The notes under the pieces: generated by a model | Told to the model about the DNA's origin: nothing | The model's database searches: none | The model's input: only the letters and a program-made list of their open reading frames with translations | Part shown: in pieces, positions 1 through 64,000 of the stretch | Layout of the letters: the number at the start of each line of letters is the position of its first letter | Position numbering within the stretch: position 1 is the stretch's first letter | Origin: Patescibacteria group bacterium | Lineage (GTDB): Bacteria; Patescibacteriota; Patescibacteriia; UBA1558; GWA2-36-10 | Length of the DNA stretch: 64,000 nucleotides | Assembly (NCBI GenBank): GCA_041665545.1 | Contig: JBAYIQ010000001.1 | Span: 137,911-201,910, forward strand | Reading direction: 5' to 3' | Translations under genes and position numbers: made by a program

Positions 1-4
1 ATAC

Positions 5-1024
5 GTGTCTTGGACAAAAAAATTGGAAATTTATTCTGGAGAAACTACTTTTGCTGAAGATATTGTTTTATTTTTGGACAACCGAGAAAAAACCCATCTA
101 TCAGCCGGCAGTAATACTTGGATTATCAACAAACAACAAAACCAATATGGCTTTTTTGACTCGGAAAATAATCTAAATATCACCGACATTGAGCAGGAAA
201 AATCCCAAGTGGCCTTCAAATTCACGGAAAAATACCAATTAGTTGATTGGTCGCCGAACAACCAAGAAATTTTGCTAAGTCTCAAAAATGTTTATTATTT
301 ATTTAACTTGGACCAAAAAAATCTGCGCCAGTTAAATATCATTGCTCCGGATAAAATAATTTGGGACAACAATGATGCTGGTTTAATCTGGTACCAAAAA
401 AATAAAAAAATATATCGTCACTACACTAATCAGCCCGATGCCAAAGACCAAGCAATAAGCGTTGATTTATCTTTTGTTGACTTTGATGTTGTTGGCGATT
501 ATTTATTGACTCTAAGCACTGATGACAAAACCTTTCAATTCCAAAAAATAAAAAAAACCGATTTCTCAATAGCTGATAAAATAGAAAATCTTAACAAAGG
601 CGCGCTCAAGGCCTGGCAAGCAGATGACAAATTAAGTATATTTGCTTTGGGTGCTGGATTATACATCAAAAAAGCTGACACCAACCCCACAATCATCCCC
701 CACACCGTGGCTGATATTCATGATGACCGGATTTTATTTACCAATGGCTATGAGACCAGTGTTTATAATTTTAAAGAAGACTGGTCAACGCTTATTGATC
801 GCTCTACCAAAATTGTCACTGATGTCCTCTGGCATCCCAATGGCAGTTATTTCTTGAGCGAGAGCAATGATCAGACATTTATTACCGAGATTGATGGCCG
901 TGACAAAAGAAATACTATTTCCATCTTAGAAAATCCTCTAAAGAAATTATACCTGTTCAACAATAAAGGTGATAAATTATTTATTCTGACACCTGACGAA
1001 AATTTTTATTTGACGATACAATAA
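5..1024 (+). CDS. hypothetical beta-propeller (PD40/TolB-like repeat) protein, probably 5'-truncated by window edge
   Basis: ORF open to window start; PD40-like blade motifs (DWSPNNQEILLS, VLWHPNGSYFLSES); hairpin plus T-run at 1041-1075. Confidence 0.55.
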   Translation: MSWTKKLEIYSGETTFAEDIVLFLDNREKTHLSAGSNTWIINKQQNQYGFFDSENNLNITDIEQEKSQVAFKFTEKYQLVDWSPNNQEILLSLKNVYYLFNLDQKNLRQLNIIAPDKIIWDNNDAGLIWYQKNKKIYRHYTNQPDAKDQAISVDLSFVDFDVVGDYLLTLSTDDKTFQFQKIKKTDFSIADKIENLNKGALKAWQADDKLSIFALGAGLYIKKADTNPTIIPHTVADIHDDRILFTNGYETSVYNFKEDWSTLIDRSTKIVTDVLWHPNGSYFLSESNDQTFITEIDGRDKRNTISILENPLKKLYLFNNKGDKLFILTPDENFYLTIQ

Positions 1025-1093
1025 AGTAAAAAAAATAACATTAAAGATCCACAAGTTAAAATGTGGATTTTTTAGTTATACACAGGCAAAGAC

Positions 1094-1123
1094 TTGACGT
1101 TCGCTTTTTGTTCGGTATATAAT
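1094..1123 (+). promoter_or_regulatory. putative lexA promoter (TTGACG ... TATAAT) with direct-repeat GTTC-N7-GTTC candidate SOS box in the spacer (1099-1113)
   Basis: TTGACG 1094-1099, TATAAT 1118-1123; GTTCgctttttGTTC lies between them; only sigma70-like promoter seen upstream of lexA. Confidence 0.45.
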
Positions 1124-1307
1124 ATAAGTACAAAGTAACAAGTAGAAAGTAGAAAGTTACGACGACCCCCCCCGCAAGCTTTATGGTATACACAGCTAGA
1201 TGTCATGTAATAAATCATAAGACACATACTACGCATATACTTTTAACTTTACCGCCCAAAGGGCGGTCGCCCTGTGGGCGATACTTTCTACTTTTAACTA
1301 AAAACAT

Positions 1308-1910
1308 ATGTCTCACATTACAAAAAAACAAAAATTGATGCTGGATTACATTACCGAGTTTATTCAGCTCAATGGCTATGCTCCTAGCTACCGAGAAATA
1401 GCCGAATACTTTGGCCTATCCTCTACGGCCACAGTCCATGACCATGTGCGCGCTTTAGAAGACAAGGGCTTAATCACCAGCACTCACAATGCTGCCCGCT
1501 CTCTCGAGCTAGTCAAATTCCGCTTTGGTAAGGCCATAGAATTGCCTCTAGTAGGCTTGATTGCCGCTGGTGAGCCAATTGAGGCCATTGAGCAAAACGA
1601 AACCATTACAGTGCCCCAAAGCATGGCTAGGGATGAAAACAGCTATGTCTTGAAAGTACGCGGTGATTCTATGATTGAAGATGGTATTTTGGATGGCGAC
1701 TATGTGATTGTCGAGCGTAGCTTTTACCCACAAAATGGCGATGTTGTGGTAGCCCTGCTGGATAACACCTATGCCACCCTAAAGCGTTATTACCGAGAAA
1801 AAGACCGCATCCGGCTACAGCCAGCCAATAGGACTATGCAACCCATTTATGACAAAAACCCAGCCATCCAAGGTATAGTCAGAGGCGTCTTAAGAACTTT
1901 CAACCAATAA
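1308..1910 (+). CDS. lexA: LexA repressor (S24 peptidase)
   Basis: N-terminal winged HTH (GYAPSYREIAEYFGLSS), Ala-Gly cleavage region (LIAAGEPIEA), GDSM serine and LKRY lysine motifs. Confidence 0.9.
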   Translation: MSHITKKQKLMLDYITEFIQLNGYAPSYREIAEYFGLSSTATVHDHVRALEDKGLITSTHNAARSLELVKFRFGKAIELPLVGLIAAGEPIEAIEQNETITVPQSMARDENSYVLKVRGDSMIEDGILDGDYVIVERSFYPQNGDVVVALLDNTYATLKRYYREKDRIRLQPANRTMQPIYDKNPAIQGIVRGVLRTFNQ

Positions 1911-2110
1911 TATGCCAAAAAGAAAACTAAAATTTTGGTACCGCAAAATGATGTTACATCAGGAAAATGAGCTGCTTAAAAAATATTCTCGTAAGATTAT
2001 GGTCCATCGCTATCTTAATTTTCTGCCAAAAAAACAGCTTTTAAAAATCATATAGTGCCTGCGAGTCAGGCCTACTGACTAGCGTCCAATCTGGAAACTA
2101 TTTAGTGGGC

Positions 2111-2139
2111 TTGACTTTTTTATATATTTCCATTATACT
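2111..2139 (+). promoter_or_regulatory. putative rpmA promoter TTGACT-N17-TATACT
   Basis: TTGACT 2111-2116, 17-nt spacer, TATACT 2134-2139, 35 nt upstream of rpmA ATG. Confidence 0.5.
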
Positions 2140-2174
2140 ATTTTTACATTTTTAACATCTAATTTAATAAAAGT

Positions 2175-2453
2175 ATGGCACATAAGAAATCCCAAGGATC
2201 TACAACTCTCGGCCGTGATTCCCAAGCCCAGCGTCTAGGAGTCAAGTTATTTGCTGGCCAAGTAGCCAAAGCTGGCTCTATTTTGGTACGCCAAAGAGGC
2301 ACCAAGTTTAAACCGGGCTTGAATGTAAAACGCGGTAAAGATGACACTTTGTTTGCTACAGTTGCTGGCGCAATTAAATTCCGCACAGTCAAAAAACCTC
2401 GTTTTGACAGTAGTCTAAAAAATATGCGCTATATTGATGTAGTCGCCAAATAA
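2175..2453 (+). CDS. rpmA: 50S ribosomal protein L27
   Basis: [24 protein letters not shown]... canonical L27 N-terminus. Confidence 0.95.
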
Positions 2454-2465
2454 TTTTTTATACTT

Positions 2466-2505
2466 AAAAACAGCCCCGCACCGTATGGTGTGGGGCTGTT
2501 TTTTT
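2466..2505. terminator. bidirectional intrinsic terminator (family shared with 8425-8462)
   Basis: A5-CAGCCCCGCACC-GTAT-GGTGTGGGGCTG-T7 between convergent rpmA and ftsX. Confidence 0.75.
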
Positions 2506-2516
2506 AAATAACTATT

Positions 2517-3437
2517 TTATTGAGATTTCAAATATTTTCTGACCGCAAAAATTGTACTTATGCTGTTTAAGAAAGCTAGAGCCAAAAACTGGCCACCAAA
2601 AATAACCCAGAACTTACTATGAAAATAATTGGTTAAATTAATAACCTCACTGCCCTGATAATAGACATTGAGTGAGGGCTGTAAAAAGTTAGCGGCTGTA
2701 AAGACAACCAAAACAACCAAGATCAGGGCTAACAAGGCATAAAGCAAACTCTCAATGATAAACGGTATTTGCACAAACCAATTGCTAGCGCCAACTAATT
2801 TAATTATTATAATCTCATCTTTCCGGGTATAAATACTCATGCGGATAGTGTTGAAAATCACAATAGCGGAAATAAGTATAAATATGCCAATGATATACCA
2901 GCTATAACGATTGACTGAATCGGAAATTTTATTGATCTGAGAAATAAATTGTTCATAATTATGAAAGGCACTACTCTCTACTATGGTTTTATACTTATCC
3001 TGCTGTATAAAAGTCAATATTGTTTGGTACTGATTCAAATCATAAGCGTTGACTGCTAGATTATAGGAAAAGGGGTTTTCATTCTCACCAAAAATATCCA
3101 AGGCCTTAAGTACCGAACTGTCGGCATTACGCTCTTGAAAAAGTTTTTTATTGTCCTCTGGTGTGATGATAGTAACTTTTTTTACCTCGGGCAAATACTT
3201 CAGATCATCGTATAGGGCATCAAGATTTTCCTTACTGACATTGGGCTTTAGTGACACCAAAATATCTACCTTCTGCTCGACGCCCTGTAAAGTAGCTTGC
3301 TTCAAATAATCAATGCCCAAAAGAAAAGTGACCGAAAATAAAGACAAAAACATCATGGTCACGGTGACTAGGGTCAGCCAAAAATTTCGAAAAAATCCCT
3401 GCAAAGCAAACTTGATGATTCTAAAAAAACTATACAT
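2517..3437 (-). CDS. ftsX: cell-division ABC permease FtsX
   Basis: 4-TM FtsX topology with large first loop; immediately downstream of ftsE. Confidence 0.8.
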   Translation of the reverse strand: MYSFFRIIKFALQGFFRNFWLTLVTVTMMFLSLFSVTFLLGIDYLKQATLQGVEQKVDILVSLKPNVSKENLDALYDDLKYLPEVKKVTIITPEDNKKLFQERNADSSVLKALDIFGENENPFSYNLAVNAYDLNQYQTILTFIQQDKYKTIVESSAFHNYEQFISQINKISDSVNRYSWYIIGIFILISAIVIFNTIRMSIYTRKDEIIIIKLVGASNWFVQIPFIIESLLYALLALILVVLVVFTAANFLQPSLNVYYQGSEVINLTNYFHSKFWVIFGGQFLALAFLNSISTIFAVRKYLKSQ

Positions 3438-3442
3438 ATTTT

Positions 3443-4123
3443 TTATAATAAATAACGACCGTGCGTTTGATCACTGATCACATAACCATGATCTAAGGTT
3501 ATGACGCGACTCTTTAAATTATTAACCACATCCCGATTGTGAGTCACCAGCAAAACAGTAGTGCCCATACTATTTATTTTTTTCAACAAGTCAATAATAT
3601 CTCGCGTATTGATAGAATCCAAATTTCCAGTCGGTTCATCGGCCACTAGTAGTTTTGGCTTGTGCACCAAGCTACGACCAATAGCTACTCTCTGCTGTTC
3701 ACCGCCAGATAATTGATGGGGATAGCGATCGCCCTTGTCTTTGAGGCCAACCAGGGAAAGCATCTGTTGGGCTGTTTTGATAATTTCTTTTGGCTTATAG
3801 CCACAAACCTCCAAAGCAAAGGCAATATTTTCATAGGCCGTTTTTTTCGGCAACAACTTATAATCTTGAAAAATTATTCCCAATTGCCTACGCAAGGTTG
3901 GTATCTCATAATCCTTAATATTAGTAATGTCCCAGCCCCCTATTATTATTTTGCCAGAAGTGACTTTTTCTTCAGCAATAATTAACTTAATCAGGGTGGA
4001 TTTTCCACTACCGCTTTGACCAACTACAGAAATAAACTCACCTGGCAATACTTTCAAACTAACATCCTTTAGGGCCTGAATATTTTTTTTGTAAATTTTC
4101 GATAAATTAGTTATTTCAATCAT
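3443..4123 (-). CDS. ftsE: cell-division ATP-binding protein FtsE
   Basis: Walker A GQSGSGKST, signature LSGGEQQR, Walker B LLVADEPTGNLD. Confidence 0.85.
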   Translation of the reverse strand: MIEITNLSKIYKKNIQALKDVSLKVLPGEFISVVGQSGSGKSTLIKLIIAEEKVTSGKIIIGGWDITNIKDYEIPTLRRQLGIIFQDYKLLPKKTAYENIAFALEVCGYKPKEIIKTAQQMLSLVGLKDKGDRYPHQLSGGEQQRVAIGRSLVHKPKLLVADEPTGNLDSINTRDIIDLLKKINSMGTTVLLVTHNRDVVNNLKSRVITLDHGYVISDQTHGRYLL

Positions 4124-5070
4124 ATTGGTTCAACTTTTACATATATTAAGCCTGCCCCCAAAGAAGCAATTTGTTTAAAAGCTGTTTTGTCCATATCAAT
4201 CAAACGATTGGTCTTGGACTCTGGCCCATAATCATTGACAGTGACAATAACTGATTTGCCACTCAACAAACGCGTAACTTTCAACTTAGTTCCTTTTGGA
4301 TATTGGCGCGAAGCAGCATAAAGACCATTTTTATACCCAAAGCTACGATACCTAGACTGGTCATAAAAACTAGCCACACCATCATTGGCTGTTTCATCTT
4401 CAAAAACCGCCAAATAAATCGGCCCTGTTAATTTACTGAATGTCTGTTTCAAAAATTTTTCTTCCACATTGTTGTAGGCCCCTAACTTTAACCAAGTTTG
4501 CAATGACGGATCATATTGAAAAATTTGTTTATGCCAATTACTAGTACTTTGATAATAAAATTTTATGGCCAAATCATTTTTTTGAGAATCTAACTGATAA
4601 ACTCTTGATATCAGTTTAATATTTTCTGGCAGTTGGTAATCAGAGTATTCTGCAATATTAACCAGCTCTTTATCTTTGTCAACTACAATTTCTACTGGTA
4701 AAGAAGAACTGTCGGTGTTCTTTTTTAAATAAATTTTGTTATTCTTTATAGTGCTATTATCCAAAACCTGCCAATTATTTTGATCCGGGCTATATAACCA
4801 GGATTCAGCTGAGCTCAAAGAAAAAGCTGGCGTGGAATTTGATGGATAAAGCCCTAACTCAAATACGTTATTTGACACTGGATGCCAATCCACCACCCAC
4901 TGTTTTATTTCCTTATCCCAATCAACTAAAGTCAAATTTATACTGCCGACCGATATTTTATGAAAAAAATCCGTGTTAATAACATCAACATCCGCCTGAG
5001 CTGATGAAGCCAAAATACCAAAAAAACTAAATAGTATTAAATATTTTAATTTGTGTTTTATTTGTACCAT
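4120..5070 (-). CDS. secreted protein with C-terminal RlpA-like double-psi beta-barrel domain
   Basis: Signal peptide; C-terminus GVASFYD...YAASRQYPKGTKLKVTRLLSGKSVIVTVNDYGP matches RlpA/DPBB pattern. Confidence 0.65.
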   Translation of the reverse strand: MVQIKHKLKYLILFSFFGILASSAQADVDVINTDFFHKISVGSINLTLVDWDKEIKQWVVDWHPVSNNVFELGLYPSNSTPAFSLSSAESWLYSPDQNNWQVLDNSTIKNNKIYLKKNTDSSSLPVEIVVDKDKELVNIAEYSDYQLPENIKLISRVYQLDSQKNDLAIKFYYQSTSNWHKQIFQYDPSLQTWLKLGAYNNVEEKFLKQTFSKLTGPIYLAVFEDETANDGVASFYDQSRYRSFGYKNGLYAASRQYPKGTKLKVTRLLSGKSVIVTVNDYGPESKTNRLIDMDKTAFKQIASLGAGLIYVKVEPI

Positions 5071-5978
5071 TGATTTATTTGGGAGTTATTTTTCCAATCG
5101 GAAAAAAATTCATCCATACTCTTGGCCTTGATAGCGATGCCTCTTAATTCTTTAACCTCTTGCTTGGTTTCTGGATCAATACTATTACCTTGCAAACGCC
5201 ATATTATGTAATAACTAGGATTGCCGGGTAAAGTCATAATTTTGGTATATTCTCCGGGTTGCAAATTTTTTATTGGTTCACCAAACTCTCCCAGTTGATC
5301 AGTATTGACAAACATACTATCTTCAACATAAGTCATATCATCAGAAAACTCTTTGGCCACTTCTCCAAAATCTTTTTTATTATCAACTAGAGCTTGGTAG
5401 GCATTTTGAGCTTTTTGCATACCAGCCAAATCATTAAAATTATCCAATAAATACTTGTAAACCCTGGCTTCCCTAATCGCTGGTCTAACTACAAAATTTT
5501 CATAATCAGAGACATTAATCTTGGCTTTTTGCAGGCCTTGTTGCAAATTATCCTTACCACCCATGCTTTCATAAAAATCAGCTATATCTTGATCATTGAT
5601 GGTGATTTTATTATTTTTGGCAATACTTGCAACCCAAGTCTGGCGCAGAATCTTGTCCCAAGCAATTTCTTTAACCTGTTGGTCACTGGTTGTAAATTCT
5701 TCGCCTTGAGCAGTTGCTTGTTTTTTTAAATAATCAAAAGCAAAATTTTCATCACTAATATAATCCGCTAAAGCAATATTTATATTACCACTAGAATTAA
5801 TAACATTTCCGGCTGATAAATGATAAATTCTAGCAAATAGCGTGGCCACATCGCCAGTAAATTTTTTGGCGTAAATCATCCGAATCGTCCACCACTGGCT
5901 AGCCACAATCAAAATAAGCGCTGCTACAAGCAAGATTACGGTCTTTTTTTTAAAACTTACAATATTAAACTTTTTCAT
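5058..5978 (-). CDS. membrane-anchored parvulin-type peptidyl-prolyl isomerase (PpiC/SurA-like)
   Basis: N-terminal TM; C-terminal FGEVAKEFSDD...GEFGEPI parvulin-like block. Confidence 0.5.
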   Translation of the reverse strand: MKKFNIVSFKKKTVILLVAALILIVASQWWTIRMIYAKKFTGDVATLFARIYHLSAGNVINSSGNINIALADYISDENFAFDYLKKQATAQGEEFTTSDQQVKEIAWDKILRQTWVASIAKNNKITINDQDIADFYESMGGKDNLQQGLQKAKINVSDYENFVVRPAIREARVYKYLLDNFNDLAGMQKAQNAYQALVDNKKDFGEVAKEFSDDMTYVEDSMFVNTDQLGEFGEPIKNLQPGEYTKIMTLPGNPSYYIIWRLQGNSIDPETKQEVKELRGIAIKAKSMDEFFSDWKNNSQINQWYK

Positions 5979-6367
5979 TTAAAAAAATAATTAAACCATT
6001 TAACATAATTTGGCGATGATTTGGCTAACTCTGTTTGAACTGAACCTGCAGTGCTAGAGACAAAATTTATCTGCTTTTCTCCGGGCTTTACTAAATTGAG
6101 CTTAGTCCTAGCTTCTTTTTCTATATACTGGTCAGTCTTAAGATAAGCTATCATATTTCCAATTTTATCGGACTTGCTTTCCAAATCATTGAGTTGATTT
6201 TCTAGGGTCCTGATTTCTTTATTGATTTCGTAGCGCACCATTGCTTCACGAAAAACTTTGACAACAGACAAAACTAATAATACAACTAAAATCAAATTAA
6301 CAAATCGGGACTCAAAAAAAGCCCTGACGGAATCTTTTTTTTTGCTTTGACCTATCATCTTCTGCAA
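5975..6367 (-). CDS. septum formation initiator (FtsB/DivIC family)
   Basis: Single TM followed by coiled coil and YIEKEARTKLNLVKPGE motif. Confidence 0.6.
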   Translation of the reverse strand: MQKMIGQSKKKDSVRAFFESRFVNLILVVLLVLSVVKVFREAMVRYEINKEIRTLENQLNDLESKSDKIGNMIAYLKTDQYIEKEARTKLNLVKPGEKQINFVSSTAGSVQTELAKSSPNYVKWFNYFFK

Positions 6368-6463
6368 AAAGCATTTATATAATTATAACACAAAAGGACT
6401 TTTTTTCAAAAGTTTCTTTGCTAGCACGAAAAAAAGTGCTATAATATAAACAAATAAAAATAA

Positions 6464-7384
6464 ATGCAAATTAACCAAATCAAAACAAAAAAAATGACTT
6501 GGCTGCATATCAGCAAGCCAACGCCAGCTGATATAGAATATCTGCGCACTGAATACCAGTTTCACCCACTTGACCTTGAGGATTGCATTGGTCGTATTCA
6601 ACGGCCACAAATCAGCGAATACCCTCACTATCTTTTCTTTATTTTAACTTTTCCTTTTTACGATCGAAAAAATAGAGTAATCGAATCCAGCGAAATGGAT
6701 TTTTTTATTGGACCAAAATATTTGATCACTATCAGTGACAGCCTGACCCAAGTGGTGGACAACTTTTTTCACGACATGCAAAAAAATGACTATAGTCAGG
6801 ATCAATACATGCAAGATCATCCTGTTTTTCTACTTTATGAAATACTGCACCGCCTGCAAAATTATACTATGCCCATGCTAGATCACGTCAATCATGATAT
6901 TGAAGAAATGGAACACAATATTTTTGCTGGCAAAGAAAAAATAGTGGCCAAAGAAATTCTCAACATCAAAAGAAACATTGTGAACTTACGCAAAATAATG
7001 CAGGCCCACAAAAATATAATAAAAAAACTGATGGCCAGCAACACCAAAGTTTTTATGCCTGACAACACTCAGATATATTTTTCTAACATTTTGGACCGCA
7101 CTAAGGATATTTGGGATATCTTAGAAACACAAAAAGAAAACATTTCCGCCTTTCAGGAAGCCAATGAATCACTGATGTCTTACAAGTTGAATGAAATAAT
7201 CCGCGTGCTAACTATAATCTCAGTGGTCTTGATGCCGGCCAATTTATTGGCTGTTATCTTTGGCATGAAGAGTGAGGCCACACCGATTGTCGGCGCACGC
7301 TTTGATTTTTATATTATTGTCTCTATAATGCTGGTAATAATGGTGGGACTACTCAGCTACTTCAAAAAAAAGGATTGGCTATGA
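6464..7384 (+). CDS. corA: CorA-family Mg2+/Co2+ transporter
   Basis: Two C-terminal TMs with GMK variant of the GMN motif (AVIFGMKSE); start may be the internal Met at 6494. Confidence 0.8.
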   Translation: MQINQIKTKKMTWLHISKPTPADIEYLRTEYQFHPLDLEDCIGRIQRPQISEYPHYLFFILTFPFYDRKNRVIESSEMDFFIGPKYLITISDSLTQVVDNFFHDMQKNDYSQDQYMQDHPVFLLYEILHRLQNYTMPMLDHVNHDIEEMEHNIFAGKEKIVAKEILNIKRNIVNLRKIMQAHKNIIKKLMASNTKVFMPDNTQIYFSNILDRTKDIWDILETQKENISAFQEANESLMSYKLNEIIRVLTIISVVLMPANLLAVIFGMKSEATPIVGARFDFYIIVSIMLVIMVGLLSYFKKKDWL

Positions 7385-7453
7385 TTCTTGCCAATACAGC
7401 TTTTATCTGCTATAAATAATCCCAACTTTCCAATTGGGATTTTTGAATAATTT

Positions 7454-8425
7454 ATGGATAATTTTTGGGAAAAACTTAAACCACCCATTCTGACCACCAC
7501 GCCAATGGCGGGAATTACTGACTCGGCCTGGCGCCAACTCTGCAAAAAATGGGGTGCTGATGTGGTTTATACTGAATTCGTGTCGGTCGATGCTCTGTTT
7601 TATGATAGCAAAAAAACCTTGCAAATGCTGGAGTACAAAGCTAGTGAACAGCCAATTGTTGCCCAAATCTTTGGCAAAAGAAGCGATTTGTACCCCAAGG
7701 CCGCTAAACTAATTGAAAAACTCGGTTTTACTGGCGTGGACATAAATTTCGGCTGTCCAGCCAAAAAAGTAGCTGGCCATGGCGGTGGTATATGCCTACT
7801 CCGCGATATGGATACTGTCAAAAAAATAGTAGCCAATACTATTGAAGCAGTGACAATTCCAGTTTCCATAAAAACTAGAATTAGCTTGAATGCTGTGTCT
7901 GGATCTCCAGAAAAGGGAAAAATTACGGCCGTAGATTTATTAGATGCCTTGCAGGATTGTCCCCTAGCCGCGATTATTGTCCATGGACGCACCTATGAAA
8001 CTCCTTTTGCTGGCCCTGTTGACTTAGAAATGTTAAAAAATTTGCGTGAAAAATTCACTAAAGGAATATTTTTAATCAATGGCTCTTTTCAAAGTGTAGA
8101 ATCAGTAGTCAGTGATTTACAATACACCCAAGCTGATGGCATTGCCTTGGCTAGATCGCTCTATGGTAGGCCATGGATATTCAAACAAATCAAAGATTAT
8201 TTATTGACTGGGCAGTATCAAGAAATTACTTGGCCGGAAATAAAAGCTACTGCTATTGAGCATGCTCACCTGCTCTACGAAAATAAAGGGCCAAAAGGTT
8301 TTCAAGAAATGCGTAAACATTTATTATTTTATGCCAAAGGCCATCCTCAGGCCAGCTCACTCCGATACAGTTTGGTAAGAGTAAACACTCCACAAGAAGT
8401 AGAAAAAATATTCTCGGAAATATAA
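7454..8425 (+). CDS. dus: tRNA-dihydrouridine synthase
   Basis: PMAGITDSAWR, INFGCPAKKV, catalytic Cys region GGGICLLRD. Confidence 0.85.
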   Translation: MDNFWEKLKPPILTTTPMAGITDSAWRQLCKKWGADVVYTEFVSVDALFYDSKKTLQMLEYKASEQPIVAQIFGKRSDLYPKAAKLIEKLGFTGVDINFGCPAKKVAGHGGGICLLRDMDTVKKIVANTIEAVTIPVSIKTRISLNAVSGSPEKGKITAVDLLDALQDCPLAAIIVHGRTYETPFAGPVDLEMLKNLREKFTKGIFLINGSFQSVESVVSDLQYTQADGIALARSLYGRPWIFKQIKDYLLTGQYQEITWPEIKATAIEHAHLLYENKGPKGFQEMRKHLLFYAKGHPQASSLRYSLVRVNTPQEVEKIFSEI

Positions 8426-8462
8426 AAAACAGCCCTGCACCGTACGGTGCAGGGCTGTTTTT
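8425..8462. terminator. bidirectional intrinsic terminator (family shared with 2466-2505)
   Basis: A6-CAGCCCTGCACC-GTAC-GGTGCAGGGCTG-T5 between convergent dus and the 1230-aa gene. Confidence 0.75.
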
Positions 8463-8469
8463 ATTTATA

Positions 8470-11400
8470 TTACATTGGCGATGGATGACTGCCAGGTGGA
8501 AACTTGTTAATAACACCCCTAACCGTGCTTTTAATAGACTCTGCTCCTTTTTTCAAAAAAGCTTGTCGCATAGCATTATCATCCAGCTTCAAAGCATCAA
8601 CCTTATGATCACCATCAGTATCAATCAAATAATGATCCGACCTTAAAGGCCAAACACCGGTATGATATTTCTGAACCAGAGCATACTCATCACCCATTTT
8701 CACTGGTACCCAATGACCAGATGGTATATCTTTGACTTTATCAAAACTATCAAGGGCCGAAGCTTCAAAGCCATGCATGTTTTCGGCAATAATTTGCGGA
8801 TTGCTTAAATCAAAATGTCCCGAACTTAAATCTATTTTATCACCACGCTTCAAAGCATTAATAAATAAATTAGTTTTCTCTTCAGACCAGCCGTGATCTC
8901 TAACATAATCATGTACTAATCCCGACAACTGTTCTTGATTACCACTGGCCACTACCTTAGCCACCAATTCATCTAGATGACCGGAGTTATTTGCCGCCTC
9001 ATATAGACCATGATTATAATCCCCGCCCTGTGTTAAAAATGTTTCCATTTGTTGTTGAGCAGCTGCTTGGGTAGCGGCCTCGGCAGCTTGAGCTGTGGCT
9101 GCTTCGGCGGCTGTTTTAGCTGCTATTTCAGTATCTACCAAATGCTGAGCACTTTCTTTAGCGTGATTTAATACATTGGCCAATTGATCTGAACTTATTG
9201 CTTGATGCGAATCAGCCAAGGTAAATGAACCATCAGCCAGTCTATCTACAGCCTGGCCATTGAATGTCCACTCATGCACAGAGCCATTAGGACTCAAAAA
9301 ATCTGTGCCAAAACTTCTAACCTCATGAGACACGACATCAACATTTTCTGTAGTTAAACGGACGCCAGCTTTGGCGGCTGCTTCTAAAGCGTCATTGTTG
9401 GCTAGTATGTTTGCCTCTCCACCGGCAGCAGCCATAGCATCAGCTCCGGCTTGTAAATGATCAATGGAATCCGAATGGCCAAGTACGCTGCTCAAATCGA
9501 TATTCTCACCAGGTATCAATTGATCAATATCGTGATGCAAACCAAATGCTTCTGGATGCGCGGCTGCGCTGTCTTTGACAGCGTCTATCATGTGAGTTTG
9601 TTTGGCCTCACCCAAGGCGCTCCATTTTTCATCACCCATTTGCTCGTGTACCTTGGCCTCAATAATTTTCCATAACGAATCACCTTTTTTTACTTTTACC
9701 ACAAAATCAATGTTTTTCGTATTCTGCTCAACTGCCTGTTCTGCTGCTACTTGAGTAGAATTAGTTGCGGCTTCATTAGCAGCATGAGCGGCTTGTTCAG
9801 CAGCATCAGCAACAGACTTAGCCATCATTTTTGCCGCCATTATATTAGAATAAATGCCAGCACCAACACCCAGACCAATAGATACGCCTTGCCTAATCAT
9901 TGACTTGGTACGATATTTATCAACCTCTGGTATCAGCTGTTCAGCACGTTCATCTTCAGTCTTTCCTTTGAGCACGTTCAACAAACGATTTGCGGTTTCT
10001 TGTTTTTTTTGTTCAGCTGAATCTTCTGTCCCCGCGACCTCTTCTTTCCCCTTTTCTTTTTGCCCGGCCTTTTCTTTGGTCTTATCTAAAACTGACTCTT
10101 TTAATTTTTCATAATAAATCTTTTCAAGAGTCTTTACTACTTCAGACTGAGCTGCTCCAAAGCGACCAGCTTCGGCCACTCCTACACCTTTTTCCAAGCC
10201 CATCCCCCTGAGGCGAGCCAACTCTACACCCAAATCTGATAATGATTTTTCCTTGAGGCTAGCTTCAAAAACATGTAACAATCTATCATGATTATTTTTA
10301 TCTTTCTCTTTATAAAAATTATACCCATGAACCTCGTCAATCAAACCTTTTTGTCCTAATCTCTTGGTTTTGGTATCCATCAATCCTTCGGCCGTCATAT
10401 AAGTACCACCACCAGAGGTAATGGTTCTACCAGCCACAAACGCTGAACTAGCAAAAACATTGGAAGCAACGGCATTTGTTAGACTACCCAATATACCACC
10501 GCTAGCAAAAGTAGCACCGGCACCAACGGCCATTAAGCCAATACCAGCTACCAGTCTGGCTTTACTATGTCTCTTCCACCATTCTTTAAACTTGTTCATG
10601 GTGTTTTTGTCGCCTGACTCTGCTAGAGCATCAACATTGGACTCCTCTTTTTGCAAATATTTAATATAAGCCTCGGCCAATACTTTTGGATCTAGTTCTC
10701 CACCAGCTTTCATGGCCTCAATTATCTCAATAATCTCGCCATGCTTTAATGATTCATATTTATCATGAGCTGAATCCAATTCATCTTGCGCCTCTTCTTT
10801 GTATCCACCAATCAAAAAATTACGATTCTTGCTAAATATTCTTTTTCTCTTTTTAACCAAATCAAAATATTTTGCTCGAGCATCATCAAAAGTAGCAATT
10901 TGCTCTGCTGTTCTTTCTGGTAAAATCACTGTTTTTTCCGGCTTTTGTCCAGACTCAGTCTTGGGACCTGGAACTGGTTCAGAAACAACTTCAGGGGGTG
11001 TTTCTGGACTCGTAGCTGCTGGTTTTATCGTTTCTGGCTCGGGATTAACAATCGGCTTTTTCTCAGCACCATTTTTTAATTTATTTATTTCGTCTTCAAT
11101 TTTTCTTATTCTGGCCTCAGCCAATAAGACTGCCTGCTCCAAAGCATCGGGTACTAATAAATCTTGTTCTTCTTTTGATTTCTGCAAAATAGCTGTGGCT
11201 AAGTCTGGCTTACCTAATAATTGAGCGGCTTCTTGCAAAGCACTTAATTTAGTTTCCCTAGTTTTGGCTGAATTAATTTCGGTAATCAAATCTTTCAATG
11301 GAGCTATCAATCTCTCCATTTGGGCTGTTTTTATTTCAACTTCCAAGTCTCTGATTTTATTTTCAACTGACAACTGGGCTTGCTCCAAGGTAGAGCTAAG

Positions 11401-12162
11401 TTCTGTGGATTGATCAGCAAATCTAGGATCATTAAGTAAAACAGCGGCTTGCTCAAGAGATCTTTGTTTCAATGTACGGTCACTTTTTTGTATGGCAATA
11501 TTTATTTCGTCAAGTAAGGCCTTCAGACGACTTATGCTGCCCTTAATCCTAGCATCCCTAATATCGTGCTTTGCTTCAAAAATTACTGGCTCATTCTCCA
11601 TTGTATCGGTCACAATTGCCTCGGACGATTTGATGTTATCTTGAACAGGAATTTCTAAGTTAATAACTGGCTCGCTGGGTTTTTCATTAATCAGTAAATC
11701 TCTATTATGTAATTTTAAAACCGCTTCCTTGAGATGTGATTCTAGGGTACCGGGTATTTCTTTTTCGTTTATCTTACCCCGACGAAAAGCATTTATCCTA
11801 TCCGTCACCATGTCCGCATCAATCTCCTTCATATGCTGACCAATCTGCGAGTACAATTCCAACCAATCATTGGCCCCTGAATAATCAAAATTTTCAAACT
11901 CTGGAATTTTAGGTGCTTCTGGTTTTCCATCTAAAACGAGTTTCACTTCTTTTTTACTAACATTTGCTAATACATCAACTTCCGCTGTCAAATCAGGCTC
12001 ATCAGAACCTTCTTCTGCTCGAAAATTGGTTGCCACACCATCAATCTTCTCTATAAATTGGTTACCCTCGGCTACCACCTCTTGGTTGGAGGGTTCTGGG
12101 GCCTGCTCCTGACCAGCGGTTTCGAACACAGGAGTAACTTCTGGAGATTTTTTATCTGTCAT
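8470..12162 (-). CDS. giant hypothetical membrane/coiled-coil protein with LysM-like motif (1230 aa)
   Basis: Acidic coiled-coil N-terminal part; Gly/Ala-rich TM-like segments (RLVAGIGLMAVGAGATFASGG, SIGLGVGAGIYSNIMAAKMM); KVKKGDSLWKIIEAKV LysM-like. Confidence 0.7.
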   Translation of the reverse strand: MTDKKSPEVTPVFETAGQEQAPEPSNQEVVAEGNQFIEKIDGVATNFRAEEGSDEPDLTAEVDVLANVSKKEVKLVLDGKPEAPKIPEFENFDYSGANDWLELYSQIGQHMKEIDADMVTDRINAFRRGKINEKEIPGTLESHLKEAVLKLHNRDLLINEKPSEPVINLEIPVQDNIKSSEAIVTDTMENEPVIFEAKHDIRDARIKGSISRLKALLDEINIAIQKSDRTLKQRSLEQAAVLLNDPRFADQSTELSSTLEQAQLSVENKIRDLEVEIKTAQMERLIAPLKDLITEINSAKTRETKLSALQEAAQLLGKPDLATAILQKSKEEQDLLVPDALEQAVLLAEARIRKIEDEINKLKNGAEKKPIVNPEPETIKPAATSPETPPEVVSEPVPGPKTESGQKPEKTVILPERTAEQIATFDDARAKYFDLVKKRKRIFSKNRNFLIGGYKEEAQDELDSAHDKYESLKHGEIIEIIEAMKAGGELDPKVLAEAYIKYLQKEESNVDALAESGDKNTMNKFKEWWKRHSKARLVAGIGLMAVGAGATFASGGILGSLTNAVASNVFASSAFVAGRTITSGGGTYMTAEGLMDTKTKRLGQKGLIDEVHGYNFYKEKDKNNHDRLLHVFEASLKEKSLSDLGVELARLRGMGLEKGVGVAEAGRFGAAQSEVVKTLEKIYYEKLKESVLDKTKEKAGQKEKGKEEVAGTEDSAEQKKQETANRLLNVLKGKTEDERAEQLIPEVDKYRTKSMIRQGVSIGLGVGAGIYSNIMAAKMMAKSVADAAEQAAHAANEAATNSTQVAAEQAVEQNTKNIDFVVKVKKGDSLWKIIEAKVHEQMGDEKWSALGEAKQTHMIDAVKDSAAAHPEAFGLHHDIDQLIPGENIDLSSVLGHSDSIDHLQAGADAMAAAGGEANILANNDALEAAAKAGVRLTTENVDVVSHEVRSFGTDFLSPNGSVHEWTFNGQAVDRLADGSFTLADSHQAISSDQLANVLNHAKESAQHLVDTEIAAKTAAEAATAQAAEAATQAAAQQQMETFLTQGGDYNHGLYEAANNSGHLDELVAKVVASGNQEQLSGLVHDYVRDHGWSEEKTNLFINALKRGDKIDLSSGHFDLSNPQIIAENMHGFEASALDSFDKVKDIPSGHWVPVKMGDEYALVQKYHTGVWPLRSDHYLIDTDGDHKVDALKLDDNAMRQAFLKKGAESIKSTVRGVINKFPPGSHPSPM

Positions 12163-12165
12163 ATA

Positions 12166-12333
12166 CTAAAAATTACTATTAATTTTATTTAATATGTCAT
12201 CAATTTCCGCTTTATTACTGGCCTCACTTTTCTTTTGACGTCGACTAATGGCTTCTTGTTTCAATTTATTTACAGCCAACAAAAAATTGTTATAAATCTC
12301 TTTAATTTTAGAAATCTTTTGGTTGTTATCCAT
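12166..12333 (-). CDS. small coiled-coil ORF (55 aa), not in ORF track
   Basis: ATG 12333; MDNNQKISKIKEIYNNFLLAVNKLKQEAISRRQKKSEASNKAEIDDILNKINSNF; stop 3 nt before the giant gene ATG. Confidence 0.35.
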   Translation of the reverse strand: MDNNQKISKIKEIYNNFLLAVNKLKQEAISRRQKKSEASNKAEIDDILNKINSNF

Positions 12334-12337
12334 AAAA

Positions 12338-12640
12338 TTAAACAATGGCCGTCTTGACTTTGCCCATTTCCACTTTCAAATCATCAATAATACTTTGATA
12401 AATTTCTTTATAATCCGACACTTTGGTAGCAATAAATTGATCGGCTTTTTCGGGATCATTGTCTCCTAATAATTTATCCAGGGCTTGTTTATCACCTTCT
12501 GACAAGCGAGTTAAAACCACACGGTTGAAACGAGTGGTTACTAATTCCATAATTTGCTCTTGAATTTCCTGCTTTTTTTCTTCAGGCAAGTCTTCTAGAC
12601 CAAATTCTTTAAAAAAATCTAATTGATTTGTGGAGTCCAT
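12338..12640 (-). CDS. hypothetical acidic protein (100 aa)
   Basis: Clean ORF, host-like composition, first gene of a 3-gene string ending in the giant gene. Confidence 0.6.
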   Translation of the reverse strand: MDSTNQLDFFKEFGLEDLPEEKKQEIQEQIMELVTTRFNRVVLTRLSEGDKQALDKLLGDNDPEKADQFIATKVSDYKEIYQSIIDDLKVEMGKVKTAIV

Positions 12641-12692
12641 AAAAATAAGTATTAGCTTAATAATAATACGACTTAATTATAAAATCTTTCGG

Positions 12693-12744
12693 CAAAAAAA
12701 ACAAGCCCCAACCTCTGCACGCGTTGTGCAAAAAAGGTTGGGGC
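12693..12744 (-). terminator. intrinsic terminator of high-GC cassette 1
   Basis: GCCCCAACC ... GGTTGGGGC stem followed by U-run on minus strand, 20 nt after stop. Confidence 0.7.
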
Positions 12745-12762
12745 CCGTACGAATCTTGGAAA

Positions 12763-14079
12763 CTAGGCGGCTTCCGCACCCTCGGCAATGTAGGGTGCGA
12801 TCGACCCGAGCTGTCTGTCCACCAGGACACGCAACTCGCTGCGACCAGCGAAATCGGTCTTAGCCACAGCATCGACGGCCAGTTTGACGGCCGAGCCGAT
12901 ATCGGGATTATTGAGAGCGGTGACCAGAGGCATCAGCTCAGCCAGACGAGCATCGCCCTTGCCCTCGGCAGTGATCACTGCGATCCTCTTGTCGAGGGCG
13001 GTCTTGACGACATCGATACGCTTGGCCGCCAGCTCGTTCAGTCGAGCCTGAACCTCTGGGCTGGGTGTCGGGTCCTCAATCAGAACACTCTTTACCTTAT
13101 AGCCCGAAACGCTTTCCAGCCGGGCAATGGCCTCATCCCAGTTCGCGTCTTCAAAGACGCCGCCGACTTGGATCTTCTCCAGAGTTTGACCCTTAAGGAG
13201 AACCCGAAAGTCAGCACCGAAGATTTCACTCGCATACTTGACCAAGCCGGCATCAGTCCGCACCTCGGGCGGAGCAGACCAATAGGCATTCAGATTCTCC
13301 GGCCCATCAAGAATGGGGATGAACTTAACATTTACATCTCCCCCGACCTCGATATCGGGTTCACCATCAAGACCTGGGATCTTGCCACCAAGAGTAGGTA
13401 TTTTCTCAGTGACACAAGAGAGTTGTAAACCACGTCTTTCCAGGACGACATTGAATTCGAGACCTGGGGCATTCCTAGGAATCTTCGTCCGGTGGAAACC
13501 GTTGTAGAAGACATACTTGTCGAACATCCACCAGGCGTGAAAGCAACGGCGTCCGAACAGTTTCGGCGTCCATAGTTCCTGCTCCGGAACCTGAATGTTC
13601 ATGATGGCCATCGTAGATCCCGTGGCCAACGACCAAAAAATCACGGTCACCATGTGACCAAATGTCAGGATACCCAAGGTCAGGCACACGCCAGTCACAA
13701 TTGTCGAATAGAATGCCCAGGTGTCTCGCTTGTTGCCAAGCCACGGCCGCGGTTTGTAGGTGTAGTAGGCCTGTAGCGCCGTAATAGCCGCAACGAGCAG
13801 TGCCAACACCACACGAAACCACGGGAAATTGTGGGAGACCTCCTTACCAGCTGTCTTTCCAACTGTCACAGCTGTCTTTACGTCCTCAACTACAGCCGAC
13901 GGCGCAAAAAACAGCCAGTGATGGTTCCAGGAAGCGGCCAGCACTCCCACAGCCAGCAAGGCCGTGGTAATGATCGCTCTCCACCCCACCTTCAGCTTTG
14001 TGCTGTTATTGACCAGCGCGGCAACAACGGACACGATGATCGCAATCACCGCATCAAGGACGAACTTGTTCTGAAACAT
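12763..14079 (-). CDS. high-GC membrane protein with C-terminal SPFH (band-7/prohibitin)-like domain (438 aa)
   Basis: AAAGGAGGGG RBS 2 nt before ATG; 4-5 N-terminal TMs; SPFH-like core (FGRR...PGLEFNVV...) and Ala/Glu-rich tail (AVITAEGKGDARLAEL); G+C-rich vs flanks. Confidence 0.75.
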   Translation of the reverse strand: MFQNKFVLDAVIAIIVSVVAALVNNSTKLKVGWRAIITTALLAVGVLAASWNHHWLFFAPSAVVEDVKTAVTVGKTAGKEVSHNFPWFRVVLALLVAAITALQAYYTYKPRPWLGNKRDTWAFYSTIVTGVCLTLGILTFGHMVTVIFWSLATGSTMAIMNIQVPEQELWTPKLFGRRCFHAWWMFDKYVFYNGFHRTKIPRNAPGLEFNVVLERRGLQLSCVTEKIPTLGGKIPGLDGEPDIEVGGDVNVKFIPILDGPENLNAYWSAPPEVRTDAGLVKYASEIFGADFRVLLKGQTLEKIQVGGVFEDANWDEAIARLESVSGYKVKSVLIEDPTPSPEVQARLNELAAKRIDVVKTALDKRIAVITAEGKGDARLAELMPLVTALNNPDIGSAVKLAVDAVAKTDFAGRSELRVLVDRQLGSIAPYIAEGAEAA

Positions 14080-14112
14080 GACCCCTCCTTTGGGGTAATA
14101 GGTTAACGATTG

Positions 14113-14141
14113 ACTATCTATACATTTCCAAGACTTGTCAA
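14113..14141 (-). promoter_or_regulatory. putative promoter of cassette 1 (TTGACA-N17-GATAGT)
   Basis: tgtcaa 14136-14141 and actatc 14113-14118 on plus strand, 17-nt spacer. Confidence 0.45.
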
Positions 14142-14388
14142 CGAACTTGCCAAAAACCTATGTTTTGTGACAATATATTATTATATCACTTTTTTCTATT
14201 TTAGTCAAGAAATAGCTGCTCCCCAATATTTGACACCAGGGCTTGTCAATTTAATACTAAAGTTTGATGTAACTACGTCTCGCACGCCAAAGCAAACTTT
14301 AATTAATAAATTAAATTTTTTTATAGGCCACTATCCCTCCTTAAGTGTCAAGCATTGGATTTTAACGCGACGGCGTGTCAATATTTTT

Positions 14389-15249
14389 CTACTTCTGACA
14401 AATTGGACAAAAATGTGTGCCTCTACCAGCTATTTTGTGTTTTTTTATTTCGGTTTTTTTACACTTTAGGCAGAGTTGTTTAGCGCGACCATAAACTTTC
14501 AAATATTTTACATAGGCCCCCCCGTTGCCATCTGCAGTCCGATAATCACTGAAAGTAGTGCCACCAAATTTTACTGCTTTGTTCATGATATAGTGACAAG
14601 CCTGGAAAATCTTTTTCTTATCTTGATCCCCAAGTGTGCTAACTCGCCTATCAGGCCTGACACTAGCCCGAAAACAAATTTCATCAGCATAGATATTGCC
14701 AATGCCGGAAAAAATCTGCTGATTCAATAAAACGCTTTTTAAGACACCACTTTTTTTATTTATGGCTGACAAAAAATTCGGTAACGTAAAATTTTTAGTC
14801 AATGGCTCGAGTCCATATTTTTTTCTAATTTCTTCTTTAGCCAAATGACTGACTATTTTGAAATAACCAAATTGCCGCAGATCATTGTAAAACAAAATAG
14901 ATTTATCAGAAAAATATAATATAATATGAGAATATTTATTGGGCAACTCTTGACTGATTGGCAAATTATGACCACCAGCCACAATATTTTTTTTATTTTT
15001 ATAGATCAATTGACCGGTCATTTTCAAATGCACCAGCAAATAATCATTACCTTTTTTTAATTTAAAAATTAAGAGCTTACCAACTCGATCTACCTTGGAA
15101 AAACTATTGCCTACTAATTTTTTTCTAAACTCAAAAATATCACCATGAATCTGTTTGATTTTGTGGATCTCTATTTTTACAATCTTTTTATTAACAATTT
15201 TGGCTTGCAAACCACGCCTAATTGTCTCAACTTCTGGTAGTTCTGGCAT
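14389..15249 (-). CDS. mutM: formamidopyrimidine-DNA glycosylase
   Basis: MPELPEVETIRRGL N-terminus, H2TH, C-terminal zinc finger CLKC...CPICQ. Confidence 0.9.
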   Translation of the reverse strand: MPELPEVETIRRGLQAKIVNKKIVKIEIHKIKQIHGDIFEFRKKLVGNSFSKVDRVGKLLIFKLKKGNDYLLVHLKMTGQLIYKNKKNIVAGGHNLPISQELPNKYSHIILYFSDKSILFYNDLRQFGYFKIVSHLAKEEIRKKYGLEPLTKNFTLPNFLSAINKKSGVLKSVLLNQQIFSGIGNIYADEICFRASVRPDRRVSTLGDQDKKKIFQACHYIMNKAVKFGGTTFSDYRTADGNGGAYVKYLKVYGRAKQLCLKCKKTEIKKHKIAGRGTHFCPICQK

Positions 15250-15337
15250 ATTTTTGTATTTTGCTCACCCCGTGAAATATAGCACATCAACCAAAAAATA
15301 AAAACGCCCCACAAGTGGGACGCTTTTATTCAATTTC

Positions 15338-17557
15338 TTAATATTGGTTTAGTACTGTATCTGTCACATTATAAATCTTATTTCCAGAATATTTTTTCAA
15401 TTCTTCCAAACTGACTATATGGACTTTTTTACCATTTATGATGACATATATTTTGCCATCATTGGCTTTTAACAAAGCGCCGTCGGAATAAAGCTTTATA
15501 CCATATATTTTACTAATTTTTCCTTGAGCGGCTTTATTATCAATTTTGGTTTCAACATATTGAGCTATTACTTCATCTGTCACATTGTATATTCTTTGAG
15601 CAAAATAGTTGTCATATAGATATTGCCAATTTGGTATATGATAAATCTGGTTACCAAGTACGTGATAAACTTCTGGTCCACAACCACGCACAAGAGATCC
15701 GGTAATAAATTCCATTACGCCTTTGATGTCACCATCGATATCTGGTTTACAGACGACTTCTTTGATACCCAAAACTTGTGGGGGTAATTGACCCAAGGTG
15801 TTTGGCGTAGTGAAGGTGCGATCAATGTCATAAGATGTACTGTTACCGCTATCTTTGGCTCTTATTTGATAATGATATGTGGTACTAGGCAACAAATCAG
15901 TTAGCGCCATAGTATGAGTAGCGTGATAATTGGTGCCTTGGTATTCGGAGCCATAAGAAGTGGAAGTACCATACAGCATCCAAGTCAGAGATTGACGAGT
16001 AGTTTCCCAAGTAATGTTGGCTGAATTAGTAGTTACGCTACTTTGAACATTAAATATATTGATGGGAATAAATCCGCCACCACCGCCACCACCACCGCCA
16101 GACGGTCCTGGCTGAGGATTAGGAGGCGTTATGGCAGTACACCTAGTACTACATACATCTGATCCATTGGGACCAGCGTCGCATTCTTCAGTACCAGTCA
16201 CTTCTCCATCACCACAAAATTGATCTACTGGAGCTGGGCACTGTAGCATTGGCGGTACAAAGTGGGCATAGCAAGCAACTTGATTATTTGGGATAACTAT
16301 TTGAGCGGCTAAGCTTACATCAGTCTGGTCAATAACTTCATCGTTATTTAAATCATAAAGAATATTATAATTACTATCGCCTGCTTGAGACCCGTCTGAA
16401 TCCTTTATACCCTGCCATAATCCCTGACACCAACCAATGTTGGTATAATTTTCGCAACTAAAGTGAAACTGGTCATTGGGATCTTCAAACTGCTGGTAAC
16501 ACTGGGCATCATCACCAGTGCCATGCATCAATGTCACAAAGGCCAAATCACTTAAATTAATAACTTCGTCGTTATTAATATCAGCTACATCATTATATAC
16601 TAAATGTGTTGAAGAGTTGGGATCAAAATAAGCTTTCAAAATGCCTAAAAGTGCACTGCACCAAGGAGCATAAGGTTTTGGCTCAGGTTCTTTTATTTTA
16701 CAAAGACGAACATCGTCAAGAAAAGTGCCATAACTATCACTTGGCCCAATGTCCTTAAAAGCTATTTCTGTATTTGTGCCATCAGCAGTAAATACGTAAT
16801 CAGAAGCGACCCAATTACTTTGAGCAAGTGGCGCAATACCAGTAGCCGGACCATTGGTAGCTACCTGATTACCATTAACTTCTACTGCTAGATTATTTTG
16901 CTCAGCAGCAATATCATGGCGGGCAGCAAATGACCAAAATAATTTATATTGTGCACCTACTTCTGTGACTATATTTTGTATTACACGTGTTGACTGGTCA
17001 CCATCAAGCTCAGAATATTGTAAGCCATCAGCTGCTATATTAGCACTCCATCCTCTGTGAAGCTCTAAAGTAGTAAGTGAATTATCAGAAACCTTTTCAA
17101 TTACCCAACCAGACACGGAGCTCATTATCTGCCACAAAGAACTATCTGTCACCATTGGCTCTTCAAAACTACCGTTTACAAAGAGATTGCTTTCTCCAGA
17201 ACATTCTTCTATCTCAATGAGTGTGCAGTTGGCCGTACAGGTAGCGGACCCACTTGGACCATCATCACATTGCTCACCTGGATCCAAAACTCCATTTCCA
17301 CACACTGGAGGAGGTACGGAACATTGTCCAGCTGTATCACCATGCTCTAAATGACCAGGAACGGCCTCTGGAGCCACCTTTATTTCCACCGCGCCTTCAC
17401 TAGTAGTGTGGCAAATGGAAACCAAAGTAATGTTTTCACTAATTAATTGATCACTAGTATCAATAGGCTGTTCAGCAAAGGCCGTTGCCCCACCTGACCA
17501 AACTATTACTGACAAGACGGCAAAACTAACAAAAATATTTTTTAATAATTTTTTCAT
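15338..17557 (-). CDS. secreted multidomain surface protein (Cys-rich repeats, dockerin-like Ca-binding loops, Gly9 linker, FN3-like domain)
   Basis: Signal peptide; two CGNGV/CGDGE..EQCD/EECD repeats; DINNDEVINLSD and DLNNDEVIDQTD; GGGGGGGGG; FN3-like ANITWETT...YHYQIRA. Confidence 0.7.
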   Translation of the reverse strand: MKKLLKNIFVSFAVLSVIVWSGGATAFAEQPIDTSDQLISENITLVSICHTTSEGAVEIKVAPEAVPGHLEHGDTAGQCSVPPPVCGNGVLDPGEQCDDGPSGSATCTANCTLIEIEECSGESNLFVNGSFEEPMVTDSSLWQIMSSVSGWVIEKVSDNSLTTLELHRGWSANIAADGLQYSELDGDQSTRVIQNIVTEVGAQYKLFWSFAARHDIAAEQNNLAVEVNGNQVATNGPATGIAPLAQSNWVASDYVFTADGTNTEIAFKDIGPSDSYGTFLDDVRLCKIKEPEPKPYAPWCSALLGILKAYFDPNSSTHLVYNDVADINNDEVINLSDLAFVTLMHGTGDDAQCYQQFEDPNDQFHFSCENYTNIGWCQGLWQGIKDSDGSQAGDSNYNILYDLNNDEVIDQTDVSLAAQIVIPNNQVACYAHFVPPMLQCPAPVDQFCGDGEVTGTEECDAGPNGSDVCSTRCTAITPPNPQPGPSGGGGGGGGGFIPINIFNVQSSVTTNSANITWETTRQSLTWMLYGTSTSYGSEYQGTNYHATHTMALTDLLPSTTYHYQIRAKDSGNSTSYDIDRTFTTPNTLGQLPPQVLGIKEVVCKPDIDGDIKGVMEFITGSLVRGCGPEVYHVLGNQIYHIPNWQYLYDNYFAQRIYNVTDEVIAQYVETKIDNKAAQGKISKIYGIKLYSDGALLKANDGKIYVIINGKKVHIVSLEELKKYSGNKIYNVTDTVLNQY

Positions 17558-17726
17558 AAGTGTAATTACTTAATTTAATTAAAATATATAAAAATAAAAA
17601 TTATTTTTTATTTTATAATAGCTATCGACTGATAAATATTATTAGAGTATTTTTATCGCTTTTAGTCAATGACAATAAAACGACCATCTACCATTTCTTC
17701 TTACCACAAATCACAGCTGGAGTCAA

Positions 17727-26370: not shown

Positions 26371-26377
26371 TAAAATA

Positions 26378-27772
26378 CTACGCTTTTTTTAATTTCAATT
26401 CGTCAAGTTGTTCCTTGCTAACTTCCGATGGCGAATCCATAAGCGGATCCCTATTATCCGTAGTTTTCGGGAAAGCAATGACTTCTTTGATACTCTGTTC
26501 GCCAGCCAAAATCATCAGCAATCTATCCAAACCAAAGGCAATACCGCCATGCGGAGGCACGCCATACTTAAAGGCCTCCATCAAATGTCCAAATTGATTT
26601 TGAATTTCTTTATCGCTATGTCCCAGAGCTTTGAATACTTTTTTCAAAACTTCAGGATCATGAGTACGGATGCTACCGCCAGCCACCTCCGAGCCATTGA
26701 GTACCAAGTCATACTGAAAAGCTTTAATGTCTTTCAAATCACCTTTTTCCACAACCGCTATTTTGTTTGGATCAAAAGCGGTAAAGGGATGATGCACTGC
26801 CCCCCAACGCTTATCACCTTCTTTGTATTCAAACATTGGAAAATCCACAACCCAAGCAAAGGCCAATTCATTATTATCATTTTTGTCTTTACGCAAATCT
26901 GGTTTATCGGAATTATATTTAGATATTGCTTCTTGAAAACTAATACGCGGAAAAGGCGTTTGCTGAATTTTTTTATTTGGTAAAATTTCTTTAACCAAAT
27001 CAATCATTAATTTTTCTGTCAAAACCAAAATGTCTTCTTGTTCCACAAAACTTTGCTCGATATCCAGTTGAGTAAACTCCGCTTGCCTATCTCCTCGCTG
27101 ATCTTCATCGCGGAAACAGCGCACAATCTGGCAATATTTGTCAAAACCAGCCACCATCAACATTTGTTTGTATTGTTGTGGTGATTGAGGTAAAGCATAA
27201 AATTTACCAGGATAATTACGGGATGGCACCAAAAAGTCGCGAGCACCTTCGGGCGTGCTTTTGGAAATGTATGGTGTTTCAATCTCAAGAAAATCCTGTT
27301 TATAAAGTTCATTTCTCAAAAAATTTATTACCTTGTGTCGTAATATAATATTATTTTGCAAACGCTCATGACGCAAATCTAAATAACGATATTTTAAACG
27401 CAATTCTTCATTGGCTTGACGTTCTTCATTGTCAATCTCAAAAGGCGGAGTTTCAGCCGAAGACAAAATTTCTATTTTTTTGGCCAACAACTCTACCCCA
27501 CCAGTAGGCATGTCCTTATTTATCTGTTTAACGCCTCTGGCCTGAACAATACCAGTAATCGCCAAAACAAACTCGGTCCTAACACCAGCCAAAATTGCTT
27601 GGGAAGCTTCATCTAACTCGGCGGGCACAGCTACAACCTGAACAATGCCCCAGCGATCTCGCAGGTCCAAAAAGGCAATTTTGCCCATATTGCGACGAAC
27701 ATTGACCCAACCCTTGAGTAATACTTCTTGGCCAACTAAATTGCTTGTTTCTATTGTTTTTGTTCTTGTCAT
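26378..27772 (-). CDS. aspS: aspartyl-tRNA synthetase, bacterial type lacking the GAD insertion domain
   Basis: OB fold N-terminus; motif 2 FRDEDQRGDRQAEFTQLDIE; SDKPDLRKDKNDNNELAFAWVVDFPMFE joins directly; 464 aa. Confidence 0.85.
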   Translation of the reverse strand: MTRTKTIETSNLVGQEVLLKGWVNVRRNMGKIAFLDLRDRWGIVQVVAVPAELDEASQAILAGVRTEFVLAITGIVQARGVKQINKDMPTGGVELLAKKIEILSSAETPPFEIDNEERQANEELRLKYRYLDLRHERLQNNIILRHKVINFLRNELYKQDFLEIETPYISKSTPEGARDFLVPSRNYPGKFYALPQSPQQYKQMLMVAGFDKYCQIVRCFRDEDQRGDRQAEFTQLDIEQSFVEQEDILVLTEKLMIDLVKEILPNKKIQQTPFPRISFQEAISKYNSDKPDLRKDKNDNNELAFAWVVDFPMFEYKEGDKRWGAVHHPFTAFDPNKIAVVEKGDLKDIKAFQYDLVLNGSEVAGGSIRTHDPEVLKKVFKALGHSDKEIQNQFGHLMEAFKYGVPPHGGIAFGLDRLLMILAGEQSIKEVIAFPKTTDNRDPLMDSPSEVSKEQLDELKLKKA

Positions 27773-27780
27773 AAAATATA

Positions 27781-28083
27781 TTATTTACTATCAGTTTTTA
27801 ACAAAGACCAAATATCACTATTTATGTTTGAAAATAAAGCATGAGCTTCCATTTGATCCTTATCTGCCCTATAAGCATCTACCAACCCATGGCTGGTAAA
27901 ATAAATAGCATCTTGAATGGACTTATAGTGGCTAGACCAATTTTTAAATTTTTCCAAAAGCTCTTTAAAGGCAACTTTTGTTTTATCTTCCACCGCTGAT
28001 TCGTCAATCAAAGAACACCAAAGTAAAAATTTTTCTTCGATATGGCTGTCTGGGGCTTTAAAAATTTTATTTTCTGATAACAT
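27781..28083 (-). CDS. hypothetical protein (100 aa)
   Basis: Clean ORF, host-like composition. Confidence 0.5.
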   Translation of the reverse strand: MLSENKIFKAPDSHIEEKFLLWCSLIDESAVEDKTKVAFKELLEKFKNWSSHYKSIQDAIYFTSHGLVDAYRADKDQMEAHALFSNINSDIWSLLKTDSK

Positions 28084-28094
28084 ATTAATTTTAA

Positions 28095-28170
28095 TGGAGC
28101 CACCCGTCGGAATTGAACCGACAACCTATGGTTTACGATACCATTGCTCTGCCAGTTGAGCTAGGGTGGC
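28095..28170 (-). tRNA. tRNA-Thr (anticodon CGT), CCA encoded
   Basis: GCCACCC/GGGTGGC acceptor, loop ATCGTAA, T arm GTCGGTTCAATTCCGAC. Confidence 0.95.
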
Positions 28171-28192
28171 AAATTTATAACTTTAATTATAA

Positions 28193-28271
28193 GGTTTATC
28201 GCCCAGAGGGCGACCCCGTCCCGCAACGCGAGATGGCGACACCACTGCTCTACCAATTGAGCCCGCCCGGC
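28193..28271 (-). pseudogene. tRNA-Thr-like 5' fragment with GC-rich hairpin inserted in the anticodon loop
   Basis: GCCGGGCGGGCTCAATTGGTAGAGCAGTGGTGTCG + 38-nt insert (contains TCGCCCTCTGGGCGA hairpin) + TAAACC; no T arm; 22 nt upstream of intact tRNA-Thr. Confidence 0.6.
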
Positions 28272-28322
28272 ACGCCGATGGCGTAGCCATGGCGGAAGGG
28301 CTATCTCGGCCCAAGGCCGTCT

Positions 28323-29618
28323 TTATGGCCTTAATCTATAAATCGTCCTAGGAAACGGTATGGTCTCCCGGACATGTTCCAAGCCGCAAACCCAAGCCAC
28401 AATACGCTCTAAGCCAAAGCCAAAACCACCGTGTGGGACCGAACCATATTTTCGCAAATCCAAATACCACTCAAATTCTTTGAAGGGCAATTTATGCTCT
28501 TTGATGCTTTTTAGTATTGTGTCATAGTCATCTTCTCTTTGTGAACCACCGATTATTTCACCATAACCCTCAGGTGCCAACAAATCACTGCAGGCCGCCT
28601 TGTCTTTATCTTTCTGATCACGCTTCATGTAAAAAGCTTTTATCCGGCTTGGATAGTTATTTATAAAAATTGGATTGTCGTATTCTTTGGTCAGCATGGT
28701 TTCATCATCAGCCCCAAAATCATCACCATCTTTGATATCTGAGCCAAGCTTTTGTAATTTTTTTATGGCTTCAGAATAAGTCAAATGATAAAATGGCTTA
28801 TCAATATTTTGCAAAATCTTAACATCACGTTCTAATATTTCAAGTTCTGTTTTATTTTTTTCCAAAACTCGTTTGACCATGTGTCTGATCAATGCCTCTT
28901 GAGTGCCCATATTCTGTGTTAAGTCTACAAAAGCCATTTCAGCGTCCATCATCCAAAATTCTGTTAAGTGGCGTCTGGTCTTGGACTTTTCTGCTCTGAA
29001 AGTCGGACCAAAATCAAAAACGCGTCCATGAGCATAAATAGCTGCCTCTAAATAAAGCTGGCCACTCTGTGACAAATAAGCAGTTTCATCAAAATATTTT
29101 ACCGAAAATAAATCAGTTGTCCCTTCACAAGCACTAGGCGTCAAAATTGGTGAATCAATTTTAATAAAATTATTTTGCGCCATGAATTCATAAGTGGCCT
29201 GAATCAAAGTATTGCGTACGCGCTGGATAGCCCACTGCTTTTTGGAGCGCAACCACAAATGACGATTGTCCAGCAAAAAATCAATGCCATGATCTTTTTT
29301 GCTAATCGGATATTCTTCGGCAATCTGAAAAAAATCAAAATCTTTTACCAAAATTTCATATTCCTCTTTTTTGGGATGCTTGTTAACTAGGCCAATTATT
29401 TTCACCGAAGATTCTAGAGATGCTTTTTGGGCTAGCTCCCATTTGTCTTTTGGCAAATCATCGGCATTGACAATAGCTTGAGAAAAATCCGAGCCATCCC
29501 TAAGTTGCCAAAACATAATTTTGCCAGAAGAACGAAAATTATAAATCCAACAGCGAATCTCTACTTCTTGGCCGACAAATTGAGCTAAATCTTTTAATAA
29601 TATTGCTTGCATAATCAT
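28323..29618 (-). CDS. asnS: asparaginyl-tRNA synthetase
   Basis: FRAEKSKTRRHLTEFWMMDAEMAF motif 2, GGFGFGLERI motif 3; start trimmed to MIMQAILLKD (tracked N-terminus is AT-rich leader). Confidence 0.85.
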   Translation of the reverse strand: MIMQAILLKDLAQFVGQEVEIRCWIYNFRSSGKIMFWQLRDGSDFSQAIVNADDLPKDKWELAQKASLESSVKIIGLVNKHPKKEEYEILVKDFDFFQIAEEYPISKKDHGIDFLLDNRHLWLRSKKQWAIQRVRNTLIQATYEFMAQNNFIKIDSPILTPSACEGTTDLFSVKYFDETAYLSQSGQLYLEAAIYAHGRVFDFGPTFRAEKSKTRRHLTEFWMMDAEMAFVDLTQNMGTQEALIRHMVKRVLEKNKTELEILERDVKILQNIDKPFYHLTYSEAIKKLQKLGSDIKDGDDFGADDETMLTKEYDNPIFINNYPSRIKAFYMKRDQKDKDKAACSDLLAPEGYGEIIGGSQREDDYDTILKSIKEHKLPFKEFEWYLDLRKYGSVPHGGFGFGLERIVAWVCGLEHVRETIPFPRTIYRLRP

Positions 29619-29712
29619 TATTTTTATATGTAAATAATACCTAAAAATACGCTTTATTACAAGTAAGATAACTAAATAAAAAATGCTCAAAAATACCAAC
29701 AAAACATACCCC

Positions 29713-29741
29713 TTGACAGGTTTTTAATTATATGCTATCAT
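29713..29741 (+). promoter_or_regulatory. rnpB promoter TTGACA-N17-TATCAT (TGc extended -10)
   Basis: TTGACA 29713-29718, TATCAT 29736-29741. Confidence 0.55.
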
Positions 29742-29769
29742 ATTTTATTGATCTTCGAAATAACGAGTT

Positions 29770-30103
29770 GGGGGGTGTTGGGACGCTCGAGAAGTCCTGG
29801 GGACACCTGCTAGTTGTGGTCAGGGCCCGAACTGTTTGGGCTCGCTGTAATCCCGCAAAGGTTAGCGGGTGCAGTTTATCAGACCACGGATGGCAATCCT
29901 GATCCTTGTCTGTTGGGACAATGGGGATGGACCCGTCTTATCGTCGTCCCGAGGCCTCGGGCGACCAGCTGGCAGTGCCGATTTTTGAAAAACGTTCCCC
30001 ACAGACGGTGACGTGAAGCGCTCACGTTTCCTAGCGGGGATATCCTTGGCCAGGAGAGAATACAGGCCTCGGCTTACCTTCAGGACTTGTCCTGGCACCC
30101 CCC
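29770..30103 (+). ncRNA. rnpB: RNase P RNA (bacterial type)
   Basis: P1 pairing GGGGGGTGTTGGGAC / GTCCTGGCACCCCCC; CR-I-like CGAGAAGUCCUGGGG; CR-V-like GAGAAUACAGGCCUCGGCUUAC. Confidence 0.75.
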
Positions 30104-30119
30104 GTGTTCCTACCGATGA

Positions 30120-30160
30120 GGAGTCTTTGTCTACACCATGGCAAGACTCCTTTTCTTTTT
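30120..30160 (+). terminator. rnpB terminator
   Basis: GGAGTCTT ... AAGACTCC stem followed by TTTTCTTTTT. Confidence 0.7.
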
Positions 30161-30220
30161 GTTTAAAATAAAGAAATACCGCCGTCGAACCAGTGGGTTC
30201 GATGGCGGTACGAAATGTCC

Positions 30221-30412
30221 CTACACCTTCATGCAGGGAGCGTGAGGTGTGTCGCGATGCAAGCGCAGCTTCTCGGGAGTGATGTTGTTCCCGCACTCCG
30301 CCATACTGCACTTGACGCAATGCTCGCTCTTGAGGTGCCGAAGCCCCCTTTCCGAACGCGGAAGCGTTCTCCTGTTCGCATTGTTCCCCTTGGTGACCTG
30401 CTTCTTGCCCAT
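30221..30412 (-). CDS. high-GC small basic Cys/His-rich protein (63 aa)
   Basis: CAAGGAGGGA RBS 3 nt before ATG 30412; MGKKQVTKGNNANRR...HCVKCSMAEC...HAPC; own promoter and hairpin terminator (30180-30213). Confidence 0.55.
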   Translation of the reverse strand: MGKKQVTKGNNANRRTLPRSERGLRHLKSEHCVKCSMAECGNNITPEKLRLHRDTPHAPCMKV

Positions 30413-30460
30413 GGGTCCCTCCTTGAGATACATGATCACCAACGAAAGAGCAGTCTATAT

Positions 30461-30489
30461 ATTATGTATAGAAATTATTCTTTTGTCAA
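30461..30489 (-). promoter_or_regulatory. promoter of cassette 2 (TTGACA-N17-CATAAT)
   Basis: tgtcaa 30484-30489, attatg 30461-30466 on plus strand. Confidence 0.5.
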
Positions 30490-30547
30490 ACAAACAACCC
30501 GCCCGCCACCGCATTGCGGGGCGAAACGGGTTGAAATTAAAAATAAT

Positions 30548-31720
30548 TTATACTGTAACGGTTGCTCTTTGTTTGCGCCGACCAAAAAATACTACAAAAA
30601 AAGCAATTAAACAAAATAAAGCACTAACAAAAAATGGCAGATGTAAATGAGTCTGAAATAAAAAGCCAGCAATCAGTGGCCCAAAAATTGAAGCCATATC
30701 AGATAAGGCGGTTAAAGTACCCAAAACTTCACCGCGTCTTTGTGGATCGGCACTACCGACAGTAATGCTATTCATTATGGCGCGCAAAACACCTTGAGAA
30801 AAAGTGGTTATGAATACGCCCAAGAAAAAAATAATTGGAAACCATGATCCCATAAAAATAAAACCAACTACACACAACAATAACAACCAGAGCTCTAATT
30901 GAAGCACCTTAAATCTTTTTAACCAAAAATGCTTTAGGGCTAGGCCTTGGTTAATGACTAAAACAACACCCATTATAGTGATGACCATACCACTCAAAAA
31001 GGAACTAAAGTGCAAAACATCTTTGAAATAGATGGCCAAAATTGATTGCATGCCAAAAGCCGCCATTCCAAAGAAAAACCAAGAAGCAAATGATGGCCAC
31101 AGCGGTTTATTTAGCACGGCCCGCTTGAGTGGCACAAAAGGATTGATACTGATCTTACCTGATGTGCGATGATTGATATTTGATTCGGGCAAATATTTCC
31201 AAGAAATAATGGCATTAACTAAAGCCAAAAAACCCACAAATAGAAAAGGAAAATTTGGTGAAATGGCGCTTAGCACACCACCAATGAAGGGGCCGATCAC
31301 AAAACCTAAACCAAAAAGAGCGCCAATATAACCAAGATTGGTGGTTCTTTCTTTTTCATCTTTAGCCAAATCAACTAAATAGCCCTGGGCTGTAGATATA
31401 TTACCAGCGGCCAGACCATCGATCACTCTACCCAAAAATAATTGGAACACATTGTGAGCAGAGGCAAAGACAAACCAGCCAATGGAAGTGCTCAACAGTG
31501 ACAAAAATAAAACCGGCTTGCGACCATAGCGATCAGAAATTGCGCCTAAAACTGGATTGCTAAAAAACGAACAAAAAGCGTATACCGCAATCAAAGAAGT
31601 GATGGTCAAGGGCGAAATTCCAAAAGAACTAACAAAAAAAGGCAGGACTGGTATGATGATACCCAGTCCAACAACATCTATTAAGACCGTGAATAATATT
31701 AACGATTTCGCTCTTGGCAT
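30548..31720 (-). CDS. MFS transporter (drug/H+ antiporter-like)
   Basis: 12 TM pattern; GAISDRYGRKPVL motif A. Confidence 0.8.
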   Translation of the reverse strand: MPRAKSLILFTVLIDVVGLGIIIPVLPFFVSSFGISPLTITSLIAVYAFCSFFSNPVLGAISDRYGRKPVLFLSLLSTSIGWFVFASAHNVFQLFLGRVIDGLAAGNISTAQGYLVDLAKDEKERTTNLGYIGALFGLGFVIGPFIGGVLSAISPNFPFLFVGFLALVNAIISWKYLPESNINHRTSGKISINPFVPLKRAVLNKPLWPSFASWFFFGMAAFGMQSILAIYFKDVLHFSSFLSGMVITIMGVVLVINQGLALKHFWLKRFKVLQLELWLLLLCVVGFIFMGSWFPIIFFLGVFITTFSQGVLRAIMNSITVGSADPQRRGEVLGTLTALSDMASIFGPLIAGFLFQTHLHLPFFVSALFCLIAFFVVFFGRRKQRATVTV

Positions 31721-31721
31721 A

Positions 31722-32237
31722 TCAGATACGCTTGATTGATTTCAAAAAAATCCAAGCAATGATGCCACCCAAAAGGGCATTGAGTAATTGCTGATAGCTC
31801 ATCATACTACTAACCAGATTGGCTAGAGAGGTAGTTTTGATTATTTTAGAAACAAGTATACTAGCCAGAGAATAAATAAAAATATATTTAGCAAAACTAG
31901 CCACAGCCACAGCCAGCCAAAAATTTTTTTCTTTGAAATAATTAAAAAATAAGACTAATAAAATATTGCCAATAATAATCACTGGAATCAAGGGCAACAT
32001 GATGGCTGGCAAGAGTCCAGTACTAAAAGCAATCACGCTGGGTAAAAAACAAATTAACAAAGCATTGTTTGCTCCCAACATTATTACCGCAATATACAAC
32101 AAGGCGTTGACCAAAGGGCCAGTGATTTGCTGTAAAGGAAAAAGTGGCAACAAAGCAGCCAAACTCATCATGGCCAAAAGTTGTGTGACTACAACTATTT
32201 TTTTATCACTAATTGCTTCTGCTTTTGCTTCAGCCAT
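31722..32237 (-). CDS. small polytopic membrane protein (function unknown; possibly ECF S-component-like)
   Basis: 5 hydrophobic helices; tightly packed between hydA and MFS genes. Confidence 0.55.
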   Translation of the reverse strand: MAEAKAEAISDKKIVVVTQLLAMMSLAALLPLFPLQQITGPLVNALLYIAVIMLGANNALLICFLPSVIAFSTGLLPAIMLPLIPVIIIGNILLVLFFNYFKEKNFWLAVAVASFAKYIFIYSLASILVSKIIKTTSLANLVSSMMSYQQLLNALLGGIIAWIFLKSIKRI

Positions 32238-32239
32238 AT

Positions 32240-33958
32240 TTATATTTTGACCTGCCTGCTAGTTTTATTAAAATGCGTATGACAAATTTTGTGAATTATT
32301 TTTTTGTCAGTAAAATACTCGGCGTAAAGTTTTTTCATTTCCGGACTATCTTGAGCAGCTTTTAATTTAGAAGCAATGTCAATATTAAATAAACTCTTGG
32401 CTCTTTTGGCTCTAATTTTTTGATTAGTAGGCACTGGTTGTCCGCCACCGCCAATACAACCACCCGGACAAGCCATGACTTCCACATAATCATACTTAAC
32501 TTGTTTTTTCTTTAATTTTTTTAATAATTTTTCAGCTGAACCAGAACCACTGACAAAAGCCACTTTATATTCTTGGCCTTTTATTTTCAAAGTCGCTTCC
32601 CGCAAACCTGCTATGTCACTAGAATTTTGCCAGCAAATATTTGGTAATTTCTGGCCAGTCAGTTGAAAATATACTGTCCGCAAAGCTGACTCCATCACAC
32701 CACCTACGGCACCGTAAATAACTCCCGAGCCAGTCGGCCGACCCAGCGGGTCGTCTAGAGCTTTGGGCTTCAAATTTGGCAAATCAATTTTGTGTTTTTT
32801 AAATAAATAAGCTAATTCGCGTGTTGTCAGAACATAGTCAACTGGCTTTAGGCCATTTATTTTCAACTCCGATCTATTCATTTCCCATTTTTTGGCCACA
32901 CAAGGCATGACTGAAACCACAACTATATTTTTGGGATCTATTTTTTTGCTCTGAGCCCAATAAGTTTTTATTAATCCACCCAAATTTATCTGCGGAGAGC
33001 GAACCGTGGTCAGATTGGGAATAAACTCTGGATAAAAAAATTCAATGTATTTTACCCAAGATGGGCAACAAGAGGTGAACATTGGCAATGTACCTTTGGC
33101 TTCAACGCGCTCAATGAATTCCTTGGCTTCCTCAATAGTAGTCACATCAGAACCAACTGCTACATCAAAAACATAGTCAGCACCCAGCATCTTCAAGCCA
33201 GCTGAGAGCTTTTCGGTCACAATAGCGCCTGGTTCCAAGCCAAACTCCTCACCAATACTGACCCTGACACTAGGCGCAAATTGGAAAACCACTACTTTAT
33301 TTTTGTCTAACAAGGGCTTTTCTACACCTTCAAACTCGCCAGCGCCCTCAAAAGCACCCACCGGACAATGCACTAAACACTGACCGCAATAGATGCAGTC
33401 AATATTTTTATCTTTAGTGGGTACCACATTGAAAAAAGTATTGTCTTGCTCGTAAGTCAAAAAATCAACTCCCTGCTTATGACAAATCTCCACACAGTTA
33501 CCGCAATCAATGCACTTGGAACTGTCGTATTGCAAAGCCGTACTAAAAGGATAAGTGGGAAATTTATTTTTTCTATCTGGAAAACGAGTAATAGTAGAAT
33601 TAAATTTTTTGGCCAAATCTTTGATCTGGCACTTATACATATAGACACAGTCGTTGCACTCTTCACGGTGCTGAGCAAAAATCAATTCCATATTTACTTG
33701 CCGCGCCTTGGCAATCTCTTCTGACTCAGTGAAGACTTCCATACCCGGTGAAACATAAGTACTGCAAGAAGTAGGCAAACCTTTTTGGCCTTTAATCTCC
33801 ACCACACAAATACGACAATTTGGTTTGATTTCTAAATCCGGATGCCAACAAAGAGTTGGTATGTAAATACCATTGGCTTCAGCCGCTTGCAAGACGGCCT
33901 GGCCTTCTTCGGCGATTATTTTTTTATTATTTATTTTTATTTCAATTTTTTTGGCCAT
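32240..33958 (-). CDS. hydA: [FeFe]-hydrogenase catalytic subunit (HydA/HndD-like)
   Basis: N-terminal 2Fe-2S and two CxxCxxCxxxC clusters; H-cluster motifs TSCCPSW, MPCVAKKWE, EVMACPGGCIGGGGQP. Confidence 0.9.
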   Translation of the reverse strand: MAKKIEIKINNKKIIAEEGQAVLQAAEANGIYIPTLCWHPDLEIKPNCRICVVEIKGQKGLPTSCSTYVSPGMEVFTESEEIAKARQVNMELIFAQHREECNDCVYMYKCQIKDLAKKFNSTITRFPDRKNKFPTYPFSTALQYDSSKCIDCGNCVEICHKQGVDFLTYEQDNTFFNVVPTKDKNIDCIYCGQCLVHCPVGAFEGAGEFEGVEKPLLDKNKVVVFQFAPSVRVSIGEEFGLEPGAIVTEKLSAGLKMLGADYVFDVAVGSDVTTIEEAKEFIERVEAKGTLPMFTSCCPSWVKYIEFFYPEFIPNLTTVRSPQINLGGLIKTYWAQSKKIDPKNIVVVSVMPCVAKKWEMNRSELKINGLKPVDYVLTTRELAYLFKKHKIDLPNLKPKALDDPLGRPTGSGVIYGAVGGVMESALRTVYFQLTGQKLPNICWQNSSDIAGLREATLKIKGQEYKVAFVSGSGSAEKLLKKLKKKQVKYDYVEVMACPGGCIGGGGQPVPTNQKIRAKRAKSLFNIDIASKLKAAQDSPEMKKLYAEYFTDKKIIHKICHTHFNKTSRQVKI

Positions 33959-34946
33959 TTTTTTCAGGTGTAATAATTTTATAAATCAAACTACGAAATG
34001 GTCCGGGCACGCTCTTACCCAAGGCGCAAAAGCTAGTATTTTCCATAACCAAAAATAAATCATTCAAAATCGCTTGGTCAATCATGCGTTTGTGCACCAT
34101 TTCAGCCAGACGATAAACTCCCTCGCGACAAGGCGTGCATTTATCACAATTGGCTTCCATAAAAAACTTGGCCCAGCGATAAAGTAATAAATAGGGGTCA
34201 GTTTTTTGCTTGTCATAGACTACAATGGCGCCAGATCCGCCCACTGGGCGATCAAGCTCACTGCTTAAAAAAATCTCCCTGCTAGCGCCCCCACCAGCTT
34301 GCACAAAAAAATCTTTTTTGGGCCAAGAGCCAGTTTTTTCCAAAACATCTTTGATGGTCAAGTCCAAAGCCATTTCATGAACGCCTGATTTTTTGACATC
34401 ACCAGAAATCGTATAAAATCTGGTCTGCTGATAATCATCGTGCGCTATTTTGGAAACACAATAAAAAGTTTCAATATTATTTATCAGTGTAGGGTAGCCG
34501 TAAATACCTTTTTGACCGGGAAAAGGCGGTCTGATTCTTGGGCGCGCTAATTTATTTTCTATTTCCTCACAGACAACAGTTTCTTCGCCAGACAAATATC
34601 CACCCTTTTCTTCAAAGACCGTAATTGGCGCTTTGCCAATTATTTTTTCCAAGGGTTTTTTGAAACGGCGATAATATTTTTTGTTTAAATAAATTATACC
34701 CACACTTCCAGGGATACAAGCCAGAGCTTGCTTAACTCCATCAACTAAAATATTAGCGTGATGTTGTAAAATAAAAAAATCTTTGTGGACATTGGGTTCA
34801 CCTTCTGAACCATTAGCCACAATATATTTTTTGCTCCCACTGGCATCAAGCACCATTTGCCACTTCAAATAAGTAGGATAGGCGGCTCCGCCACGCCCTA
34901 GTAAATTACTTTGTTTTAATTTTTGTATTAAATCTTTTTTAGCCAT
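33942..34946 (-). CDS. NuoF/HndC-like NAD(P)H-binding flavoprotein subunit
   Basis: GRGGAAYPTYLKW, ANGSEGEPNVHKD, C-terminal CDKCTPCREG cluster. Confidence 0.8.
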   Translation of the reverse strand: MAKKDLIQKLKQSNLLGRGGAAYPTYLKWQMVLDASGSKKYIVANGSEGEPNVHKDFFILQHHANILVDGVKQALACIPGSVGIIYLNKKYYRRFKKPLEKIIGKAPITVFEEKGGYLSGEETVVCEEIENKLARPRIRPPFPGQKGIYGYPTLINNIETFYCVSKIAHDDYQQTRFYTISGDVKKSGVHEMALDLTIKDVLEKTGSWPKKDFFVQAGGGASREIFLSSELDRPVGGSGAIVVYDKQKTDPYLLLYRWAKFFMEANCDKCTPCREGVYRLAEMVHKRMIDQAILNDLFLVMENTSFCALGKSVPGPFRSLIYKIITPEKNGQKN

Positions 34947-34994
34947 AATTAAATATTATTTTACCATATTTTGGCCTTAAAGAAAAATTTGACA

Positions 34995-35368
34995 AAAAGA
35001 AAACAGGGAGGACTTTGCCTGATGGCGCGATCCTCCCTGTGCGTGGTACAAGCGGCCATTCGGCCGCGCGGCGTTCGGGCTTGGCCAAACATCCAGACTG
35101 CACCTGTCCAGACCCACTTGTAGACAACGGCGAATTCCGCTGTAGACGAATGGTCGTTGACCTTAGGGCTCCTAGCCGCAATACCCGATATCGGTGGGCT
35201 CCGCTGGCTCGGTATCAGCCAGAACAACGACTATGGCGTTGTTATGAGAAATATGTGGAGGCCCAAGCGCTTGGTATTTGGCCAGCTGACCAGCCGAACC
35301 CGCCAAGGGAAGAGCCGAACAGCGGTCTAGCCGTGGCTTTGGGCCCCCTTGAAAAAAGAGCGTACTAA
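34995..35368 (-). ncRNA. GC-rich structured RNA of unknown class (about 375 nt)
   Basis: Own promoter (35375-35403) and terminator CAGGGAGGA...UCCUCCCUG+U-run (35004-35039); many local hairpins; no ORF with RBS. Confidence 0.6.
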
Positions 35369-35374
35369 GGGGAA

Positions 35375-35403
35375 ATAGTAGCATAATATCTAATTTGTGT
35401 CAA
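35375..35403 (-). promoter_or_regulatory. promoter TTGACA-N17-TACTAT (TGc extended -10) of the 35-kb RNA
   Basis: tgtcaa 35398-35403, atagta 35375-35380 on plus strand. Confidence 0.55.
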
Positions 35404-35457
35404 TAACAACAAAAAACTGCCAAAATTAGCAGTTTTTTAGATGACAACCAATATTTA

Positions 35458-36114
35458 CTATTTTTTATCAAGATTTTTACTAGCTTCTTGATAAATTAAA
35501 CTTAATCGATCATACCAAGTATTAAAAAACATTTCAAACTCTGCCCTAACTTTTACCAAATCCTCCTTATGTTCATAAGTATTGACCTCTTGCTGAAACT
35601 CGTTATAATCCATATCCCACTGATGAATTTGGCTGATAATTATTTTTTTTACTTCGCCGGCAATTTTAGGAACTATATTCAGTACTAATTCTCGCCGCAA
35701 ATCAACTATTTTCTTTGATTTTTCTCTTATATATTTAGCGGCCTCACTAATTTGCTCACCGGCATCAGGGGTTTTTTGTTCTGTTTCCGGGCTATCAACT
35801 TCTCTAAGGGCGTGCTCAACTAATTTATCAGTGTCATCAGCGGATGATGGGGCCGCAATACTTTCTGTTTCACCACCATCATTAAAGGGAGATGCTAAAA
35901 TGCTTTCTAGTTCTCTAAACTTTTGAGCGGCTCCTGGAGCGGTCAATTCAGTCAAACGCTGACTCAGTATCAAAATTCTTTTATCATCATCTGCTACTCC
36001 TTGGGCGATCAATTTTTGACGCTCGTCATATAATTTATTTATTTCCTCCTGCCTCGCATCTTCAACTCTATGTCGTGGTGTATCCTCAACAAAGCCTGAT
36101 AATTTTTCAGTCAT
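35458..36114 (-). CDS. hypothetical acidic coiled-coil protein (218 aa)
   Basis: Clean ORF, host-like composition. Confidence 0.55.
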   Translation of the reverse strand: MTEKLSGFVEDTPRHRVEDARQEEINKLYDERQKLIAQGVADDDKRILILSQRLTELTAPGAAQKFRELESILASPFNDGGETESIAAPSSADDTDKLVEHALREVDSPETEQKTPDAGEQISEAAKYIREKSKKIVDLRRELVLNIVPKIAGEVKKIIISQIHQWDMDYNEFQQEVNTYEHKEDLVKVRAEFEMFFNTWYDRLSLIYQEASKNLDKK

Positions 36115-36165
36115 ATTTTTTTAATTAAATTTTAAATAAAATAGATGTTTATAATAACAAAAAAA

Positions 36166-36906
36166 CTATTGGGCTGTCCAACCGCCATCCACATGCAAAA
36201 TCTGCCCCGTCACATAACTAGAAGCATCGCTAGCCAGATACAAAGCCGCATCAGCAATATTTTCTGGCTGTCCGACATGCCCCAGGGGCGTCATATTGGC
36301 GACCAGTTGCTGAAATCCAGAATCAGCTAAATATGACTTAGTCATATTGGTGTCAATGACTCCTGGAGCAATACCATTGACTCTAATCTTAGCTTTAGCC
36401 AAATCTACAGCGGCCGCTCTAGTCAATTGAGTAATGCCACCTTTAGAAGCACAATAAGCCAGAGAACCAGCAAAACCAACTGTGCCAGCAATTGAGGTCA
36501 TGTTAATAATAACTCCAGGGCTTTTTTGAGCCAACATAATTTTGGCTGCCGCTCGCAAGCCATAAAAAACTCCCGACAGATTGACTTCAATAGTTTTGTG
36601 CCAAATTTCATCACTGGTGTCCTGTGCTGTACCACTAGTAGCAATGCCAGCATTATTTACCATGATATCCAAACGACCAAATTTTTTCACTGTCTGTTCC
36701 ACCAAAGCATCAACTTCCGTTGATTTAGAAACGTCACACTTTATAAACATAGCTTGCTCGCCATATTTATTAGCGATTTCTTGCCCTGATTCATTAATAT
36801 CTGATAGCACTACTTTAGCGCCTGCGCTCAAAAACTTTTCGACTATGGCCAAGCCAATGCCAGAAGAGGCACCGGTCACAATGGCTATTTTATTTGCTAA
36901 TTGCAT
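36166..36906 (-). CDS. short-chain dehydrogenase/reductase (FabG/glucose dehydrogenase-like)
   Basis: TGASSGIGLA cofactor motif, NNAG, YCASKGG catalytic motif. Confidence 0.85.
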   Translation of the reverse strand: MQLANKIAIVTGASSGIGLAIVEKFLSAGAKVVLSDINESGQEIANKYGEQAMFIKCDVSKSTEVDALVEQTVKKFGRLDIMVNNAGIATSGTAQDTSDEIWHKTIEVNLSGVFYGLRAAAKIMLAQKSPGVIINMTSIAGTVGFAGSLAYCASKGGITQLTRAAAVDLAKAKIRVNGIAPGVIDTNMTKSYLADSGFQQLVANMTPLGHVGQPENIADAALYLASDASSYVTGQILHVDGGWTAQ

Positions 36907-36939
36907 ATATTTTTATATTAATTATTAAATATTTTAAAA

Positions 36940-37266
36940 TTATTCACTGCTTATTTGGCAAACCGTATCCACGCATTTTATCTGATCCTTATTTATTTGT
37001 GGACAAGGACCACAGACACTGCTTGGGGGATTTTTAAACGGACAATAGGGTTGCCAACGAACATTAGCCACAACACCGCAGGCACAAAGAGTACAATCCG
37101 ACGCCACTAGATGACACTCAGTATCAGCGGTACAAGTTACTCTTGGCTTATTATTTATTAGATTATTAAGATACTGATTATAAGTATGAAAACTGCCCTG
37201 ATTATTCAAATAAATAAAGCCATAAATCAGACCAGCCAATACTAAAATAAATAATATTAATTTCAT
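36940..37266 (-). CDS. small secreted Cys-rich protein (108 aa)
   Basis: N-terminal TM/signal, 11 Cys in mature part. Confidence 0.55.
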   Translation of the reverse strand: MKLILFILVLAGLIYGFIYLNNQGSFHTYNQYLNNLINNKPRVTCTADTECHLVASDCTLCACGVVANVRWQPYCPFKNPPSSVCGPCPQINKDQIKCVDTVCQISSE

Positions 37267-37308
37267 GGATTAATATTACCATTTTATTGAATTTTTTGGT
37301 ATGGCTAC

Positions 37309-37480
37309 AAAAAAACTGACCCTAGTCTGTCATTCCCGCGCCCCTCGGTCTTGAGCTCGGGGTCGAGAGAAAGGCGGGAATCTACCATGGTTATGCCTTA
37401 GGGCAAATCAATGGTAGATCCCGGATCACCTGTCCGCCTCTGGCGGAAGTCCGGGATGACAGTGTGAGGTCAGTTTTTTA
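37309..37480. other. cloverleaf-shaped GC-rich structured element (possible ncRNA and compound terminator)
   Basis: A-run, CTGACC/GGTCAG and CTGTCAT/ATGACAG outer stems enclosing three hairpins (TCCCGC/GCGGGA, ATCTACCAT/ATGGTAGAT, CCCGGA/TCCGGG), T-run. Confidence 0.6.
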
Positions 37481-37500
37481 TAATTACTTTTAAAAAAATA

Positions 37501-38118
37501 TTATTTTTTCTTGGCTGTTTTCTTTTTGACAACTTTGGCCTTAGCTTTTTCTTTAACAGCTACTTTAGCTGCGACTTTGCTTTCAATTTTTGGTTTGACT
37601 GCTTTTTCTACAACAGCGTTAGGAGTCAATATTTTGATCAATTGATCCATCTTGGTGTTTAACAGCTTAATCTGTTGCATGACTTCTCCTGAATCTTTCG
37701 TATCATTCCCACCTTTACCAAAACAATTATCGCAAAAAATTGGCTTACCAGCAGTCGGCCTAAATGGCACCTGACAATCTTTGCCGCATTTAGCGCAAAC
37801 AGCGTTATGCATTTGTTTATCTTCAAAGTTAAAACGATCACGTCTGTCGCCACCAAAATTACTTGGTCCTTGCTTGGAAGAACCACCATTTTTCTTTTCA
37901 AAACATTTACTGCAAAAAATTGGTCTGTCGCCACTTGGTCTAAAAGGAATTTCGCAAGCTTGACCACATTCACTGCAAGTTGCTTGATGCATGGCTGGTC
38001 TGGCGCCATCTCGGCCACCTGACCTGCGATTTCCACCAAATGATTTATTGCGGTCAAATCCACGACTAAAACTGCCACTGGAGGGCCTTCTATTATTGTC
38101 TCTATCAAAATTTCCCAT
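37501..38118 (-). CDS. RG-rich protein with two CxxC...CxxC zinc ribbons and Lys-rich tail
   Basis: CSECGQACEIPFRPSGDRPIFCSKC and CAKCGKDCQVPFRPTAGKPIFCDNC repeats; KAKAKVVKKKTAKKK tail. Confidence 0.65.
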   Translation of the reverse strand: MGNFDRDNNRRPSSGSFSRGFDRNKSFGGNRRSGGRDGARPAMHQATCSECGQACEIPFRPSGDRPIFCSKCFEKKNGGSSKQGPSNFGGDRRDRFNFEDKQMHNAVCAKCGKDCQVPFRPTAGKPIFCDNCFGKGGNDTKDSGEVMQQIKLLNTKMDQLIKILTPNAVVEKAVKPKIESKVAAKVAVKEKAKAKVVKKKTAKKK

Positions 38119-38199
38119 TATTTATGCTTAATTACTTAATAATAAGCGACTATAACACATTTTTAGATAAAAATCAATGGGCAGAGGAAACACCACTAA

Positions 38200-39303
38200 T
38201 TACAAACTTATTCTTCCTTCTACAATTTCTGATTTTTTTTCAAGGGGCACAGTAGACCAAGAATAAAATTGCTCCAAAAATTTCTTTTTATCATTATCCA
38301 AAATTAAACTAACTTGAGAGCCCTGACTTTGCAAGGGAAATAAATAAATAGACCCTTTTTTTGTTTGAACATCTATATTCAATCCCAAGCCCAAGCCAGT
38401 TTGGGTATCAGCGGAAAAATATTGATCAAAGATAAAATTGCCTAAAGAGTAAAAAATTGGCTTATTATTATAAATTTCTAAACCCTGAACCACGTGCGGA
38501 TGATGACCAATGATGATGTCAGCGCCGCTATCTGACAGAGCGTGGGCGCTTATACTTTGTGTCGTATTATATTCATGCTCGTACTCTGTGCCCCAGTGAA
38601 TATTCACAACTACTAAATCTGCTTGCTTTTTATACTCCCCAATTATTTTTTTTGCTTCCTCTAGATCAAAGCTGTGATAAACCATACTAAAACCAAGCAT
38701 GGCAACTTTTACACCATTAATCTCTACTACTTTACCGGTGCACTCCCCTACTTCGGCATCTGCACAGCCAGAAAAATTAATACCCAGATTTTTTAAATTT
38801 ACTCTAGTCTCCTGTACACCACTAACACCTTGATCAGTCAGGTGATTATTGGCAATATTAAAAAAATTAAAATTATATTTTTTAAATTCACTGACTACTT
38901 CTGGACTAAAAGCAAAATCATTGCTAGCCACTGGCGGATAATGCTGACCATTGTCAGTCACTGCTCCTTCCAAATTGGCCGAAATTATATCACTGCCCAT
39001 AAAAAATCTTTTTTCTTCACCAGCCAATTGGTCAAGCAATGGTGCTACTCCATTTTTAGCAATCTTGACACCGACATTTCTATCTAGCATGATGTCACCA
39101 AAAAACAAAAAAACCACCGACTTTTCAATCGGTGCTTGGTTTATTTTTTCATCGTCTAACAATTCTTTGTACTGCTGATTGACCATAATCGCTGGTTTGA
39201 TAGTAGAGACTACCGCATCTAGACTTTTATTATAATAATCTACTACCAAAAAATGTCCGGCAATGGCCAAGGCAATGATAATAATGGCAAGTTTTTGATT
39301 CAT
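38200..39303 (-). CDS. CapA-family metallophosphatase (poly-gamma-glutamate capsule synthesis-like)
   Basis: FFGDIMLDR, NNH, VVNIHWGTEY, IIGHHPHVVQG. Confidence 0.75.
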   Translation of the reverse strand: MNQKLAIIIIALAIAGHFLVVDYYNKSLDAVVSTIKPAIMVNQQYKELLDDEKINQAPIEKSVVFLFFGDIMLDRNVGVKIAKNGVAPLLDQLAGEEKRFFMGSDIISANLEGAVTDNGQHYPPVASNDFAFSPEVVSEFKKYNFNFFNIANNHLTDQGVSGVQETRVNLKNLGINFSGCADAEVGECTGKVVEINGVKVAMLGFSMVYHSFDLEEAKKIIGEYKKQADLVVVNIHWGTEYEHEYNTTQSISAHALSDSGADIIIGHHPHVVQGLEIYNNKPIFYSLGNFIFDQYFSADTQTGLGLGLNIDVQTKKGSIYLFPLQSQGSQVSLILDNDKKKFLEQFYSWSTVPLEKKSEIVEGRISL

Positions 39304-39355
39304 TAGTTGTTTTCTATATTATTATAATACTGGTGACACTGGCTTTTGTAAATAG

Positions 39356-41092
39356 CTAACCCATTTGTTCGCGCCACAAAGCAGCGTAAAGACCAGATTT
39401 TTCTAAGAGCTGCTGATGAGTACCACTTTCTACTAAACTGCCTTTTTCTAAGACAAATATTTTATCAGCATGCAAGATAGTTGATAAACGATGAGCAATA
39501 ACAACTGTAATCAAGTCTGGTCTTATTTTTTCGATATTCTTTATAGTCTCGGTAATTTCTTTTTCAGTCAGTGAGTCTAGACTACTAGTGGCTTCATCAA
39601 AAATAATAATATCAGGATTACGCAACAAAGCCCTAGCAATAGCTAATCTTTGTCTCTCGCCACCAGATAATTTCAAACCACCTTCGCCTATTTTGGTGTC
39701 TAAACCCTTTTCCGCGCGACTCAAAATATTATCAGCCGCCGCTTGGTGTAAAACTTCTAGACACTCAGCATCAGAGGCACTAGATCTTACAAACAATAAA
39801 TTTTCCCTGATAGAACCTGCGAAAAGCTGAGTCTCTTGGGCCACCAAACCAATGCGCTGACGAAACTTATCAAAATCAATTTGGGTACTGAGATGATTAT
39901 TGAATCTCAATTCGCCACTGGCTGGTTGGTACAAACCGACAATGAGTTTTATTAAAGTAGTCTTACCAGAGCCAGAAGGTCCTACAAAAGCCACATTTTC
40001 CCCAGATTTTATAACAGCATTTAAATTTTTTATAGTCTCAAATTCAGCGCTGTTATATTTGAAACCAACGTTAACAAAACTAATTTCTTTAAGATCATCC
40101 AAAATGATAGCGTGCTCTGGCTTCTTGGCTGGTTCTTGCTTCAATATCTCATCGAGGCGACTCATGCTAGCGGATGTCTCTTGATACTTGGCCACCACCT
40201 GTCCAAACTGAGCTAGGGGTGTAAAAATAAAAAATGAATAAATAAACAAAGTAAAAAATTGACCCAAAGAAATATTTTGTGTAAAGATCAAATACATCAT
40301 CACGCCAATCAAAATAGTGCGCATAGTATTTAATAATGTCCCTTGCCAGAAACTAAAAGTCCTTACTATCCGTACTTTTTTTAATTCCAAAACCAAAATA
40401 TCGTCATTTACTTTATTTAATCTATTAATTTCCTGTTGGTCCAAGCCGAGTGATTTTACTAATTGCACATTACGCAAAGTTTCGGTAGTGGATCCAGCTA
40501 ACTCAGCTTGTTGGGTGATAATTAATTTTTGCGCCTCTCTAATTTTTTTACTCAAAAAATAAGTACCAAAACCCAAAATTGGTAAAAGTAAAAAATAAAT
40601 CAAACCAATCAACCAGTGTACTATAAAAGCATAAACCAAAACAAAAATAATACCGATCAATGATACAAATACCATGTTTATCAATTGACCGATTAATTCT
40701 TGAGCGTCATTTCTGGCCTTTTGTAATTTCTGCAACAATTCACCGGACTGTTGGTCTTCAAAATTTATATAAGGCAAGGAAAATGAATGTTTAACGCTGT
40801 TAGAATACAGGGTAGTACCTACTCGCTGCGTAATAACATTGACATAATAATCCTGAAAATTCTTGGCAATCCTAGAAATTAGTGCTACGCCCATGAAAGC
40901 CAACAAGAGCCAGCCAATGCCCATAAAAAATTGGCCTTGAGTCAAAGTGTCAAACTTAGAAGCATAATTATCAATCATTAACCTAAACACTTGGGGATCA
41001 AGTAAAGAAAAAAGCTGGTTGATACTAGCCAAAATCAAGGCATAAACTAAATGTTTTCTATACCCCAATAAATAATTCCATAATAATTTCAT
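39356..41092 (-). CDS. ABC exporter, fused permease/ATPase (MsbA-like)
   Basis: 6 TM N-terminal half; [26 protein letters not shown]. Confidence 0.85.
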
Positions 41093-41096
41093 ATGT

Positions 41097-41300
41097 TTAC
41101 ATTACTTCGTGACCTTGGGCTTTGATTATTTTTTTTATTTCGGCCAAGCTTATTTTATGCTCATCAAACTTAAGTTTTGTTTCCTGCTTAGCAAAATTTG
41201 TTCTAGCTTCTTTGACACCAGCATCTTCCAAGGCACCATCAATATTCATGGCGCAAGAGCTGCAGTGCATACCATTTATTTTTAATATAGTCTCTGTCAT
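41097..41300 (-). CDS. copZ: heavy-metal-associated copper chaperone
   Basis: [11 protein letters not shown] MxCxxC motif, 67 aa. Confidence 0.85.
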
Positions 41301-41301
41301 A

Positions 41302-42308
41302 TTATTTTATTACATTAATTACTCCCCGATACATACCCATACTACAAGTAAAGGCAATTTTTCCAGATTCAGACGGAGCCGTAAACTGTATTATTTCTTC
41401 TGTGCCAGGACTCACTACTTTTTCTATATTTAATTTTGGTATAGTAAAGGCCTGAGCGCAACTATAGGCATTGTTATTTTTTAAAGTCAAGGTTACTAAG
41501 TCGCCGGCTTAACATTGATACTTTTTGGCTCATAGCCATTGTTGCTTATGTTGATAGTGATTTTATCTTCTGTGACGACTTGGTCATCAATATTTTGGTT
41601 AGAAATATTCTTGGTCAAATTGGAAAAATTCCAAGTGCTACCAGACAAGGCAATAGCGCTGTTTATTGAAAATAATGACAAGCCAATAATTAAAACAGCG
41701 GCCACTCGATAAAAATTCTTCTGCCATTTGGCACTCAAACTGTTGGCCGTATAACCCAAGATAAAAAATAAAGGAATGGTGCCTAATATAAAAGAAAACA
41801 TAATTAGCGTGCCGGCTAAGCTTGAACCCGTAGAAATGGCCAAGGCCATCATAGCTTGTGTAGTGCCACAGGGTATAAATATGGTCATAAGTCCAAGCAG
41901 AGCTGGCGTAAAAATATCCGCGCTCTTGGCTTTGTTACGCACCATCTTGGTCAAAAAGCGTGGCGGCTGGATCACAAAATATCGAAATATTGGATGGACA
42001 TTCAACAAGCTCAAGGCCGTCCCAATCATAAACAAAGCAATCAAAATCTGTAAAATAACCCGCACTGTAAATGACAGTGTAAAAAATGAACCTAGCCAAC
42101 CTAGAATAAAACCTAAAATAGTATAGGCAATAAGTTTGGCCACCAAGAAAGCCACGATTGGCAAAGCTTTGTTTGGCTTAGATTCTTGTTCTCCCTCATG
42201 ACGCTGAGCAATGGCTGTGGCTAGTAATCCACCTTGGACTGCTAGACAAGTGAGCCCACCCGTCAATAAACCAGTCAAAAATATGGTTAACAAATTTGTT
42301 TCTGACAT
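41302..42308 (-). pseudogene. metal-efflux permease fused to cupredoxin-like domain, interrupted by a 1-nt frameshift near 41508-41510
   Basis: Frame 1 ends ...YEPKSINVKPAT*; shifted frame continues AGDLVTLTLKNNNAYSCAQAF...FTCSMGMYRG, one continuous cupredoxin-like domain. Confidence 0.6.
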
Positions 42309-42314
42309 AAAAAA

Positions 42315-44534
42315 TTAATTAATTTTTACTTTTTTTAAACGCAAGGAATTCAAAACTACCGAAACTGAACTCAAGGCCATGGCCGCTGACGCCAAGATAG
42401 GATTCAACAAAACACCAAACCAAGGATAAAGTGCGCCCATAGCTACCGGAATCAAAATAATATTATAAGCAAAAGCCCAAAATAAATTCATTCTGATGGT
42501 GCTGATAGTTTTTTTGGAAAGATTCAAGGCCAGGGCTACAGAGTGCAAATCTTTGTTCACCAAGGTAATGCTAGCCGACTCCATGGCTACATCAGTACCC
42601 GATGACATAGCAATACCGACATCAGCTACAGCTAAAGCTGGTGCATCATTGACACCATCGCCAACCATAGCCACTACTTTGTGCTTGGCTTGCCAGCTTT
42701 TTACAACTTTAGCTTTATCATCGGGCAACACTTCGGCCACTACTTCATCAATGCCCAGGGTTTTAGCAATGGAACTGGCTGCCAATTTATTATCACCAGT
42801 CAACATGACAGTGGTAATACCCTGCGCCTGTAAAGCAGCGATCGCACTTTTGGCACTATCTTTGACTACATCGGCTACAGCCAAATATGCTAAGACTTGT
42901 TTATCCCTAGCCAGTAGCATGACGGTCTTGCCCTGACTTTCTAAATTAGCAATTTTATCTTCTGGATAAGACAAAGAATTTTCTTGCATCAAAGCGCGAT
43001 TACCAAAAAATAATTTACTGTTTTTTATTTCTCCTTTGATACCCTTACCAGGTATCGCTTGCCAATTATCTATATTTAAAAATTCTAATTTCTGATCTAA
43101 AGCGGCCTGCACTATACAAGTAGCCAAGGCATGCTCAGAATTATTTTCCAAACTAGCAGCCATTTGCAAAATATCTTTATCCGACATATCCACCAAAGGA
43201 ACAATGTCGGTAATTTGTGGCCTTCCTTGAGTCAAAGTGCCAGTTTTATCAAAAATCACTACCTGCACTTTGTGAGCTAATTCTAAACTCGCGGCATCTT
43301 TAATCAAAATACCATTTTGCGCGGCTCGGCCAGTGGCTACCATGATAGCCGTCGGTGTCGCCAGACCCATGGCGCAAGGACAAGCAATAATCAAAACTGC
43401 CACCATATTGAGCAATGCTCTAGTCAAAGCTGGCTCTGGTCCAAAAATAAACCAAATCACAAAAGTCGCCGCCGCCAACACCAAAACAATTGGCACAAAA
43501 TAAGCGGCAATCAAATCAGCCAATCTCTGAATGGGAGCTTTTGATCCTTGGGCTTGGGCTACCAGCTTAATAATCTGCGCCAACATAGTATCAGCGCCAA
43601 CCTTGCTGGTCTGAAAATTGAAACTACCAGTTTTATTGATAGTAGCACCAATCACTCGATCGCCAACTTTTTTATCCAAAGGCAAACTCTCACCAGTAAT
43701 CATTGACTCGTCAACCGCTGACTGACCACTGACAATCACGCCGTCAACGGGAATTTTTTCACCCGGCCTGACTCTAATGATATCTCCGACTTTGACCTGC
43801 TCAATCGGCAAATCAATTTCTTTATCGTTTTTTACTACGCGAGCCGTCTTGGCTTGCAAGCCAATTAATTTTTTGATAGCGGTAGAAGTGTTGAGTTTGG
43901 CTTTGGCCTCTAAATAGCGACCTAATAAAATCAAAGCAATGATCAAGACCGAAGCATCAAAATAAGGCATGACTTCAATGCCTAGAGACATGACGAGGTC
44001 AGGCAATAAAGTAACTACTACTGAATATACAAAAGCTACGGTTGTGCCAATAACTACTAATGTATCCATGTTGGCTCGCCTTTTTTTCAAAGCCTGCCAA
44101 GCCGAGTGATACAAAGCAGCGGCTGCCCAAAGTTGTATTGGTATAGCCAAAATCAGTTGGACATAAAAATTTTTAAGCAAAGTGGGAGCAAACATATCTA
44201 GCCCCGGAAAAGTACCCCACAGCAACAAGGCGCCAAAAAACAAAGAAACAATTACTTTGGTCTGTAATTTTTTTAAAGCAATATTTTTATCCAACTGCTG
44301 TTGATCCCAAGTATAGTTTTCGGTAACAATTGCCTGATAGCCAACAGCGGCTACGGCGGCTGACAAATCAGCTGGCGATATTTCTTTTTCTAAGGTTATA
44401 GTCGCTGACTCGGTAGCCAGATTAACATTGGCCTCCAAAACTCCGGGTAATTTTTTTAAAGCGCGCTCCACAACACGCACGCATGAAGCACAATGCATAC
44501 CAACTATTGGTATGTCTTTTGTATATTTGGCCAT
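42315..44534 (-). CDS. copA: copper-translocating P1B-type ATPase
   Basis: N-terminal [11 protein letters not shown] motif ([11 protein letters not shown]), [17 protein letters not shown]. Confidence 0.9.
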
Positions 44535-44559
44535 AATAAATTATTAATTTTTTTGAAAA

Positions 44560-44829
44560 TTAAGACCAACGCTTGATGATGGCCATCACTTCGGCGACAG
44601 CTGTATTGGCCTTACCTTTTTTGATATCACGGGCCGTACAGGTCTTCAAATGATTTTCTAAAATCAGATGATCAGTCTGTTTCAAAGCGCGTTGAACGGC
44701 TTGGGACTGATGGATAACGTCTAAACAATAAGCGCCTTTGGAGACCATGTCTTCTACTTTTTGTAGTTGACCAATAGAAATACGCAAGCGATGTAAAATT
44801 TTCTCGTGAGTGTTTTTTGGTTTATACAT
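44560..44829 (-). CDS. csoR: CsoR-family metal-sensing repressor
   Basis: 89 aa; C..(x)..H..C pattern (YCLDVIHQSQAV...LKTC). Confidence 0.8.
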   Translation of the reverse strand: MYKPKNTHEKILHRLRISIGQLQKVEDMVSKGAYCLDVIHQSQAVQRALKQTDHLILENHLKTCTARDIKKGKANTAVAEVMAIIKRWS

Positions 44830-44849
44830 ATGGTTATAATATTAAATCC

Positions 44850-44870
44850 ATATCCCCCCCCTAGGGATAT
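44850..44870. promoter_or_regulatory. candidate CsoR operator ATATCCC-N7-GGGATAT overlapping the csoR promoter
   Basis: Inverted repeat around a C/G tract; a TATTAT -10 ends 6 nt before the csoR ATG (possibly leaderless mRNA). Confidence 0.5.
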
Positions 44871-44900
44871 AGTAACACATAGAATAAAATAGCACAATGT

Positions 44901-47585
44901 TTATTTAGAGTGATGACGATTATGATAATGAATAAAGACCATTTTGATAAGCTCTAACAGAACAAACAATGCTACAGTCATCAAAATAATCGCCTGCCAA
45001 TGCCACCAATTCAATGGCACGGTCTTAATAAAATGATTTAAGAAAGGCACATAGACAGCCGCTATTTGTAATAGCACTCCTATCACTACGGCTAAGTTTA
45101 ATAAATGATTCTTAAAAGGATTGGATTTGAATATATTTTTTTCCAAATTTTTTATACTATAAATATACAGCAGAGTACTAATACCTAAAGAAGCAAAGGC
45201 AATGGTCCTAGCCAAAGCTAAATCACCTGTGCTTTTCCAAAAATAATAATACAAGCCCAAAGAGCCCAAAGTAGTCAGTACGCTAATTATAAATATTAAA
45301 AACTTGCCTTCAAAGTCGAGCAGCGAATTACCAGGACGCTCCCGATGCTCCATGATGTCTTTGTCTTCTGGCTCTTGAGTCAAAGCCAAACTAGGCAAAC
45401 CATCGGTAATCAAATTGATCCATAAAATATGCGTAGTCAAAATAGGCAAAGGATAACCCAGCAACATAGCCACGGCAATAATAGTTATTTCTGAAAAACT
45501 ATCGGACAAGAGATATAAAATTACTTTTTTCAAGTTAGCAAATATCAATCTCCCCTCTTTGATAGCCATGACAATGGTCCGAAAATTATTGTCCAACAAA
45601 ATCAAATCAGCCACTTCTTTGGCAATGTCTGATCCCGTGCTGACTGTCACTCCCACATCAGCGGCTTTGAGCGCTGGTGCATCATTGACACCATCGCCAG
45701 TCATGGCTACTACTTCTCCTCGCGCTTTCCAAGCTTGAATAATCCTTAATTTGTCTGATGGCGTAACTCGCGCATAAACTTTTATCTGTTCTACTCTGTC
45801 GTTGAGTTGTTTGTCGGACATTTTTATCAACTCATCACCAGTCACTACTTGATCGTTGTCTGTCGCCAGCTTTAAGCTTTGTGCAATATGAAAGGCCGTG
45901 AACTTACTATCGCCAGTAATCATAACAGTTTTGATGCCAGCTTTTTTGGTCTGTTCTAGGGTTTCCAACATTTCTGGTCGAAGAGGATCTGACAAACCCC
46001 ACAAGCCAACCATTACTAAATCTGTTAATTCTTTTTTAACACTAATATCTAAGGGATAATTTTTTGGCACTAGACGATAGGCGCCAGCCAAAACACGCAG
46101 CCCCCTCTTGGAAAGATGCTCTAATTCTTCGTGCCAAATTTTCTTACTACGTTCATCTTGTAATAAAACTTGGCCGTTATCGGTGTACTTAATACTATTA
46201 GGAATAATTATTTCTGGCGCTCCTTTGATATAGATAATATCTTTTTCAGCATCATGGGAATAACGTGTAACCATAAACTTATAACTAGAGTCAAAAGGTA
46301 TTTCTTCCAAACGAGCTTTTTTTTGTTGTAAATTATAATCGCCATAAGTCATGGCAAAAAACAACAGAGCTTTTTCAGTTGGCGTGCCAAAAATTTCCCA
46401 GCGCTTATCTGGATCATCGGGATTTTGGACAACAGCGTCATTACACAAAATAGCAATATCAATAAGCTGTGACATATCTTTGTCCCATTTTATTTCTCGT
46501 ATGGCTTGGGACTGAAAATCAATATGACGTTTGATAGTCAAAAGCTCGGTCACTCGCATCTCGCCTTCGGTCAAAGTACCGGTCTTGTCAGCACAAATTA
46601 CAGTCGTAGCTCCCAAAGTCTCGGCTGACACCAGCTGACGCACTAAGCCCTGTTTTTTCAAAATGCGTTGCATACCCACAGTCAGAATCACCGTCAAACT
46701 AATCAGCAAACCCTCGGGTATAGCAGATACGGCCAAAGCCACAGCTACGGTAAATATTTGCGCCCAATGATAGCCCTGCACCAGACCCAAAATCATGACT
46801 ACAAAAGCCACGCTGACAATAATAGTAGAAATTGTTTTGGCAAATTTGTCCAGCTTTATCTGTAGAGGTGTAAAATCGTTTTCCACTTCATTTAGCAATT
46901 TAGCAATTTTGCCCAACTCTGTTTGCAAACCAATGGCCATGACCACTCCTTCGCCTCGCCCCTCGGCTACCACTGTACCCATATAAGCCATATTCTGGCG
47001 CTCAGCCAAAACAGTGCCAATGGGCAAGGAGGTAACTATTTTTTTTATAGGCCAAGACTCACCAGTCAGAGCCGACTCGCTAATAGTTAAATTATTAACT
47101 TGTAATAATCTAAGGTCAGCTGGCACTTTATCACCAGCGCGTAAAATAACTATGTCACCCGGCACCAAAAACTTGGCGTCAATCATTTGTTGGTGATTAT
47201 CCCGCCGGACTATGGCTTGTTGCTTGATGACTTGGCTCAATTTGGCCAAAGAATTATTGGCCTTGTACTCTTGCAAAAATCCAATGACCACATTCAAAAC
47301 AACCGCCAAAATTATCACATAAGCATCAACTACTTCTTTGAATAAAAAACTAATCACCGCGCCAACTAACAAAACATAAACCAAAGCACTTTTGAATTGG
47401 GAAACAAATATTTTCCAAGCTGGCAAACTTTTCTTTTGAAGCAAAATATTATATCCGTAATTTTTGCTTCTTTTTTTTATTTCTTGGGCATCTAAGCCCC
47501 GAATATCTGAACTAAGCTCTTTTATAGCTTGATGCTCTTTAAGATGATGCCATTCAATTTGTTTTTTTGCCATTTTATTTATCAA
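44901..47585 (-). CDS. cation-transporting P-type ATPase (type II, Ca2+/Mg2+-like)
   Basis: [31 protein letters not shown], 10 TM layout. Confidence 0.85.
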   Translation of the reverse strand: MINKMAKKQIEWHHLKEHQAIKELSSDIRGLDAQEIKKRSKNYGYNILLQKKSLPAWKIFVSQFKSALVYVLLVGAVISFLFKEVVDAYVIILAVVLNVVIGFLQEYKANNSLAKLSQVIKQQAIVRRDNHQQMIDAKFLVPGDIVILRAGDKVPADLRLLQVNNLTISESALTGESWPIKKIVTSLPIGTVLAERQNMAYMGTVVAEGRGEGVVMAIGLQTELGKIAKLLNEVENDFTPLQIKLDKFAKTISTIIVSVAFVVMILGLVQGYHWAQIFTVAVALAVSAIPEGLLISLTVILTVGMQRILKKQGLVRQLVSAETLGATTVICADKTGTLTEGEMRVTELLTIKRHIDFQSQAIREIKWDKDMSQLIDIAILCNDAVVQNPDDPDKRWEIFGTPTEKALLFFAMTYGDYNLQQKKARLEEIPFDSSYKFMVTRYSHDAEKDIIYIKGAPEIIIPNSIKYTDNGQVLLQDERSKKIWHEELEHLSKRGLRVLAGAYRLVPKNYPLDISVKKELTDLVMVGLWGLSDPLRPEMLETLEQTKKAGIKTVMITGDSKFTAFHIAQSLKLATDNDQVVTGDELIKMSDKQLNDRVEQIKVYARVTPSDKLRIIQAWKARGEVVAMTGDGVNDAPALKAADVGVTVSTGSDIAKEVADLILLDNNFRTIVMAIKEGRLIFANLKKVILYLLSDSFSEITIIAVAMLLGYPLPILTTHILWINLITDGLPSLALTQEPEDKDIMEHRERPGNSLLDFEGKFLIFIISVLTTLGSLGLYYYFWKSTGDLALARTIAFASLGISTLLYIYSIKNLEKNIFKSNPFKNHLLNLAVVIGVLLQIAAVYVPFLNHFIKTVPLNWWHWQAIILMTVALFVLLELIKMVFIHYHNRHHSK

Positions 47586-47710
47586 AAATTTTCTAAAGTC
47601 CAGTATTTTACTGTTGTCTAGCTATTTATTATACCAAAAAAACCTGTTTTGAGCGAAAATTTTGCTCTCCTCTTGAAACTTGCCGGCTTTTTCAGTATTA
47701 TTAACTCACT

Positions 47711-49525
47711 ATGGATATACAAAAACAGCTAATTGACCAGCTGGCTAAGACCATTGGCACTATATTGGAGCAAGCTGTCACCAGCGACGATCTTAAATTA
47801 TCAACTCCGCCACAAGAAAATTTAGGCGACTATGCTTTGGCTTGTTTTGTCTTGGCCAAAAAGAATAATATTTCTGCTCCTGAGCTAGCTAAAAAACTAG
47901 CTATAGCTTGGCCAAAGAATAATTTGTTTGCCACAGCGCAAGCTATGGGGCCCTATCTTAATATCAAAATGGACGCCAACAATTTTAGCAAGTTGGCCCT
48001 TGACGAAATTTTGAGCAATAAAAAATTTGGGCAAAACAACTCTGGTAAAAATAAAAAAGTTCTAATAGAATTTTCTAGCCCCAACACCAATAAGCCCCAA
48101 CACATTGGTCATATACGCAATAATCTTTTGGGGCAAAGTTTAGTAAATATTTATAGGACTTGTGGTTATAAAGTGACTAGTATGGTCAACATGAATGACC
48201 GTGGTATTCATATTGTCAAAAGCATGTTGGCTTGGCAGGAATTCGGGCAAAACGAGACACCACAAAGTACTGGTATCAAGGGCGACCACTTGGTCGGCAA
48301 ATATTATGTAAAATTTAGCCAACTACTAAAAGAAGAGGAAAAAGTATACCTGCTCAAAAATAATATTGATTTATCAAAGATCAATGATTTGGCCAAAAGA
48401 AAAATCAATGATGATTTTTTAAAACAATCTATTTGGATGCAGAAAGCTCATAAAATGCTTATCCTATGGGAAAAAAATGACCCCCAAATAAAAAAACTTT
48501 GGCAGACCATGAACTCTTGGGTTTATGAGGGCTATAAAAAAACCTATGATGATTTAGGTGTAAAATTTGACCACACTGATTATGAAAGCGAAAATTATCT
48601 ATTAGGTAAAGATATTGTTGACTTTGGTTTAAAAAATAAAGTTTTTTATAAAAAAGAAGATGGCTCTGTCTGGATTGATCTGACTAAAGAGGGCTTAGAT
48701 GAAAAGATAGTCTTGCGTAGTGATGGCACCTCTGTTTATATGACTCAAGACATGGGCACAGCTAAACGACGCTATGATAAGTTCAAATTTGACCAAGCAA
48801 TTTATGTAGTAGCTTCCGAGCAAGACTACCATTTTAAAGTATTATTTTTGATCTTAGCCAAACTTGGTTTTGCTTGGGCCAAAAACTTATATCATTTATC
48901 TTATGGCATGATTTCTACGCCTGACGGTAAAATAAAATCTCGCGAAGGCAAAACTGCTGATGCTGACGCTATTATTGAGGAGACAATCGCCCGTTCCAAA
49001 ACCATGATGGCTCAAGCCGAAAAAAAGAACCTAAAACAAAATGATCAGGAAGCTATTGCCAAAGACGTAGCTATGGCGGCTATCAAATTCTGCATGCTTG
49101 GTACCAATCCGCAAAAAAATATTGTTTATGATGCCCAAAGCTCTATCACGCTTGATGGCTACACTGGACCATTTGTCCAATATACTCATGCTCGTATTTC
49201 TAGCATCCTAAACAAAGCTGAAAAAGTAAAAAAAATTAACTGGTCTACCTTACAAATAAACGCCGAGGAAATAAAATTAATCAAACAATTGGTACTTTAT
49301 CCGGAAATCATCAAACAAGCCGCTCTAGAATATAATCCAGCCGTACTGACTCACTATCTTTTTGACTTGGCTAAAATATTTAATAATTTTTATCAGCAAC
49401 ACTCAGTATTATCAGCTGACAATGAAGCTCAGAAAAATTTTAGATTAAATATTTGCCTGAGTTGCCGACAAATCATAGCCGCTGGTTTGGAAATTTGCGG
49501 TATCAAGGCCCCAAAAATAATGTAG
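47711..49525 (+). CDS. argS: arginyl-tRNA synthetase
   Basis: SSPNTNKPQHIGHIRN (HIGH), class I core, DALR-type C-terminus. Confidence 0.9.
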   Translation: MDIQKQLIDQLAKTIGTILEQAVTSDDLKLSTPPQENLGDYALACFVLAKKNNISAPELAKKLAIAWPKNNLFATAQAMGPYLNIKMDANNFSKLALDEILSNKKFGQNNSGKNKKVLIEFSSPNTNKPQHIGHIRNNLLGQSLVNIYRTCGYKVTSMVNMNDRGIHIVKSMLAWQEFGQNETPQSTGIKGDHLVGKYYVKFSQLLKEEEKVYLLKNNIDLSKINDLAKRKINDDFLKQSIWMQKAHKMLILWEKNDPQIKKLWQTMNSWVYEGYKKTYDDLGVKFDHTDYESENYLLGKDIVDFGLKNKVFYKKEDGSVWIDLTKEGLDEKIVLRSDGTSVYMTQDMGTAKRRYDKFKFDQAIYVVASEQDYHFKVLFLILAKLGFAWAKNLYHLSYGMISTPDGKIKSREGKTADADAIIEETIARSKTMMAQAEKKNLKQNDQEAIAKDVAMAAIKFCMLGTNPQKNIVYDAQSSITLDGYTGPFVQYTHARISSILNKAEKVKKINWSTLQINAEEIKLIKQLVLYPEIIKQAALEYNPAVLTHYLFDLAKIFNNFYQQHSVLSADNEAQKNFRLNICLSCRQIIAAGLEICGIKAPKIM

Positions 49526-49562
49526 TTAATTATTAATTTTTAAAAAGAAAGTTTTACAAAAA

Positions 49563-50735
49563 ATGGACAAAAAATTATACAAGTATTGGAGCGAGGAAGA
49601 ATTTAAAAAAGCCAAGGACTTTGCCGCCAACAAGCAAACTCCTTTTTTATTAATTGATCCTAAGCGCGTTGCTAAAAAATACAAAAGTTTAAAGGCCAAC
49701 CTACCCTTGGCCAAAATATACTACGCCATGAAGGCCAACCCGCACGATGAAATCATCAGGACTTTGGCTGACTTGGGCTCAAATTTTGATGTGGCTTCTA
49801 TTTTTGAAATACAAAACTTGATGGACTTGGGTATTGCTGGCGACCGCATGAGCTTTGGCAATCCAGCCAAAAAAGAATCAGATATTATATTTGCCTACCA
49901 ACATGGCATCAGGATATTTGTCACTGATTCCATGGATGATGTGCACAAATTAGCCAAAAATGCTCCTGGCGCCAAAGTTTTTTTCCGCTTACTATTTGAA
50001 GGCAATGGCGCTGTCTGGCCATTATCCAAAAAATTTGGTGCTCATCCTGATATGTTGTACAAACTTATCTTGGAAGCCAAAAATCTAGGTCTAGAGCCCT
50101 GTGGCATTTCCTTTCATGTTGGCTCCCAACAAAAAGATATTGGTCAATGGGATCACGCTCTTTCTTTGTGCAAATACATGTTTGACACTATGAAATCCGA
50201 GGGCTTGGAGCTCAAAGCTATCAACTTGGGTGGTGGCCTACCAACCAAATATGTCGGACCAATACCCAGTCTAAAAAAATACACTGACGTTATCAACCGT
50301 TTGCTTAGTGAAAATTTTGGCGACAATATGCCAGAAATAATGATTGAACCCGGCAGATATATTGCTGGCGACTGCGGTATGATCATCAGTGAAATAATTT
50401 TGATTTCCAAAAAATCCGAGACCTCTGAACATCGCTGGGTTTATATTGATGTCGGAAACTTTACTGGCTTGTGTGAAACCGAAGAAGTGATTTTTCCGAT
50501 CTACGCTGACCCAGAAATTTATCTTCCAGGACAAACCTCGGAAAGCGAAGTAATATTGGCTGGACCAACTTGCGATTCCTCGGATATTATTTACCAAAAC
50601 TACAAGCATAAATTGCCCGATGATCTCAAAGAGGGTGATCGACTGTATGTCATGAGCACTGGCGCTTACACCTATGCTTACAGCGCTGTTTGTTTCAATG
50701 GCTTTCCAGTTTTGAAAACTTATATCCTAAGATAA
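49563..50735 (+). CDS. PLP-dependent decarboxylase, ornithine/DAP/arginine decarboxylase family 2
   Basis: IYYAMKANP PLP-lysine motif, GGGLP, C-terminal beta-barrel. Confidence 0.8.
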   Translation: MDKKLYKYWSEEEFKKAKDFAANKQTPFLLIDPKRVAKKYKSLKANLPLAKIYYAMKANPHDEIIRTLADLGSNFDVASIFEIQNLMDLGIAGDRMSFGNPAKKESDIIFAYQHGIRIFVTDSMDDVHKLAKNAPGAKVFFRLLFEGNGAVWPLSKKFGAHPDMLYKLILEAKNLGLEPCGISFHVGSQQKDIGQWDHALSLCKYMFDTMKSEGLELKAINLGGGLPTKYVGPIPSLKKYTDVINRLLSENFGDNMPEIMIEPGRYIAGDCGMIISEIILISKKSETSEHRWVYIDVGNFTGLCETEEVIFPIYADPEIYLPGQTSESEVILAGPTCDSSDIIYQNYKHKLPDDLKEGDRLYVMSTGAYTYAYSAVCFNGFPVLKTYILR

Positions 50736-50836
50736 ACAAAAAAACGCCCTGCAATTTCTGTGGGGTGTTTTTTATTTTAAACAAAATTAAGAACGCGTCC
50801 CCGAAGAAACGCGTTCTGGAAAGAACAGGCCTACTT

Positions 50837-51253
50837 TCACTTGCTCACACTGGGAAAATGCGGGTCACGGTACTCGTCATTGTCGTCTTTGACAACGAAA
50901 GGAGAAACATCCTCCAAGCGCAACTCGGTGGTGCAGATGAAGGGTGACGACTCGACGACACGCGGTGGTTGAAACAGATTGGCCTCAGGAGTCAGCTTAG
51001 AGGCCAAAAAGTCCCGAATCCTCCTATGCCAGAGCAAGCCCAATGGCTTCTTGTTCTTCCTTTGCCAGACCAACTCCAAGCGCCAAGGCCTTTCCTCAGC
51101 CGTGATCGACACCTCCAAGCCACGATGGCTGATGTACTTCATAATCTCCGGCAACAGTAGCCCAAGCTGCTGACCCAGATGCCTCCTGACAGCCAAGGTG
51201 TTGACATGACGACCGTTAGCGAACTTAATGTCAGCTCTTTTCTTACCGACCAT
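50837..51253 (-). CDS. high-GC hypothetical protein (138 aa)
   Basis: CAAGGAGGAA RBS 6 nt before ATG; own promoter; hairpin AGAACGCGT...ACGCGTTCT terminator (50790-50818). Confidence 0.6.
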   Translation of the reverse strand: MVGKKRADIKFANGRHVNTLAVRRHLGQQLGLLLPEIMKYISHRGLEVSITAEERPWRLELVWQRKNKKPLGLLWHRRIRDFLASKLTPEANLFQPPRVVESSPFICTTELRLEDVSPFVVKDDNDEYRDPHFPSVSK

Positions 51254-51303
51254 GAGCTATTCCTCCTTGAAGGTTCAAGTGCCCCAAAAAATGGGAATAT
51301 GAT

Positions 51304-51332
51304 AACATATAATATTTATCCCCTCTTGTCAA
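51304..51332 (-). promoter_or_regulatory. promoter of cassette 3 (TTGACA-N17-TATGTT)
   Basis: tgtcaa 51327-51332 on plus strand. Confidence 0.45.
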
Positions 51333-51382
51333 TGGCAAAACAAAAAAACAACCCAGTGGGTTGATTATTAATAATGCATGCT

Positions 51383-51507
51383 CTCGTGTCCCTCGACTCA
51401 CTCCGTTCGCTCGGGACACTCGATTCGCAGGAATGAGAATGGTCGGAGGTGCGATAAAGCACCGTAGACCACGAGTGAGTCTTTTGCAAAGCAAAAGGCG
51501 AATCGAG
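51383..51507 (-). repeat. tRNA-trailer structured element, copy E3 (fused to CCA of tRNA-Lys)
   Basis: 125 nt; near-identical to E1 over the tRNA-proximal ~70 nt; followed by AACCCACUGGGUU+U7 terminator (51347-51372). Confidence 0.7.
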
Positions 51508-51584
51508 TGGTGCGCCCAGTAGGATTCGAACCTACGACCGTTTGCTTAAAAGGCAACTGCTCTACCAGGCTGAGCTATAGGCGC
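51508..51584 (-). tRNA. tRNA-Lys (anticodon TTT), CCA encoded
   Basis: GCGCCTA/TGGGCGC acceptor, loop CTTTTAA, T arm GTAGGTTCGAATCCTAC. Confidence 0.9.
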
Positions 51585-51607
51585 ATAAATATAAAAATAC
51601 GCAAATT

Positions 51608-51636
51608 ATTATAGATTAATTATTGGGTATTGTCAA
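51608..51636 (-). promoter_or_regulatory. tRNA-Lys promoter TTGACA-N17-TATAAT
   Basis: tgtcaa 51631-51636, attata 51608-51613 on plus strand. Confidence 0.6.
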
Positions 51637-51666
51637 TTTTGCTTTAATACACCTTTAGCGCTGTTA

Positions 51667-51695
51667 TTGACAAAAATAAATAAATATGATATAGT
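51667..51695 (+). promoter_or_regulatory. promoter of cassette 4 (TTGACA-N17-TATAGT, TGa extended -10)
   Basis: TTGACA 51667-51672, TATAGT 51690-51695; 5' UTR hairpin TCCTAATCAGA/TCTGATTAGGA. Confidence 0.55.
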
Positions 51696-51800
51696 AACGA
51701 ACTTGTTCTTTATAAACTCCTAATCAGAATTTTGTCCAGCAAATTGCCTGATAAAGCTCTGATTAGGAAACTATCACTTCTCTGAACTGGAGGACTTACC

Positions 51801-52700
51801 ATGGATTACCCGCGGAACTCGGTCTGCATCTATCACAGTGCGGACAATGACGGCGCTTGCAGTGCGGCCATCGCCAAGTTGGCGGCTCGTGTCAGACTGA
51901 TCCCCTGGAATTATGGACACCCCATACCCTGGGAGAGAATACCCGTCGGCGCTACGATCTTTGTGGTCGATCTGCTGCTCACCAGCCAGAACGACAACAG
52001 TGGTTTCCAGGACATGGAGCGCCTGCGCAAGATCGGTAAGCTCGTCTGGATTGACCATCACGACAAGGCCATCAACGACGCCAAAGTGTTGGGTTTGGCC
52101 TATGATGGCATCCAGCGAGTTGGTCAGGGCGCTTGCGCTTTGACCTGGGAATATTTCTTCCCCAACAAGCCCATGCCCGAAGCAGTCCGGCTGATCAGTA
52201 ACTTCGATGTCTTTGACCATAGGGAGGTAAAGACAGTCCATTTCCAGTACGGCTTGCGTGCTTGCAATGCCAAGCCCTGGATGGACATTTGGAAAGATCT
52301 TCTTAAGCCACCCTTCCAAAGCGATGCTCTGGTCAACCAGCTGGTCAGTGATGGTATCCCCATCACCAAGTACCTGACCTTGGAATTCGCCCGCTACATG
52401 CGAGTCTGTGGCTTCGAGACTATTCTCGACGGGCACCGTGCCATTGCGGTGAATCGTGCTCTGGTCAACAGCCAGATCTTCGAATCTGTACACAACCTCG
52501 AAGACTATCCGTTGCAGATGTACTTTTACTGGAGCTCTGACGGCTCATGGAAGGTGAGCATGCGTTCGCCCGACGGTCGCGTGAACTGTGCAGAACTCGC
52601 AGCCAAGTACGGTGGTGGCGGACACAGCCGAGCAGCCAGTTTCGTGTGCCAGGAACTGCGCTTTGAACTCAAAGGGCGACCTGACGCCGATCCTGACTGA
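51801..52700 (+). CDS. high-GC DHH/DHHA1-family phosphoesterase (NrnA-like, 299 aa)
   Basis: YHSADNDGACS (DHH motifs I-II), WIDHHDK (DHH), YGGGGHSRAAS (DHHA1 GGGH); CTGGAGGAC RBS. Confidence 0.85.
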   Translation: MDYPRNSVCIYHSADNDGACSAAIAKLAARVRLIPWNYGHPIPWERIPVGATIFVVDLLLTSQNDNSGFQDMERLRKIGKLVWIDHHDKAINDAKVLGLAYDGIQRVGQGACALTWEYFFPNKPMPEAVRLISNFDVFDHREVKTVHFQYGLRACNAKPWMDIWKDLLKPPFQSDALVNQLVSDGIPITKYLTLEFARYMRVCGFETILDGHRAIAVNRALVNSQIFESVHNLEDYPLQMYFYWSSDGSWKVSMRSPDGRVNCAELAAKYGGGGHSRAASFVCQELRFELKGRPDADPD

Positions 52701-52719
52701 GTAACGAGAAGTTGATCCT

Positions 52720-52762
52720 GACCCCGGCTAGTGGCAACACTGGTCGGGGTCTTAAATTTGTT
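52720..52762 (+). terminator. terminator of cassette 4
   Basis: GACCCCG ... CGGGGTC stem then TTAAATTTGTTT. Confidence 0.6.
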
Positions 52763-52855
52763 TATAATTTATAAATATTGGGTATAAATTGTATATAAAC
52801 CCGGCTTGAAAAAAGCCGGGAAATGGGTTAAGCTAATCCTACATTAAGCAAACCC

Positions 52856-54301
52856 ATGCTAAAAATACCTCCGCAAAACATAGAGGCTGAAGCCAGTATT
52901 TTAGGCGCTTTATTGATAGACAAAGAAGCCATCATCAAAGTAGCCGATGTTTTACGTTCTGATGATTTTTATAAAGACAGCCATGGCTTGATTTACCAAG
53001 CCATTCTTGATTTGTTTGAAAAGCATGAGCCAATTGATATTTTATCAATGGCCAATCGCTTGAGCGAAAAAAAACAACTGGAAGCAATTGGTGGCAAATC
53101 ATACTTAGCCGAACTGACAGCGTCTGTACCCAATGCTTCACATGTGGCCAACTATGCCAGCATTATCCGTAAAAAAGCCACCTTGCGCAAACTAGAACAA
53201 GCGGCCTCAGAAATCAGCGAATTTAGTTTTTCGGAAGATCAGGATGTGGAAAAATTATTGGATCGTGCTGAACAAAAACTTTTTGCTATTTCCCAGTCTT
53301 CGCTGAAAAGAAACTTTATACCCATCAAAAATGTTTTAAATGATGCCTTTGCTCGTATTGATGAATTACACAAAACTGGTGGCCAAGGCACCAGAGGCAT
53401 ACCTACTGGCTATACTGGTCTAGACAAAATCCTATCCGGTTTACAAAAATCCGATCTCATCATTTTGGCCGCTCGCCCATCTTTGGGCAAAACCACTTTG
53501 GCTTTGGACTTAGTGCGTCATGTGGCTATTCGTGCCAAAGTACCGGTCGGCATCTTTTCTTTGGAAATGTCCAAAGAACAATTGGTTGACAAACTGCTAG
53601 CGGCCGAGGCGCAAGTAGATCTGTGGCGCATGCGCACTGGCAAATTATCCGATCGTGAGGAAGATGATGATTTTCCCCGCATTGGCAAAGCCATGGGTGT
53701 GCTATCTGAAGCACCAATTTTTATTGACGACTCTCCTAACATCAGCATCATGGAAATCCGCACCAAAGCTCGTCGCCTCAAAATGGAACATAATTTGGGC
53801 TTTTTGGTAGTTGACTATTTACAACTCATGGACTCTGGTGGTCGCCAAGAAAACCGCGTCCAAGAAATATCAGAAATATCTAGAGCTTTAAAACAAATTG
53901 CCAGAGAGCTTGATATACCGGTCATGGCGCTATCTCAATTATCCAGAGCCGTGGAAAGCCGCTCGCCAGCCATACCAAAATTGGCTGACTTGAGAGAATC
54001 TGGCTCCATTGAACAAGATGCTGATATTGTTATGTTTATTTATCGCCGAGCCAAAGACAAAAGTCGCGGTGAGTGCCCTGAAGAAGAAAAATTTGTAGCC
54101 GAAATTCACATTGATAAACACCGCAATGGCCCGACTGGCTTGACCCGCTTATTCTTTGACGAAAACAAAGTAACCTTCAAAAACTTGGACACTGACAAAT
54201 CAGAAATACAAGATCAGACCGGCTCCGGCCAAGGCAATATCCAAGAGCCAATATCCAGCGAAGAATTCCCCGTGGCTGGCGGCTGGCAAAATATACCCTA
54301 A
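52856..54301 (+). CDS. dnaB: replicative DNA helicase
   Basis: PPQNIEAEASILGALL N-terminus, Walker A ARPSLGKTT, DYLQLM, RecA-like core. Confidence 0.9.
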   Translation: MLKIPPQNIEAEASILGALLIDKEAIIKVADVLRSDDFYKDSHGLIYQAILDLFEKHEPIDILSMANRLSEKKQLEAIGGKSYLAELTASVPNASHVANYASIIRKKATLRKLEQAASEISEFSFSEDQDVEKLLDRAEQKLFAISQSSLKRNFIPIKNVLNDAFARIDELHKTGGQGTRGIPTGYTGLDKILSGLQKSDLIILAARPSLGKTTLALDLVRHVAIRAKVPVGIFSLEMSKEQLVDKLLAAEAQVDLWRMRTGKLSDREEDDDFPRIGKAMGVLSEAPIFIDDSPNISIMEIRTKARRLKMEHNLGFLVVDYLQLMDSGGRQENRVQEISEISRALKQIARELDIPVMALSQLSRAVESRSPAIPKLADLRESGSIEQDADIVMFIYRRAKDKSRGECPEEEKFVAEIHIDKHRNGPTGLTRLFFDENKVTFKNLDTDKSEIQDQTGSGQGNIQEPISSEEFPVAGGWQNIP

Positions 54302-54310
54302 TTAGTAAAA

Positions 54311-54329
54311 AGTATCGCCCACAGGGCGA
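54311..54329. repeat. GC hairpin repeat AGTATCGCCCACAGGGCGA (copies at 1267-1285 inverted and 28197-28213)
   Basis: 19-nt identity between 54311-54329 and reverse complement of 1267-1285; 28197-28213 differs at 1-2 positions. Confidence 0.8.
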
Positions 54330-54459
54330 TAAAGTTTCAAGGTTAGAAAGTAAAAACATCCCTTAAATAAAAACTGATCCTTGAAACTTCAAACAAACAC
54401 ATATATAATACGGCTGTAACTTTTAAACTTTCGACTTTAATAACTTTTAACTAAATTTT

Positions 54460-54753
54460 ATGTTTAATAAACTAAAACAATTCAACGATTTGAGAAAACA
54501 AGCTGGCGTTCTAAAAAATGCCTTGGCTGGAGAAATTGTTGAAGTAGAAAATAAAGCTGTTAAAATAACTATGGATGGCAACCAAGAAATAAAAAGCTTG
54601 GAAATAAAACCAGAATTCATGCACACTGAAAAGAAAACTGAGCTAGAACAAGAGCTTAAAAATGCTTTTGCAGAAAGCATCAAAAAAGTCCAACGCAAAA
54701 TGGCCATGAAAATGCAATCTATGGGTGGTTTTGACATGCCGGGATTAAAATAA
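54460..54753 (+). CDS. ybaB: nucleoid-associated protein YbaB/EbfC
   Basis: 97 aa, LKQ...AG.G.V.V...G...I.S..I pattern; upstream of recR as usual. Confidence 0.8.
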   Translation: MFNKLKQFNDLRKQAGVLKNALAGEIVEVENKAVKITMDGNQEIKSLEIKPEFMHTEKKTELEQELKNAFAESIKKVQRKMAMKMQSMGGFDMPGLK

Positions 54754-54835
54754 TGCGCCCCGTTAAAAATTCACGAAAAAAACTATTTTTTATTTACGAA
54801 ATCTGCACTAGCTAAATACATAAATTTTTAACGAG

Positions 54836-55426
54836 GTGAAACATCTACCAGATTTTATCCAAAAATTAATCAATGAATTTGATAAACTGCCGGGCATTGG
54901 GCCAAAAACATCCACTCGGTTGGTTTTTGATTTACTGCATCGTCGCGAGGACATCCAGGAATTTGCCAAAAGTTTGAACGAGGCCTATGAAAAAGTTCAT
55001 TTCTGTCCCCAGTGCTTCAATCTGACAGATACGGGACTCTGCAATATCTGTCGTGATCCCCAGCGGGACCAAAGTATTATTTGCGTTATTGCTCACAACC
55101 AAGATATTGAAGCTATTGAAAGAACCAATGAATTCACTGGCACCTACCATTTGCTTAATGGACTCTTGGGACCACTAGAAGGCATCACGCCTGATAAACT
55201 AAAAATTAAAGAACTGCTCGAGAGAGTCAAAAAAAATAACATCAAAGAAATTATTCTGGCGCTTGACCAAAGTATGGAAGGCGGAGCCACCACTATGTAT
55301 CTTTTGAAAATTCTGGCTGACAAAAATGTTGTGGTCAGTCAGCTAGCCCGTGGCATACCCATGGGCGCCAATATAGAATACACGGACGAAGTCACACTGT
55401 CTTCGGCCTTAAAAAATAGAAAATAA
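54836..55426 (+). CDS. recR: recombination protein RecR
   Basis: LPGIGPKTSTRL HhH, Cys4 zinc finger CPQC...CNIC, Toprim domain; GTG start. Confidence 0.9.
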   Translation: MKHLPDFIQKLINEFDKLPGIGPKTSTRLVFDLLHRREDIQEFAKSLNEAYEKVHFCPQCFNLTDTGLCNICRDPQRDQSIICVIAHNQDIEAIERTNEFTGTYHLLNGLLGPLEGITPDKLKIKELLERVKKNNIKEIILALDQSMEGGATTMYLLKILADKNVVVSQLARGIPMGANIEYTDEVTLSSALKNRK

Positions 55427-55453
55427 AATACCCCGCAGCTAGCGGGGATTTTT

Positions 55454-55774
55454 TTATTTAGTAACAATCTTTTCGATGTTTACTTCTTCTTTGATTTGTC
55501 TGTGACCGTATCTTTTTCGATAACGAGTTTTGTTGTGGTATTTGAAAACATCAATTTTCTTCTCTTTGAATTCTTTGACCAAGGTAGCTTCAACTTTAGC
55601 ACCTTTGACCAAAGGAGCACCAACCGTAATATTTTCTTTATCATCGATTATAGCCAACACTTCTTCAAAAACAACAGTTTGACCTGCTGTAGTGCCTTTT
55701 ATTCTTTCGACGCTTAATTTTTGCCCAGTGGCAATCAAATATTGTTTACCACCAGTTCTGATTATTGCTTTCAT
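55454..55774 (-). CDS. rplU: 50S ribosomal protein L21
   Basis: MKAIIRTGGKQY... and C-terminal GHRQ motif. Confidence 0.9.
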   Translation of the reverse strand: MKAIIRTGGKQYLIATGQKLSVERIKGTTAGQTVVFEEVLAIIDDKENITVGAPLVKGAKVEATLVKEFKEKKIDVFKYHNKTRYRKRYGHRQIKEEVNIEKIVTK

Positions 55775-55805
55775 AAAATCTATAGCTATTTTTAATACGG
55801 GTTAA

Positions 55806-55834
55806 ATATTAACAAAGATTAGCAATTGTGTCAA
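55806..55834 (-). promoter_or_regulatory. rplU promoter TTGACA-N17-TAATAT
   Basis: tgtcaa 55829-55834, atatta 55806-55811 on plus strand. Confidence 0.5.
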
Positions 55835-55853
55835 TAATACTGAATACACGCCA

Positions 55854-55882
55854 TTGACAAGATATGAAATGTGTGATATAAT
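55854..55882 (+). promoter_or_regulatory. promoter of cassette 5 (TTGACA-N17-TATAAT, TGa extended -10)
   Basis: TTGACA 55854-55859, TATAAT 55877-55882; 5' UTR hairpin CGTGGT/ACCACG. Confidence 0.6.
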
Positions 55883-55958
55883 ATAAAATCGTGGTTAATT
55901 TCTACCACGTGCACCTTAGCAAGACACAAGGTAAATATGGCCAATGGAGGTCCTTGAA

Positions 55959-56693
55959 ATGGAAAAGACCGAAAAGACCGCCTTTGCTGTTCTGCACATG
56001 AGCCGTCACGAATCCAGCTCGCCCCAAGCCAACTATGGCCTGGGAACACTGGGTCCCATGGACTACCGCGGAATCCCGGTTCGCTACCACCCCAATTCCT
56101 TCATGCGTGACTCCGGTTACCGCATGCTGGAAATCCAGCTCCCGAAGAACCAGAACGAAGCGGGAGTCGCGATGGCTGTCATGCACGCAGGTCAGATTCG
56201 GGGAGCCATCAGTTCCCTGCAGGATCAGCTCAACAGTCTGACACCGGAAAAGATCTCCCACTACAACCTGATGATCAACGAACTGCTTCGCAAGGGCTAC
56301 CTGATGCACAGCCAAGTCCTCTACTTCAAACCCTGGCAATCCGGTCTCGTGGCCAAGTACGGCTGGGGCATCAATGGCTCTGGTGGCATGGTCATGTTCG
56401 GACAGAACAACTTCGGACAGAGCTTCGGAGTACAGGCCGGACACCAGCTGGTGCAGGTGGTCTTCCGACCCACTCCGTACGCCGACGGACTGATCTGTCG
56501 CTACGGCTGGGGCATCACCGTATGCCAGCCGGAAAGCATCAAACGTGTGCTGAGTGGTCTGCGCAAGCAGCTCGACAACGCCGTGTTCTTCCAGGAGCAC
56601 GGCTGTCTACTCGAAGACTTCGATCGGCCGAGTCTGGCATGCCGACTGATCGCCCGTCAGGCGACCCACGCGTGCCAGCAAACCACCGCATAG
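55959..56693 (+). CDS. high-GC hypothetical protein (244 aa) with duplicated YGWGI motif
   Basis: GGAGG 8 nt before ATG 55959 (tracked ORF starts 55944); VAKYGWGINGSGG and ICRYGWGITVCQ; no family recognised. Confidence 0.65.
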   Translation: MEKTEKTAFAVLHMSRHESSSPQANYGLGTLGPMDYRGIPVRYHPNSFMRDSGYRMLEIQLPKNQNEAGVAMAVMHAGQIRGAISSLQDQLNSLTPEKISHYNLMINELLRKGYLMHSQVLYFKPWQSGLVAKYGWGINGSGGMVMFGQNNFGQSFGVQAGHQLVQVVFRPTPYADGLICRYGWGITVCQPESIKRVLSGLRKQLDNAVFFQEHGCLLEDFDRPSLACRLIARQATHACQQTTA

Positions 56694-56721
56694 CGAGCAA
56701 CTGCTTGCTACGGTGACAACG

Positions 56722-56768
56722 ACAGGACATTTTCTGACGCCAAGCGTCTGAAGGTGTCCTGTTTTCTT
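56722..56768 (+). terminator. terminator of cassette 5
   Basis: ACAGGACA ... TGTCCTGT stem then TTTTCTT. Confidence 0.7.
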
Positions 56769-56771
56769 ATA

Positions 56772-56800
56772 TTGACAATAGCTATATTATATGCTATAAT
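56772..56800 (+). promoter_or_regulatory. promoter of cassette 6 (TTGACA-N17-TATAAT, TGc extended -10)
   Basis: TTGACA 56772-56777, TATAAT 56795-56800. Confidence 0.6.
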
Positions 56801-56858
56801 ATTAAATGTACCCCAGGATTCTAGTCTCGGGTTGTTCATTTCCAAGGAGGGATTTCTC

Positions 56859-57257
56859 ATGAGTCCGAAACAGCTTGCTGCCATCCCGTTCTGCATTTTG
56901 ACCGTAGTTGCCATGTTCTTATGGGTTGCCGGTCGTCCCACTGGCAAGCCCGACACAACGCGACTCTTCTCAATTGGGACTGATGCCCATCAGGTTCCGT
57001 GTGGTGACATCGGCTACGATGCCACCTTCCGCTACTATGCCGGAAACGACACGGCGGGCGTGACGGTAGCCAATCTCAATCCCGGGCTCGTAACGATCCA
57101 TCTCATGGATCGCCTGAGCAGGGATATCTACGGACGCAAACCCGTGCGGATCAACGGTGATCAGGCCAACCTGGAGATCATCAACAACGCCACCAATGAG
57201 GTGATTTGCCGCTGGCAGATCACCATCGATCGTCAGGTCGGTGTTGCCACCCGCTGA
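56859..57257 (+). CDS. high-GC small membrane-anchored/secreted protein (132 aa)
   Basis: CAAGGAGGGA RBS 7 nt before ATG 56859; N-terminal hydrophobic helix AAIPFCILTVVAMFLWVAG. Confidence 0.65.
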   Translation: MSPKQLAAIPFCILTVVAMFLWVAGRPTGKPDTTRLFSIGTDAHQVPCGDIGYDATFRYYAGNDTAGVTVANLNPGLVTIHLMDRLSRDIYGRKPVRINGDQANLEIINNATNEVICRWQITIDRQVGVATR

Positions 57258-57297
57258 GTACGCCCTCCTCCGGTCAGGCCACAAATGCCCGACCAAA

Positions 57298-57342
57298 ACT
57301 CGTCGTCCATATCTTTTGGATCAAGCGACGAGTTTTCTTTTT
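57298..57342 (+). terminator. terminator of cassette 6
   Basis: ACTCGTCG ... CGACGAGT stem then TTTTCTTTTT. Confidence 0.7.
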
Positions 57343-57399
57343 ACAAAAAAACCACTAAATAAATTAGTGGCTCTATAAACAAATTATTTCTAGATTTAG

Positions 57400-57990
57400 C
57401 TAAGATTTAACTATTATACAACGACCAGTAAAACCGGCCTTAAATTTTTCTAGTTCTATAAATTTATATTGCCAATTATAGTCAGGGATTATAGAAGTAT
57501 GATTAACATAAAACCCTTTTATATTTTCTATATTACCCTCAAATCCTACAATAAGAGCTAAATGGCCTCCAAATCTTTTCCAGAAAAAAATTCTTTCCCT
57601 GAGTGGTTTATAATCTTCGAAAGCCCATTTGATTGAAATAATTGGTAGACAATTTTGCTTTAATGCCTCGCCTAGTTGAACAGAATCTACATTGCACTGG
57701 GTCGTTGCCTGAAAACCATACTCTTGAGCCAAACGAACTAACCCGCCATGACTCCACCCGGAAGAATCTTTATAGGCACCAAACTCAATACCTTTTTTAA
57801 TATATTCTATTATTGATGGTGAAAGGGGTTTAGCTTGCATTGCGAGAAATCCATCTATTGCCATTTTAAGGCACAAAATACCACACGAAGATTTTTCCTA
57901 ATATTCAGCGTCCTTAGAACTCTTAAAACCGAGCTCCTGCCATTTAGACAAATCCCACTTTTGTGAATAAAATGGCACTTCTATTTTCAC
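57400..57990 (-). pseudogene. C39-like cysteine peptidase with an in-frame TAG (57898-57900)
   Basis: GTG 57990: VKIEVPFYSQKWDLSKWQELGFKSSKDAEY*EKSSCGILCLKMAIDGF...; both halves in one frame; stop lies just before the catalytic SCG motif. Confidence 0.6.
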
Positions 57991-58087
57991 GGAATTTATT
58001 TCTTTTCTTATTATATAAAAACTGGCCGTCGCACCTGCCTGTCTGCCGATAGGCGGGCACTTGACCCAATAGCATATATTTACTATC

Positions 58088-58139
58088 GAATGGTCGTAGA
58101 CCACGAGTGAGTCTTTTGCGAAGCAAAAGGCGAATCGAG
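58088..58139 (-). repeat. truncated tRNA-trailer element, copy E4
   Basis: GAATGGTCGTAGACCACGAGTGAGTCTTTTGCGAAGCAAAAGGCGAATCGAG = E1/E3 proximal module with its internal hairpin deleted. Confidence 0.65.
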
Positions 58140-58211
58140 TGGTGGGCATAAGAGGACTTCCGCCTCCGCCCCTCACTTTGTTCGGGGCTATGGCGGACAG
58201 GCGAACCTCTG
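58140..58211 (-). pseudogene. orphan tRNA 3' fragment (T arm + acceptor + CCA) with GC-rich hairpin inserted in the T loop
   Basis: AGAGGTTCG + 42-nt insert (CCTGTCCGCC...GGAGGCGG) + AAGTCCTCT TATGCCCA CCA; no D or anticodon arm upstream. Confidence 0.55.
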
Positions 58212-58224
58212 ATTATTTTAGAAA

Positions 58225-58301
58225 TGGTGGTCGCACCTGGACTCGAACCAGGGACCTTCGCAATGTGAATGCGACGCTCTAACCAACTGAGCCATGCGAC
58301 C
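58225..58301 (-). tRNA. tRNA-Val (anticodon CAC), CCA encoded
   Basis: GGTCGCA/TGCGACC acceptor, loop TTCACAT, T arm CCTGGTTCGAGTCCAGG. Confidence 0.95.
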
Positions 58302-58531
58302 ATATTAATAACCAACTGCTTGTCCGCCAAAGCTCCAAGGGAGCGACGGCGGAAGCTATATGCCCTTAAATAATAAACTACCGAAAATGGCTTAGCCATC
58401 CGTAGCTCCAAATAAAAATAACTATACTTTATACGTTTTGTCATCCTACTCCGCCAGCTGGCGGATATGGATGACATCCTTCGCACCGCGAAGGATGGTA
58501 AAAACCCTTAGCATTCAAAGCTATTTTCTTT

Positions 58532-58606
58532 TGGTGACCTCTAGGGGAATCGAACCCCTGTTGCCAGGATGAGAACCTAGTGTCCTAACCACTAGACGAA
58601 GAGGCC
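58532..58606 (-). tRNA. tRNA-Glu (anticodon CTC), CCA encoded
   Basis: GGCCTCT/AGAGGTC acceptor, loop TTCTCAT, T arm AGGGGTTCGATTCCCCT; flanked by 15-nt inverted repeat (58517-58531 / 58613-58628). Confidence 0.9.
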
Positions 58607-58637
58607 AGAACCAAAAGAAAATAGCTTTTAGAATAAA

Positions 58638-58747
58638 GGTTGCCTGCCCGCCGAAGCTTTGAGCGTAGCGAGGAGCGAAGGCGGGAGAACCTGATGTCCT
58701 AACCGCTCGCCTCGCTTCGCGAGCGAAGCGGGTTAGACGATGGGGCC
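58638..58747 (-). pseudogene. tRNA-Glu-like 5' fragment with GC-rich hairpins in D loop and after the anticodon
   Basis: GGCCCCATCGTCTAAC + 27-nt insert + GGTTAGGACATCAGGTTCTC + 38-nt insert + CAGGCAACC; no T arm; TTGACT-N17-TTTAAT promoter just upstream (about 58760-58790). Confidence 0.6.
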
Positions 58748-58795
58748 AAAACACTGGATATTAAATCAAAAATTTAGCTAAAAGTCAAAGTTATA

Positions 58796-60076
58796 CTATT
58801 TTTTCACAGACCCCACCAAATATTCCCCTGCCTCCCAAGGTCGAGCCATAAGTTCATAAACTATCTGCTCCATTTTCATGCCCCGTGAACCTTTGACCAA
58901 AATAACATCACCAATCTTTATCCTCTCTTGCAAAAAAATACCAGCTTCAAGGGTTTTGGGAAAATGAAAAATTTTATCTTCACTCAGGCCGGCCTGTATA
59001 GCGCCTCTAGCAATGTCCCTGGATCGCTCACCAACGACAAACAAATAATCTATTTTCAAATCATAAACCATTTTGCCAACCCTTCGGTGATCATTTTCAC
59101 TCTCAGCGCCTAGCTCCAGCATATCGCCAAAAACAGCAATTTTTCTACCCTGACTGGGTAACTCGCTTAAGATTTGCAAAGCCACCTTGGAAGACTGCGG
59201 AGAAGAATTGTAGCTATCATCAATCAACCAGCTATTTTTCACACCAGGCAAAAGCTTGGTGCGCCCTGACGCTGACTGATAATTTTGAATATTTTCCGCT
59301 GTCTCTACTAGGTTGAGACCCATAACCAGAGCCACTGTACAGGCAGAAGCTGCGGCTAGAGCATGCTGACTGCCTAAAACATTTGGCAAAAACACTGGCA
59401 ATTCTGCGCCTTGATAATGTATCTTGAAATTGGTGCCATATGTTTCATCATGGAAAGTAAGATGTATATTAGAAATTTTGACATCACAAGTATCGCTCAA
59501 ACCAAATGTTTTGACTGGTGCTGGGCTATTTTTTTTCAAACTTTGTAAAAATGGATCGTCGCCATTGAAGATTATCCAATCATGACTGCCCAGACGCTTA
59601 GTAATACTAATTTTTTCTTTGGCAATATTTTCTATTGAACCAAAATATTCCAAGTGACTTTGGCCGATAGCAGTAATGACGGCAATGTTTGGCTTAGCCA
59701 AACTAGTCAAATATTGTATATCTTGCGGCCGGTCAGCGCCCATTTCCAAAATCAATACTTGTGGATATTTTTTATTCTTAAACAAAAGCAAACGCCAGGC
59801 CTTAAAAATTATACTAAGCCAAGAAAAAATATTCTTGCCACCGCTCTTAGCCGAACCCAAAATAGCCAAGGGCAAACCCAATTCATTGTTAAAATTTTTA
59901 GCGCTACGCCCCACTTTATATTTATTTTTTAAAACCGCAAAAACTGCCTCTTTAGCTGAGGTTTTGCCCACAGAGCCGGTAATACCAATAATACGCGGCT
60001 GGTATTTTTTAATTACTGCCTTGATTAATGGCTTCAAAAGCCAAGAAATAAACTTACGATACTGTCTTTTGTTCAT
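58796..60076 (-). CDS. murF: UDP-MurNAc-tripeptide--D-Ala-D-Ala ligase
   Basis: GITGSVGKTSAKE, Mur ligase middle and C-terminal domains; dcw context. Confidence 0.85.
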   Translation of the reverse strand: MNKRQYRKFISWLLKPLIKAVIKKYQPRIIGITGSVGKTSAKEAVFAVLKNKYKVGRSAKNFNNELGLPLAILGSAKSGGKNIFSWLSIIFKAWRLLLFKNKKYPQVLILEMGADRPQDIQYLTSLAKPNIAVITAIGQSHLEYFGSIENIAKEKISITKRLGSHDWIIFNGDDPFLQSLKKNSPAPVKTFGLSDTCDVKISNIHLTFHDETYGTNFKIHYQGAELPVFLPNVLGSQHALAAASACTVALVMGLNLVETAENIQNYQSASGRTKLLPGVKNSWLIDDSYNSSPQSSKVALQILSELPSQGRKIAVFGDMLELGAESENDHRRVGKMVYDLKIDYLFVVGERSRDIARGAIQAGLSEDKIFHFPKTLEAGIFLQERIKIGDVILVKGSRGMKMEQIVYELMARPWEAGEYLVGSVKK

Positions 60077-60077
60077 A

Positions 60078-61886
60078 TTAGCGTTCTGGTGCTATCTTAT
60101 AATATTGTATTAAAAATTGGGCAATTTCACCAAACAAAGGAATGGCCGTGCCTTCAGAGTATTGTGCTGTCTTCGGATTGTCAAGTTTGGTCAGTAGCGT
60201 GAACTTTGGCTTACTAGCCGGAGCAAAACCAATGAAGCTATGGATAGTCACGGTACTATCATATTTTTTGGCGCCAATATTGGCGACCTGCGCTGTGCCT
60301 GATTTACCAGCTACATAATAACCCGACACACGAGCACCTACGGCATGTTCACTATCAACCACATTGACCAGCATAGCGGAAATTTGCGAAGCCGTACTGG
60401 CACTGATCACATTTTGTCTAATTATTTTTGGCTGATAACTTTCTATCACCTGATCATTATACCTCAATTCCTTAATAACGTAGGGTTGCATTAGATTACC
60501 ACGATTAGCCAAGACATTAAAGGCGTTAATCATCTGCAATGGCGTGACCGTAATGCCCTGACCATAAGAAGCCGTGGCTTTGTAAATATCGCCTTTTTTT
60601 TCTAAAGAGCTAATATCACCCTCTGATTCCTGACTCAATAAAATATTACTTGTTTTACCAAAGCCAAAATTACTCATGTAATCATGAAAAATTTTATTAG
60701 GCACATCTTGAGTAGCAAAAATAATACCAGTATTGATAGAATAGGCCAATACTTTTTTCATATCTGACCAGCCATACTCTTTTTTGCCAGCATTGCGAAT
60801 CACTTGGCCAAAAGCAAACTTTACTTCGCCAGTATCCTCATAGCTAGTCTCGGGTGTCACCTTTCCTTCATTGATAGCAATGGCCATACTAATGGCCTTC
60901 ATCACTGATCCGGGCTCATAATTTTGAAATACGGCCAAATTATTATAAACCTCTGGACTATCTACCTTCCCATAGTCATTGGGATCAAAACTAGGATAAT
61001 CGCACATGGCCCGAATAGCCCCAGTAGCTGTTTCCATAACAATTACTGTGCCACTATCAGCCATGTTTTTTTCAACGGCTTTTTGCAAAGCTTGGCAAGC
61101 TTTGTATTGCACAGTGTGATCAATAGTCAAGACCACATCCACTCCTGGCCTGGCTTGTTCGCCTTGGCTATCGGCAAGCAGTACTCCTTTTTGATCTTGC
61201 TCACCAACAATCTTTCCGGACAGACCGGATAATTCATTATTCAAATATCCTTCCAATCCATATTTACCCTCTCGACTTATACCGTCTTCATTAAAACCCA
61301 AAAAACCTAAAATGTGAGCCCCCACTTCTTTGTCAGGATAAAAACGTAAAACTGATTTTTTAAGACTAATACCCAAGTCTTGGATAGCGATTAATTTTTT
61401 TGACCCAGACAGCCCCTTATTTACATCATCCAACAAAATATTTAGTTCGTCTTTGATACGGTCAACTTTATCTTCACTGACGTTTTTGGCTATCACTTCA
61501 TAACGCTTGTCAGTGAGATTGGCTTTTTCTTTAATTACATTAACATCTATTTCTAAATTCTTAGCCAAAATATCCGCAATATTTTGAGGCCGGGTGATCA
61601 TTTTGGGGTCAAGGGCTACTTCATAAAAAACTTTGTTTACAGCCAATGGATATAGCTCGCCATCTTCACTTTGACTAGCCAAGGCAAAAATCCGACCCCT
61701 TTCAGGAATCACTTCTTCATCAACTGTTCGCTGGTTTAAGCCCAACTGCACATAGTAATCATGCTTGATAATTTGCAAATAAAACAAACGACCAATAATT
61801 ATCAAGACAAACAAAAAAATAATCCCTTGTAAAACATTGATCCTTGAAGCAATGGTCTGTTCTTGATTATTACGGCCGATATTCAT
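60078..61886 (-). CDS. ftsI: penicillin-binding protein 2/FtsI-type transpeptidase
   Basis: N-terminal TM, SVMK (SxxK), SIN (SxN), KSGTA (KTG-like). Confidence 0.85.
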   Translation of the reverse strand: MNIGRNNQEQTIASRINVLQGIIFLFVLIIIGRLFYLQIIKHDYYVQLGLNQRTVDEEVIPERGRIFALASQSEDGELYPLAVNKVFYEVALDPKMITRPQNIADILAKNLEIDVNVIKEKANLTDKRYEVIAKNVSEDKVDRIKDELNILLDDVNKGLSGSKKLIAIQDLGISLKKSVLRFYPDKEVGAHILGFLGFNEDGISREGKYGLEGYLNNELSGLSGKIVGEQDQKGVLLADSQGEQARPGVDVVLTIDHTVQYKACQALQKAVEKNMADSGTVIVMETATGAIRAMCDYPSFDPNDYGKVDSPEVYNNLAVFQNYEPGSVMKAISMAIAINEGKVTPETSYEDTGEVKFAFGQVIRNAGKKEYGWSDMKKVLAYSINTGIIFATQDVPNKIFHDYMSNFGFGKTSNILLSQESEGDISSLEKKGDIYKATASYGQGITVTPLQMINAFNVLANRGNLMQPYVIKELRYNDQVIESYQPKIIRQNVISASTASQISAMLVNVVDSEHAVGARVSGYYVAGKSGTAQVANIGAKKYDSTVTIHSFIGFAPASKPKFTLLTKLDNPKTAQYSEGTAIPLFGEIAQFLIQYYKIAPER

Positions 61887-61908
61887 AATCTATGCGGCAC
61901 TTTTGGGA

Positions 61909-62229
61909 TTATTTTAAAGCCACTTTGTCTATGGCTGTACTCAAATAAATTATATTAGCATTATCAACTTTTACCAAATTTAATCTCTGACTTTCCTGCT
62001 CAACCCGCTCAATTGACTGCAAAGTACCAATCTCTGCATTCAACAAACGCAGTTTGTCTTCGGTCTGCCGAATATTATCGCTCAGCTCACTGCGCTGCAA
62101 ATTTTGAGCATTGCTGTAATTGGTCAAAAACAGGCCAGCCATCCAAAAAACTATGGTCAAGATTAGAAATAAATGACTAAACTTCTTCATGTTTTCCCAA
62201 AGTGATAACTTGTTAATTTTGTAAGACAT
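61909..62229 (-). CDS. ftsL: cell-division protein FtsL-like
   Basis: Single TM plus coiled coil; position between rsmH and ftsI. Confidence 0.6.
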   Translation of the reverse strand: MSYKINKLSLWENMKKFSHLFLILTIVFWMAGLFLTNYSNAQNLQRSELSDNIRQTEDKLRLLNAEIGTLQSIERVEQESQRLNLVKVDNANIIYLSTAIDKVALK

Positions 62230-62250
62230 ATTTTTATTTTTGTTTTTTGC

Positions 62251-63222
62251 TTAAAAGGCGATTTTTTGAGCGACGCGGAGTTGTGCGCTACGACAACGCG
62301 GATTAGCTTTTATTTCCTGTTCGCTTGGCTTGATCGGCTTCTTGGTCAAAACTTTCAAGCTAGCCTGGCTGTCACAGGTGCAGATAGGTGAGTCGGGCGG
62401 GCACTGGCAGAGCCCAGTTTGCTCCTTAAAAAAATTCTTTACTATTCTGTCTTCTAGCGAATGGAAACTGACCACTGCCAGGTGCCCGCCCGGGGCCAAG
62501 ATATCAACTGCCTGTGGCAAAGCTAATTGTAAATTTGCTAATTCCTGATTTACCTCTAGGCGCAAAGCTTGAAATACTAAGGTCGCTGGATGGCGTCTAA
62601 ATTTTGGCAAATCTGTTTCTTTTATATTCAATATTCGGAGTATGACGGAGACAAGCATGGAAGTTTTTACAAATTTTTGTTTTTGTTTATTGAGTTGTCG
62701 CCAGGCAACTAGCCCAGTGGCAATCTTTTTGGACTTCACTTCTTCGCCATACTCCCGCAATATTTTTTCAATTTGTTTTTCTGGATAGTTCAAAACAACG
62801 TCCGAAGCAGTCAATTTTTGGTTTTGAGTATCAAAACGCATGTCTAGATCCGCGCTGTCTTTGAAAGAAAATCCTCGTCCAGCTTGATCCAGCTGATCAG
62901 AAGACAGCCCTAAGTCAAATACTATCCCAGAAATTTTATCTAATTTATCGCGGTTTTTTTCAACCGCTGACTTTAAATGTACAAAATTATCATGAACTAT
63001 TATTAAACGATTTTTATACTTTTTTAACTTTTGCACGCTGTGCAGTATGGCTCGCTCATCAAGCTCTAGAGCCAAAACCTTGCCGTGCGGACCATTTTTT
63101 TGCAATATTGCTTCACTGTATCCTCCGCCTCCCAAAGTACAATCAATGTAATTCTGATTCTTCTGTGGCGCCAATTGCTGAATCACCTCTTGGAGCAAAA
63201 CACTGCGGTGCTGATAATCCAT
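62251..63222 (-). CDS. rsmH: 16S rRNA (cytosine1402-N4)-methyltransferase
   Basis: HRSVLLQEV, DCTLGGGGYS, DLGLSSDQLD, SFHSLEDRIVK. Confidence 0.9.
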   Translation of the reverse strand: MDYQHRSVLLQEVIQQLAPQKNQNYIDCTLGGGGYSEAILQKNGPHGKVLALELDERAILHSVQKLKKYKNRLIIVHDNFVHLKSAVEKNRDKLDKISGIVFDLGLSSDQLDQAGRGFSFKDSADLDMRFDTQNQKLTASDVVLNYPEKQIEKILREYGEEVKSKKIATGLVAWRQLNKQKQKFVKTSMLVSVILRILNIKETDLPKFRRHPATLVFQALRLEVNQELANLQLALPQAVDILAPGGHLAVVSFHSLEDRIVKNFFKEQTGLCQCPPDSPICTCDSQASLKVLTKKPIKPSEQEIKANPRCRSAQLRVAQKIAF

Positions 63223-63223
63223 A

Positions 63224-63664
63224 CTAAATGCCTAGGTCAACAAGCCCTTCGGAAATCTGATTGCTATCTTTTTCAGAAACACGTTGATATTTGGACCAAG
63301 CTTTTTCATCCCAAACTTCCAGTCTGTTGTATAAGCCAGCCAAAACGACCTGCTTGTTGAGATCGGCAAATTGCTTCAAATAATCGGGCAAAATAATACG
63401 GCCTTGTTTGTCCAAGACCACATCCATGGCTCCAGCCAACATCATTCTAGAAAAAGCTCTAGACTTGGCTTGAGAAATTGGCAAATTACTTAGCTTGTCC
63501 ACTAATTTTTGCCATTCTTTAGCAGTATAGATGAAAAGACAATTGTCCAAGCCCTTGGTAATGACAGCGCCATCCGGAAAAAGATTCCTAAATTTGCTAG
63601 GAATTGCCAAGCGGTTTTTGTCATCTAAATTATATTTGTACTCGCCAATAAACATAGAGCCCAA
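63224..63664 (-). CDS. mraZ: transcriptional regulator MraZ
   Basis: Two SpoVT/AbrB-like halves (DDKNRLAIPSKFR, DKQGRIILPDYLK). Confidence 0.85.
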   Translation of the reverse strand: MGSMFIGEYKYNLDDKNRLAIPSKFRNLFPDGAVITKGLDNCLFIYTAKEWQKLVDKLSNLPISQAKSRAFSRMMLAGAMDVVLDKQGRIILPDYLKQFADLNKQVVLAGLYNRLEVWDEKAWSKYQRVSEKDSNQISEGLVDLGI

Positions 63665-63666
63665 TG

Positions 63667-63835
63667 TTATCCACAGCTTTAATAATTAATCCCCCACTTT
63701 TCACCACTTTTTTCTATATTATTTACATTATACCCCACCGAAGCATTTTAAGCAATAAAAAAAGACCTTATTTATCCACAGATCAAGGTCTTATTACAAC
63801 ATAAATTATTAAAATGCGTATAGAACTTATCCACA
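63667..63835 (+). promoter_or_regulatory. three perfect DnaA boxes TTATCCACA (63667-63675, 63772-63780, 63827-63835), same orientation
   Basis: Exact 9-mers read in sequence, in the AT-rich region upstream of mraZ. Confidence 0.6.
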
Positions 63836-64000
63836 CCCACACAGTTCGCCATACTTCTTGGGTAATAAATTGTTGCGTAAAATCGAATTTTCTAGAGATT
63901 TTTTTTAGAAAAAAAAGACCCTATTCTAACCCGGGTCTTGTGAGGGGTTTTACTGGCCTTAAGCCAGCAGCACAGGAAGGAGAATGATCACAAACTCCGT

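Follow-up and report, generated by a model that had tools for sequence, protein, structure and literature searches.

The intergenic spacer considered here poses a simple question: is the GC-rich, cloverleaf-shaped element within it an RNA gene, a transcription terminator, or something else? The spacer lies between two minus-strand genes, one for a zinc-ribbon protein and the other for a protein of 108 amino acids, in a 64-kb stretch of DNA from a Patescibacteria group bacterium, a placement within the candidate phyla radiation that protein matches bear out. We refer to the whole of this stretch as ‘the window’, and to positions 37309–37480 within it as ‘the element’. An earlier note on this DNA had offered three readings: a heavily expanded, tRNA-derived RNA; an independent non-coding RNA (ncRNA); or an elaborate terminator for the zinc-ribbon gene. 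We arrive at a different one. [quoted passage not shown] The NTS/SRM (NIME-like) family itself is known; new are its occurrence in another phylum and its position inside a terminator loop. What had looked like a candidate for a new tRNA-like RNA thus proves to be a false one.

Anatomy of the element

Direct reading of the sequence bears out all five helices that the earlier note had described (Table 1), and the structure that they form is real and non-random. Three hairpins, A, B and C, with zero connecting bases between them, are closed by the 7-bp stem CTGTCAT/ATGACAG. Folded with ViennaRNA RNAfold, the + strand takes up this four-way junction at −87.7 kcal/mol (z = −7.9; 0 of 200 shuffles are as good). 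The − strand is nearly its equal, at −81.4 kcal/mol (z = −7.2), and of the two centroids that of the + strand is the better defined. Outside the junction, a T-run comes directly after the outer 6-bp stem whichever strand is read (T6 on +, T7 on −), as in an intrinsic terminator. A consensus terminator scanner misses the site because the loop is 146 nt long.

Table 1. Coordinates of the element, its neighbours and related features (window positions)
Feature	Positions	Strand	Basis or remark
80-aa GIY-YIG nuclease gene, candidate protein partner of the CCGCC mini-hairpins	19980–20222	−	Pfam PF01541, E = 2.7e-12
108-aa gene	36940–37266	−	
A-run, left tail of bidirectional intrinsic terminator (U-run for minus-strand transcripts)	37309–37315		Direct reading; same A-run/T-run frame round a plain hairpin in L004, L005, L006 and L145
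Outer terminator stem, 5' half CTGACC	37316–37321		Sequence and fold; conserved as CTGAC(C) in L002, L009 and L010
Left unpaired linker CTAGT	37322–37326		Genome-variable; not inverted along with the unit (linker comparison)
Second stem, 5' half CTGTCAT	37327–37333		Pairs with ATGACAG, 37456–37462
SRM arm A, NTS/dRS3-like: TGTCAT-TCCCGC-(loop with insert)-GCGGGA-ATCTAC	37328–37385	+	SRM pattern match after insert removal
Hairpin A, TCCCGC/GCGGGA	37334–37339 / 37374–37379		
Nested insert 1, 30-nt GC-rich hairpin within GAAA loop of arm A	37340–37369		Missing in L002, L010 and L011; homologous insert at same place in L009
Core hairpin B, counterpart of the ‘RS’ spacer between inverted arms	37380–37419		All substitutions among five orthologous copies fall here
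Hairpin B, perfect 9-bp ATCTACCAT/ATGGTAGAT	37380–37388 / 37411–37419		
SRM arm C, minus-strand reading TGTCAT-CCCGGA-CTT(insert)GA-TCCGGG-ATCTAC	37414–37461	−	SRM pattern match after insert removal
Hairpin C, CCCGGA/TCCGGG	37420–37425 / 37450–37455		
Nested insert 2, 19-nt mini-hairpin CCTGTCCGCC-TCT-GGCGGA in arm C loop	37429–37447	+	Missing in all four other copies; boundary ambiguous by 1 nt
Unit right end ATGACAG	37456–37462		Pairs with CTGTCAT, 37327–37333, as 5–7 bp terminal inverted repeat
Right unpaired linker TGTGA	37463–37467		
Outer terminator stem, 3' half GGTCAG (37468–37473), then T-run (37474–37479)	37468–37479		
Zinc-ribbon gene (CxxC-x17-CxxC)	37501–38118	−	
Related mini-hairpin copy in T-loop of tRNA 3' fragment (‘stub’)	58159–58201	−	Removal of 43 nt restores canonical T-arm
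Related mini-hairpin copy (CTTGTCCGCC…GGCGGA) in D-arm of matching tRNA 5' fragment	58319–58353	+	Removal restores GGGCATATAGCTCAGTTGGTTA

The element resembles a tRNA cloverleaf in its 7-bp closing stem, its three arms, and the 5-bp stem and UCAAGU-like loop of the third arm. It differs in failing the tRNA models, and in lacking the connector nucleotides (the spacers at tRNA positions 8–9 and 26), the conserved bases of the D- and T-loops, an anticodon loop and a CCA end. Six ordinary tRNAs occur in the window (ARAGORN; Rfam RF00005), none of them at the element, where ARAGORN reports zero. Rfam assigns the element to no family, whether at the gathering threshold across the whole window or at E-values up to 10, and at the latter setting it assigns none to the uninterrupted copy in a related genome, L010. 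The signal recognition particle RNA, 6S RNA, RNase P RNA, tmRNA and retron RNA were considered in their own right and rejected, there being no model match and no nearby reverse transcriptase. Arm C (CCCGG-AUCAAGU-CCGGG) resembles a T-loop for the simple reason that it is the reverse complement of a common SRM hairpin, CCCGGACTTGATCCGGG.

The same spacer in related genomes

Homologues of the zinc-ribbon protein gave us the corresponding spacers of related Patescibacteria, nine syntenic loci in all. In four of these (L004, L005, L006 and L145) the spacer is a plain bidirectional terminator only, AAAAAACCGGCCCAGAGGGACCG(G/A)TTTTTT. In the other five, a unit of 83–132 nt lies within the terminator loop, and the terminator stem reads CTGAC(C)/(G)GTCAG. 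The unit is present in both orientations, three copies against two. L010 and L011 have it in the orientation of the window and without inner hairpins, the A loop being GAAA or GAAG and the C loop TCAAG. L002 and L003, the closest relatives of the window (their zinc-ribbon proteins are ~91–93% identical to that of the window), have it inverted, and also uninterrupted. L009, finally, has it inverted and with a homologous 30-nt insert in the A loop. Since inner hairpins are missing from the uninterrupted units of its relatives, the two in the window copy are secondary insertions. The unpaired linkers that lie outside the terminal repeat are different in every genome, and are never inverted.

The terminator reading of the earlier note holds for the frame and fails for its contents. 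A-run, outermost stem and T-run together make up a bidirectional terminator, and relatives lacking the unit have a plain one in exactly the same place, but the inner unit is a repeat. With the outer stem and U-runs intact on both strands, the effect of the unit at the level of RNA is probably limited to enlarging the terminator loop.

The homologues also permit a comparison of paired positions. In the five orthologous copies, 27 of 32 base pairs do not vary at all, and 0 of the 32 show compensatory, both-side changes; invariant, too, are both arms, the ATC junctions and the GTCAT ends. The unit is 89–97% identical among genomes, and the flanking gene 74–90% identical (both as nucleotide sequence). 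Conservation above that of the flanking gene, with changes in the core alone, argues for a constraint on sequence rather than on pairing, as is expected of a DNA site recognized by a protein, or of a repeat homogenized by exchange. That the unit is held at one orthologous site across ~25% divergence of the flanking gene, its arms perfectly conserved, could also reflect a locus-specific function.

These comparisons bear most directly on the possibility that the element encodes an independent structured RNA, transcribed from the + strand and perhaps a heavily expanded relative of tRNA. Such an RNA would fit the stability of the four-way junction, the better-defined + strand centroid, the T-arm-like third arm, and the degree of sequence conservation. 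We consider it very improbable, and largely refuted. ARAGORN and Rfam find no match to it and covariation is absent; the two strands fold about as well as each other; the unit is missing from 4 of 9 orthologous sites; its arms, as described below, are generic DNA repeats found across phyla; and its orientation relative to the flanking genes and their transcription is opposite among close relatives, which a sequence-specific RNA with a fixed promoter would not allow. Neither the tRNA-derived nor the independent-ncRNA reading of the earlier note is supported.

When the loci are placed on a neighbour-joining tree built from the zinc-ribbon protein, spacers that lack the unit, have it forward, have it inverted or have it with an insert are intermingled. 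The tree, of one protein of ~200 amino acids, would thus imply that units were gained or lost, flipped and invaded by further hairpins more than once each; the alternative is that units were exchanged between lineages.

Changes of orientation invite the thought of a programmed, invertible switch, in which a site-specific recombinase flips the unit at its terminal inverted repeats and so alters terminator strength or an outward promoter. Both orientations do occur at one site, and the window and its closest relatives already differ in this respect; the linkers outside the inverted repeat stay unflipped, as such a switch would leave them; and one end of the unit places ATGACA 17 nt upstream of TATAAT, a match to the promoter consensus at 11 of 12 positions. 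Yet the terminal repeats are symmetrical, so that turning the unit round changes neither the ATGACA end nor the closing stem. The repeat is just 5–7 bp in length, no recombinase gene occurs among the neighbours examined, and the two orientations are seen between genomes rather than inside one population. We regard a switch of this kind as quite unlikely, and return to the reading of the unit as a pair of SRM hairpins.

The arms as members of the SRM family

The Neisseria Transformation Sequence (NTS), CGTCATTCCCGCGMAVGCGGGAATCYRG, includes the classical dRS3 repeat and is one form of a generalized ‘Ssn-related motif’ defined by Chenal et al. 2025 (PMC11893778). In that work, small GIY-YIG nucleases (SsnA, cd10448) were found to bind SRM hairpins and to cut beside them, in single-stranded DNA (ssDNA) only. 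The critical bases are those upstream of the palindrome, and the C that follows it. Cleavage by SsnA is independent of the identity of the loop, and extensions of the loop are tolerated.

We compared the arms with the SRM pattern HGTCWYN(0-2)YYVSBRHN(0-5)WNVSBRGN(0-2)RNCYNB. Both arms match it as they stand in L002, L003 and L010, and both match it in the window copy, there only after removal of the two loop inserts; shuffled windows give 0.24 matches. The upstream GTCAT, and the C right after the palindrome (…GGGAATC in one arm, …CGGGATC in the other), are invariant in 5 of 5 copies. Arm A in its uninterrupted form, as the orthologues have it (ATTCCCGCGAAAGCGGGAAT), fits the dRS3 consensus, and is identical at 26 of 26 positions to NTS/dRS3 repeats of N. 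gonorrhoeae (PLSDB), which occur at 9–11 places per record. The gonococcal match is part of an NTS-core-NTS unit, laid out as in the window. Arm C (ATCCCGG…CCGGGAT) departs from the dRS3 consensus. With its insert removed, it is identical at 25–26 of 26 positions to repeats of Sphingobium, Novosphingobium and Croceibacterium (PLSDB), and the Sphingobium example has the same arm-core-inverted-arm layout.

Repeats of this kind are widespread. Metagenome contigs were scanned with a pattern made up of arm C and the unit end, CCCGGATCA-N0-30-AGTCCGGGATGAC. The arm-C 22-mer is present at 120 loci at least, against the ~4 expected by chance on our own estimate, and the sources include soils, sediments, sea water and fermenters. 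Among the listed matches with enough upstream sequence, 90 of 129 (~70%) have an inverted partner, a GTCAY-hairpin, upstream; the median core of the paired units, again among the matches listed, is 39 nt. Their general layout is GTCAT-hairpin-ATCCA-core-TGGAT-hairpin-ATGAC. Pairs with arms of the same type form one long hairpin, and pairs with arms of different types form a closing stem and three hairpins. The window unit joins an NTS-type arm to a CCCGGA-type arm; its arms cannot pair together, and so a four-way junction is expected on either strand. Other patterns were less productive. One for the core hairpin has 0 matches in metagenome contigs; a shorter core pattern, too narrow, has two chance matches only in genome contigs (a coding region of Chloroflexota, and the stem of a cobalamin riboswitch in a Bacillota genome); and two scans of viral contigs yielded 0 matches.

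These identities leave little room for a purely local origin, in which the terminator hairpin was elaborated in place, by duplication and drift, without relation to any repeat family. The unit does lie exactly inside the frame of A-run, stem and T-run, and relatives do have a simple terminator there. But drift in place would have had to produce arms identical over 25–26 nt to repeats of Neisseria and Sphingomonads and shared with at least 120 unrelated metagenome loci, as well as the orientation flips, and inner hairpins drawn from a family present at other sites. Such an origin is extremely improbable.

Set beside the NTS/SRM repeats of PMC11893778, both arms are typical, with a 5' GTCAT, a palindrome of 6–8 bp and a C just after it, and arm A is essentially the Neisseria NTS. 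The setting is different. The host belongs to the Patescibacteria, a group absent from that paper; there is one pair in 64 kb, where classic NTS/SRM genomes have hundreds; both loops of the window copy carry secondary hairpins; and no ssnA gene flanks the unit. NIMEs, in turn, have the form dRS3-RS-dRS3, in which the RS measures 19–214 bp (Bentley et al. 2007; PMC1797815). The window unit likewise consists of two inverted hairpin repeats of 20–30 nt around a core within the RS range, its uninterrupted arm A has the ATTCCC-N8-GGGAAT of dRS3, and the gonococcal unit shares its layout; unlike NIMEs, it is isolated rather than arrayed, and sits within a terminator loop.

The isolation extends to the rest of the window. 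The element is single-copy in the 64 kb, where BLAST of the window against itself returns only short chance words and a shared mini-hairpin (discussed in the next section). Two GC-rich islands, at 12.8–14.1 kb and 55.9–57.3 kb, were considered as arrays of the same element and rejected: they are coding-like, have no Pfam matches, and bear no similarity to the element.

REP sequences and BIMEs, with their RAYT transposases, and MITEs such as the Correia and ERIC elements, are also short, palindromic and intergenic; they are often adjacent to terminators, occur in either orientation, and can contain internal insertions. The element shares each of these properties with them. It differs in copy number, which is not seen to be high, and in that we see neither an HUH or RAYT gene nor a target-site duplication. 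An active, non-autonomous transposon of the MITE kind, mobilized by a transposase encoded elsewhere and repeatedly targeting this one terminator loop, is in our view unlikely. Its terminal inverted repeats, the scatter of presence, absence and orientation on the zinc-ribbon tree, conservation above that of the flanks, and the very wide distribution of the family all accord with transposition. Against it stand the single copy in 64 kb, the lack of a visible target-site duplication, the fact that 5 of 5 occurrences are at the same orthologous site, and the lack of a transposase among the neighbours examined.

The probable account of the SRM pair is as follows. Its two arms occupy the loop of the intrinsic, bidirectional terminator that separates the zinc-ribbon gene from its neighbour, and at a later stage the loop of each arm took up, at an exact point, a small GC-rich hairpin. 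By analogy with NTS/SRM repeats elsewhere, the invariant arms would be recognized, as ssDNA hairpins, by a small GIY-YIG nuclease of the Ssn type, and might in this way affect recombination or the turnover of ssDNA. The unit would encode no product, and at the level of RNA would only lengthen the terminator hairpin. Its flips of orientation could come about by recombination, or by template switching, within the 5–7 bp terminal inverted repeat.

With this locus, the NTS/SRM family, which was linked in 2025 to a new class of ssDNA nucleases, extends to the bacteria of the candidate phyla radiation, with arms that match, letter for letter, those found in Neisseria and the Sphingomonads. The locus also provides a natural series (empty terminator, unit in either direction, unit with nested hairpins) in which the arrival, flipping and invasion of a repeat can be studied.

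Nested CCGCC mini-hairpins

The CCGCC mini-hairpins inserted in loops are less well explained than the SRM pair, and more novel. The earlier note had pointed out that the insert of arm C recurs, in a T-loop-like position, in an orphan tRNA stub at 58140–58211, and this sharing is real: CCTGTCCGCC…GGCGGAAGTCC, with 21 identical flanking bases, is found at 37429–37453 (+) and 58154–58201 (−). Freed of its 43-nt insert, the stub reads AGAGG-TTCGAGT-CCTCT followed by UAUGCCC-A-CCA, and its T-loop is the same as that of the neighbouring tRNA-Val. Three copies in the window are flanked C(C/T)TGTCCGCC…GGCGGA; their removal in silico restores the SRM loop TCA^AG, the T-loop TTCG^AGT and the D-arm TAGCT^CAGTTGG, respectively. 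A tRNA intron of the archaeal type was considered for the tRNA inserts and rejected, the genome being bacterial, its tRNAs CCA-encoding, and the fragments truncated.

Hairpins of the form CCGCC…GGCGG are frequent in the window (11, against 0.76 expected from local shuffles). Elsewhere their distribution is uneven: there are 0 in 27.5 kb of zinc-ribbon loci, and 20 in 10.2 kb around homologues of the 80-aa GIY-YIG gene of the window. They lie directly upstream of the GIY-YIG gene in the window, L132, L134, L136 and L142. The gene of the window, the sole GIY-YIG gene there and 17 kb from the element, is flanked by CCGCC hairpins and is without SRMs of the GTCAT type. The family to which nested insert 2 belongs is also represented in L134 and L145. 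In L134, a tRNA-Thr fragment has a mini-hairpin at the same D-arm site, and in the same orientation, as that at 58319–58353, and an identical 16-mer, TCCGCCAGAGGCGGAC, is found ~40 nt upstream of the GIY-YIG gene. In L145, which has no SRM pair, a CCTGCCCGCC…GGCGGG hairpin occurs just past the stop codon of the zinc-ribbon gene, together with a duplicated flank. Sequence searches of the PDB with the GIY-YIG protein of the window, and with one from L099 that is encoded next to an SRM, returned weak matches to UPF0213 and UvrC and no Ssn structure.

The mini-hairpins, then, are concentrated near tRNA genes and the genes of small GIY-YIG proteins, and their link to the latter is an association. 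The CYTGYCCGCC…GGCGGA hairpins behave like small mobile palindromes. In this they resemble the GC clusters and hairpin-forming elements of mitochondrial genomes (PMC4478555, PMC2800124), since both are small GC-rich palindromes in an AT-rich genome, polymorphic for presence and absence, and given to merging or nesting. The mitochondrial elements differ in being organellar and in having no reported association with GIY-YIG proteins, and the likeness is one of behaviour, not homology.

A bolder interpretation, possible although doubtful, is that the mini-hairpins are a new, tiny mobile element of Patescibacteria that inserts precisely into the exposed loops of DNA hairpins: SRM loops, the T-loops, D-arms and anticodon loops of tRNA genes, and other mini-hairpins. 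Small GIY-YIG nucleases, encoded inside clusters of tRNA genes and with CCGCC hairpins and a duplicated tRNA 5' half ahead of each nuclease gene, would mobilize or maintain them. The mini-hairpins would then make up a ‘hairpin-into-loop’ ssDNA insertion system related to Ssn/SRM, and the SRM pair would flip as an incidental result of nicking at its inverted arms. If the mini-hairpins are indeed tied to GIY-YIG genes embedded among tRNAs, the mechanism by which hairpin repeats spread, a question left open in PMC11893778, becomes directly testable. The flips of orientation, and the loop-targeted mini-hairpins linked with these genes, are the parts of this locus worth following up. SRM loops that contain nested inserts are seen in unrelated metagenome loci as well (L039, L046, L095 and L118).

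Hairpin inserts in tRNA fragments and the zinc-ribbon spacer

Hairpins of the CCGCC…GGCGG family, the mini-hairpins, recur in tRNA fragments (see table for positions). One tRNA-like gene is split, its 5' half reading GGGCAUAUAGCU…CAGUUGGUUA and its 3' half …AGAGGUUCG…AGUCCUCUUAUGCCCACCA; each half carries a mini-hairpin insert, and a complete tRNA-Val(CAC) gene lies between them, at the position of the missing anticodon arm. Two truncated 5' halves are also present, both with CCGCC-type hairpins. One is Thr-like and stops at the anticodon; in the other, which is Glu-like, the hairpin occupies the D-loop. Outside the window, the family is represented in L145, a relative's locus at the same spacer as the SRM unit (the inverted pair of Ssn-related motif hairpins) that has no SRM pair itself. 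There, the hairpin occurs together with a duplication of ~17 nt. This duplication includes the stop-codon region, and the end of the zinc-ribbon reading frame is thereby preserved.

Positions of the features discussed
Feature	Location	Strand	Remarks
Two halves of one tRNA-like gene	window 58140-58365	minus	complementary acceptor strands
Truncated tRNA 5' halves	window 28190-28320 and 58636-58750	minus	each closely followed by a full tRNA gene
37-nt hairpin CCTGCCCGCC…GGCGGG	L145 1976-2030		5 nt past the zinc-ribbon stop codon
Conserved GC-rich segment, 75-140 nt	window 19525-19666, 19745-19880, 51380-51510, 58060-58142	minus	
GIY-YIG cassette embedded at tRNA-Tyr	window 19880-20320	minus	
GC-rich stretch, 510 nt	window 34947-35457		0.52-0.60 GC
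GC-rich blocks	window 12763-14079 and 55944-57257		0.51-0.61 GC vs ~0.38 in surroundings
Promoter-like match, ATGACA-17 nt-TATAAT	window 37456-37484	+	score 11/12
GIY-YIG ORF	L099 5289-5645		only one among the 120 SRM-containing metagenome loci listed

The GIY-YIG cassette

The first part of the cassette is a tRNA-Tyr 5' half that breaks off in its anticodon loop, at …CAGACUG. It is followed, in order, by a double hairpin (CCACCGCC…GGCGG-GGT-GCCGCC…GGCGGC), the sequence AUAAAUCU, an ORF for an 80-aa GIY-YIG protein, and a complete tRNA-Tyr. This layout is kept in four other Patescibacteria loci (L132, L134, L136 and L142), found around homologues of the 80-aa gene. In L132, partial copies of tRNA-Tyr occur in tandem, with hairpin inserts in the anticodon loop and the T-loop. 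Loci with the cassette often have another GIY-YIG gene as well, which encodes 81-87 aa and lies 5' of tRNA-Thr.

GC-rich segments, stretches and blocks

The conserved GC-rich segment starts immediately 3' of the CCA end of its hosts, which are tRNA-Thr(GGU), tRNA-Tyr, tRNA-Lys and the tRNA stub (the 3' half of the split tRNA-like gene). It begins CCA/CUCGAUUCGCCUUUUGCUUCGCAAAAG… (the slash marks the tRNA end) and finishes …GUCGAAGGGCACGAGAU, and its copies in the window are 84-98% identical to one another. A search of Rfam with the segment returned no match, and its fold z-score, -2.9, is modest. The 510-nt stretch contains no called gene in the public annotation of the contig, its longest ORF has no Pfam match, and Rfam likewise gave none; it ends in a plain terminator (35411-35438). 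The two larger blocks look like coding sequence, for which no Pfam family was found, and are possibly horizontally acquired genes.

Ends and neighbors of SRM units

In the promoter-like match, the terminus of the SRM unit provides the -35 box. The match is directed into the 3' end of the zinc-ribbon gene, antisense to it. Four relatives (L002, L009, L010 and L011) share this geometry at the spacer, with ATGACA, 17 nt and TATAnn. After some SRM ends in metagenome loci (L017, L020, L029, L054, L096, L108 and L131), partial repeats of (T)CCGGGATGAC plus 10-14 nt occur in tandem, two to three times, in what looks like repeated events at the end of the unit. In L099, a metagenome locus matching the SRM arm, two SRM units lie ~1.4-2 kb from the GIY-YIG ORF, an arrangement consistent with the reported association of ssnA with SRMs.

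Follow-up and report, generated by a model that had tools for sequence, protein, structure and literature searches.

How a GC-rich gene for a DHH/DHHA1 protein came to lie between tRNA-Lys and dnaB in a Patescibacteria genome, and what its product may do there, are the questions raised by the tRNA-Lys locus of the 64,000-nucleotide stretch of contig JBAYIQ010000001.1 analysed here (hereafter, the window). A preliminary description had treated the tRNA-Lys gene as an insertion hotspot with GC-rich cassettes on both sides, and had taken the DHH unit to be bracketed by a duplicated piece of the tRNA-Lys promoter.

Organisation of the tRNA-Lys locus

The tRNA-Lys gene, the back-to-back tRNA-Lys and DHH promoters, and the DHH open reading frame (ORF) with its terminator were all located where that description had placed them. 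The features of the locus, in window positions, are as follows.

50790–50817, minus strand: intrinsic terminator of c3 (the earlier 'cassette 3'), a hairpin of 12 pairs followed by a T-rich tail
50837–51253, minus strand: c3 ORF, 138 aa, function unknown, GC-rich, with a GGAGG Shine-Dalgarno (SD) site
51304–51332, minus strand: c3 promoter, TTGACA-17-TATGTT
51349–51363, minus strand: terminator hairpin closing the tRNA-Lys transcript, CAACCCACTGGGTTG followed by TTTTTTT
51378–51507, minus strand: structured 3′ trailer of tRNA-Lys, earlier named E3
51508–51584, minus strand: tRNA-Lys, anticodon UUU (ARAGORN and Rfam, 70 bits)
51608–51636, minus strand: tRNA-Lys promoter, TTGACA-17-TATAAT, 12/12 consensus match, holding the left repeat copy (51617–51630)
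51637–51674, no strand: resident spacer common to the empty sites, with a 10-nt divergent patch (51654–51663) and TTGACA (51667–51672)
51667–51695, plus strand: DHH promoter, TTGACA-17-TATAGT, 11/12 match, with TG ahead of the −10
51675–52775, plus strand: lineage-specific insert of 1,101 bp (−10 element, 5′UTR, SD site, DHH ORF and terminator)
51718–51768, plus strand: stable hairpin in the DHH 5′UTR (folding z-score −4.8; 0 shuffles fold as well)
51789–51794, plus strand: DHH SD site GGAGGA, read from the sequence
51801–52700, plus strand: ORF of the predicted DHH/DHHA1 phosphodiesterase, virus-type, 299 aa
52720–52751, plus strand: DHH intrinsic terminator, a hairpin with 14 pairs, 9 of them G-C
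52776–52855, plus strand: ancestral dnaB upstream region, aligning with positions 7921–7995 of the relative L005 and with the relatives L088 and L090
52856–54301, plus strand: dnaB, conserved in the clade as the gene to the right of tRNA-Lys

The tRNA-Lys promoter is kept in L005, L088 and L090, and the c3 homologue in L005 likewise has a homologous hairpin 3′ of the gene. The E3 trailer recurs behind other tRNAs of the window and has a folding z-score of −3.8; when its six copies were aligned, 9 of 30 predicted pairs stayed paired despite changes on both sides, and a search of Rfam matched no family to it. The genes flanking tRNA-Lys are indeed GC-rich, with GC3 values of 0.67 (c3) and 0.68 (DHH) vs 0.25–0.43 in neighbouring housekeeping genes.

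Across the window and the six relatives examined, the interval from ArgRS through tRNA-Lys to dnaB was found in six different arrangements. Since its content varies between relatives, the term 'hotspot' holds. The view of c3 as an inserted cassette fared less well: three sister genomes have the gene in the corresponding position, and it is not recent, being a resident, fast-evolving gene.

Insertion of the DHH unit in one lineage

Uninterrupted sites, with tRNA-Lys directly followed by dnaB, were found in four relatives: L090 and L088 (DnaB identity 99%), L005 (90%) and L008 (66%). The distance between the two genes is 273–313 nt in these relatives vs 1,271 nt in the window, and the DHH insert is absent from all four. 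These empty sites bear out the proposal that the DHH unit is an insertion. Its junctions fall between 51674 and 51675, where the run of identity with L088 and L090 stops, and between 52775 and 52776; they overlap by AAA alone (3 bp), so that the insert may equally be bounded at 51672–52772. DHH is the only ORF in it. No terminal inverted repeats or longer target duplication were found at the insert ends, and precomputed Pfam assignments for the genes of window positions 41801–62700 contained no integrase or transposase families. Comparison of the insert's non-coding ends and ORF with approximately 170 loci at the nucleotide level, as a search for a donor, gave chance matches only. The last 12 nt before each junction resemble one another imperfectly (8/12 by hand count), which was considered unconvincing in AT-rich DNA.

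The compositional change at this place is sharp, as would be expected of an assembly or binning chimera in which GC-rich foreign DNA had been joined to an AT-rich contig. We regard the probability of such an artefact as negligible: three independent assemblies, the JGI contig and two Logan ones of different sequencing runs, show 100% identity over a span that starts within tRNA-Lys, crosses DHH and reaches dnaB, and promoter, UTR and terminator form a coherent whole. It is also very unlikely that an ancestral DHH gene at this site was lost from the relatives by deletion. The locus is prone to deletions, the window itself having no counterpart of a ~125-nt pseudo-tRNA leader present in L005, L088 and L090, but at least two independent clean deletions would be required (one in the L005 lineage and one in the L088/L090 lineage). 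L006 and L007, like L008, are without a DHH counterpart too, a homologue of more than 45% identity was found nowhere, and the codon usage and SD use of DHH are atypical for the genome. The 1.1-kb DHH unit is an ordinary horizontal gene gain in one Patescibacteria lineage.

In the course of this gain, a single-gene expression unit of 1.1 kb, in which a −10 element and a structured 5′UTR lead into a GC-rich ORF with a GGAGG ribosome-binding site and, at its end, an intrinsic terminator, entered the ~100 nt that separate the tRNA-Lys promoter from dnaB, in one lineage only. The insertion point lies directly 3′ of a resident TTGACA hexamer, which apparently now serves as the −35 of DHH, making the DHH promoter a putative composite of this resident −35 and the insert-borne, TG-extended −10 TATAGT. 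The likeliest route would be illegitimate or microhomology-assisted recombination of DNA acquired by uptake or phage delivery. The 5′ non-coding part of the insert is AT-rich like the host (GC 0.33), which, together with the 10-nt patch just left of the junction, suggests that the event may have been more complex or may have proceeded via an unsampled relative. Splitting of a resident dnaB promoter by the insert was also considered and rejected, because the TTGACA of the empty site has only TATATA 18 nt downstream and fails the consensus scan.

Age of the flanking repeat

The repeat is present as described: TAATTATTGGGTAT (51617–51630) and TAAATATTGGGTAT (52772–52785) are 13/14 identical, bracketing the DHH unit, and the exact 10-mer TATTGGGTAT has two sites in the whole window, both of them in these copies. 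According to the preliminary description, an event duplicating part of the tRNA-Lys promoter had left direct repeats at 51608–51630 and 52761–52785 as its footprint, and true bracketing repeats do exist elsewhere (in L088, 35 nt around the gene c249; in L006, 68 nt around a unit of 380 nt). Formal alignment nevertheless showed a similarity no greater than chance, as ~10% of first-order Markov resamples of the two intergenic stretches had a word of 10 nt or more in common, while the local alignment score was reached in 21%; the repeat is one of 17 short direct-repeat families within the 1,271 bases. Furthermore, the uninterrupted L090 site carries both TATTGGGTAT copies, 57 nt apart, and the right copy is also found in L088 and L005. 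Both copies thus predate the insertion, and of its actual junctions one is placed 44 nt beyond the right-hand end of the left copy and the other falls within the right copy. The left copy is ancestral promoter spacer, and the right copy, comprising 52772–52775 and the start of 52776–52855, is ancestral dnaB-upstream sequence. The empty sites in relatives refute the footprint model, to which we would assign hardly any probability, leaving the insertion itself standing.

Family and active site of the DHH protein

The 299-aa protein matched the phrog_4771 profile over residues 5–286 (E = 5.3e-37, 128.7 bits). DHH and DHHA1 were the only domains detected in it, with 26.6 bits for Pfam DHHA1 (cut-off 25.9) and 23.4 bits, under the cut-off of 28.1, for Pfam DHH. 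In a 49-sequence family alignment, motifs I–IV (DxD, D, DHH and D, represented by D15/D17, D57, D85-H86-H87 and D136) as well as the GGGGH motif of the DHHA1 lobe (residues 271–275) are invariant. The AF2 model (pLDDT 93) has a two-lobe fold in which an ordered 29-residue helix (residues 175–203) joins the lobes.

Foldseek aligned the model to NrnA, Rv2837c (CnpB), TM1595, DhhP, PggH and Pde2 with E values of 1e-10 to 1e-12. The protein has the two-lobe fold, the catalytic and GGGGH motifs and the length of ~300 aa in common with these enzymes, but is only 12–17% identical to them, and its linker is helical whereas theirs is disordered. Its best structural matches are viral (phage PaBG, TM 0.79/0.83; giant-virus DHHs, 0.72–0.78). 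Family, fold (TM 0.7–0.8), modelled inter-lobe helix and motifs resemble those of viral DHH-DHHA1 proteins (phrog_4771; jumbo-phage and giant-virus members; Group 4/5), from which it differs in being cellular and encoded outside any recognisable prophage; its identity to known members does not exceed 45%. The exact sequence is a singleton among 5.8 billion proteins, with a next-best hit of 43–45% identity. Relatives are encoded on 324 IMG/VR contigs, and the homologue contexts inspected were phage or prophage in four cases out of four, with ERF/YqaJ, DNA polymerase A and CI repressor/integrase/terminase as neighbours. The family of the DHH protein is phage-borne, its other members being encoded in phage genomes, and a phage may well have been the source of the gene.

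The earlier suggestion that this is an accessory enzyme and not the NrnA of the lineage agrees with its score of 32.1 bits against NF053633 (equivalog cut-off 350), in which only the C-terminal 100 residues align. Two further families were rejected. GdpP has N-terminal transmembrane helices, a PAS domain and a degenerate GGDEF domain ahead of DHH/DHHA1; the protein here has 299 aa, with motif I from residue 12 and no domain besides DHH and DHHA1. RecJ, a protein of more than ~550 aa, has extra OB-fold or C-terminal domains, and RecJ structures matched the core only, at lower scores. NCBIfam, PDB sequence and Rfam searches gave nothing informative beyond the matches given here.

Candidate substrates and role

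With all metal-binding and catalytic motifs intact, hydrolysis of small nucleotides to mononucleotides is the most likely activity, and the protein is probably a small-nucleotide phosphodiesterase, as judged from its motifs and modelled fold. Candidate substrates would be linear di-/oligonucleotides, pAp and possibly cyclic dinucleotides. In phage loci, the DHH gene is found amid replication and nucleotide-metabolism genes (ThyX, MazG, polymerases); a search for a conserved neighbour gene around the phage relatives (84 loci) revealed no neighbour cluster in more than five loci. The locus as a whole is probably best explained by a phage-family single-gene unit gained beside tRNA-Lys and likely encoding a small-nucleotide phosphodiesterase.

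Nucleotide second messengers are plausible targets of the enzyme. Degradation of 3′3′-cGAMP has been demonstrated for viral DHH enzymes; 3′3′-cGAMP signalling was blocked by one DHH from a mimivirus and one from a phage, with the mimivirus enzyme degrading many messengers; and an inter-lobe helix has been described for two virus-rich DHH groups, 4 and 5, among which one enzyme degrades 3′3′-cGAMP and other messengers (bioRxiv 10.64898/2026.07.21.739742). For the DHH enzymes of jumbo phages, a function against cyclic-nucleotide signals has been predicted (PMC7824862). These reports, the phage-borne nature of the family and the modelled linker helix common to DHH and those viral groups all speak for a role as a domesticated phage counter-defence gene whose product destroys cyclic nucleotides of immunity or signalling (CBASS, type III CRISPR, c-di-AMP), instead of recycling linear nanoRNA. 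We consider this role conceivable but rather unlikely. A cell would have no obvious gain from disabling its own signalling, and the placement of phage homologues among replication and nucleotide genes suits nucleotide recycling equally well. PADLOC returned no match for DHH or the other cassette proteins, and a motif scan of the 64-kb window, a weak test, found no DAC or further DHH motifs and no cyclase/CBASS gene.

Comparison with known mobile units

Phage 'morons', after Hendrix, Juhala and colleagues (in 2000), are reportedly single ORFs with their own sigma-70-type promoter and intrinsic terminator, situated between genes that are adjacent in relatives and unlike their surroundings in base composition. 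The DHH unit likewise has its own promoter and terminator and an atypical composition, and is absent between the same genes in relatives. It differs in residing in a bacterial chromosome, not a prophage, and in having a −35 apparently borrowed from resident sequence. As the moron concept was defined for phage genomes, the likeness is an analogy and not formal membership.

Islands and prophages targeted to tRNA genes resemble the locus in that foreign DNA adjoins a tRNA gene and varies between relatives. Such integrative elements carry a tyrosine or serine integrase, have the tRNA 3′ end duplicated in direct orientation at their far junction, and are 10–100 kb in size; the DHH unit, at 1.1 kb, has neither integrase nor duplicated tRNA 3′ end and lies ~90 nt upstream of the tRNA 5′ end, beyond the promoter. 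With no integrase family at 41801–62700 and an insert neither in nor abutting the tRNA, an element of this type was rejected. Transposable elements and IS, characterised by terminal inverted repeats, target-site duplication and a transposase, were rejected likewise, given the lack of terminal inverted repeats, the 3-bp AAA overlap and DHH as the sole ORF. Integron gene cassettes are also single-gene units swapped at a fixed slot, but the units at this locus have no attC-like site or integrase, and each has its own promoter.

A possible GC-rich, SD-led gene class

In addition to its high GC3, DHH has a strong SD site, whereas some 50 other genes of the window have GC3 values of 0.24–0.48 and no strong SD site (one shows a weak AGGA match), a contrast that speaks for a foreign origin of DHH. 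The same signature (GC3 0.6–0.75, strong SD site, own promoter and terminator) is carried by the older resident genes c3, c167, c249 and c438, so that composition alone is no proof of recency. Its occurrence in DHH, in a genome with otherwise SD-less genes, is the more curious point of the locus. Members of this putative class fill fixed intergenic slots whose content varies between species and are fast-evolving (dN/dS 0.16–0.44). Their signature persists over great divergence, as a c438 homologue in L172, at 45% identity, is still GC-rich and SD-led. There is a small chance that DHH is the newest recruit to a class maintained in the clade, in which a GC3-rich ORF with a GGAGG SD site is preceded by a structured leader and its own strong promoter. 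If so, the class would point to a separate expression regime or to a GC-rich mobile pool, for instance the clade's phages, from which genes still flow in. Its genes may then be of use in conflict with the host bacterium or with phages, and DHH might eliminate cyclic-nucleotide signals in the way that CdnP of M. tuberculosis does within its host.

Significance

The locus presents a clean, well-bounded single-gene horizontal gain in a streamlined, uncultured, ultra-small Patescibacteria bacterium. Gene transfer into Patescibacteria, with phages included as a source, has already been documented (PMC12455944). The empty sites, exact junctions and putatively composite promoter make this a useful textbook case, albeit an unsurprising one. 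Small-nucleotide hydrolysis, if true, would be useful to a nucleotide-scavenging Patescibacteria cell. The gain would be of greater importance if the DHH enzyme degrades signalling nucleotides, or if the GC-rich, SD-led units of these episymbionts represent an expression regime or gene pool of their own.

Gene order and composition of the tRNA-Lys/dnaB locus

The 299-aa DHH/DHHA1 phosphodiesterase (DHH; NCBI WCV69_00975) is encoded on a 295-kb JGI contig of a metagenome-assembled Patescibacteria genome. All annotated elements of the preliminary description (promoters, terminators, tRNA and GC-rich ORFs) were present at the locus, both terminators being strong hairpins.

Features of the tRNA-Lys/dnaB locus
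47711–49525 (+), ArgRS
49563–50735 (+), ornithine/DAP-type decarboxylase
50837–51253 (−), cassette 3 (c3), a 138-aa ORF
51378–51507 (−), structured tRNA trailer
51508–51584 (−), tRNA-Lys(UUU)
51636→51608, tRNA-Lys promoter, 12/12 match to consensus
51667–51695, DHH promoter, 11/12 match to consensus, TG ahead of the −10
51801–52700 (+), DHH ORF
52720–52751, DHH terminator, strong hairpin
52856–54301 (+), dnaB, then ybaB, recR and the L21 gene

GC3 values of c3 (0.67) and DHH (0.68) stood well apart from those of the surrounding housekeeping genes (0.25–0.43).

Empty sites and insertion junctions

Relatives were gathered by a DnaB-based scan of species-representative genomes and from the contexts of c3 homologues, giving a graded series of loci. 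The proposal that the DHH unit is an insertion was borne out by a search for empty sites, which were found in four relatives.

Length of the tRNA-Lys to dnaB interval
L090 (DnaB identity 99.6%), 286 nt, gene-free
L088 (DnaB identity 99.2%), 273 nt, gene-free
L005 (DnaB identity 90%), 279 nt, gene-free
L008 (DnaB identity 66%), 313 nt, gene-free
Window, 1,271 nt, DHH included

Because dS of housekeeping genes was 0.3–0.6, L088 and L090 represent sister species and not strains. In a base-by-base comparison, identity with both extended on the left to 51674 (...TTATTGACAAA) and restarted on the right at 52773 (AAATATTGGG...); the two runs overlap by 3 bp (AAA), which leaves 1,101 bp (51675–52775) specific to the window. 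Logan assemblies of two other sequencing runs matched the window at 100% identity over a stretch that starts within tRNA-Lys, spans DHH and reaches into dnaB, and this independent agreement indicates that the junctions are not an assembly artefact.

The flanking repeat

A piece of the tRNA-Lys promoter (spacer and −10, 51608–51630) and an imperfect second copy (52761–52785) had been read as direct repeats of the kind expected from an insertion or duplication. The repeat itself is real, as the copies TAATTATTGGGTAT and TAAATATTGGGTAT agree at 13/14 positions and the exact 10-mer has no further occurrence in the 64-kb window. Formal comparison showed that this similarity is not statistically remarkable: a shared word of at least 10 nt arose between AT-rich intergenic stretches of this size in ~10% of resamples drawn from a first-order Markov model, 21% of resamples attained the local alignment score, and 17 comparable short-repeat families were counted in the region. 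Its reading as an insertion footprint fails on the empty site of L090 (...TAATTATTGGGTATTGTCAATTTTACTTTAATACACCCCTAACCCCATTATTGACAAATATTGGGTATAAATTG...), where both TATTGGGTAT copies are already present, 57 nt apart, one inside the tRNA-Lys promoter spacer and one upstream of dnaB. L088 and L005 carry the right copy, while the spacer of the left copy differs (TATTAAGTAT and TATTCGATAT, respectively). In the window, the initial 13 nt of the second copy (TTTATAATTTATA) are insert DNA and, given the AAA ambiguity, the rest (AATATTGGGTAT) could belong to the flank. The insert fell between two older, weakly similar AT-rich motifs, and the repeat is coincidental.

Mode of insertion

Only AAA is common to both junctions; the 12-nt stretches that end at the two junctions agree at 8/12 positions, which is unconvincing in AT-rich DNA. 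No terminal inverted repeats of the insert were found, and no gene in the 21 kb around it belonged to an integrase or transposase family. The insert lies neither inside nor abutting the tRNA, and its insertion point is immediately 3′ of a resident TTGACA, so that the DHH promoter is composed of this resident TTGACA and the insert's TG-n-TATAGT at 17-nt spacing. A 10-nt patch left of the junction (51654–51663) differed from L088 and L090 at 6/10 positions between near-identical flanks, so that a somewhat more complicated event, or one anchored by promoter-like similarity, is possible.

Phage 'morons' are units of atypical composition, made up of a promoter, an ORF and a terminator, that separate two genes found side by side in relatives, and the DHH unit fits this concept. 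We suggest that the incoming DNA would have been joined by illegitimate or microhomology-assisted recombination. Both competence genes and phage-mediated transfer have been reported in Patescibacteria (PMC12455944).

Variability between ArgRS and dnaB

The term 'hotspot' holds descriptively, since the content of the ArgRS–dnaB region differs among the window and five relatives.

Content of the ArgRS–dnaB region
Window: decarboxylase, c3, tRNA-Lys, DHH
L088: decarboxylase, c3, two small membrane ORFs of low GC, tRNA-Lys
L090: decarboxylase, c3, low-GC ORFs of 53 aa and 213 aa, tRNA-Lys
L005: decarboxylase lacking; c3 homologue, three ORFs of low GC, tRNA-Lys
L006: tRNA-Lys in inverted orientation, followed by a GC-rich promoter/terminator unit of 380 nt with a copy of a 68-nt direct repeat on each side
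L007: a pair of GC-rich mini-units, coding for 44-aa and 29-aa peptides

The L006 repeat (7493–7560 and 7873–7940, 84% identical) brackets the 380-nt unit between tRNA-Lys and dnaB. The L007 mini-units (290–660 and 700–1050, in the same interval) each comprise a promoter, leader, GGAGGA, GC-rich ORF and terminator. In L005 (7722–7822), L088 (about 6860–6976) and L090 (about 6675–6792), tRNA-Lys is separated from its promoter by a degenerate 5′ half of a pseudo-tRNA-Lys that a GC hairpin interrupts. The window has no such element, and the difference looks like either a deletion between the two GCGCAT ends or what remains, in the relatives, of an older integration. In L090, the trailer position (6871–6985) is taken by three tandem hairpin repeats of ~38 nt each (GGCGTGCCATAAACC...GTTTATGG).

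Relative to L088 and L090, ArgRS (47711–49525) showed dS of 0.9–1.1 and 82–91% amino acid identity, and the decarboxylase, DnaB and RecR were much less diverged (dS 0.3–0.6, 97–99.6%). The ArgRS divergence suggests a mosaic recombination history along the locus.

Structured RNAs and tRNA-like elements

Directly 3′ of the CCA end of several tRNAs lies a ~130-nt structured element with a long closing stem, internal hairpins and a second hairpin. Copies differ by compensatory changes, which also occur in L088 and L005, and no Rfam family matched.

Structured elements trailing tRNAs
19535–19663 (−)
19750–19879 (−)
51378–51507 (−)
58010–58139 (−)

Two promoter-driven GC-rich stretches, 29726–30160 (+, ~430 nt) and 26020–26340 (−, ~320 nt), contain no convincing ORF and had no Rfam match at E<0.1; AGAAGUCCUGGG in the former resembles the RNase P P4 region, and both may be divergent housekeeping RNAs. 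Just downstream of tRNA-Val, 58140–58224 (−) aligns in register with the tRNA-Lys 3′ end and has a terminal GCCCACCA; no tRNA was called there, and the stretch may represent a pseudo-tRNA or else a tRNA of atypical form.

Family and structure of the DHH protein

Pfam barely detected DHHA1 (26.6 bits against a threshold of 25.9) and left DHH sub-threshold (23.4 against 28.1), and PDB sequence matches were marginal and confined to the GGGGH region. The protein matched phrog_4771 'DHH phosphoesterase' over its full length (PHROGs, E=5e-37), and scored 32 bits on the NCBIfam NrnA equivalog against a cut-off of 350. Its exact sequence is a singleton in a large protein database, the next matches being 43–45% identical, and its family numbers >600 proteins of ~280 aa. 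The catalytic residues (D15/D17, D57, D85-H86-H87, D136 and GGGGH 271–275), invariant in a 49-sequence alignment, are all retained. Motif I starts from residue 12, and there is no signal peptide or membrane segment.

All four homologue contexts inspected were phage or prophage: the first adjoins tail genes as well as ERF/YqaJ recombination genes, the second directly follows DNA polymerase A, the third shares an early region with a LexA-like repressor, and the fourth lies between a CI repressor/integrase and terminase. In IMG/VR, relatives were encoded on 324 viral contigs. No conserved neighbour gene emerged in phages; recurrent neighbours were ThyX, MazG, DNA polymerase B and DnaB (replication and nucleotide metabolism), and portal and terminase (packaging and head assembly). 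L004, a phage-like contig carrying P0005 (44%), one of the closest homologues, encodes a homologue of ribosomal protein L7/L12 as well (288–632).

In the AlphaFold model, which is confident (pLDDT 93, pTM 0.86), a long helix (residues 175–203) connects two lobes. PDB structure matches were stand-alone NrnA-class enzymes (M. smegmatis NrnA, Rv2837c, TM1595, DhhP, PggH and Pde2) with E=1e-10 to 1e-12 and just 12–17% identity. Predicted viral structures fitted much more tightly than these cellular ones (TM 0.79/0.83 for the Pseudomonas phage PaBG DHH; 0.72–0.78 for giant-virus DHHs). These lines of evidence speak against clustering with the housekeeping NrnA, the outcome that would have overturned the preliminary interpretation; the DHH enzyme is accessory and of virus type.

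Likely function

Enzymes of the DHH fold class hydrolyse short linear oligonucleotides and pAp, and several members also cyclic dinucleotides. For DHH enzymes of jumbo phages, a role against cyclic-nucleotide immune signals has been predicted (PMC7824862). According to a July 2026 preprint (bioRxiv 10.64898/2026.07.21.739742), a mimivirus DHH degrades 3′3′-cGAMP and many other messengers, a phage DHH blocks 3′3′-cGAMP signalling, and virus-rich DHH groups have an ordered helix between the lobes. The placement with phage replication and nucleotide-metabolism genes fits the last nucleotide-recycling step equally well. Dinucleotide or nanoRNA hydrolysis would be somewhat more likely than second-messenger destruction as the predicted role in a nucleotide-scavenging cell.

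A class of GC-rich, SD-led genes

DHH, c3, three other GC-rich window genes (c438, c249 and c167) and a 63-aa Cys-rich ORF have a common signature of consensus promoter, leader, GGAGG SD and intrinsic terminator.

Signature genes in the window
12763–14079 (−), signature gene
30221–30412 (−), 63-aa Cys-rich ORF
50837–51253 (−), c3
51801–52700 (+), DHH
55959–56693 (+), signature gene
56859–57257 (+), signature gene

GC3 was 0.61–0.74 in five scored signature ORFs versus 0.24–0.48 in ~50 other window ORFs, among which no strong SD site was found. Resident signature genes keep the signature in the sister species, which marks it as old, and evolve fast (dN/dS 0.16–0.44). In L172, a genome further removed, a c438 homologue (45% identical) still has AAAGGAGGG and a GC3 of 0.54, compared with 0.26–0.36 in its neighbours.

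The view of c3 as a recent insert was not sustained: it occupies the same position in L088, L090 and L005, with leader, SD site and terminator conserved. Its amino acid identity is 73–77% where DnaB, RecR and the decarboxylase reach 97–99.6%, and its dN/dS of 0.16–0.17, against 0.01–0.08 for these proteins, marks it as fast-evolving. No relatives were detectable outside the clade, and a fold search gave no informative match. c249 is absent from L090 and in L088 is flanked by a 35-nt duplicated promoter (2955–2989 and 3876–3910, 80%); the model of bracketing by promoter copies therefore fits c249, not DHH. Homologue searches returned c3, c438 and c249 as orphans, these three and c167 matched no known family, and no account of this GC-rich, SD-led pattern was found in the literature.

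Taken together, the preliminary observation was confirmed in part and its interpretation supported in part: the gain of DHH stands, and the repeat as a mark of insertion does not. What emerges is an ordinary horizontal gain, here well documented, by which a variable intergenic slot came to carry a phage-type DHH phosphodiesterase gene. The remaining interest lies in the putative substrate of DHH and in the GC-rich, SD-led gene class.

What the first reader, a model, noticed from the sequence alone, without database searches (positions are those of the whole stretch)
55854..57342. Two back-to-back high-GC cassettes encoding unknown proteins (244-aa YGWGI-repeat protein plus 132-aa membrane-anchored protein)
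Cassette 5 runs promoter 55854-55882, ORF 55959-56693, terminator 56722-56768. Cassette 6 follows only 4 nt later (promoter 56772-56800, ORF 56859-57257, terminator 57298-57342). Each is separately promoted and terminated even though they are adjacent and co-oriented. The 244-aa protein has an internal duplication signature (VAKYGWGINGSGG / ICRYGWGITVCQ) and no motif I can assign. The 132-aa protein has one N-terminal helix and a probable beta-rich ectodomain. A soluble protein paired with a small membrane or secreted partner is a common layout for toxin/immunity, effector/chaperone or abortive-infection pairs. Nothing here proves that.
Basis: inference. Interest (0 to 1): 0.6.

Follow-up and report, generated by a model that had tools for sequence, protein, structure and literature searches.

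The report
Self-contained GC-rich gene cassettes in Patescibacteria
Two adjacent orphan genes in an AT-rich ultra-small bacterium each carry their own strong promoter and terminator, are gained or lost as whole units, and have kept a foreign-looking GC-rich composition over long evolutionary time; what they do is still unknown.

Summary
The window is a Patescibacteria MAG. At 55854-57342 two co-oriented units each have a perfect extended -10 promoter, a 5' hairpin, a Shine-Dalgarno site, a GC-rich ORF (GC3 0.74 and 0.68; window median 0.36) and a strong terminator. Independent assemblies carry the same locus.

Both ORFs code for protein. g244 belongs to a six-cluster orphan family that always lies between rplU and murE. 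It is a tandem duplication of a ~100-residue beta-barrel-plus-helix module with no fold match. g132 is a single-pass, N-terminally anchored membrane protein.

They are not an obligate pair. A sister lineage keeps g132 alone, and the deletion is bounded by the repeated promoter module, as in PeSL shuffling of T4-type phages. Distant g244 homologues nevertheless always neighbour some small single-pass membrane protein.

The high GC is not decaying. Polarised substitutions in g132 and the neighbouring 138-aa cassette gene are balanced (50 AT>GC, 46 GC>AT). No GC-rich donor, phage or plasmid homologue exists.

Nothing supports toxin/immunity specifically. The best reading is moron-like accessory cassettes in a hyperplastic chromosomal array, probably conflict-related.

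The parts
55854..55882 (+). Promoter of cassette 5: TTGACA-17-TATAAT with TG extension. It lies within a 37-nt module (55853-55889) that is repeated at 56771-56807.
55890..55909 (+). 5'-terminal stem-loop of the cassette-5 leader (CGUGGU...ACCACG). Pairing is kept in L004 through a compensatory G-C to A-U change. The rest of the 76-nt leader is almost invariant between the window and L004.
55946..55950 (+). Shine-Dalgarno GGAGG, 8 nt before the ATG at 55959. This favours the 244-aa start over the 249-aa start at 55944.
55959..56693 (+). g244 ORF. It encodes a basic (pI 9.1) soluble protein made of two homologous ~100-residue beta-barrel-plus-helix modules (about residues 6-94 and 116-208). GC is 0.58 and GC3 is 0.74. 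It is a member of a six-cluster orphan family.
56358..56373 (+). First copy of the exact 16-nt repeat TACGGCTGGGGCATCA (motif YGWGI). This copy corresponds to the family-wide ARYGxG motif.
56502..56517 (+). Second copy of the 16-nt repeat (second YGWGI). It lies in a lineage-specific 7-residue insert and is absent from distant homologues.
56721..56768 (+). Intrinsic terminator of cassette 5: a 43-nt hairpin at -28.2 kcal/mol (z -7.45) followed by a U-tract.
56772..56800 (+). Promoter of cassette 6: a perfect extended -10 consensus. It is nearly identical to the promoter that drives g244 in L004 and to the single promoter left in L005.
56812..56831 (+). 5' stem-loop of the cassette-6 leader. 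Pairing is kept in L004 and L005 through compensatory changes (CCC/GGG versus CCU/AGG).
56846..56851 (+). Shine-Dalgarno GGAGGG, 7 nt before the ATG at 56859.
56859..57257 (+). g132 ORF. It encodes a single-pass membrane protein with an N-terminal signal-anchor (residues 6-24) and a ~100-residue C-terminal domain with two invariant cysteines. GC is 0.57 and GC3 is 0.68.
57295..57342 (+). Intrinsic terminator of cassette 6: hairpin at -17.5 kcal/mol (z -4.8) followed by a U-tract.
55802..56770 (+). The unit that is missing from the sister lineage (L005, L014, L015). It comprises the cassette-5 leader, ORF and terminator plus one promoter copy.

Best explanation
These are two autonomous, monocistronic accessory-gene cassettes. 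They belong to a hyperplastic cassette array that a clade of Patescibacteria keeps between rplU and the murE/dcw cluster.

Anatomy (shown). Each cassette has five parts. They are an extended -10 sigma-70 promoter of the type this genome otherwise puts in front of GC-rich islands without a credible ORF; a leader with a 5' stem-loop; a strong Shine-Dalgarno site; a GC-rich ORF; and an intrinsic terminator.

Turnover (shown by comparison; mechanism inferred). The terminator-promoter junction modules are direct repeats. Recombination between them removes or adds one whole cassette and leaves a single chimeric promoter. This is how PeSL modules shuffle orphan genes in T4-type phages.

Products (shown). 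g244 is a basic cytoplasmic protein built from a tandem duplication of a ~100-residue beta-barrel-plus-helix module, in a family with no known relatives. g132 is an N-terminally anchored single-pass membrane protein with a cysteine-pair C-terminal domain that is probably outside the cell.

Relationship (shown). The two can be separated. However, g244-family genes always neighbour some small, fast-evolving single-pass membrane protein.

Function (inferred, about 25-30% likely). g244-type proteins act at the inner face of the membrane through interchangeable small anchors. They would form a conflict-type accessory module, such as exclusion of phage or foreign DNA or interaction with the host surface. 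The known analogy is moron-encoded superinfection-exclusion proteins.

Composition (shown). The GC-rich composition is held at its own equilibrium. It is not a fading trace of recent transfer. The force that holds it there is unknown.
For: Anatomy. Extended -10 promoters with at most 1 mismatch occur 6 times against 0.06 expected. All six sit at the 5' edge of a GC island.

Coding status: GC3 > GC1 > GC2 (0.74, 0.61, 0.40). dN/dS is 0.47 and 0.26. Family homologues run full length at 27-31% identity. AlphaFold2 on 6 sequences gives pLDDT 74 and pTM 0.73.

Conserved locus: distant homologues lie between rplU and murE in L007, L010 and L013. Each gene there is GC-rich (0.48-0.63) in flanks of 0.24-0.39 GC (L009 and L012 are short contigs with no flank). 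In L007 and L013 each gene has its own promoter and terminator. The family tree agrees with the L21 and MurE trees.

Cassette turnover: L005, L014 and L015 lack exactly window 55802-56770. They carry L004's cassette-5 promoter fused to the cassette-6 leader. L21 identity places L005 next to L004 (99% against 93% to the window), so this is a loss. Promoter modules are 35-38-nt direct repeats in all four loci examined. The PeSL model is from PMC2839356.

GC equilibrium: polarised changes in g132 and the 138-aa cassette gene are 50 AT>GC against 46 GC>AT, implying an equilibrium GC of 0.55-0.59. Native neighbours show 86 against 87 pooled; the three larger genes (recR, dnaB, speA) imply 0.36-0.43, while ybaB and rplU rest on 5-6 changes each (rplU nominally 0.72).

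No donor: only 5 hits among 1.84 billion representatives (the query's own cluster plus four distant ones), all from this family. Nothing was found in phages, plasmids, IMG/VR or JGI contigs.

Tandem duplication. Membrane topology.
Against: No transcript data exist, so the promoters, terminators and monocistronic status are consensus predictions only.

The functional inference rests on analogy and gene neighbourhood alone. There is no fold or family match.

The membrane partners fall into three groups with no detectable similarity to one another: g132, the L007/L009/L012 family and the L013 119-aa protein. The recurrent adjacency could therefore simply reflect what this hotspot tends to collect.

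Only one clean loss event was seen for this cassette, and no mini-circle or recombinase was identified.

The family has only 6 clusters, so the structure model and the half-against-half comparison rest on shallow alignments. Three of the five AlphaFold2 models had pLDDT below 53.

The substitution polarity counts are small and parsimony-based. g244 itself could not be polarised because the third lineage lacks it.
Confidence: 0.5

Rival explanations
1. The two genes form a toxin/immunity or abortive-infection pair. g244 would be a cytoplasmic toxin or effector, and g132 its membrane immunity protein or sensor partner.
For: The layout is a soluble protein plus a small membrane protein. dN is 5-25 times that of neighbouring genes. 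g132 alone in L005 and L014 could be an orphan immunity gene. A small membrane protein lies next to every g244-family gene.
Against: The two genes have separate promoters and terminators. The partner proteins in other lineages are not related to g132. No match was found to any toxin, antitoxin or defence model in Pfam, PADLOC, PHROGs or NCBIfam. g244 has a consensus constitutive promoter and no secretion or delivery domain. No catalytic-fold match was found.
Confidence: 0.12
2. This is an ordinary, recently acquired islet from a GC-rich donor, such as the bacterium's host, a phage or a plasmid. It happens to sit behind strong native promoters, and its composition is simply not yet ameliorated.
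For: The GC3/GC1/GC2 profile is typical of a genome of about 58-60% GC. Cassettes are present or absent between close relatives. The DHH cassette nearby resembles jumbo-phage DHH phosphoesterases.
Against: No homologue exists in any GC-rich genome, phage or plasmid. Homologues at 27-31% identity occupy the same locus in genomes whose L21 is only 55-56% identical, and they are still GC-rich. Polarised substitutions in g132 and the 138-aa cassette gene are balanced rather than GC>AT biased.
Confidence: 0.15
3. These are lineage-specific envelope or cell-division accessory proteins. They would be vertically inherited core genes of this clade next to the dcw cluster, and GC-rich for expression reasons.
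For: The position next to murE-ftsI-rsmH-mraZ is conserved across the clade. The family tree agrees with the L21 and MurE trees. The products are membrane-anchored and possibly membrane-associated.
Against: g244 is lost in a sister lineage with no replacement at the locus. dN/dS is 0.26-0.47 against 0.02-0.11 for neighbours. The partner genes are not homologous across lineages. Truly highly expressed core genes such as rplU are AT-rich here.
Confidence: 0.1
4. The regions are not protein-coding. They would be GC-rich structured RNAs, or chance ORFs in GC-rich DNA, or a chimeric assembly.
For: Long antisense ORFs exist, for example 232 aa on the minus strand. The same promoter type drives GC islands that have no credible ORF.
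Against: The codon-position GC gradient and the third-position excess of substitutions fit this frame or its wobble-sharing antisense frame. The orientation of promoter, SD and terminator selects the + strand. Protein-level family conservation and a confident structure model support coding. No Rfam match was found. The locus was assembled independently in at least 3 data sets.
Confidence: 0.02

Closest known systems
PeSL (promoter-early stem-loop) modular shuffling in T4-type phages phi1/RB49 (Arbiol et al. 2010, PMC2839356)
   Same: Orphan ORFs are flanked by repeated modules made of a stem-loop terminator and a strong sigma-70 promoter. A related genome lacks one ORF and retains a single chimeric module. 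The region is hyperplastic and rich in orphan genes.
   Different: Here the array is in a cellular chromosome between housekeeping genes, not in a phage genome. The repeat similarity is about 35-38 nt rather than about 100 nt. Mini-circles are not shown. The cassettes are strongly GC-shifted relative to the genome.
Phage morons (HK97 gene 15 type; Cumby, Davidson & Maxwell 2012, PMC3594210)
   Same: Each gene is an independent transcription unit with its own promoter and terminator. GC content differs from the neighbours. Units are present or absent between otherwise syntenic relatives. Small membrane proteins are typical cargo (gp15 is a superinfection-exclusion protein).
   Different: There is no prophage context: no phage, integrase or transposase genes lie within +/-10 kb. 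The family has been resident at one chromosomal locus across deep divergence. The composition is at equilibrium rather than a recent-transfer signal.
Integron gene-cassette arrays
   Same: Both are a tandem array of single-gene, mostly orphan cassettes at one chromosomal site, with cassette-level gain and loss.
   Different: Integron cassettes lack promoters, end in attC sites and depend on an adjacent IntI integrase. Here every cassette has its own promoter and terminator, and no integrase gene is nearby.
Type II toxin-antitoxin and polymorphic toxin/immunity pairs
   Same: Both are two small adjacent co-oriented genes, fast-evolving and accessory.
   Different: These genes are not co-transcribed and not obligately co-occurring. 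They have no homology to known toxin, antitoxin or immunity families.

Membership tests
Phage moron | Own promoter and own terminator flanking a single gene | tested here: met
   Both units have a perfect extended -10 consensus promoter and a strong hairpin plus U-tract. This is prediction only; no transcript data exist.
Phage moron | [quoted passage not shown] | tested here: met
   GC is 0.57-0.58 against about 0.34 in the flanks. GC3 is 0.68-0.74 against a median of 0.36.
Phage moron | Extra DNA relative to otherwise syntenic relatives | tested here: met
   The g244 unit is absent from L005, L014 and L015, which are otherwise syntenic.
Phage moron | Located in a phage or prophage genome | tested here: not met
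   The flanks are argS, dnaB, ybaB, recR, rplU, murE, ftsI, rsmH and mraZ. No phage or integrase Pfam hits lie within +/-10 kb. No relatives occur in phage collections.
PeSL-type modular shuffling | Repeated stem-loop-plus-strong-promoter modules flanking orphan ORFs | tested here: met
   Promoter modules are 35-38-nt direct repeats at 73-83% identity in the window, L004, L007 and L013. Where a cassette precedes the module, a terminator hairpin lies just upstream of it.
PeSL-type modular shuffling | Indel bounded by the modules, with one chimeric module left behind | tested here: met
   L005 carries the cassette-5 upstream context and an L004-type cassette-5 promoter, joined directly to the cassette-6 leader.
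PeSL-type modular shuffling | Excised cassette mini-circles | not testable with these tools
   This needs junction PCR or raw-read analysis.
Integron cassette array | Adjacent IntI tyrosine recombinase and attI site | tested here: not met
   No integrase-family Pfam hit on any called gene within +/-10 kb.
Integron cassette array | Promoterless cassettes that end in attC sites | tested here: not met
   Every cassette has its own consensus promoter. The only 3' inverted repeats are terminator hairpins followed by U-tracts.
Toxin-antitoxin / toxin-immunity pair | Co-transcribed bicistronic unit | tested here: not met
   A -28 kcal/mol terminator and a consensus promoter lie between the two ORFs.
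Toxin-antitoxin / toxin-immunity pair | Consistent co-occurrence of the two families | tested here: not met
   g132 occurs alone in L005, L014 and L015. Distant g244 homologues pair with membrane proteins unrelated to g132.
Toxin-antitoxin / toxin-immunity pair | Homology to a known toxin, antitoxin or defence family | tested here: not met
Recently transferred genomic islet | Homologues in a donor of matching composition | tested here: not met
   An exhaustive HMMER search of 1.84 billion representatives found only the six same-locus Patescibacteria clusters.
Recently transferred genomic islet | Ongoing amelioration (GC>AT excess) | tested here: not met
   Cassette genes (g132 and the 138-aa gene) show 50 AT>GC against 46 GC>AT changes. 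The counts are small and parsimony-based, and g244 itself could not be tested.
OB / S1-like nucleic-acid-binding fold (for g244) | Significant structural superposition on an OB or S1 barrel | tested here: inconclusive

The most novel reading that the evidence does not exclude
Some Patescibacteria maintain a chromosomal, recombination-shuffled array of self-contained expression cassettes, a cellular counterpart of phage PeSL/moron shuffling. The GC-rich composition of these cassettes is actively maintained over deep time.

The maintaining force would be specific to these transcripts. Candidates are protection of the mRNAs from AU-directed RNases, biased gene conversion driven by frequent cassette exchange, or adaptation of the genes to expression in, or interaction with, a GC-rich partner cell.

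Under this reading the g244 and membrane-anchor proteins would be a new class of fast-evolving conflict or host-interface module.
Probability: 0.18. Interest if true: 0.85.

Novelty: new variant of a known kind. Interest (0 to 1): 0.6.

Why it matters
Patescibacteria are ultra-small, mostly episymbiotic bacteria. Their lineage-specific genes are almost entirely uncharacterised, and how they gain accessory genes is poorly understood.

This locus shows a concrete and testable mode of gene turnover: whole promoter-to-terminator units are exchanged at repeated regulatory modules. That mode was previously described only for phage genomes.

It also gives a clear exception to the usual rule that atypical composition means recent transfer and decays with time. 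Here a GC-rich family stays GC-rich at one locus in AT-rich genomes, with balanced substitution flux measured in g132 and the 138-aa cassette gene.

The cassettes use textbook sigma-70 signals. They should therefore be directly expressible in surrogate hosts, which makes two orphan protein families experimentally accessible.

Tried and rejected
Sequence family searches:
- Pfam, PHROGs, PADLOC and NCBIfam on both proteins and on partner proteins gave nothing.
- PDB sequence searches with single sequences and with profiles gave nothing significant.

Structure:
- Single-sequence AlphaFold2 of g244 failed with pLDDT 36. The 6-sequence model was usable.

Nucleotide and translated searches:
- blastn and tblastn against phages and plasmids gave no match for either gene.
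- Scans of IMG/VR and JGI metagenome contigs for both families gave nothing. The genome-contig scan recovered only L004's contig.

Homology between g132 and the small membrane proteins beside distant g244 homologues was rejected.

Rfam on the cassette region and on the other GC islands found only tRNAs.

The 5' leaders as significant structured elements: z-scores were not significant, and only local hairpins with a few compensatory changes were seen.

Literature searches found no description of GC-rich cassettes in Patescibacteria.

Considered and rejected: a synthetic construct or chimeric assembly (independent assemblies carry the locus), an integron (no integrase, no attC), and a prophage (no phage genes nearby).
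Full report
**1. What is there**

The window comes from contig JBAZSO010000001.1 of a Patescibacteria MAG, GCA_041662385.1. Overall GC is about 40%.

At 55854-57342 there are two co-oriented units with the same five-part anatomy:
- Promoter: a perfect TTGACA-17-TATAAT with a TG extension, at 55854-55882 and 56772-56800. The window holds 3 perfect matches against 0.01 expected by chance. The third drives tRNA-Lys.
- Leader: 76 nt and 58 nt, each beginning with a stem-loop.
- Ribosome-binding site: GGAGG or GGAGGG, 8 and 7 nt before the ATG.
- ORF: 244 aa and 132 aa.
- Terminator: hairpins of -28.2 kcal/mol (z -7.45) and -17.5 kcal/mol (z -4.8), each followed by a U-tract.

GC rises from about 0.30-0.35 in the flanks to 0.55-0.62 inside the ORFs and falls back in the promoter between them.

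The same sequence was assembled independently from SRR6484324 (L003, identical). An 89%-identical version lies in MAG GCA_964540095.1 (L004) with both ORFs intact. This is not an assembly artefact.

**2. Are the ORFs genes?**

Yes, on four lines of evidence:
- Codon-position GC is 0.61, 0.40, 0.74 for g244 and has the same shape for g132. The nearby GC islands without credible ORFs have a flat profile.
- Between the window and L004, third positions carry the excess of changes. dN/dS is 0.47 for g244 and 0.26 for g132.
- An exhaustive HMMER search of 1.84 billion representatives found four further full-length relatives of g244 at 27-31% identity, and they align end to end.
- With that 6-sequence alignment, AlphaFold2 gives pLDDT 74 and pTM 0.73. 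The single sequence gave only pLDDT 36.

**3. The proteins**

g244 is soluble (maximum Kyte-Doolittle 0.96) and basic (pI 9.1). The model has a five-stranded beta unit (residues 6-73), a helical hairpin (77-111), a second beta unit (115-187) and two C-terminal helices.

The two halves of the family alignment match each other (hhalign local probability 92%, E 7e-7 over 68 columns). The protein is therefore a tandem duplication of a ~100-residue module.

They are an exact 16-nt DNA repeat at 56358-73 and 56502-17, also present in L004. The first copy is the family-wide ARYGxG motif. The second lies in a 7-residue insert found only in this lineage.

No family or fold could be assigned:
- Pfam, PHROGs, PADLOC, NCBIfam and PDB sequence searches were empty.
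- Foldseek against PDB and BFVD gave nothing below E 1e-3. The weak top hits were mostly S1/OB-fold proteins with TM at most 0.26.

g132 has one N-terminal hydrophobic segment (residues 6-24, Kyte-Doolittle 2.47) and no obvious cleavage site or lipobox. Its ~100-residue C-terminal domain has two cysteines that are invariant in all three known versions. It has no relatives beyond 79-82%-identical orthologues.

**4. Context in relatives**

All distant g244 homologues with enough flanking sequence lie at the same locus. It sits after ybaB-recR-rplU and before murE-ftsI, in L007, L010 and L013.

Their genes are also GC-rich (GC 0.48-0.63, GC3 0.57-0.86). Where flanking genes are present (L007, L010, L013) those flanks have 0.24-0.39 GC; L009 and L012 are short contigs made up almost entirely of cassette genes. 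In L007 and L013 each gene again has its own extended -10 promoter and terminator. L013 carries three such cassettes in a row.

Identities in the g244 family are 28-32% between the window clade and the others, and 35-46% among the others. This parallels L21 (55-56% and 67%) and MurE (60-64% and 68%). The simplest reading is long residence at this locus with very fast protein evolution.

Next to every distant homologue there is a small protein with one N-terminal membrane segment: 140, 125, 148 and 119 aa. Three of these are related to each other. None is detectably related to g132. L009 also carries a distant paralogue of g244 downstream.

**5. The two genes are separable, and cassettes move as units**

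In L005, L014 and L015 the locus reads rplU, then a g132 orthologue, then the next gene. g244 is missing. tblastn finds no remnant of it on L014 or L015, and window 55802-56770 is the missing piece.

The alignment of upstream regions shows how L005 is built. It carries the cassette-5 upstream context and a promoter almost identical to L004's cassette-5 promoter, joined directly to the cassette-6 leader.

L005's L21 is 99% identical to L004's and 94% to the window's. The absence is therefore a loss, produced by recombination between the two promoter copies.

Promoter modules are 35-38-nt direct repeats (73-83% identity) within the window, L004, L007 and L013. This is the pattern described for PeSL modules in T4-type phages. 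There, recombination between repeated terminator-plus-promoter modules deletes or inserts orphan ORFs and leaves one chimeric module (PMC2839356).

The nearby DHH cassette (51667-52751) behaves the same way. It is absent from L004 and L014. In the window it begins right after the TTGACAAA that in L004 belongs to the dnaB promoter.

**6. The compositional anomaly is maintained**

Five ORFs in the window are GC3 outliers at 0.64-0.74, against a median of 0.36 and an interquartile range of 0.32-0.42. They encode the 438-aa, 138-aa, DHH, g244 and g132 proteins.

Extended -10 consensus promoters with at most 1 mismatch occur six times against 0.06 expected. Every one sits at the 5' edge of a GC island. 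Four precede these ORFs (the 138-aa cassette has a weaker promoter) and two precede islands with no credible ORF.

The usual explanation would be recent transfer from a GC-rich donor. Three results argue against it:
- No homologue exists outside this locus in any collection searched.
- The family is GC-rich in genomes whose core proteins are only 55-65% identical.
- Substitutions polarised on the L004 and L014 branches are balanced in the cassette genes g132 and the 138-aa gene (50 AT>GC, 46 GC>AT). This implies an equilibrium GC of 0.55-0.59, equal to their present GC. Native neighbours are also balanced when pooled (86 against 87); recR, dnaB and speA imply 0.36-0.43, whereas ybaB and rplU have too few changes to estimate.

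The counts are modest and parsimony-based, and g244 itself could not be polarised because the third lineage lacks it. Still, they show no sign of amelioration. What maintains the GC content is unexplained.

g132 is also about equally diverged among the three lineages (dS 0.36-0.54). Adjacent native genes place L004 and L014 close together (dS 0.08-0.23). This hints at allele exchange or old polymorphism at the cassette.

**7. Mechanism and function**

Shown or directly read from sequence:
- the cassette anatomy;
- coding status;
- the tandem duplication in g244;
- the membrane anchor of g132;
- the conserved locus;
- the unit-wise loss bounded by promoter repeats;
- the compositional equilibrium, measured in g132 and the 138-aa cassette gene.

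Inferred:
- that the signals work as promoters and terminators;
- that recombination between the modules is the general route of cassette turnover;
- that the g244 family works with a small membrane anchor.

The functional guess has about 25-30% likelihood. It is a conflict-type accessory module, for example exclusion of phage or foreign DNA or a host-interface function. It rests on fast evolution, accessory distribution, moron-like packaging and the precedent of moron-encoded membrane exclusion proteins (PMC3594210).

The weak OB/S1 resemblance and basic pI make nucleic-acid binding by g244 a lead, not a result.

**8. Comparison with known systems**

The cassettes work like phage morons and PeSL-flanked orphan genes. 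They fail membership of both because the context is a cellular chromosome with no phage genes.

They are not integron cassettes. Each has its own promoter, there is no attC site and no integrase is nearby.

They do not meet toxin-antitoxin criteria. They are not co-transcribed, not obligately co-occurring and have no homology to known families.

Literature searches found no description of such cassettes in Patescibacteria.

**9. Verdict**

Novelty: a new variant of a known kind. These are moron/PeSL-like cassettes in a cellular CPR genome, encoding two orphan protein families, with a maintained GC disequilibrium.

Interest: 0.6.

Noticed in passing
window 12763-14208 (- strand): Another GC-rich cassette. 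The promoter TTGACT-17-TGATATAAT lies at 14208..14180. The ORF at 14079..12763 encodes a 438-aa protein with multiple membrane segments and has GC3 0.64. No Pfam, PADLOC or NCBIfam hit.
   Followed up: partly
window 50790-51332 (- strand): GC-rich 138-aa cassette: ORF at 51253..50837, terminator at 50817..50790, GC3 0.67. It is conserved in L004 and L014 but evolves very fast (dN 0.13-0.20 against at most 0.03 for neighbours). No family hit.
   Followed up: partly
window 51667-52751 (+ strand): GC-rich cassette encoding a 299-aa DHH/DHHA1 phosphoesterase, with full-length 23-30% identity to jumbo-phage DHH proteins. It is a clean indel, absent in L004 and L014. It is inserted immediately after the -35 TTGACAAA of what is the dnaB promoter in L004.
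   Followed up: partly
window 25979-26350 (-), 29725-30476 (+), 34954-35413: Three GC-rich islands (0.51-0.52 GC) with a flat codon-position GC profile and no credible ORF. Two are preceded by the same extended -10 promoter type (26341..26313 and 29713-29741). No Rfam family matches at E<=0.1. They may be unrecognised structured RNAs, such as divergent RNase P, tmRNA, SRP or 6S, or new RNAs.
   Followed up: partly
window 19593-19666, 51437-51510, 58095-58142: A conserved 48-75-nt GC-rich element (…GTAGACCACGAGTGAGTCTTTTGCRAAGCAAAAGGCGAATCGAGTGG). At 19593-19666 and 51437-51510 it abuts the 3' end of minus-strand tRNA-Thr and tRNA-Lys. The 58095-58142 copy lies about 80 nt beyond tRNA-Val. It is also present in L004. 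Its function is unknown.
   Followed up: no
L005 383-446 (also L014 about 7799-7912): A ~64-nt perfect-stem inverted repeat (GGGGTTCACCCCGTGAAAT…ATTTCACGGGGT) is inserted between rplU and the cassette promoter in the sister lineage only. It looks like a MITE-like insertion.
   Followed up: no
window 57400-57876 (- strand): The AT-rich gene to the right of the cassettes has a weak Peptidase_C39_2 match (E 0.003). It is replaced by an unrelated 205-aa gene in L005 and L014, and by an alr-containing segment in L004. The right edge of the array is therefore also a rearrangement point.
   Followed up: partly
L004 / L006 (GCA_964540095.1, CAZILH010000006.1): The record is titled 'uncultured Gammaproteobacteria bacterium'. 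However, the contig is syntenic and 84-94% identical to the Patescibacteria MAG across more than 10 kb. The taxonomic label looks wrong.
   Followed up: no
window 55910-55958: The cassette-5 leader downstream of the 5' hairpin is almost invariant between the window and L004 (1 change in about 50 nt), which is more conserved than the ORF. It can pair CAAGG with the CCUUG that lies between the SD and the ATG. This may be a translational control element.
   Followed up: no

Follow-up and report, generated by a model that had tools for sequence, protein, structure and literature searches.

Fragments of tRNA genes are reportedly left at the sites where prophages and genomic islands integrate, as attL/attR duplications of the kind that Williams is said to have described in 2002. 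In Allomyces and other fungal mitochondria, mobile endonuclease ORFs are said, in work attributed to Paquin, Laforest and Lang, to be accompanied by terminal gene duplications and by GC-rich double-hairpin elements, and HDV-like 'theta' ribozymes placed directly 3' of tRNAs were reportedly described by Kienbeck et al. in 2024. The tRNA gene cluster of T4/T6 contains a GIY-YIG homing endonuclease, SegB, whose target is T-psi-C stem-loop DNA and through which tRNA genes are preferentially inherited and segmentally amplified (PMC2330249; PMC13096335). Within the Patescibacteria, group I introns inside tRNA anticodon loops hide genes from annotation tools (PMC13011429). A literature search for tRNA-trailer repeats, hairpin insertions in tRNAs and small GIY-YIG genes beside tRNAs in Patescibacteria found only this last report and the papers on SegB.

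The locus considered here lies in a 64,000-nucleotide stretch of DNA from a Patescibacteria group bacterium (the window, meaning the whole stretch analysed), and all of its features are on the minus strand. Positions 58210-58140 hold a tRNA 3' remnant (the stub) that reads AGAGG-TTCG-insert-AAGT-CCTCT-TATGCCC-A-CCA, where the 42-nt insert (58201-58160) runs from CCTGTCCGCC to GGAGGCGG. The remnant consists of a T arm with a 5-bp stem and a split T loop of the form TTCRANY, a 7-nt acceptor 3' strand, a discriminator A and CCA; it folds as an AGAGG/CCTCT stem around a GC hairpin (-29.7 kcal/mol, z = -2.3). Once the insert is removed the T loop reads TTCGAGT (or TTCAAGT), and TTCGAGT is also the T loop of the tRNA-Val beside it. 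Sequence and fold thus bear out the earlier note, which had read the stub as a T arm, acceptor 3' strand and CCA and had placed a GC-hairpin insertion in its T loop. The T stem and acceptor strand differ from those of the tRNA-Val 3' end. Taken alone, the stub is a pseudogene fragment of a gene that we call X.

As expected for fragments, neither ARAGORN nor Rfam calls a tRNA at the stub (58140-58211) or at the X 5' piece (58309-58365), and no complete cloverleaf (RF00005/ARAGORN) is present, X being without a D-stem 3' strand and an anticodon arm. Three independent assemblies (JGI, ENA and Logan) agree at 100% identity over 57900-58800, so the locus is not an assembly artefact. An 18-mer from the stub, GTCCTCTTATGCCCACCA, occurs once in the window against 0.02 expected occurrences; by the same match there is no second stub copy in the 64 kb. 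A tmRNA or tRNA-like domain was considered and set aside, since X has G3:C70 rather than G3:U70 and ARAGORN calls no tmRNA in the window, where Rfam gives only a weak permuted-tmRNA match elsewhere (16 bits versus a gathering score of 47). The spacer TTTCTAAAATAATC (58211..58224, minus strand) separates tRNA-Val from the stub; a second exact copy at 31839 lies inside a coding region, and chance suffices to account for it. A similar spacer, AGATCAAAATAATATCT, is found 5' of the stub at the related locus L014.

The stub had also been described as an orphan, a view that is contradicted by a 5' partner in cis. This X 5' remnant (58365..58309, minus strand) reads GGGCATA-TA-GCT, a hairpin (58318-58352), CAAGC and AGTTGGTTA, and carries the acceptor 5' strand, U8-A9, the D stem and the D loop. 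Its GGGCATA (58365-58359) is a perfect 7/7 complement of the stub's TATGCCC; it lies 149 nt upstream and is placed as in the 5' part of a tRNA. Between the two pieces is an intact tRNA-Val(CAC) (58225..58301, minus strand; ARAGORN; Rfam 71.6 bits), separated from the X 5' remnant by TTAATAT (58302-58308). Because positions 1-22 of X lie upstream of tRNA-Val and its T arm through CCA, followed by the trailer element E, lie downstream, tRNA-Val sits inside a broken Ile-like tRNA gene. A consensus scan finds a promoter-like site (58415..58444, minus strand) upstream of the X 5' remnant and no terminator-like site from there to the end of E.

With its anticodon missing, X is probably an isoleucine-like tRNA, judging by its similarity to unrelated phage tRNAs. 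Its 5' 26-mer, GGGCAYATAGCTCAGTTGGTTAGAGC, matches in viral contigs only Ile-family tRNAs (GAT/TAT/CAT), which have the acceptor TATGCCC or TTTGCCC, share the stub acceptor and T loop, and have discriminator A73 in 7/8 cases. When an intact X was sought in viral contigs, this 26-mer returned only these unrelated phage tRNA-Ile genes and a 3' 23-mer returned nothing; nor did an intact X turn up in the related bacteria compared. The X anticodon arm was sought in L004 (GAGCACTAATTGGCAG...) and in the window spacer, where no convincing stem-loop was seen.

The X 5' piece is conserved in relatives. In L004, whose ligase is 93% identical, GGGCATATAGCTCAGTTGGTTA, a hairpin and GAGC.. lie directly upstream of tRNA-Val, in the same place as the X 5' piece, and in L012 (78%) the order GGGCACATAGCTCAGTTGGTTA-TTAATATAT-Val puts an X 5' fragment in the same position. 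Both of these loci have the X 5' part without the X 3' part, and L005, L011 and L021 have neither. All five have orthologues of tRNA-Val, which adjoins another tRNA gene, tRNA-Glu', in all relatives. Glu' is intact in L005, L006, L011, L012 and L021; in the window, BLAST identifies a 5' remnant (positions 1-41; 58637..58747, minus strand) with GC hairpins in its D loop (58704-58731) and anticodon loop (58642-58684). A tRNA-Glu(CTC) cassette (58517..58628, minus strand) is inserted in Glu'; its intact tRNA-Glu (58532-58606) lies between the two arms of an inverted repeat, AAAGCTATTTTCTTTTGGT / ACCAAAAGAAAATAGCTTT, that is perfect over 19 bp. L004 has the same cassette, and there the Glu' 3' part with a mini-E persists downstream; in both genomes Glu' is split around an inverted-repeat-flanked tRNA-Glu. 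Close relatives (L004, L005, L011, L012, L021) show a mixture of the compact (Glu'-Val) and the expanded arrangement. The segment from tRNA-Val to rplU differs in every relative and is often GC-rich, and the next gene, for a C39-like peptidase, is without ~40 N-terminal residues; a full-length homologue adjoins a large serine recombinase in L039. The contigs of several relatives end at such loci.

A copy of E follows the stub CCA directly (CTCGATTCGCC... from 58139). Its 5' part (58086..58139, minus strand) contains the P1 5' strand, hairpin Pa (CTTTTGC/GCAAAAG), the conserved box TCACTCGTGGTC (written YCNCTCRYGRTY for the family) and the proximal helix of hairpin Pb. In pairwise alignment its first 43 nt are identical at 42-43/43 positions to two full copies, those of Thr and Lys; a clean 19-nt deletion comes next, after which CGACCATTCGA is retained. 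This deletion confirms that the copy lacks the internal GGUGC hairpin (GGTGC in the DNA), the distal Pb hairpin that is a type A feature; minimal E copies of this kind also occur in the relatives L004 and L007. E had been taken to end at 58088, and has to be extended: a decayed 3' part (58058..58085, minus strand) runs on to about 58058, with an AT-rich palindrome insert (58085-58069) and a degenerate P1 3' strand, TGGGTCAAGTG (58068-58058), that agrees with CGAATCGAGTG at 7/11 positions. A proper closing strand is thus missing, as is module 2 (TGYCCYGAGCGAA..GGRCA in full E copies), in whose usual place there is another GC hairpin (58057-58022, minus strand). A 10-nt match beyond E (CAGGTGCGAC at about 58037-58028, with an expectation value of E = 3.2), considered as a leftover of a Val 3' end, is better read as part of a GC hairpin. 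The 5' half of the stub E (54 nt) shares ~98% identity with copies that lie 6.6 and 38 kb from it, which indicates that copying or gene conversion involving E occurs.

The tie between E and CCA holds throughout the family. In ~200 kb of non-redundant sequence, 18/18 E cores start right after CCA, as CCA|YTCGAYT, and the junction at the stub, CCA|CTCGATTCG (58142-58131), has the same YTCGAYTC start, so that comparison of all copies agrees with the conserved junction proposed in the earlier note. RNAalifold gives three helices, P1 (which includes C75-A76), Pa and Pb, with double changes in 11/23 pairs; 94.5% of cells are paired, versus 82% in shuffled and 35-45% in slid alignments, and the G.U pairs fall on the sense strand. 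E is therefore a covarying three-way-junction element tied to CCA, and the covariation and sense-strand G.U pairs suggest a constraint at the RNA level. It would act there as a 3'-trailer structure, paired with C75-A76, by which the end of the tRNA is marked or protected. In this Patescibacteria lineage an E trailer follows the majority of tRNA genes. On comparison with MITEs, E has 9-11-bp inverted ends and subfamilies, occurs only after CCA and shows no target-site duplication. The element may derive from a stack of tRNA 3' remnants: it opens with 9 nt that match a T loop and one strand of a T stem, and a GACCA|TTCGA junction lies within it. Rfam scans of the whole window at gathering thresholds, and of 57900-58800 and 19480-19990 at E <= 10, returned only six tRNAs and noise, with no match to E. 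Assignments to HDV-like, hatchet, hammerhead or group I RNAs were rejected on this result, and no E was found in viral contigs.

The GC hairpin in the stub T loop (58160..58202, plus strand, opposite in orientation to the tRNA) belongs to a family, CCGCC..GGCGGRCARGC, that was found only in the loops of tRNA-gene fragments. A regex survey places 3/3 window copies in loops of tRNA-gene fragments, the family recurs in D loops of fragments at L033, L034 and L038, and no otherwise complete tRNA with such a hairpin was seen.

Loci for Glu, Tyr, Thr, Ala, Arg and Leu are split or nested in the same manner in the window and in related Komeilibacteria-like Patescibacteria. For example, the order in L031 is a Tyr-A 5' fragment, a GIY-YIG gene, an intact Tyr-B, partial copies and the Tyr-A 3' end, with T-loop hairpins and with two tandem copies of spacer plus Tyr 3' part; the window Tyr arrangement is the reciprocal of this one. 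A 5' fragment accompanies an intact copy at Thr-cgt (window), Thr-ggt (L033), Ala-tgc (L014) and Ala-ggc (L013), and a stub with E lies downstream of an intact, E-less tRNA at L004 Glu', the L014 Leu-gag locus and L018 Arg-cct. All three 5' fragments compared in the window end at tRNA position 41. At several loci an 80-aa GIY-YIG gene lies between fragment and intact copy. The window example (19983-20222, minus strand; PF01541, E = 2.7e-12) is 38 kb from the stub; its homologues always abut tRNA-Tyr or tRNA-Thr and encode proteins of 79-84 aa that consist of the catalytic domain only, without a C-terminal DNA-binding domain. Neither a GIY-YIG gene nor a recombinase was found beside the Val/X locus.

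We consider the likely source of the stub to be a resident, Ile-like X-E gene that was split in place and later decayed, the stub being what is left of its 3' end. X would have been a resident tRNA gene with an E trailer, whose 5' piece was left upstream of tRNA-Val and whose 3' piece and E were left downstream, with loss of the D-stem 3' strand and the anticodon arm. Once X was no longer functional, the GC hairpin element would have colonised its D loop and T loop, one copy each, while the stub E would have lost its distal hairpin and its 3' closing strand would have decayed. On this history the CCA|E junction at the stub was kept by descent rather than by movement of stub and E. The splitting itself appears to be due to cassettes, each with an intact tRNA gene, that inserted or recombined there; those at Tyr and Thr include the tiny GIY-YIG gene, and by analogy may reflect a homing-endonuclease-like turnover of tRNA regions. 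The variability between tRNA-Val and rplU and the truncated C39-like gene point to instability of the site, which we count in favour of a split in place. Several observations count against it. Neither an intact X nor, beside this locus, a GIY-YIG gene or recombinase was found. The position of Val beside Glu' is ancestral (L021, L011, L005), so a resident Val inside another tRNA is hard to explain; X and Val differ in isotype, whereas the other nested cases are of the same isotype; and ~98% identity of the stub E 5' half to distant copies is unexpected in an old pseudogene unless gene conversion or recent copying is active. In addition, L004, L011 and L012 have Val-CCA|E directly, so the window could equally have gained an 85-nt insertion of spacer plus stub (58140-58224) at that junction.

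The last two points would also fit a tRNA 3' end plus E that behaves as a mobile or copy-paste unit, inserted between the CCA of tRNA-Val and its E, for example through ectopic gene conversion anchored on E or through read-through copying. Such a unit agrees with the absence of a stub in the Val-CCA|E relatives, where the window has its insertion exactly at the junction, and with the recurrence of stub plus E in L014 and L018, and the tandem duplication of partial tRNA 3' copies with their flanks in L031 lends some support to the earlier proposal that E and the tRNA 3' end move or are duplicated as a unit. However, a transposed 3' unit cannot explain the X 5' half just upstream of Val that L004 and L012 share, the window contains no second stub copy, target-site duplications are absent, in L004 and L018 the stub and the intact gene beside it share a tRNA type, and the Glu' stub comes from the known resident gene. 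Descent is the simpler account of the stub, no evidence for movement of stub plus E was found, and we regard insertion of a mobile unit as unlikely. The instability of the downstream segment can also be read as the residue of an island, with the X fragments as att-site remnants of an integrase-mediated insertion for which a tRNA gene was either target or cargo. The variable, often GC-rich segment, the truncated C39-like gene whose full-length homologue lies beside a large serine recombinase, and fragments that begin or end around the anticodon stem-loop are compatible with this reading, and the anticodon stem-loop is a classical crossover site of tRNA-targeting integrases. Yet the stub does not repeat the 3' part of the adjacent intact tRNA, no further X repeat marks the distal end of the variable segment, scans of neighbouring ORFs revealed no integrase or recombinase domain, and only 7-150 nt separate a fragment from an intact gene, all of which makes an integration scar improbable.

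Retention of 7/7 acceptor pairing and a 5-bp T stem despite loss of the middle of X, together with the promoter-like site and the lack of a terminator before E, might indicate that the X acceptor stem and T arm form a functional RNA around tRNA-Val, either a processing scaffold or a CCA-ended minihelix with a non-decoding use; the perfect leader-trailer helix that encloses tRNA-Glu offers a parallel. We find this highly improbable, as the X pairing is not conserved (L004 and L012 are without X 3', and L005, L011 and L021 are without both parts), both X loops hold 35-43-nt inserts of a repeat family, and the closing helix of E has decayed; more plausibly, the X remnant is non-functional and simply co-transcribed with tRNA-Val. 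A chance resemblance to a T arm in intergenic DNA full of GC hairpins, at a place where neither ARAGORN nor Rfam calls a tRNA, can be virtually dismissed: the T stem, T-loop residues, 7-nt acceptor strand, A73 and CCA are correctly spaced, the perfect partner stands in a tRNA 5' context, two relatives have homologous X 5' pieces, and similar stubs at other loci come from known intact genes.

It is possible, though on balance doubtful, that a selfish system with three components, so far undescribed, operates on the tRNA genes of the Komeilibacteria-like clade. In such a system, domain-only GIY-YIG nucleases would travel with replacement tRNA cassettes and split resident genes at one fixed point, position 41/42, in the anticodon stem. 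The 35-45-nt GC hairpin would enter single-stranded loops of disabled tRNA copies, as a break-repair scar or as an 'immunising' disruption of the loop that the nuclease recognises. E would be a structured RNA specific to tRNA 3' ends that pairs with C75-A76 and defines the mature CCA end in organisms poor in RNases, and it could double as an anchor of homology by which tRNA 3' ends are carried along during recombination between loci. The pattern to which the stub gives access is absent from Rfam and from the literature searched: in an ultra-small, genome-reduced CPR bacterium, tRNA genes are broken up and replaced again and again, intact ones lie within the wrecks of older ones, a specific hairpin repeat fills the loops of the wrecks, and most tRNAs end in E. 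If E is a processing signal, it bears on how tRNA 3' ends are made in Patescibacteria with few RNases. In addition, split tRNA loci break assemblies, and they hide or mimic tRNA genes in annotation.

Comparison with the systems outlined above shows partial likeness to each. As at att sites, an intact tRNA has a partial copy nearby, the breaks fall at the anticodon stem-loop or T loop, and the hot spot is flanked by variable DNA; unlike att sites, the fragments here are 7-150 nt rather than kilobases from the intact gene, comprise both 5' and 3' pieces, can enclose a whole gene whose sequence or isotype is different and have hairpin-filled loops, with no integrase found. The GC hairpins and E recall REP/BIME, Correia, RPE and MITE repeats in being short, multi-copy, hairpin-forming and nested, with subfamilies, whereas E is set apart by its 18/18 starts after CCA, a helix that includes C75-A76, covariation with sense-strand G.U pairs, the lack of target-site duplication and the lack of an identified transposase. 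E resembles the theta ribozymes in that a structured element begins immediately 3' of the tRNA end, suggesting a role in 3'-end formation, but E forms a three-way junction, with its own 5' and 3' ends closing it, and not a nested double pseudoknot, and neither the stub E nor full E copies match HDV, hatchet, hammerhead, twister or pistol at E <= 10. The group I introns (PMC13011429) share the phylum and the insertion into tRNA genes; the 28-43-nt hairpins seen here are far below a ribozyme core (P3-P9, >= about 200 nt), occupy D, anticodon and T loops of fragments only, and come with no Rfam intron match in the window. In fungal mitochondria, too, an AT-rich genome is invaded by short GC-rich hairpins, and an endonuclease ORF displaces an old gene end and leaves a fragment beside the restored gene; here it is tRNA genes of a bacterium that are targeted, and the hairpins lie specifically in fragment loops, with no sequence relationship between the two. 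As with SegB, GIY-YIG genes are found among tRNA genes, here abutting tRNA-Tyr or tRNA-Thr with partial duplicates, whereas the proteins are 79-84-aa catalytic domains with putative cleavage activity, encoded in a cellular genome and not beside Val/X. If the GIY-YIG/tRNA cassettes are homing units, they would be a cellular counterpart of the turnover of tRNA regions that SegB drives in phage.

The tRNA 3′ remnant at 58210-58140 (minus strand) reads AGAGG-TTCG-(42-nt GC hairpin, 58201-58160)-AAGT-CCTCT-TATGCCC-A-CCA, and E, a repeat element that starts right after a tRNA CCA, begins one base 3′ of this end at 58139 (minus strand; CTCGATTCGCC...). When this strand is folded, the AGAGG/CCTCT stem closes around the GC hairpin, and the loop without its insert is TTCGAGT, identical to the T loop of the neighbouring tRNA-Val(CAC) (58225-58301). 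Sequence and fold therefore confirm what the earlier note described, a tRNA 3′ fragment with a GC hairpin in its T loop and E attached. No tRNA is called at this stub by ARAGORN or Rfam, both of which see six tRNAs in the window. An assembly artefact is ruled out because the 901-nt region is 100% identical in JGI, ENA and Logan assemblies of the same organism.

The same note called the stub an orphan, which is wrong, since a 5′ partner lies upstream of tRNA-Val at 58365-58309 (minus strand; GGGCATA-TA-GCT-(35-nt GC hairpin)-CAAGC-AGTTGGTTA). Its GGGCATA is perfectly complementary to TATGCCC of the stub and leads into U8-A9, one strand of a D stem and a D loop. This complementarity, together with the order X 5′ piece, TTAATAT, tRNA-Val, TTTCTAAAATAATC, X 3′ piece and E, all on the minus strand, indicates that the two pieces derive from a single tRNA gene, X, which has been split and now flanks an intact tRNA-Val. 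Two relatives have the X 5′ piece in the same position, as GGGCATATAGCTCAGTTGGTTA-(hairpin)-GAGC... in L004 (MurF-type ligase 93% identical) and as GGGCACATAGCTCAGTTGGTTA-TTAATATAT-Val in L012 (78%); relatives identified by this ligase, encoded near the tRNA cluster, are labelled Candidatus Komeilibacteria or Parcubacteria, and the host belongs to the Patescibacteria (CPR). The anticodon arm of X is gone, and a search of viral contigs with the 26-mer GGGCAYATAGCTCAGTTGGTTAGAGC returned no intact X and matched only Ile-family tRNAs (GAT/TAT/CAT), all with acceptor TATGCCC or TTTGCCC and 7/8 with discriminator A73, so X is probably Ile-like.

Glu′, the resident tRNA-Glu gene next to X, is the same phenomenon with a known progenitor. 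It is intact in five relatives (L005, L006, L011, L012 and L021), and the window holds a 5′ fragment with its first 41 nt (58747-58637, minus strand) and GC hairpins in the D and anticodon loops; in L004 the Glu′ 3′ part survives, its T loop holding a hairpin, and continues into CCA and a mini-E. An intact tRNA-Glu(CTC) that differs from Glu′ lies 3′ of the fragment (58517-58628 with its repeats, minus strand), enclosed by an inverted repeat of leader and trailer, perfect over 19 bp (58628-58610 and 58535-58517), that takes in its ACCA end and looks like either a stem for RNase III-type processing or the terminal repeats of a cassette that carries a tRNA; this inverted-repeat tRNA-Glu is also present in L004.

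Splitting of this kind is general in these genomes. A 5′ fragment closely precedes an intact gene for the same tRNA in the cases of Thr-cgt and Tyr (window), Thr-ggt and Tyr (L033), Ala-tgc (L014) and Ala-ggc (L013), and a 3′ stub with E lies downstream of an E-less intact tRNA in L014, L018 and L004, the L014 stub having its T-loop hairpin at the same place as the window's. The diverged tRNA-Thr(CGT) fragment (28310-28193, minus strand; acceptor GCCGAGA, where the intact gene has GCCACCC) lies 22 nt upstream of the intact gene and bears GC hairpins in its D region and anticodon loop; it overlaps the end of an upstream ORF call. The fragment of the second tRNA-Tyr allele, Tyr-B (20330-20234, minus strand), lies upstream of a GIY-YIG ORF; 20 nt are inserted after its GGGT, and a GC hairpin separates anticodon positions 34 and 35. 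All three window 5′ fragments (Glu′, Thr and Tyr-B) end at tRNA position 41 and have hairpins between positions 34 and 38. The window order of Tyr-B 5′ fragment, GIY-YIG and intact Tyr-A is reciprocal to that of L031, where a Tyr-A 5′ fragment, an 80-aa GIY-YIG ORF, intact Tyr-B, two partial copies and a Tyr-A 3′ end with T-loop hairpins follow one another. The contigs of L005, L006, L019 and L020 end inside or right after the Glu′/Val cluster, which fits an interruption of short-read assembly by the repeats there (E, hairpins and partial tRNA copies).

The T-loop insert of the stub belongs to a hairpin family with conserved ends CCGCC...GGCGGRCARGC. Its three window copies each lie inside a tRNA-gene fragment (X T loop, in reverse orientation; X D loop; Glu′ anticodon loop), and it recurs in D loops of tRNA fragments in L033, L034 and L038. 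These inserts are consistently in hairpin loops, and none was seen in an otherwise complete tRNA in the window or related loci, so they look like colonisers, or repair scars, of disabled tRNA copies. Some hairpins have another hairpin nested in their loop, as at 58475-58440 and in the Pb loop of E. Many more GC-rich hairpins occur in this AT-rich genome (1245-1290, 26025-26093, 30489-30531, 32715-32764, 34220-34257, 35042-35094 and 37329-37461), none matching the CCGCC..GGCGGRCARGC pattern; some lie inside ORF calls and could be in-frame inserts or mis-called starts. Three terminator-like hairpins at gene ends (2466-2510, 8425-8469 and 50739-50783; AAAAACAGCCC(C/T)GCACCGTA(T/C)GGTG..GGGCTGTTTTT) are a shared intrinsic-terminator module.

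Copies of E from the window, relatives and six metagenome loci share a minimal core, YTCGAYT..TCNCTCRTGGYC-loop-GRCCAT (L007, L004), to which fuller forms add hairpin Pa, the distal hairpin of Pb, a strand that closes the element by pairing with its 5′ end and, after this strand, a GC hairpin, module 2. The proposal that the CCA|E junction is conserved holds up, as CCA|YTCGAYT precedes the core box in 18/18 occurrences in ~200 kb of non-redundant sequence. In the RNAalifold prediction E is a three-way junction closed by helix P1, which takes in tRNA C75 and A76, and 11/23 pairs show compensatory double changes. Paired cells amount to 94.5%, versus 82.3% in shuffles and 35-45% with partners slid, and 47 double-change cells are observed versus 15 expected, a number reached in 0/500 shuffles. 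The G.U pairs fall on the tRNA-sense strand, which fits an RNA, or sense single-strand, structure. Rfam searches of the window, including the stub's E and full copies, assigned E to no family, an HDV-like ribozyme was rejected on topology, and two scans of viral contigs found no E. Non-E trailers also form hairpins with a stem from C75-A76 closed by TG (L013 4036-4070, L016 3140-3165, L031 2640-2662, window 58476-58496; for example, CA-TCCTTCGC..GCGAAGGA-TG and CCATAAACC..GGTTTATGG), and the CCA end may generally pair with its trailer in these genomes.

Full copies follow tRNA-Thr(GGT), tRNA-Tyr and tRNA-Lys (19574-19663, 19789-19879 and 51417-51507, minus strand), each succeeded by module 2 (TGYCCYGAGCGAA..GAGTCGARGGRCAYGAG), whose arm GAGTCGAAGG is the complement of the first bases of E, suggesting common palindromic ancestry. 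There are at least four subfamilies; orthologous tRNA positions differ in subfamily or lack E, as in L021, where Val is followed by a plain terminator, and copies within one genome are nearly identical, which points to turnover or gene conversion. The stub's E is a type-A copy, 42-43/43 identical to the Thr and Lys copies over its first 43 nt. It was described as truncated; the GGUGC hairpin is indeed missing, by a clean 19-nt deletion of the distal hairpin that retains CGACCATTCGA, but E runs on in decayed form: an AT palindrome and a closing strand degenerate to 7/11 matches take it to ~58058, and a tail hairpin, GC-rich but different from that of the full copies, takes it to 58022.

Glu′ is directly followed by Val in L021, L011 and L005 (ligase identities 64%, 79% and 93%), so this compact arrangement is ancestral. 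The expanded arrangement, with E and the X 5′ piece between Glu′ and Val, is found in L012, L004 and the window, and the intermixing of both types among close relatives implies recurrent events or allelic replacement by recombination. Because Val-CCA|E also occurs directly, in L004, L011 and L012, two routes can be drawn, which we do not rank: Val with short flanks may have been placed into an X-E unit, or X-derived pieces may have been laid down on both sides of Val. Movement of stub and E as a unit, as proposed earlier, is not needed to explain the locus, and copying involving E is possible. A promoter-like site upstream of the X 5′ piece and the lack of a terminator-like site before E weakly suggest that tRNA-Val and the X remnant simply share a transcript.

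Between the tRNA cluster and rplU lies a segment (55830-57876) that is richer in GC (~0.48 vs 0.39) and is different in each relative. Its first gene encodes a C39-like peptidase (57400-57876) missing ~40 N-terminal residues, a truncation that places a rearrangement breakpoint no more than ~150 nt from where the decayed E ends; elsewhere the full-length homologues come after ddl, in one case (L039) next to a large serine recombinase. The segment has no second X repeat at its borders and is probably a remnant of integrated foreign DNA.

Taken alone, the stub is one half, now decayed, of a tRNA gene that was split. The setting of that gene appears to be undescribed in Rfam and the literature searched: tRNA genes are nested in one another, a hairpin family seeks out loops, tiny GIY-YIG genes directly adjoin tRNAs, and a covarying trailer is linked to CCA. 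The 80-aa GIY-YIG ORF between the Tyr-B fragment and intact tRNA-Tyr (within 19983-20330, minus strand; PF01541, E = 2.7e-12) has homologues directly upstream of tRNA-Tyr in five loci of related genomes, and another ORF of this kind overlaps tRNA-Thr-ggt at its start. The homologues examined always abut tRNA-Tyr or tRNA-Thr; two more tiny GIY-YIG ORFs adjoin a tRNA cluster in L013, and none adjoins the Val/X locus. A fixed break point, flank-carrying partial duplications and a GIY-YIG gene between fragment and intact gene resemble homing-endonuclease-associated gene-end duplication and the phage SegB system, in which SegB recognises T-psi-C stem-loop DNA and drives both the inheritance of the tRNA region (PMC2330249) and the amplification of tRNA-Tyr segments (PMC13096335). 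The GIY-YIG proteins here consist of the catalytic domain only; we regard the likeness as an analogy and not as membership.
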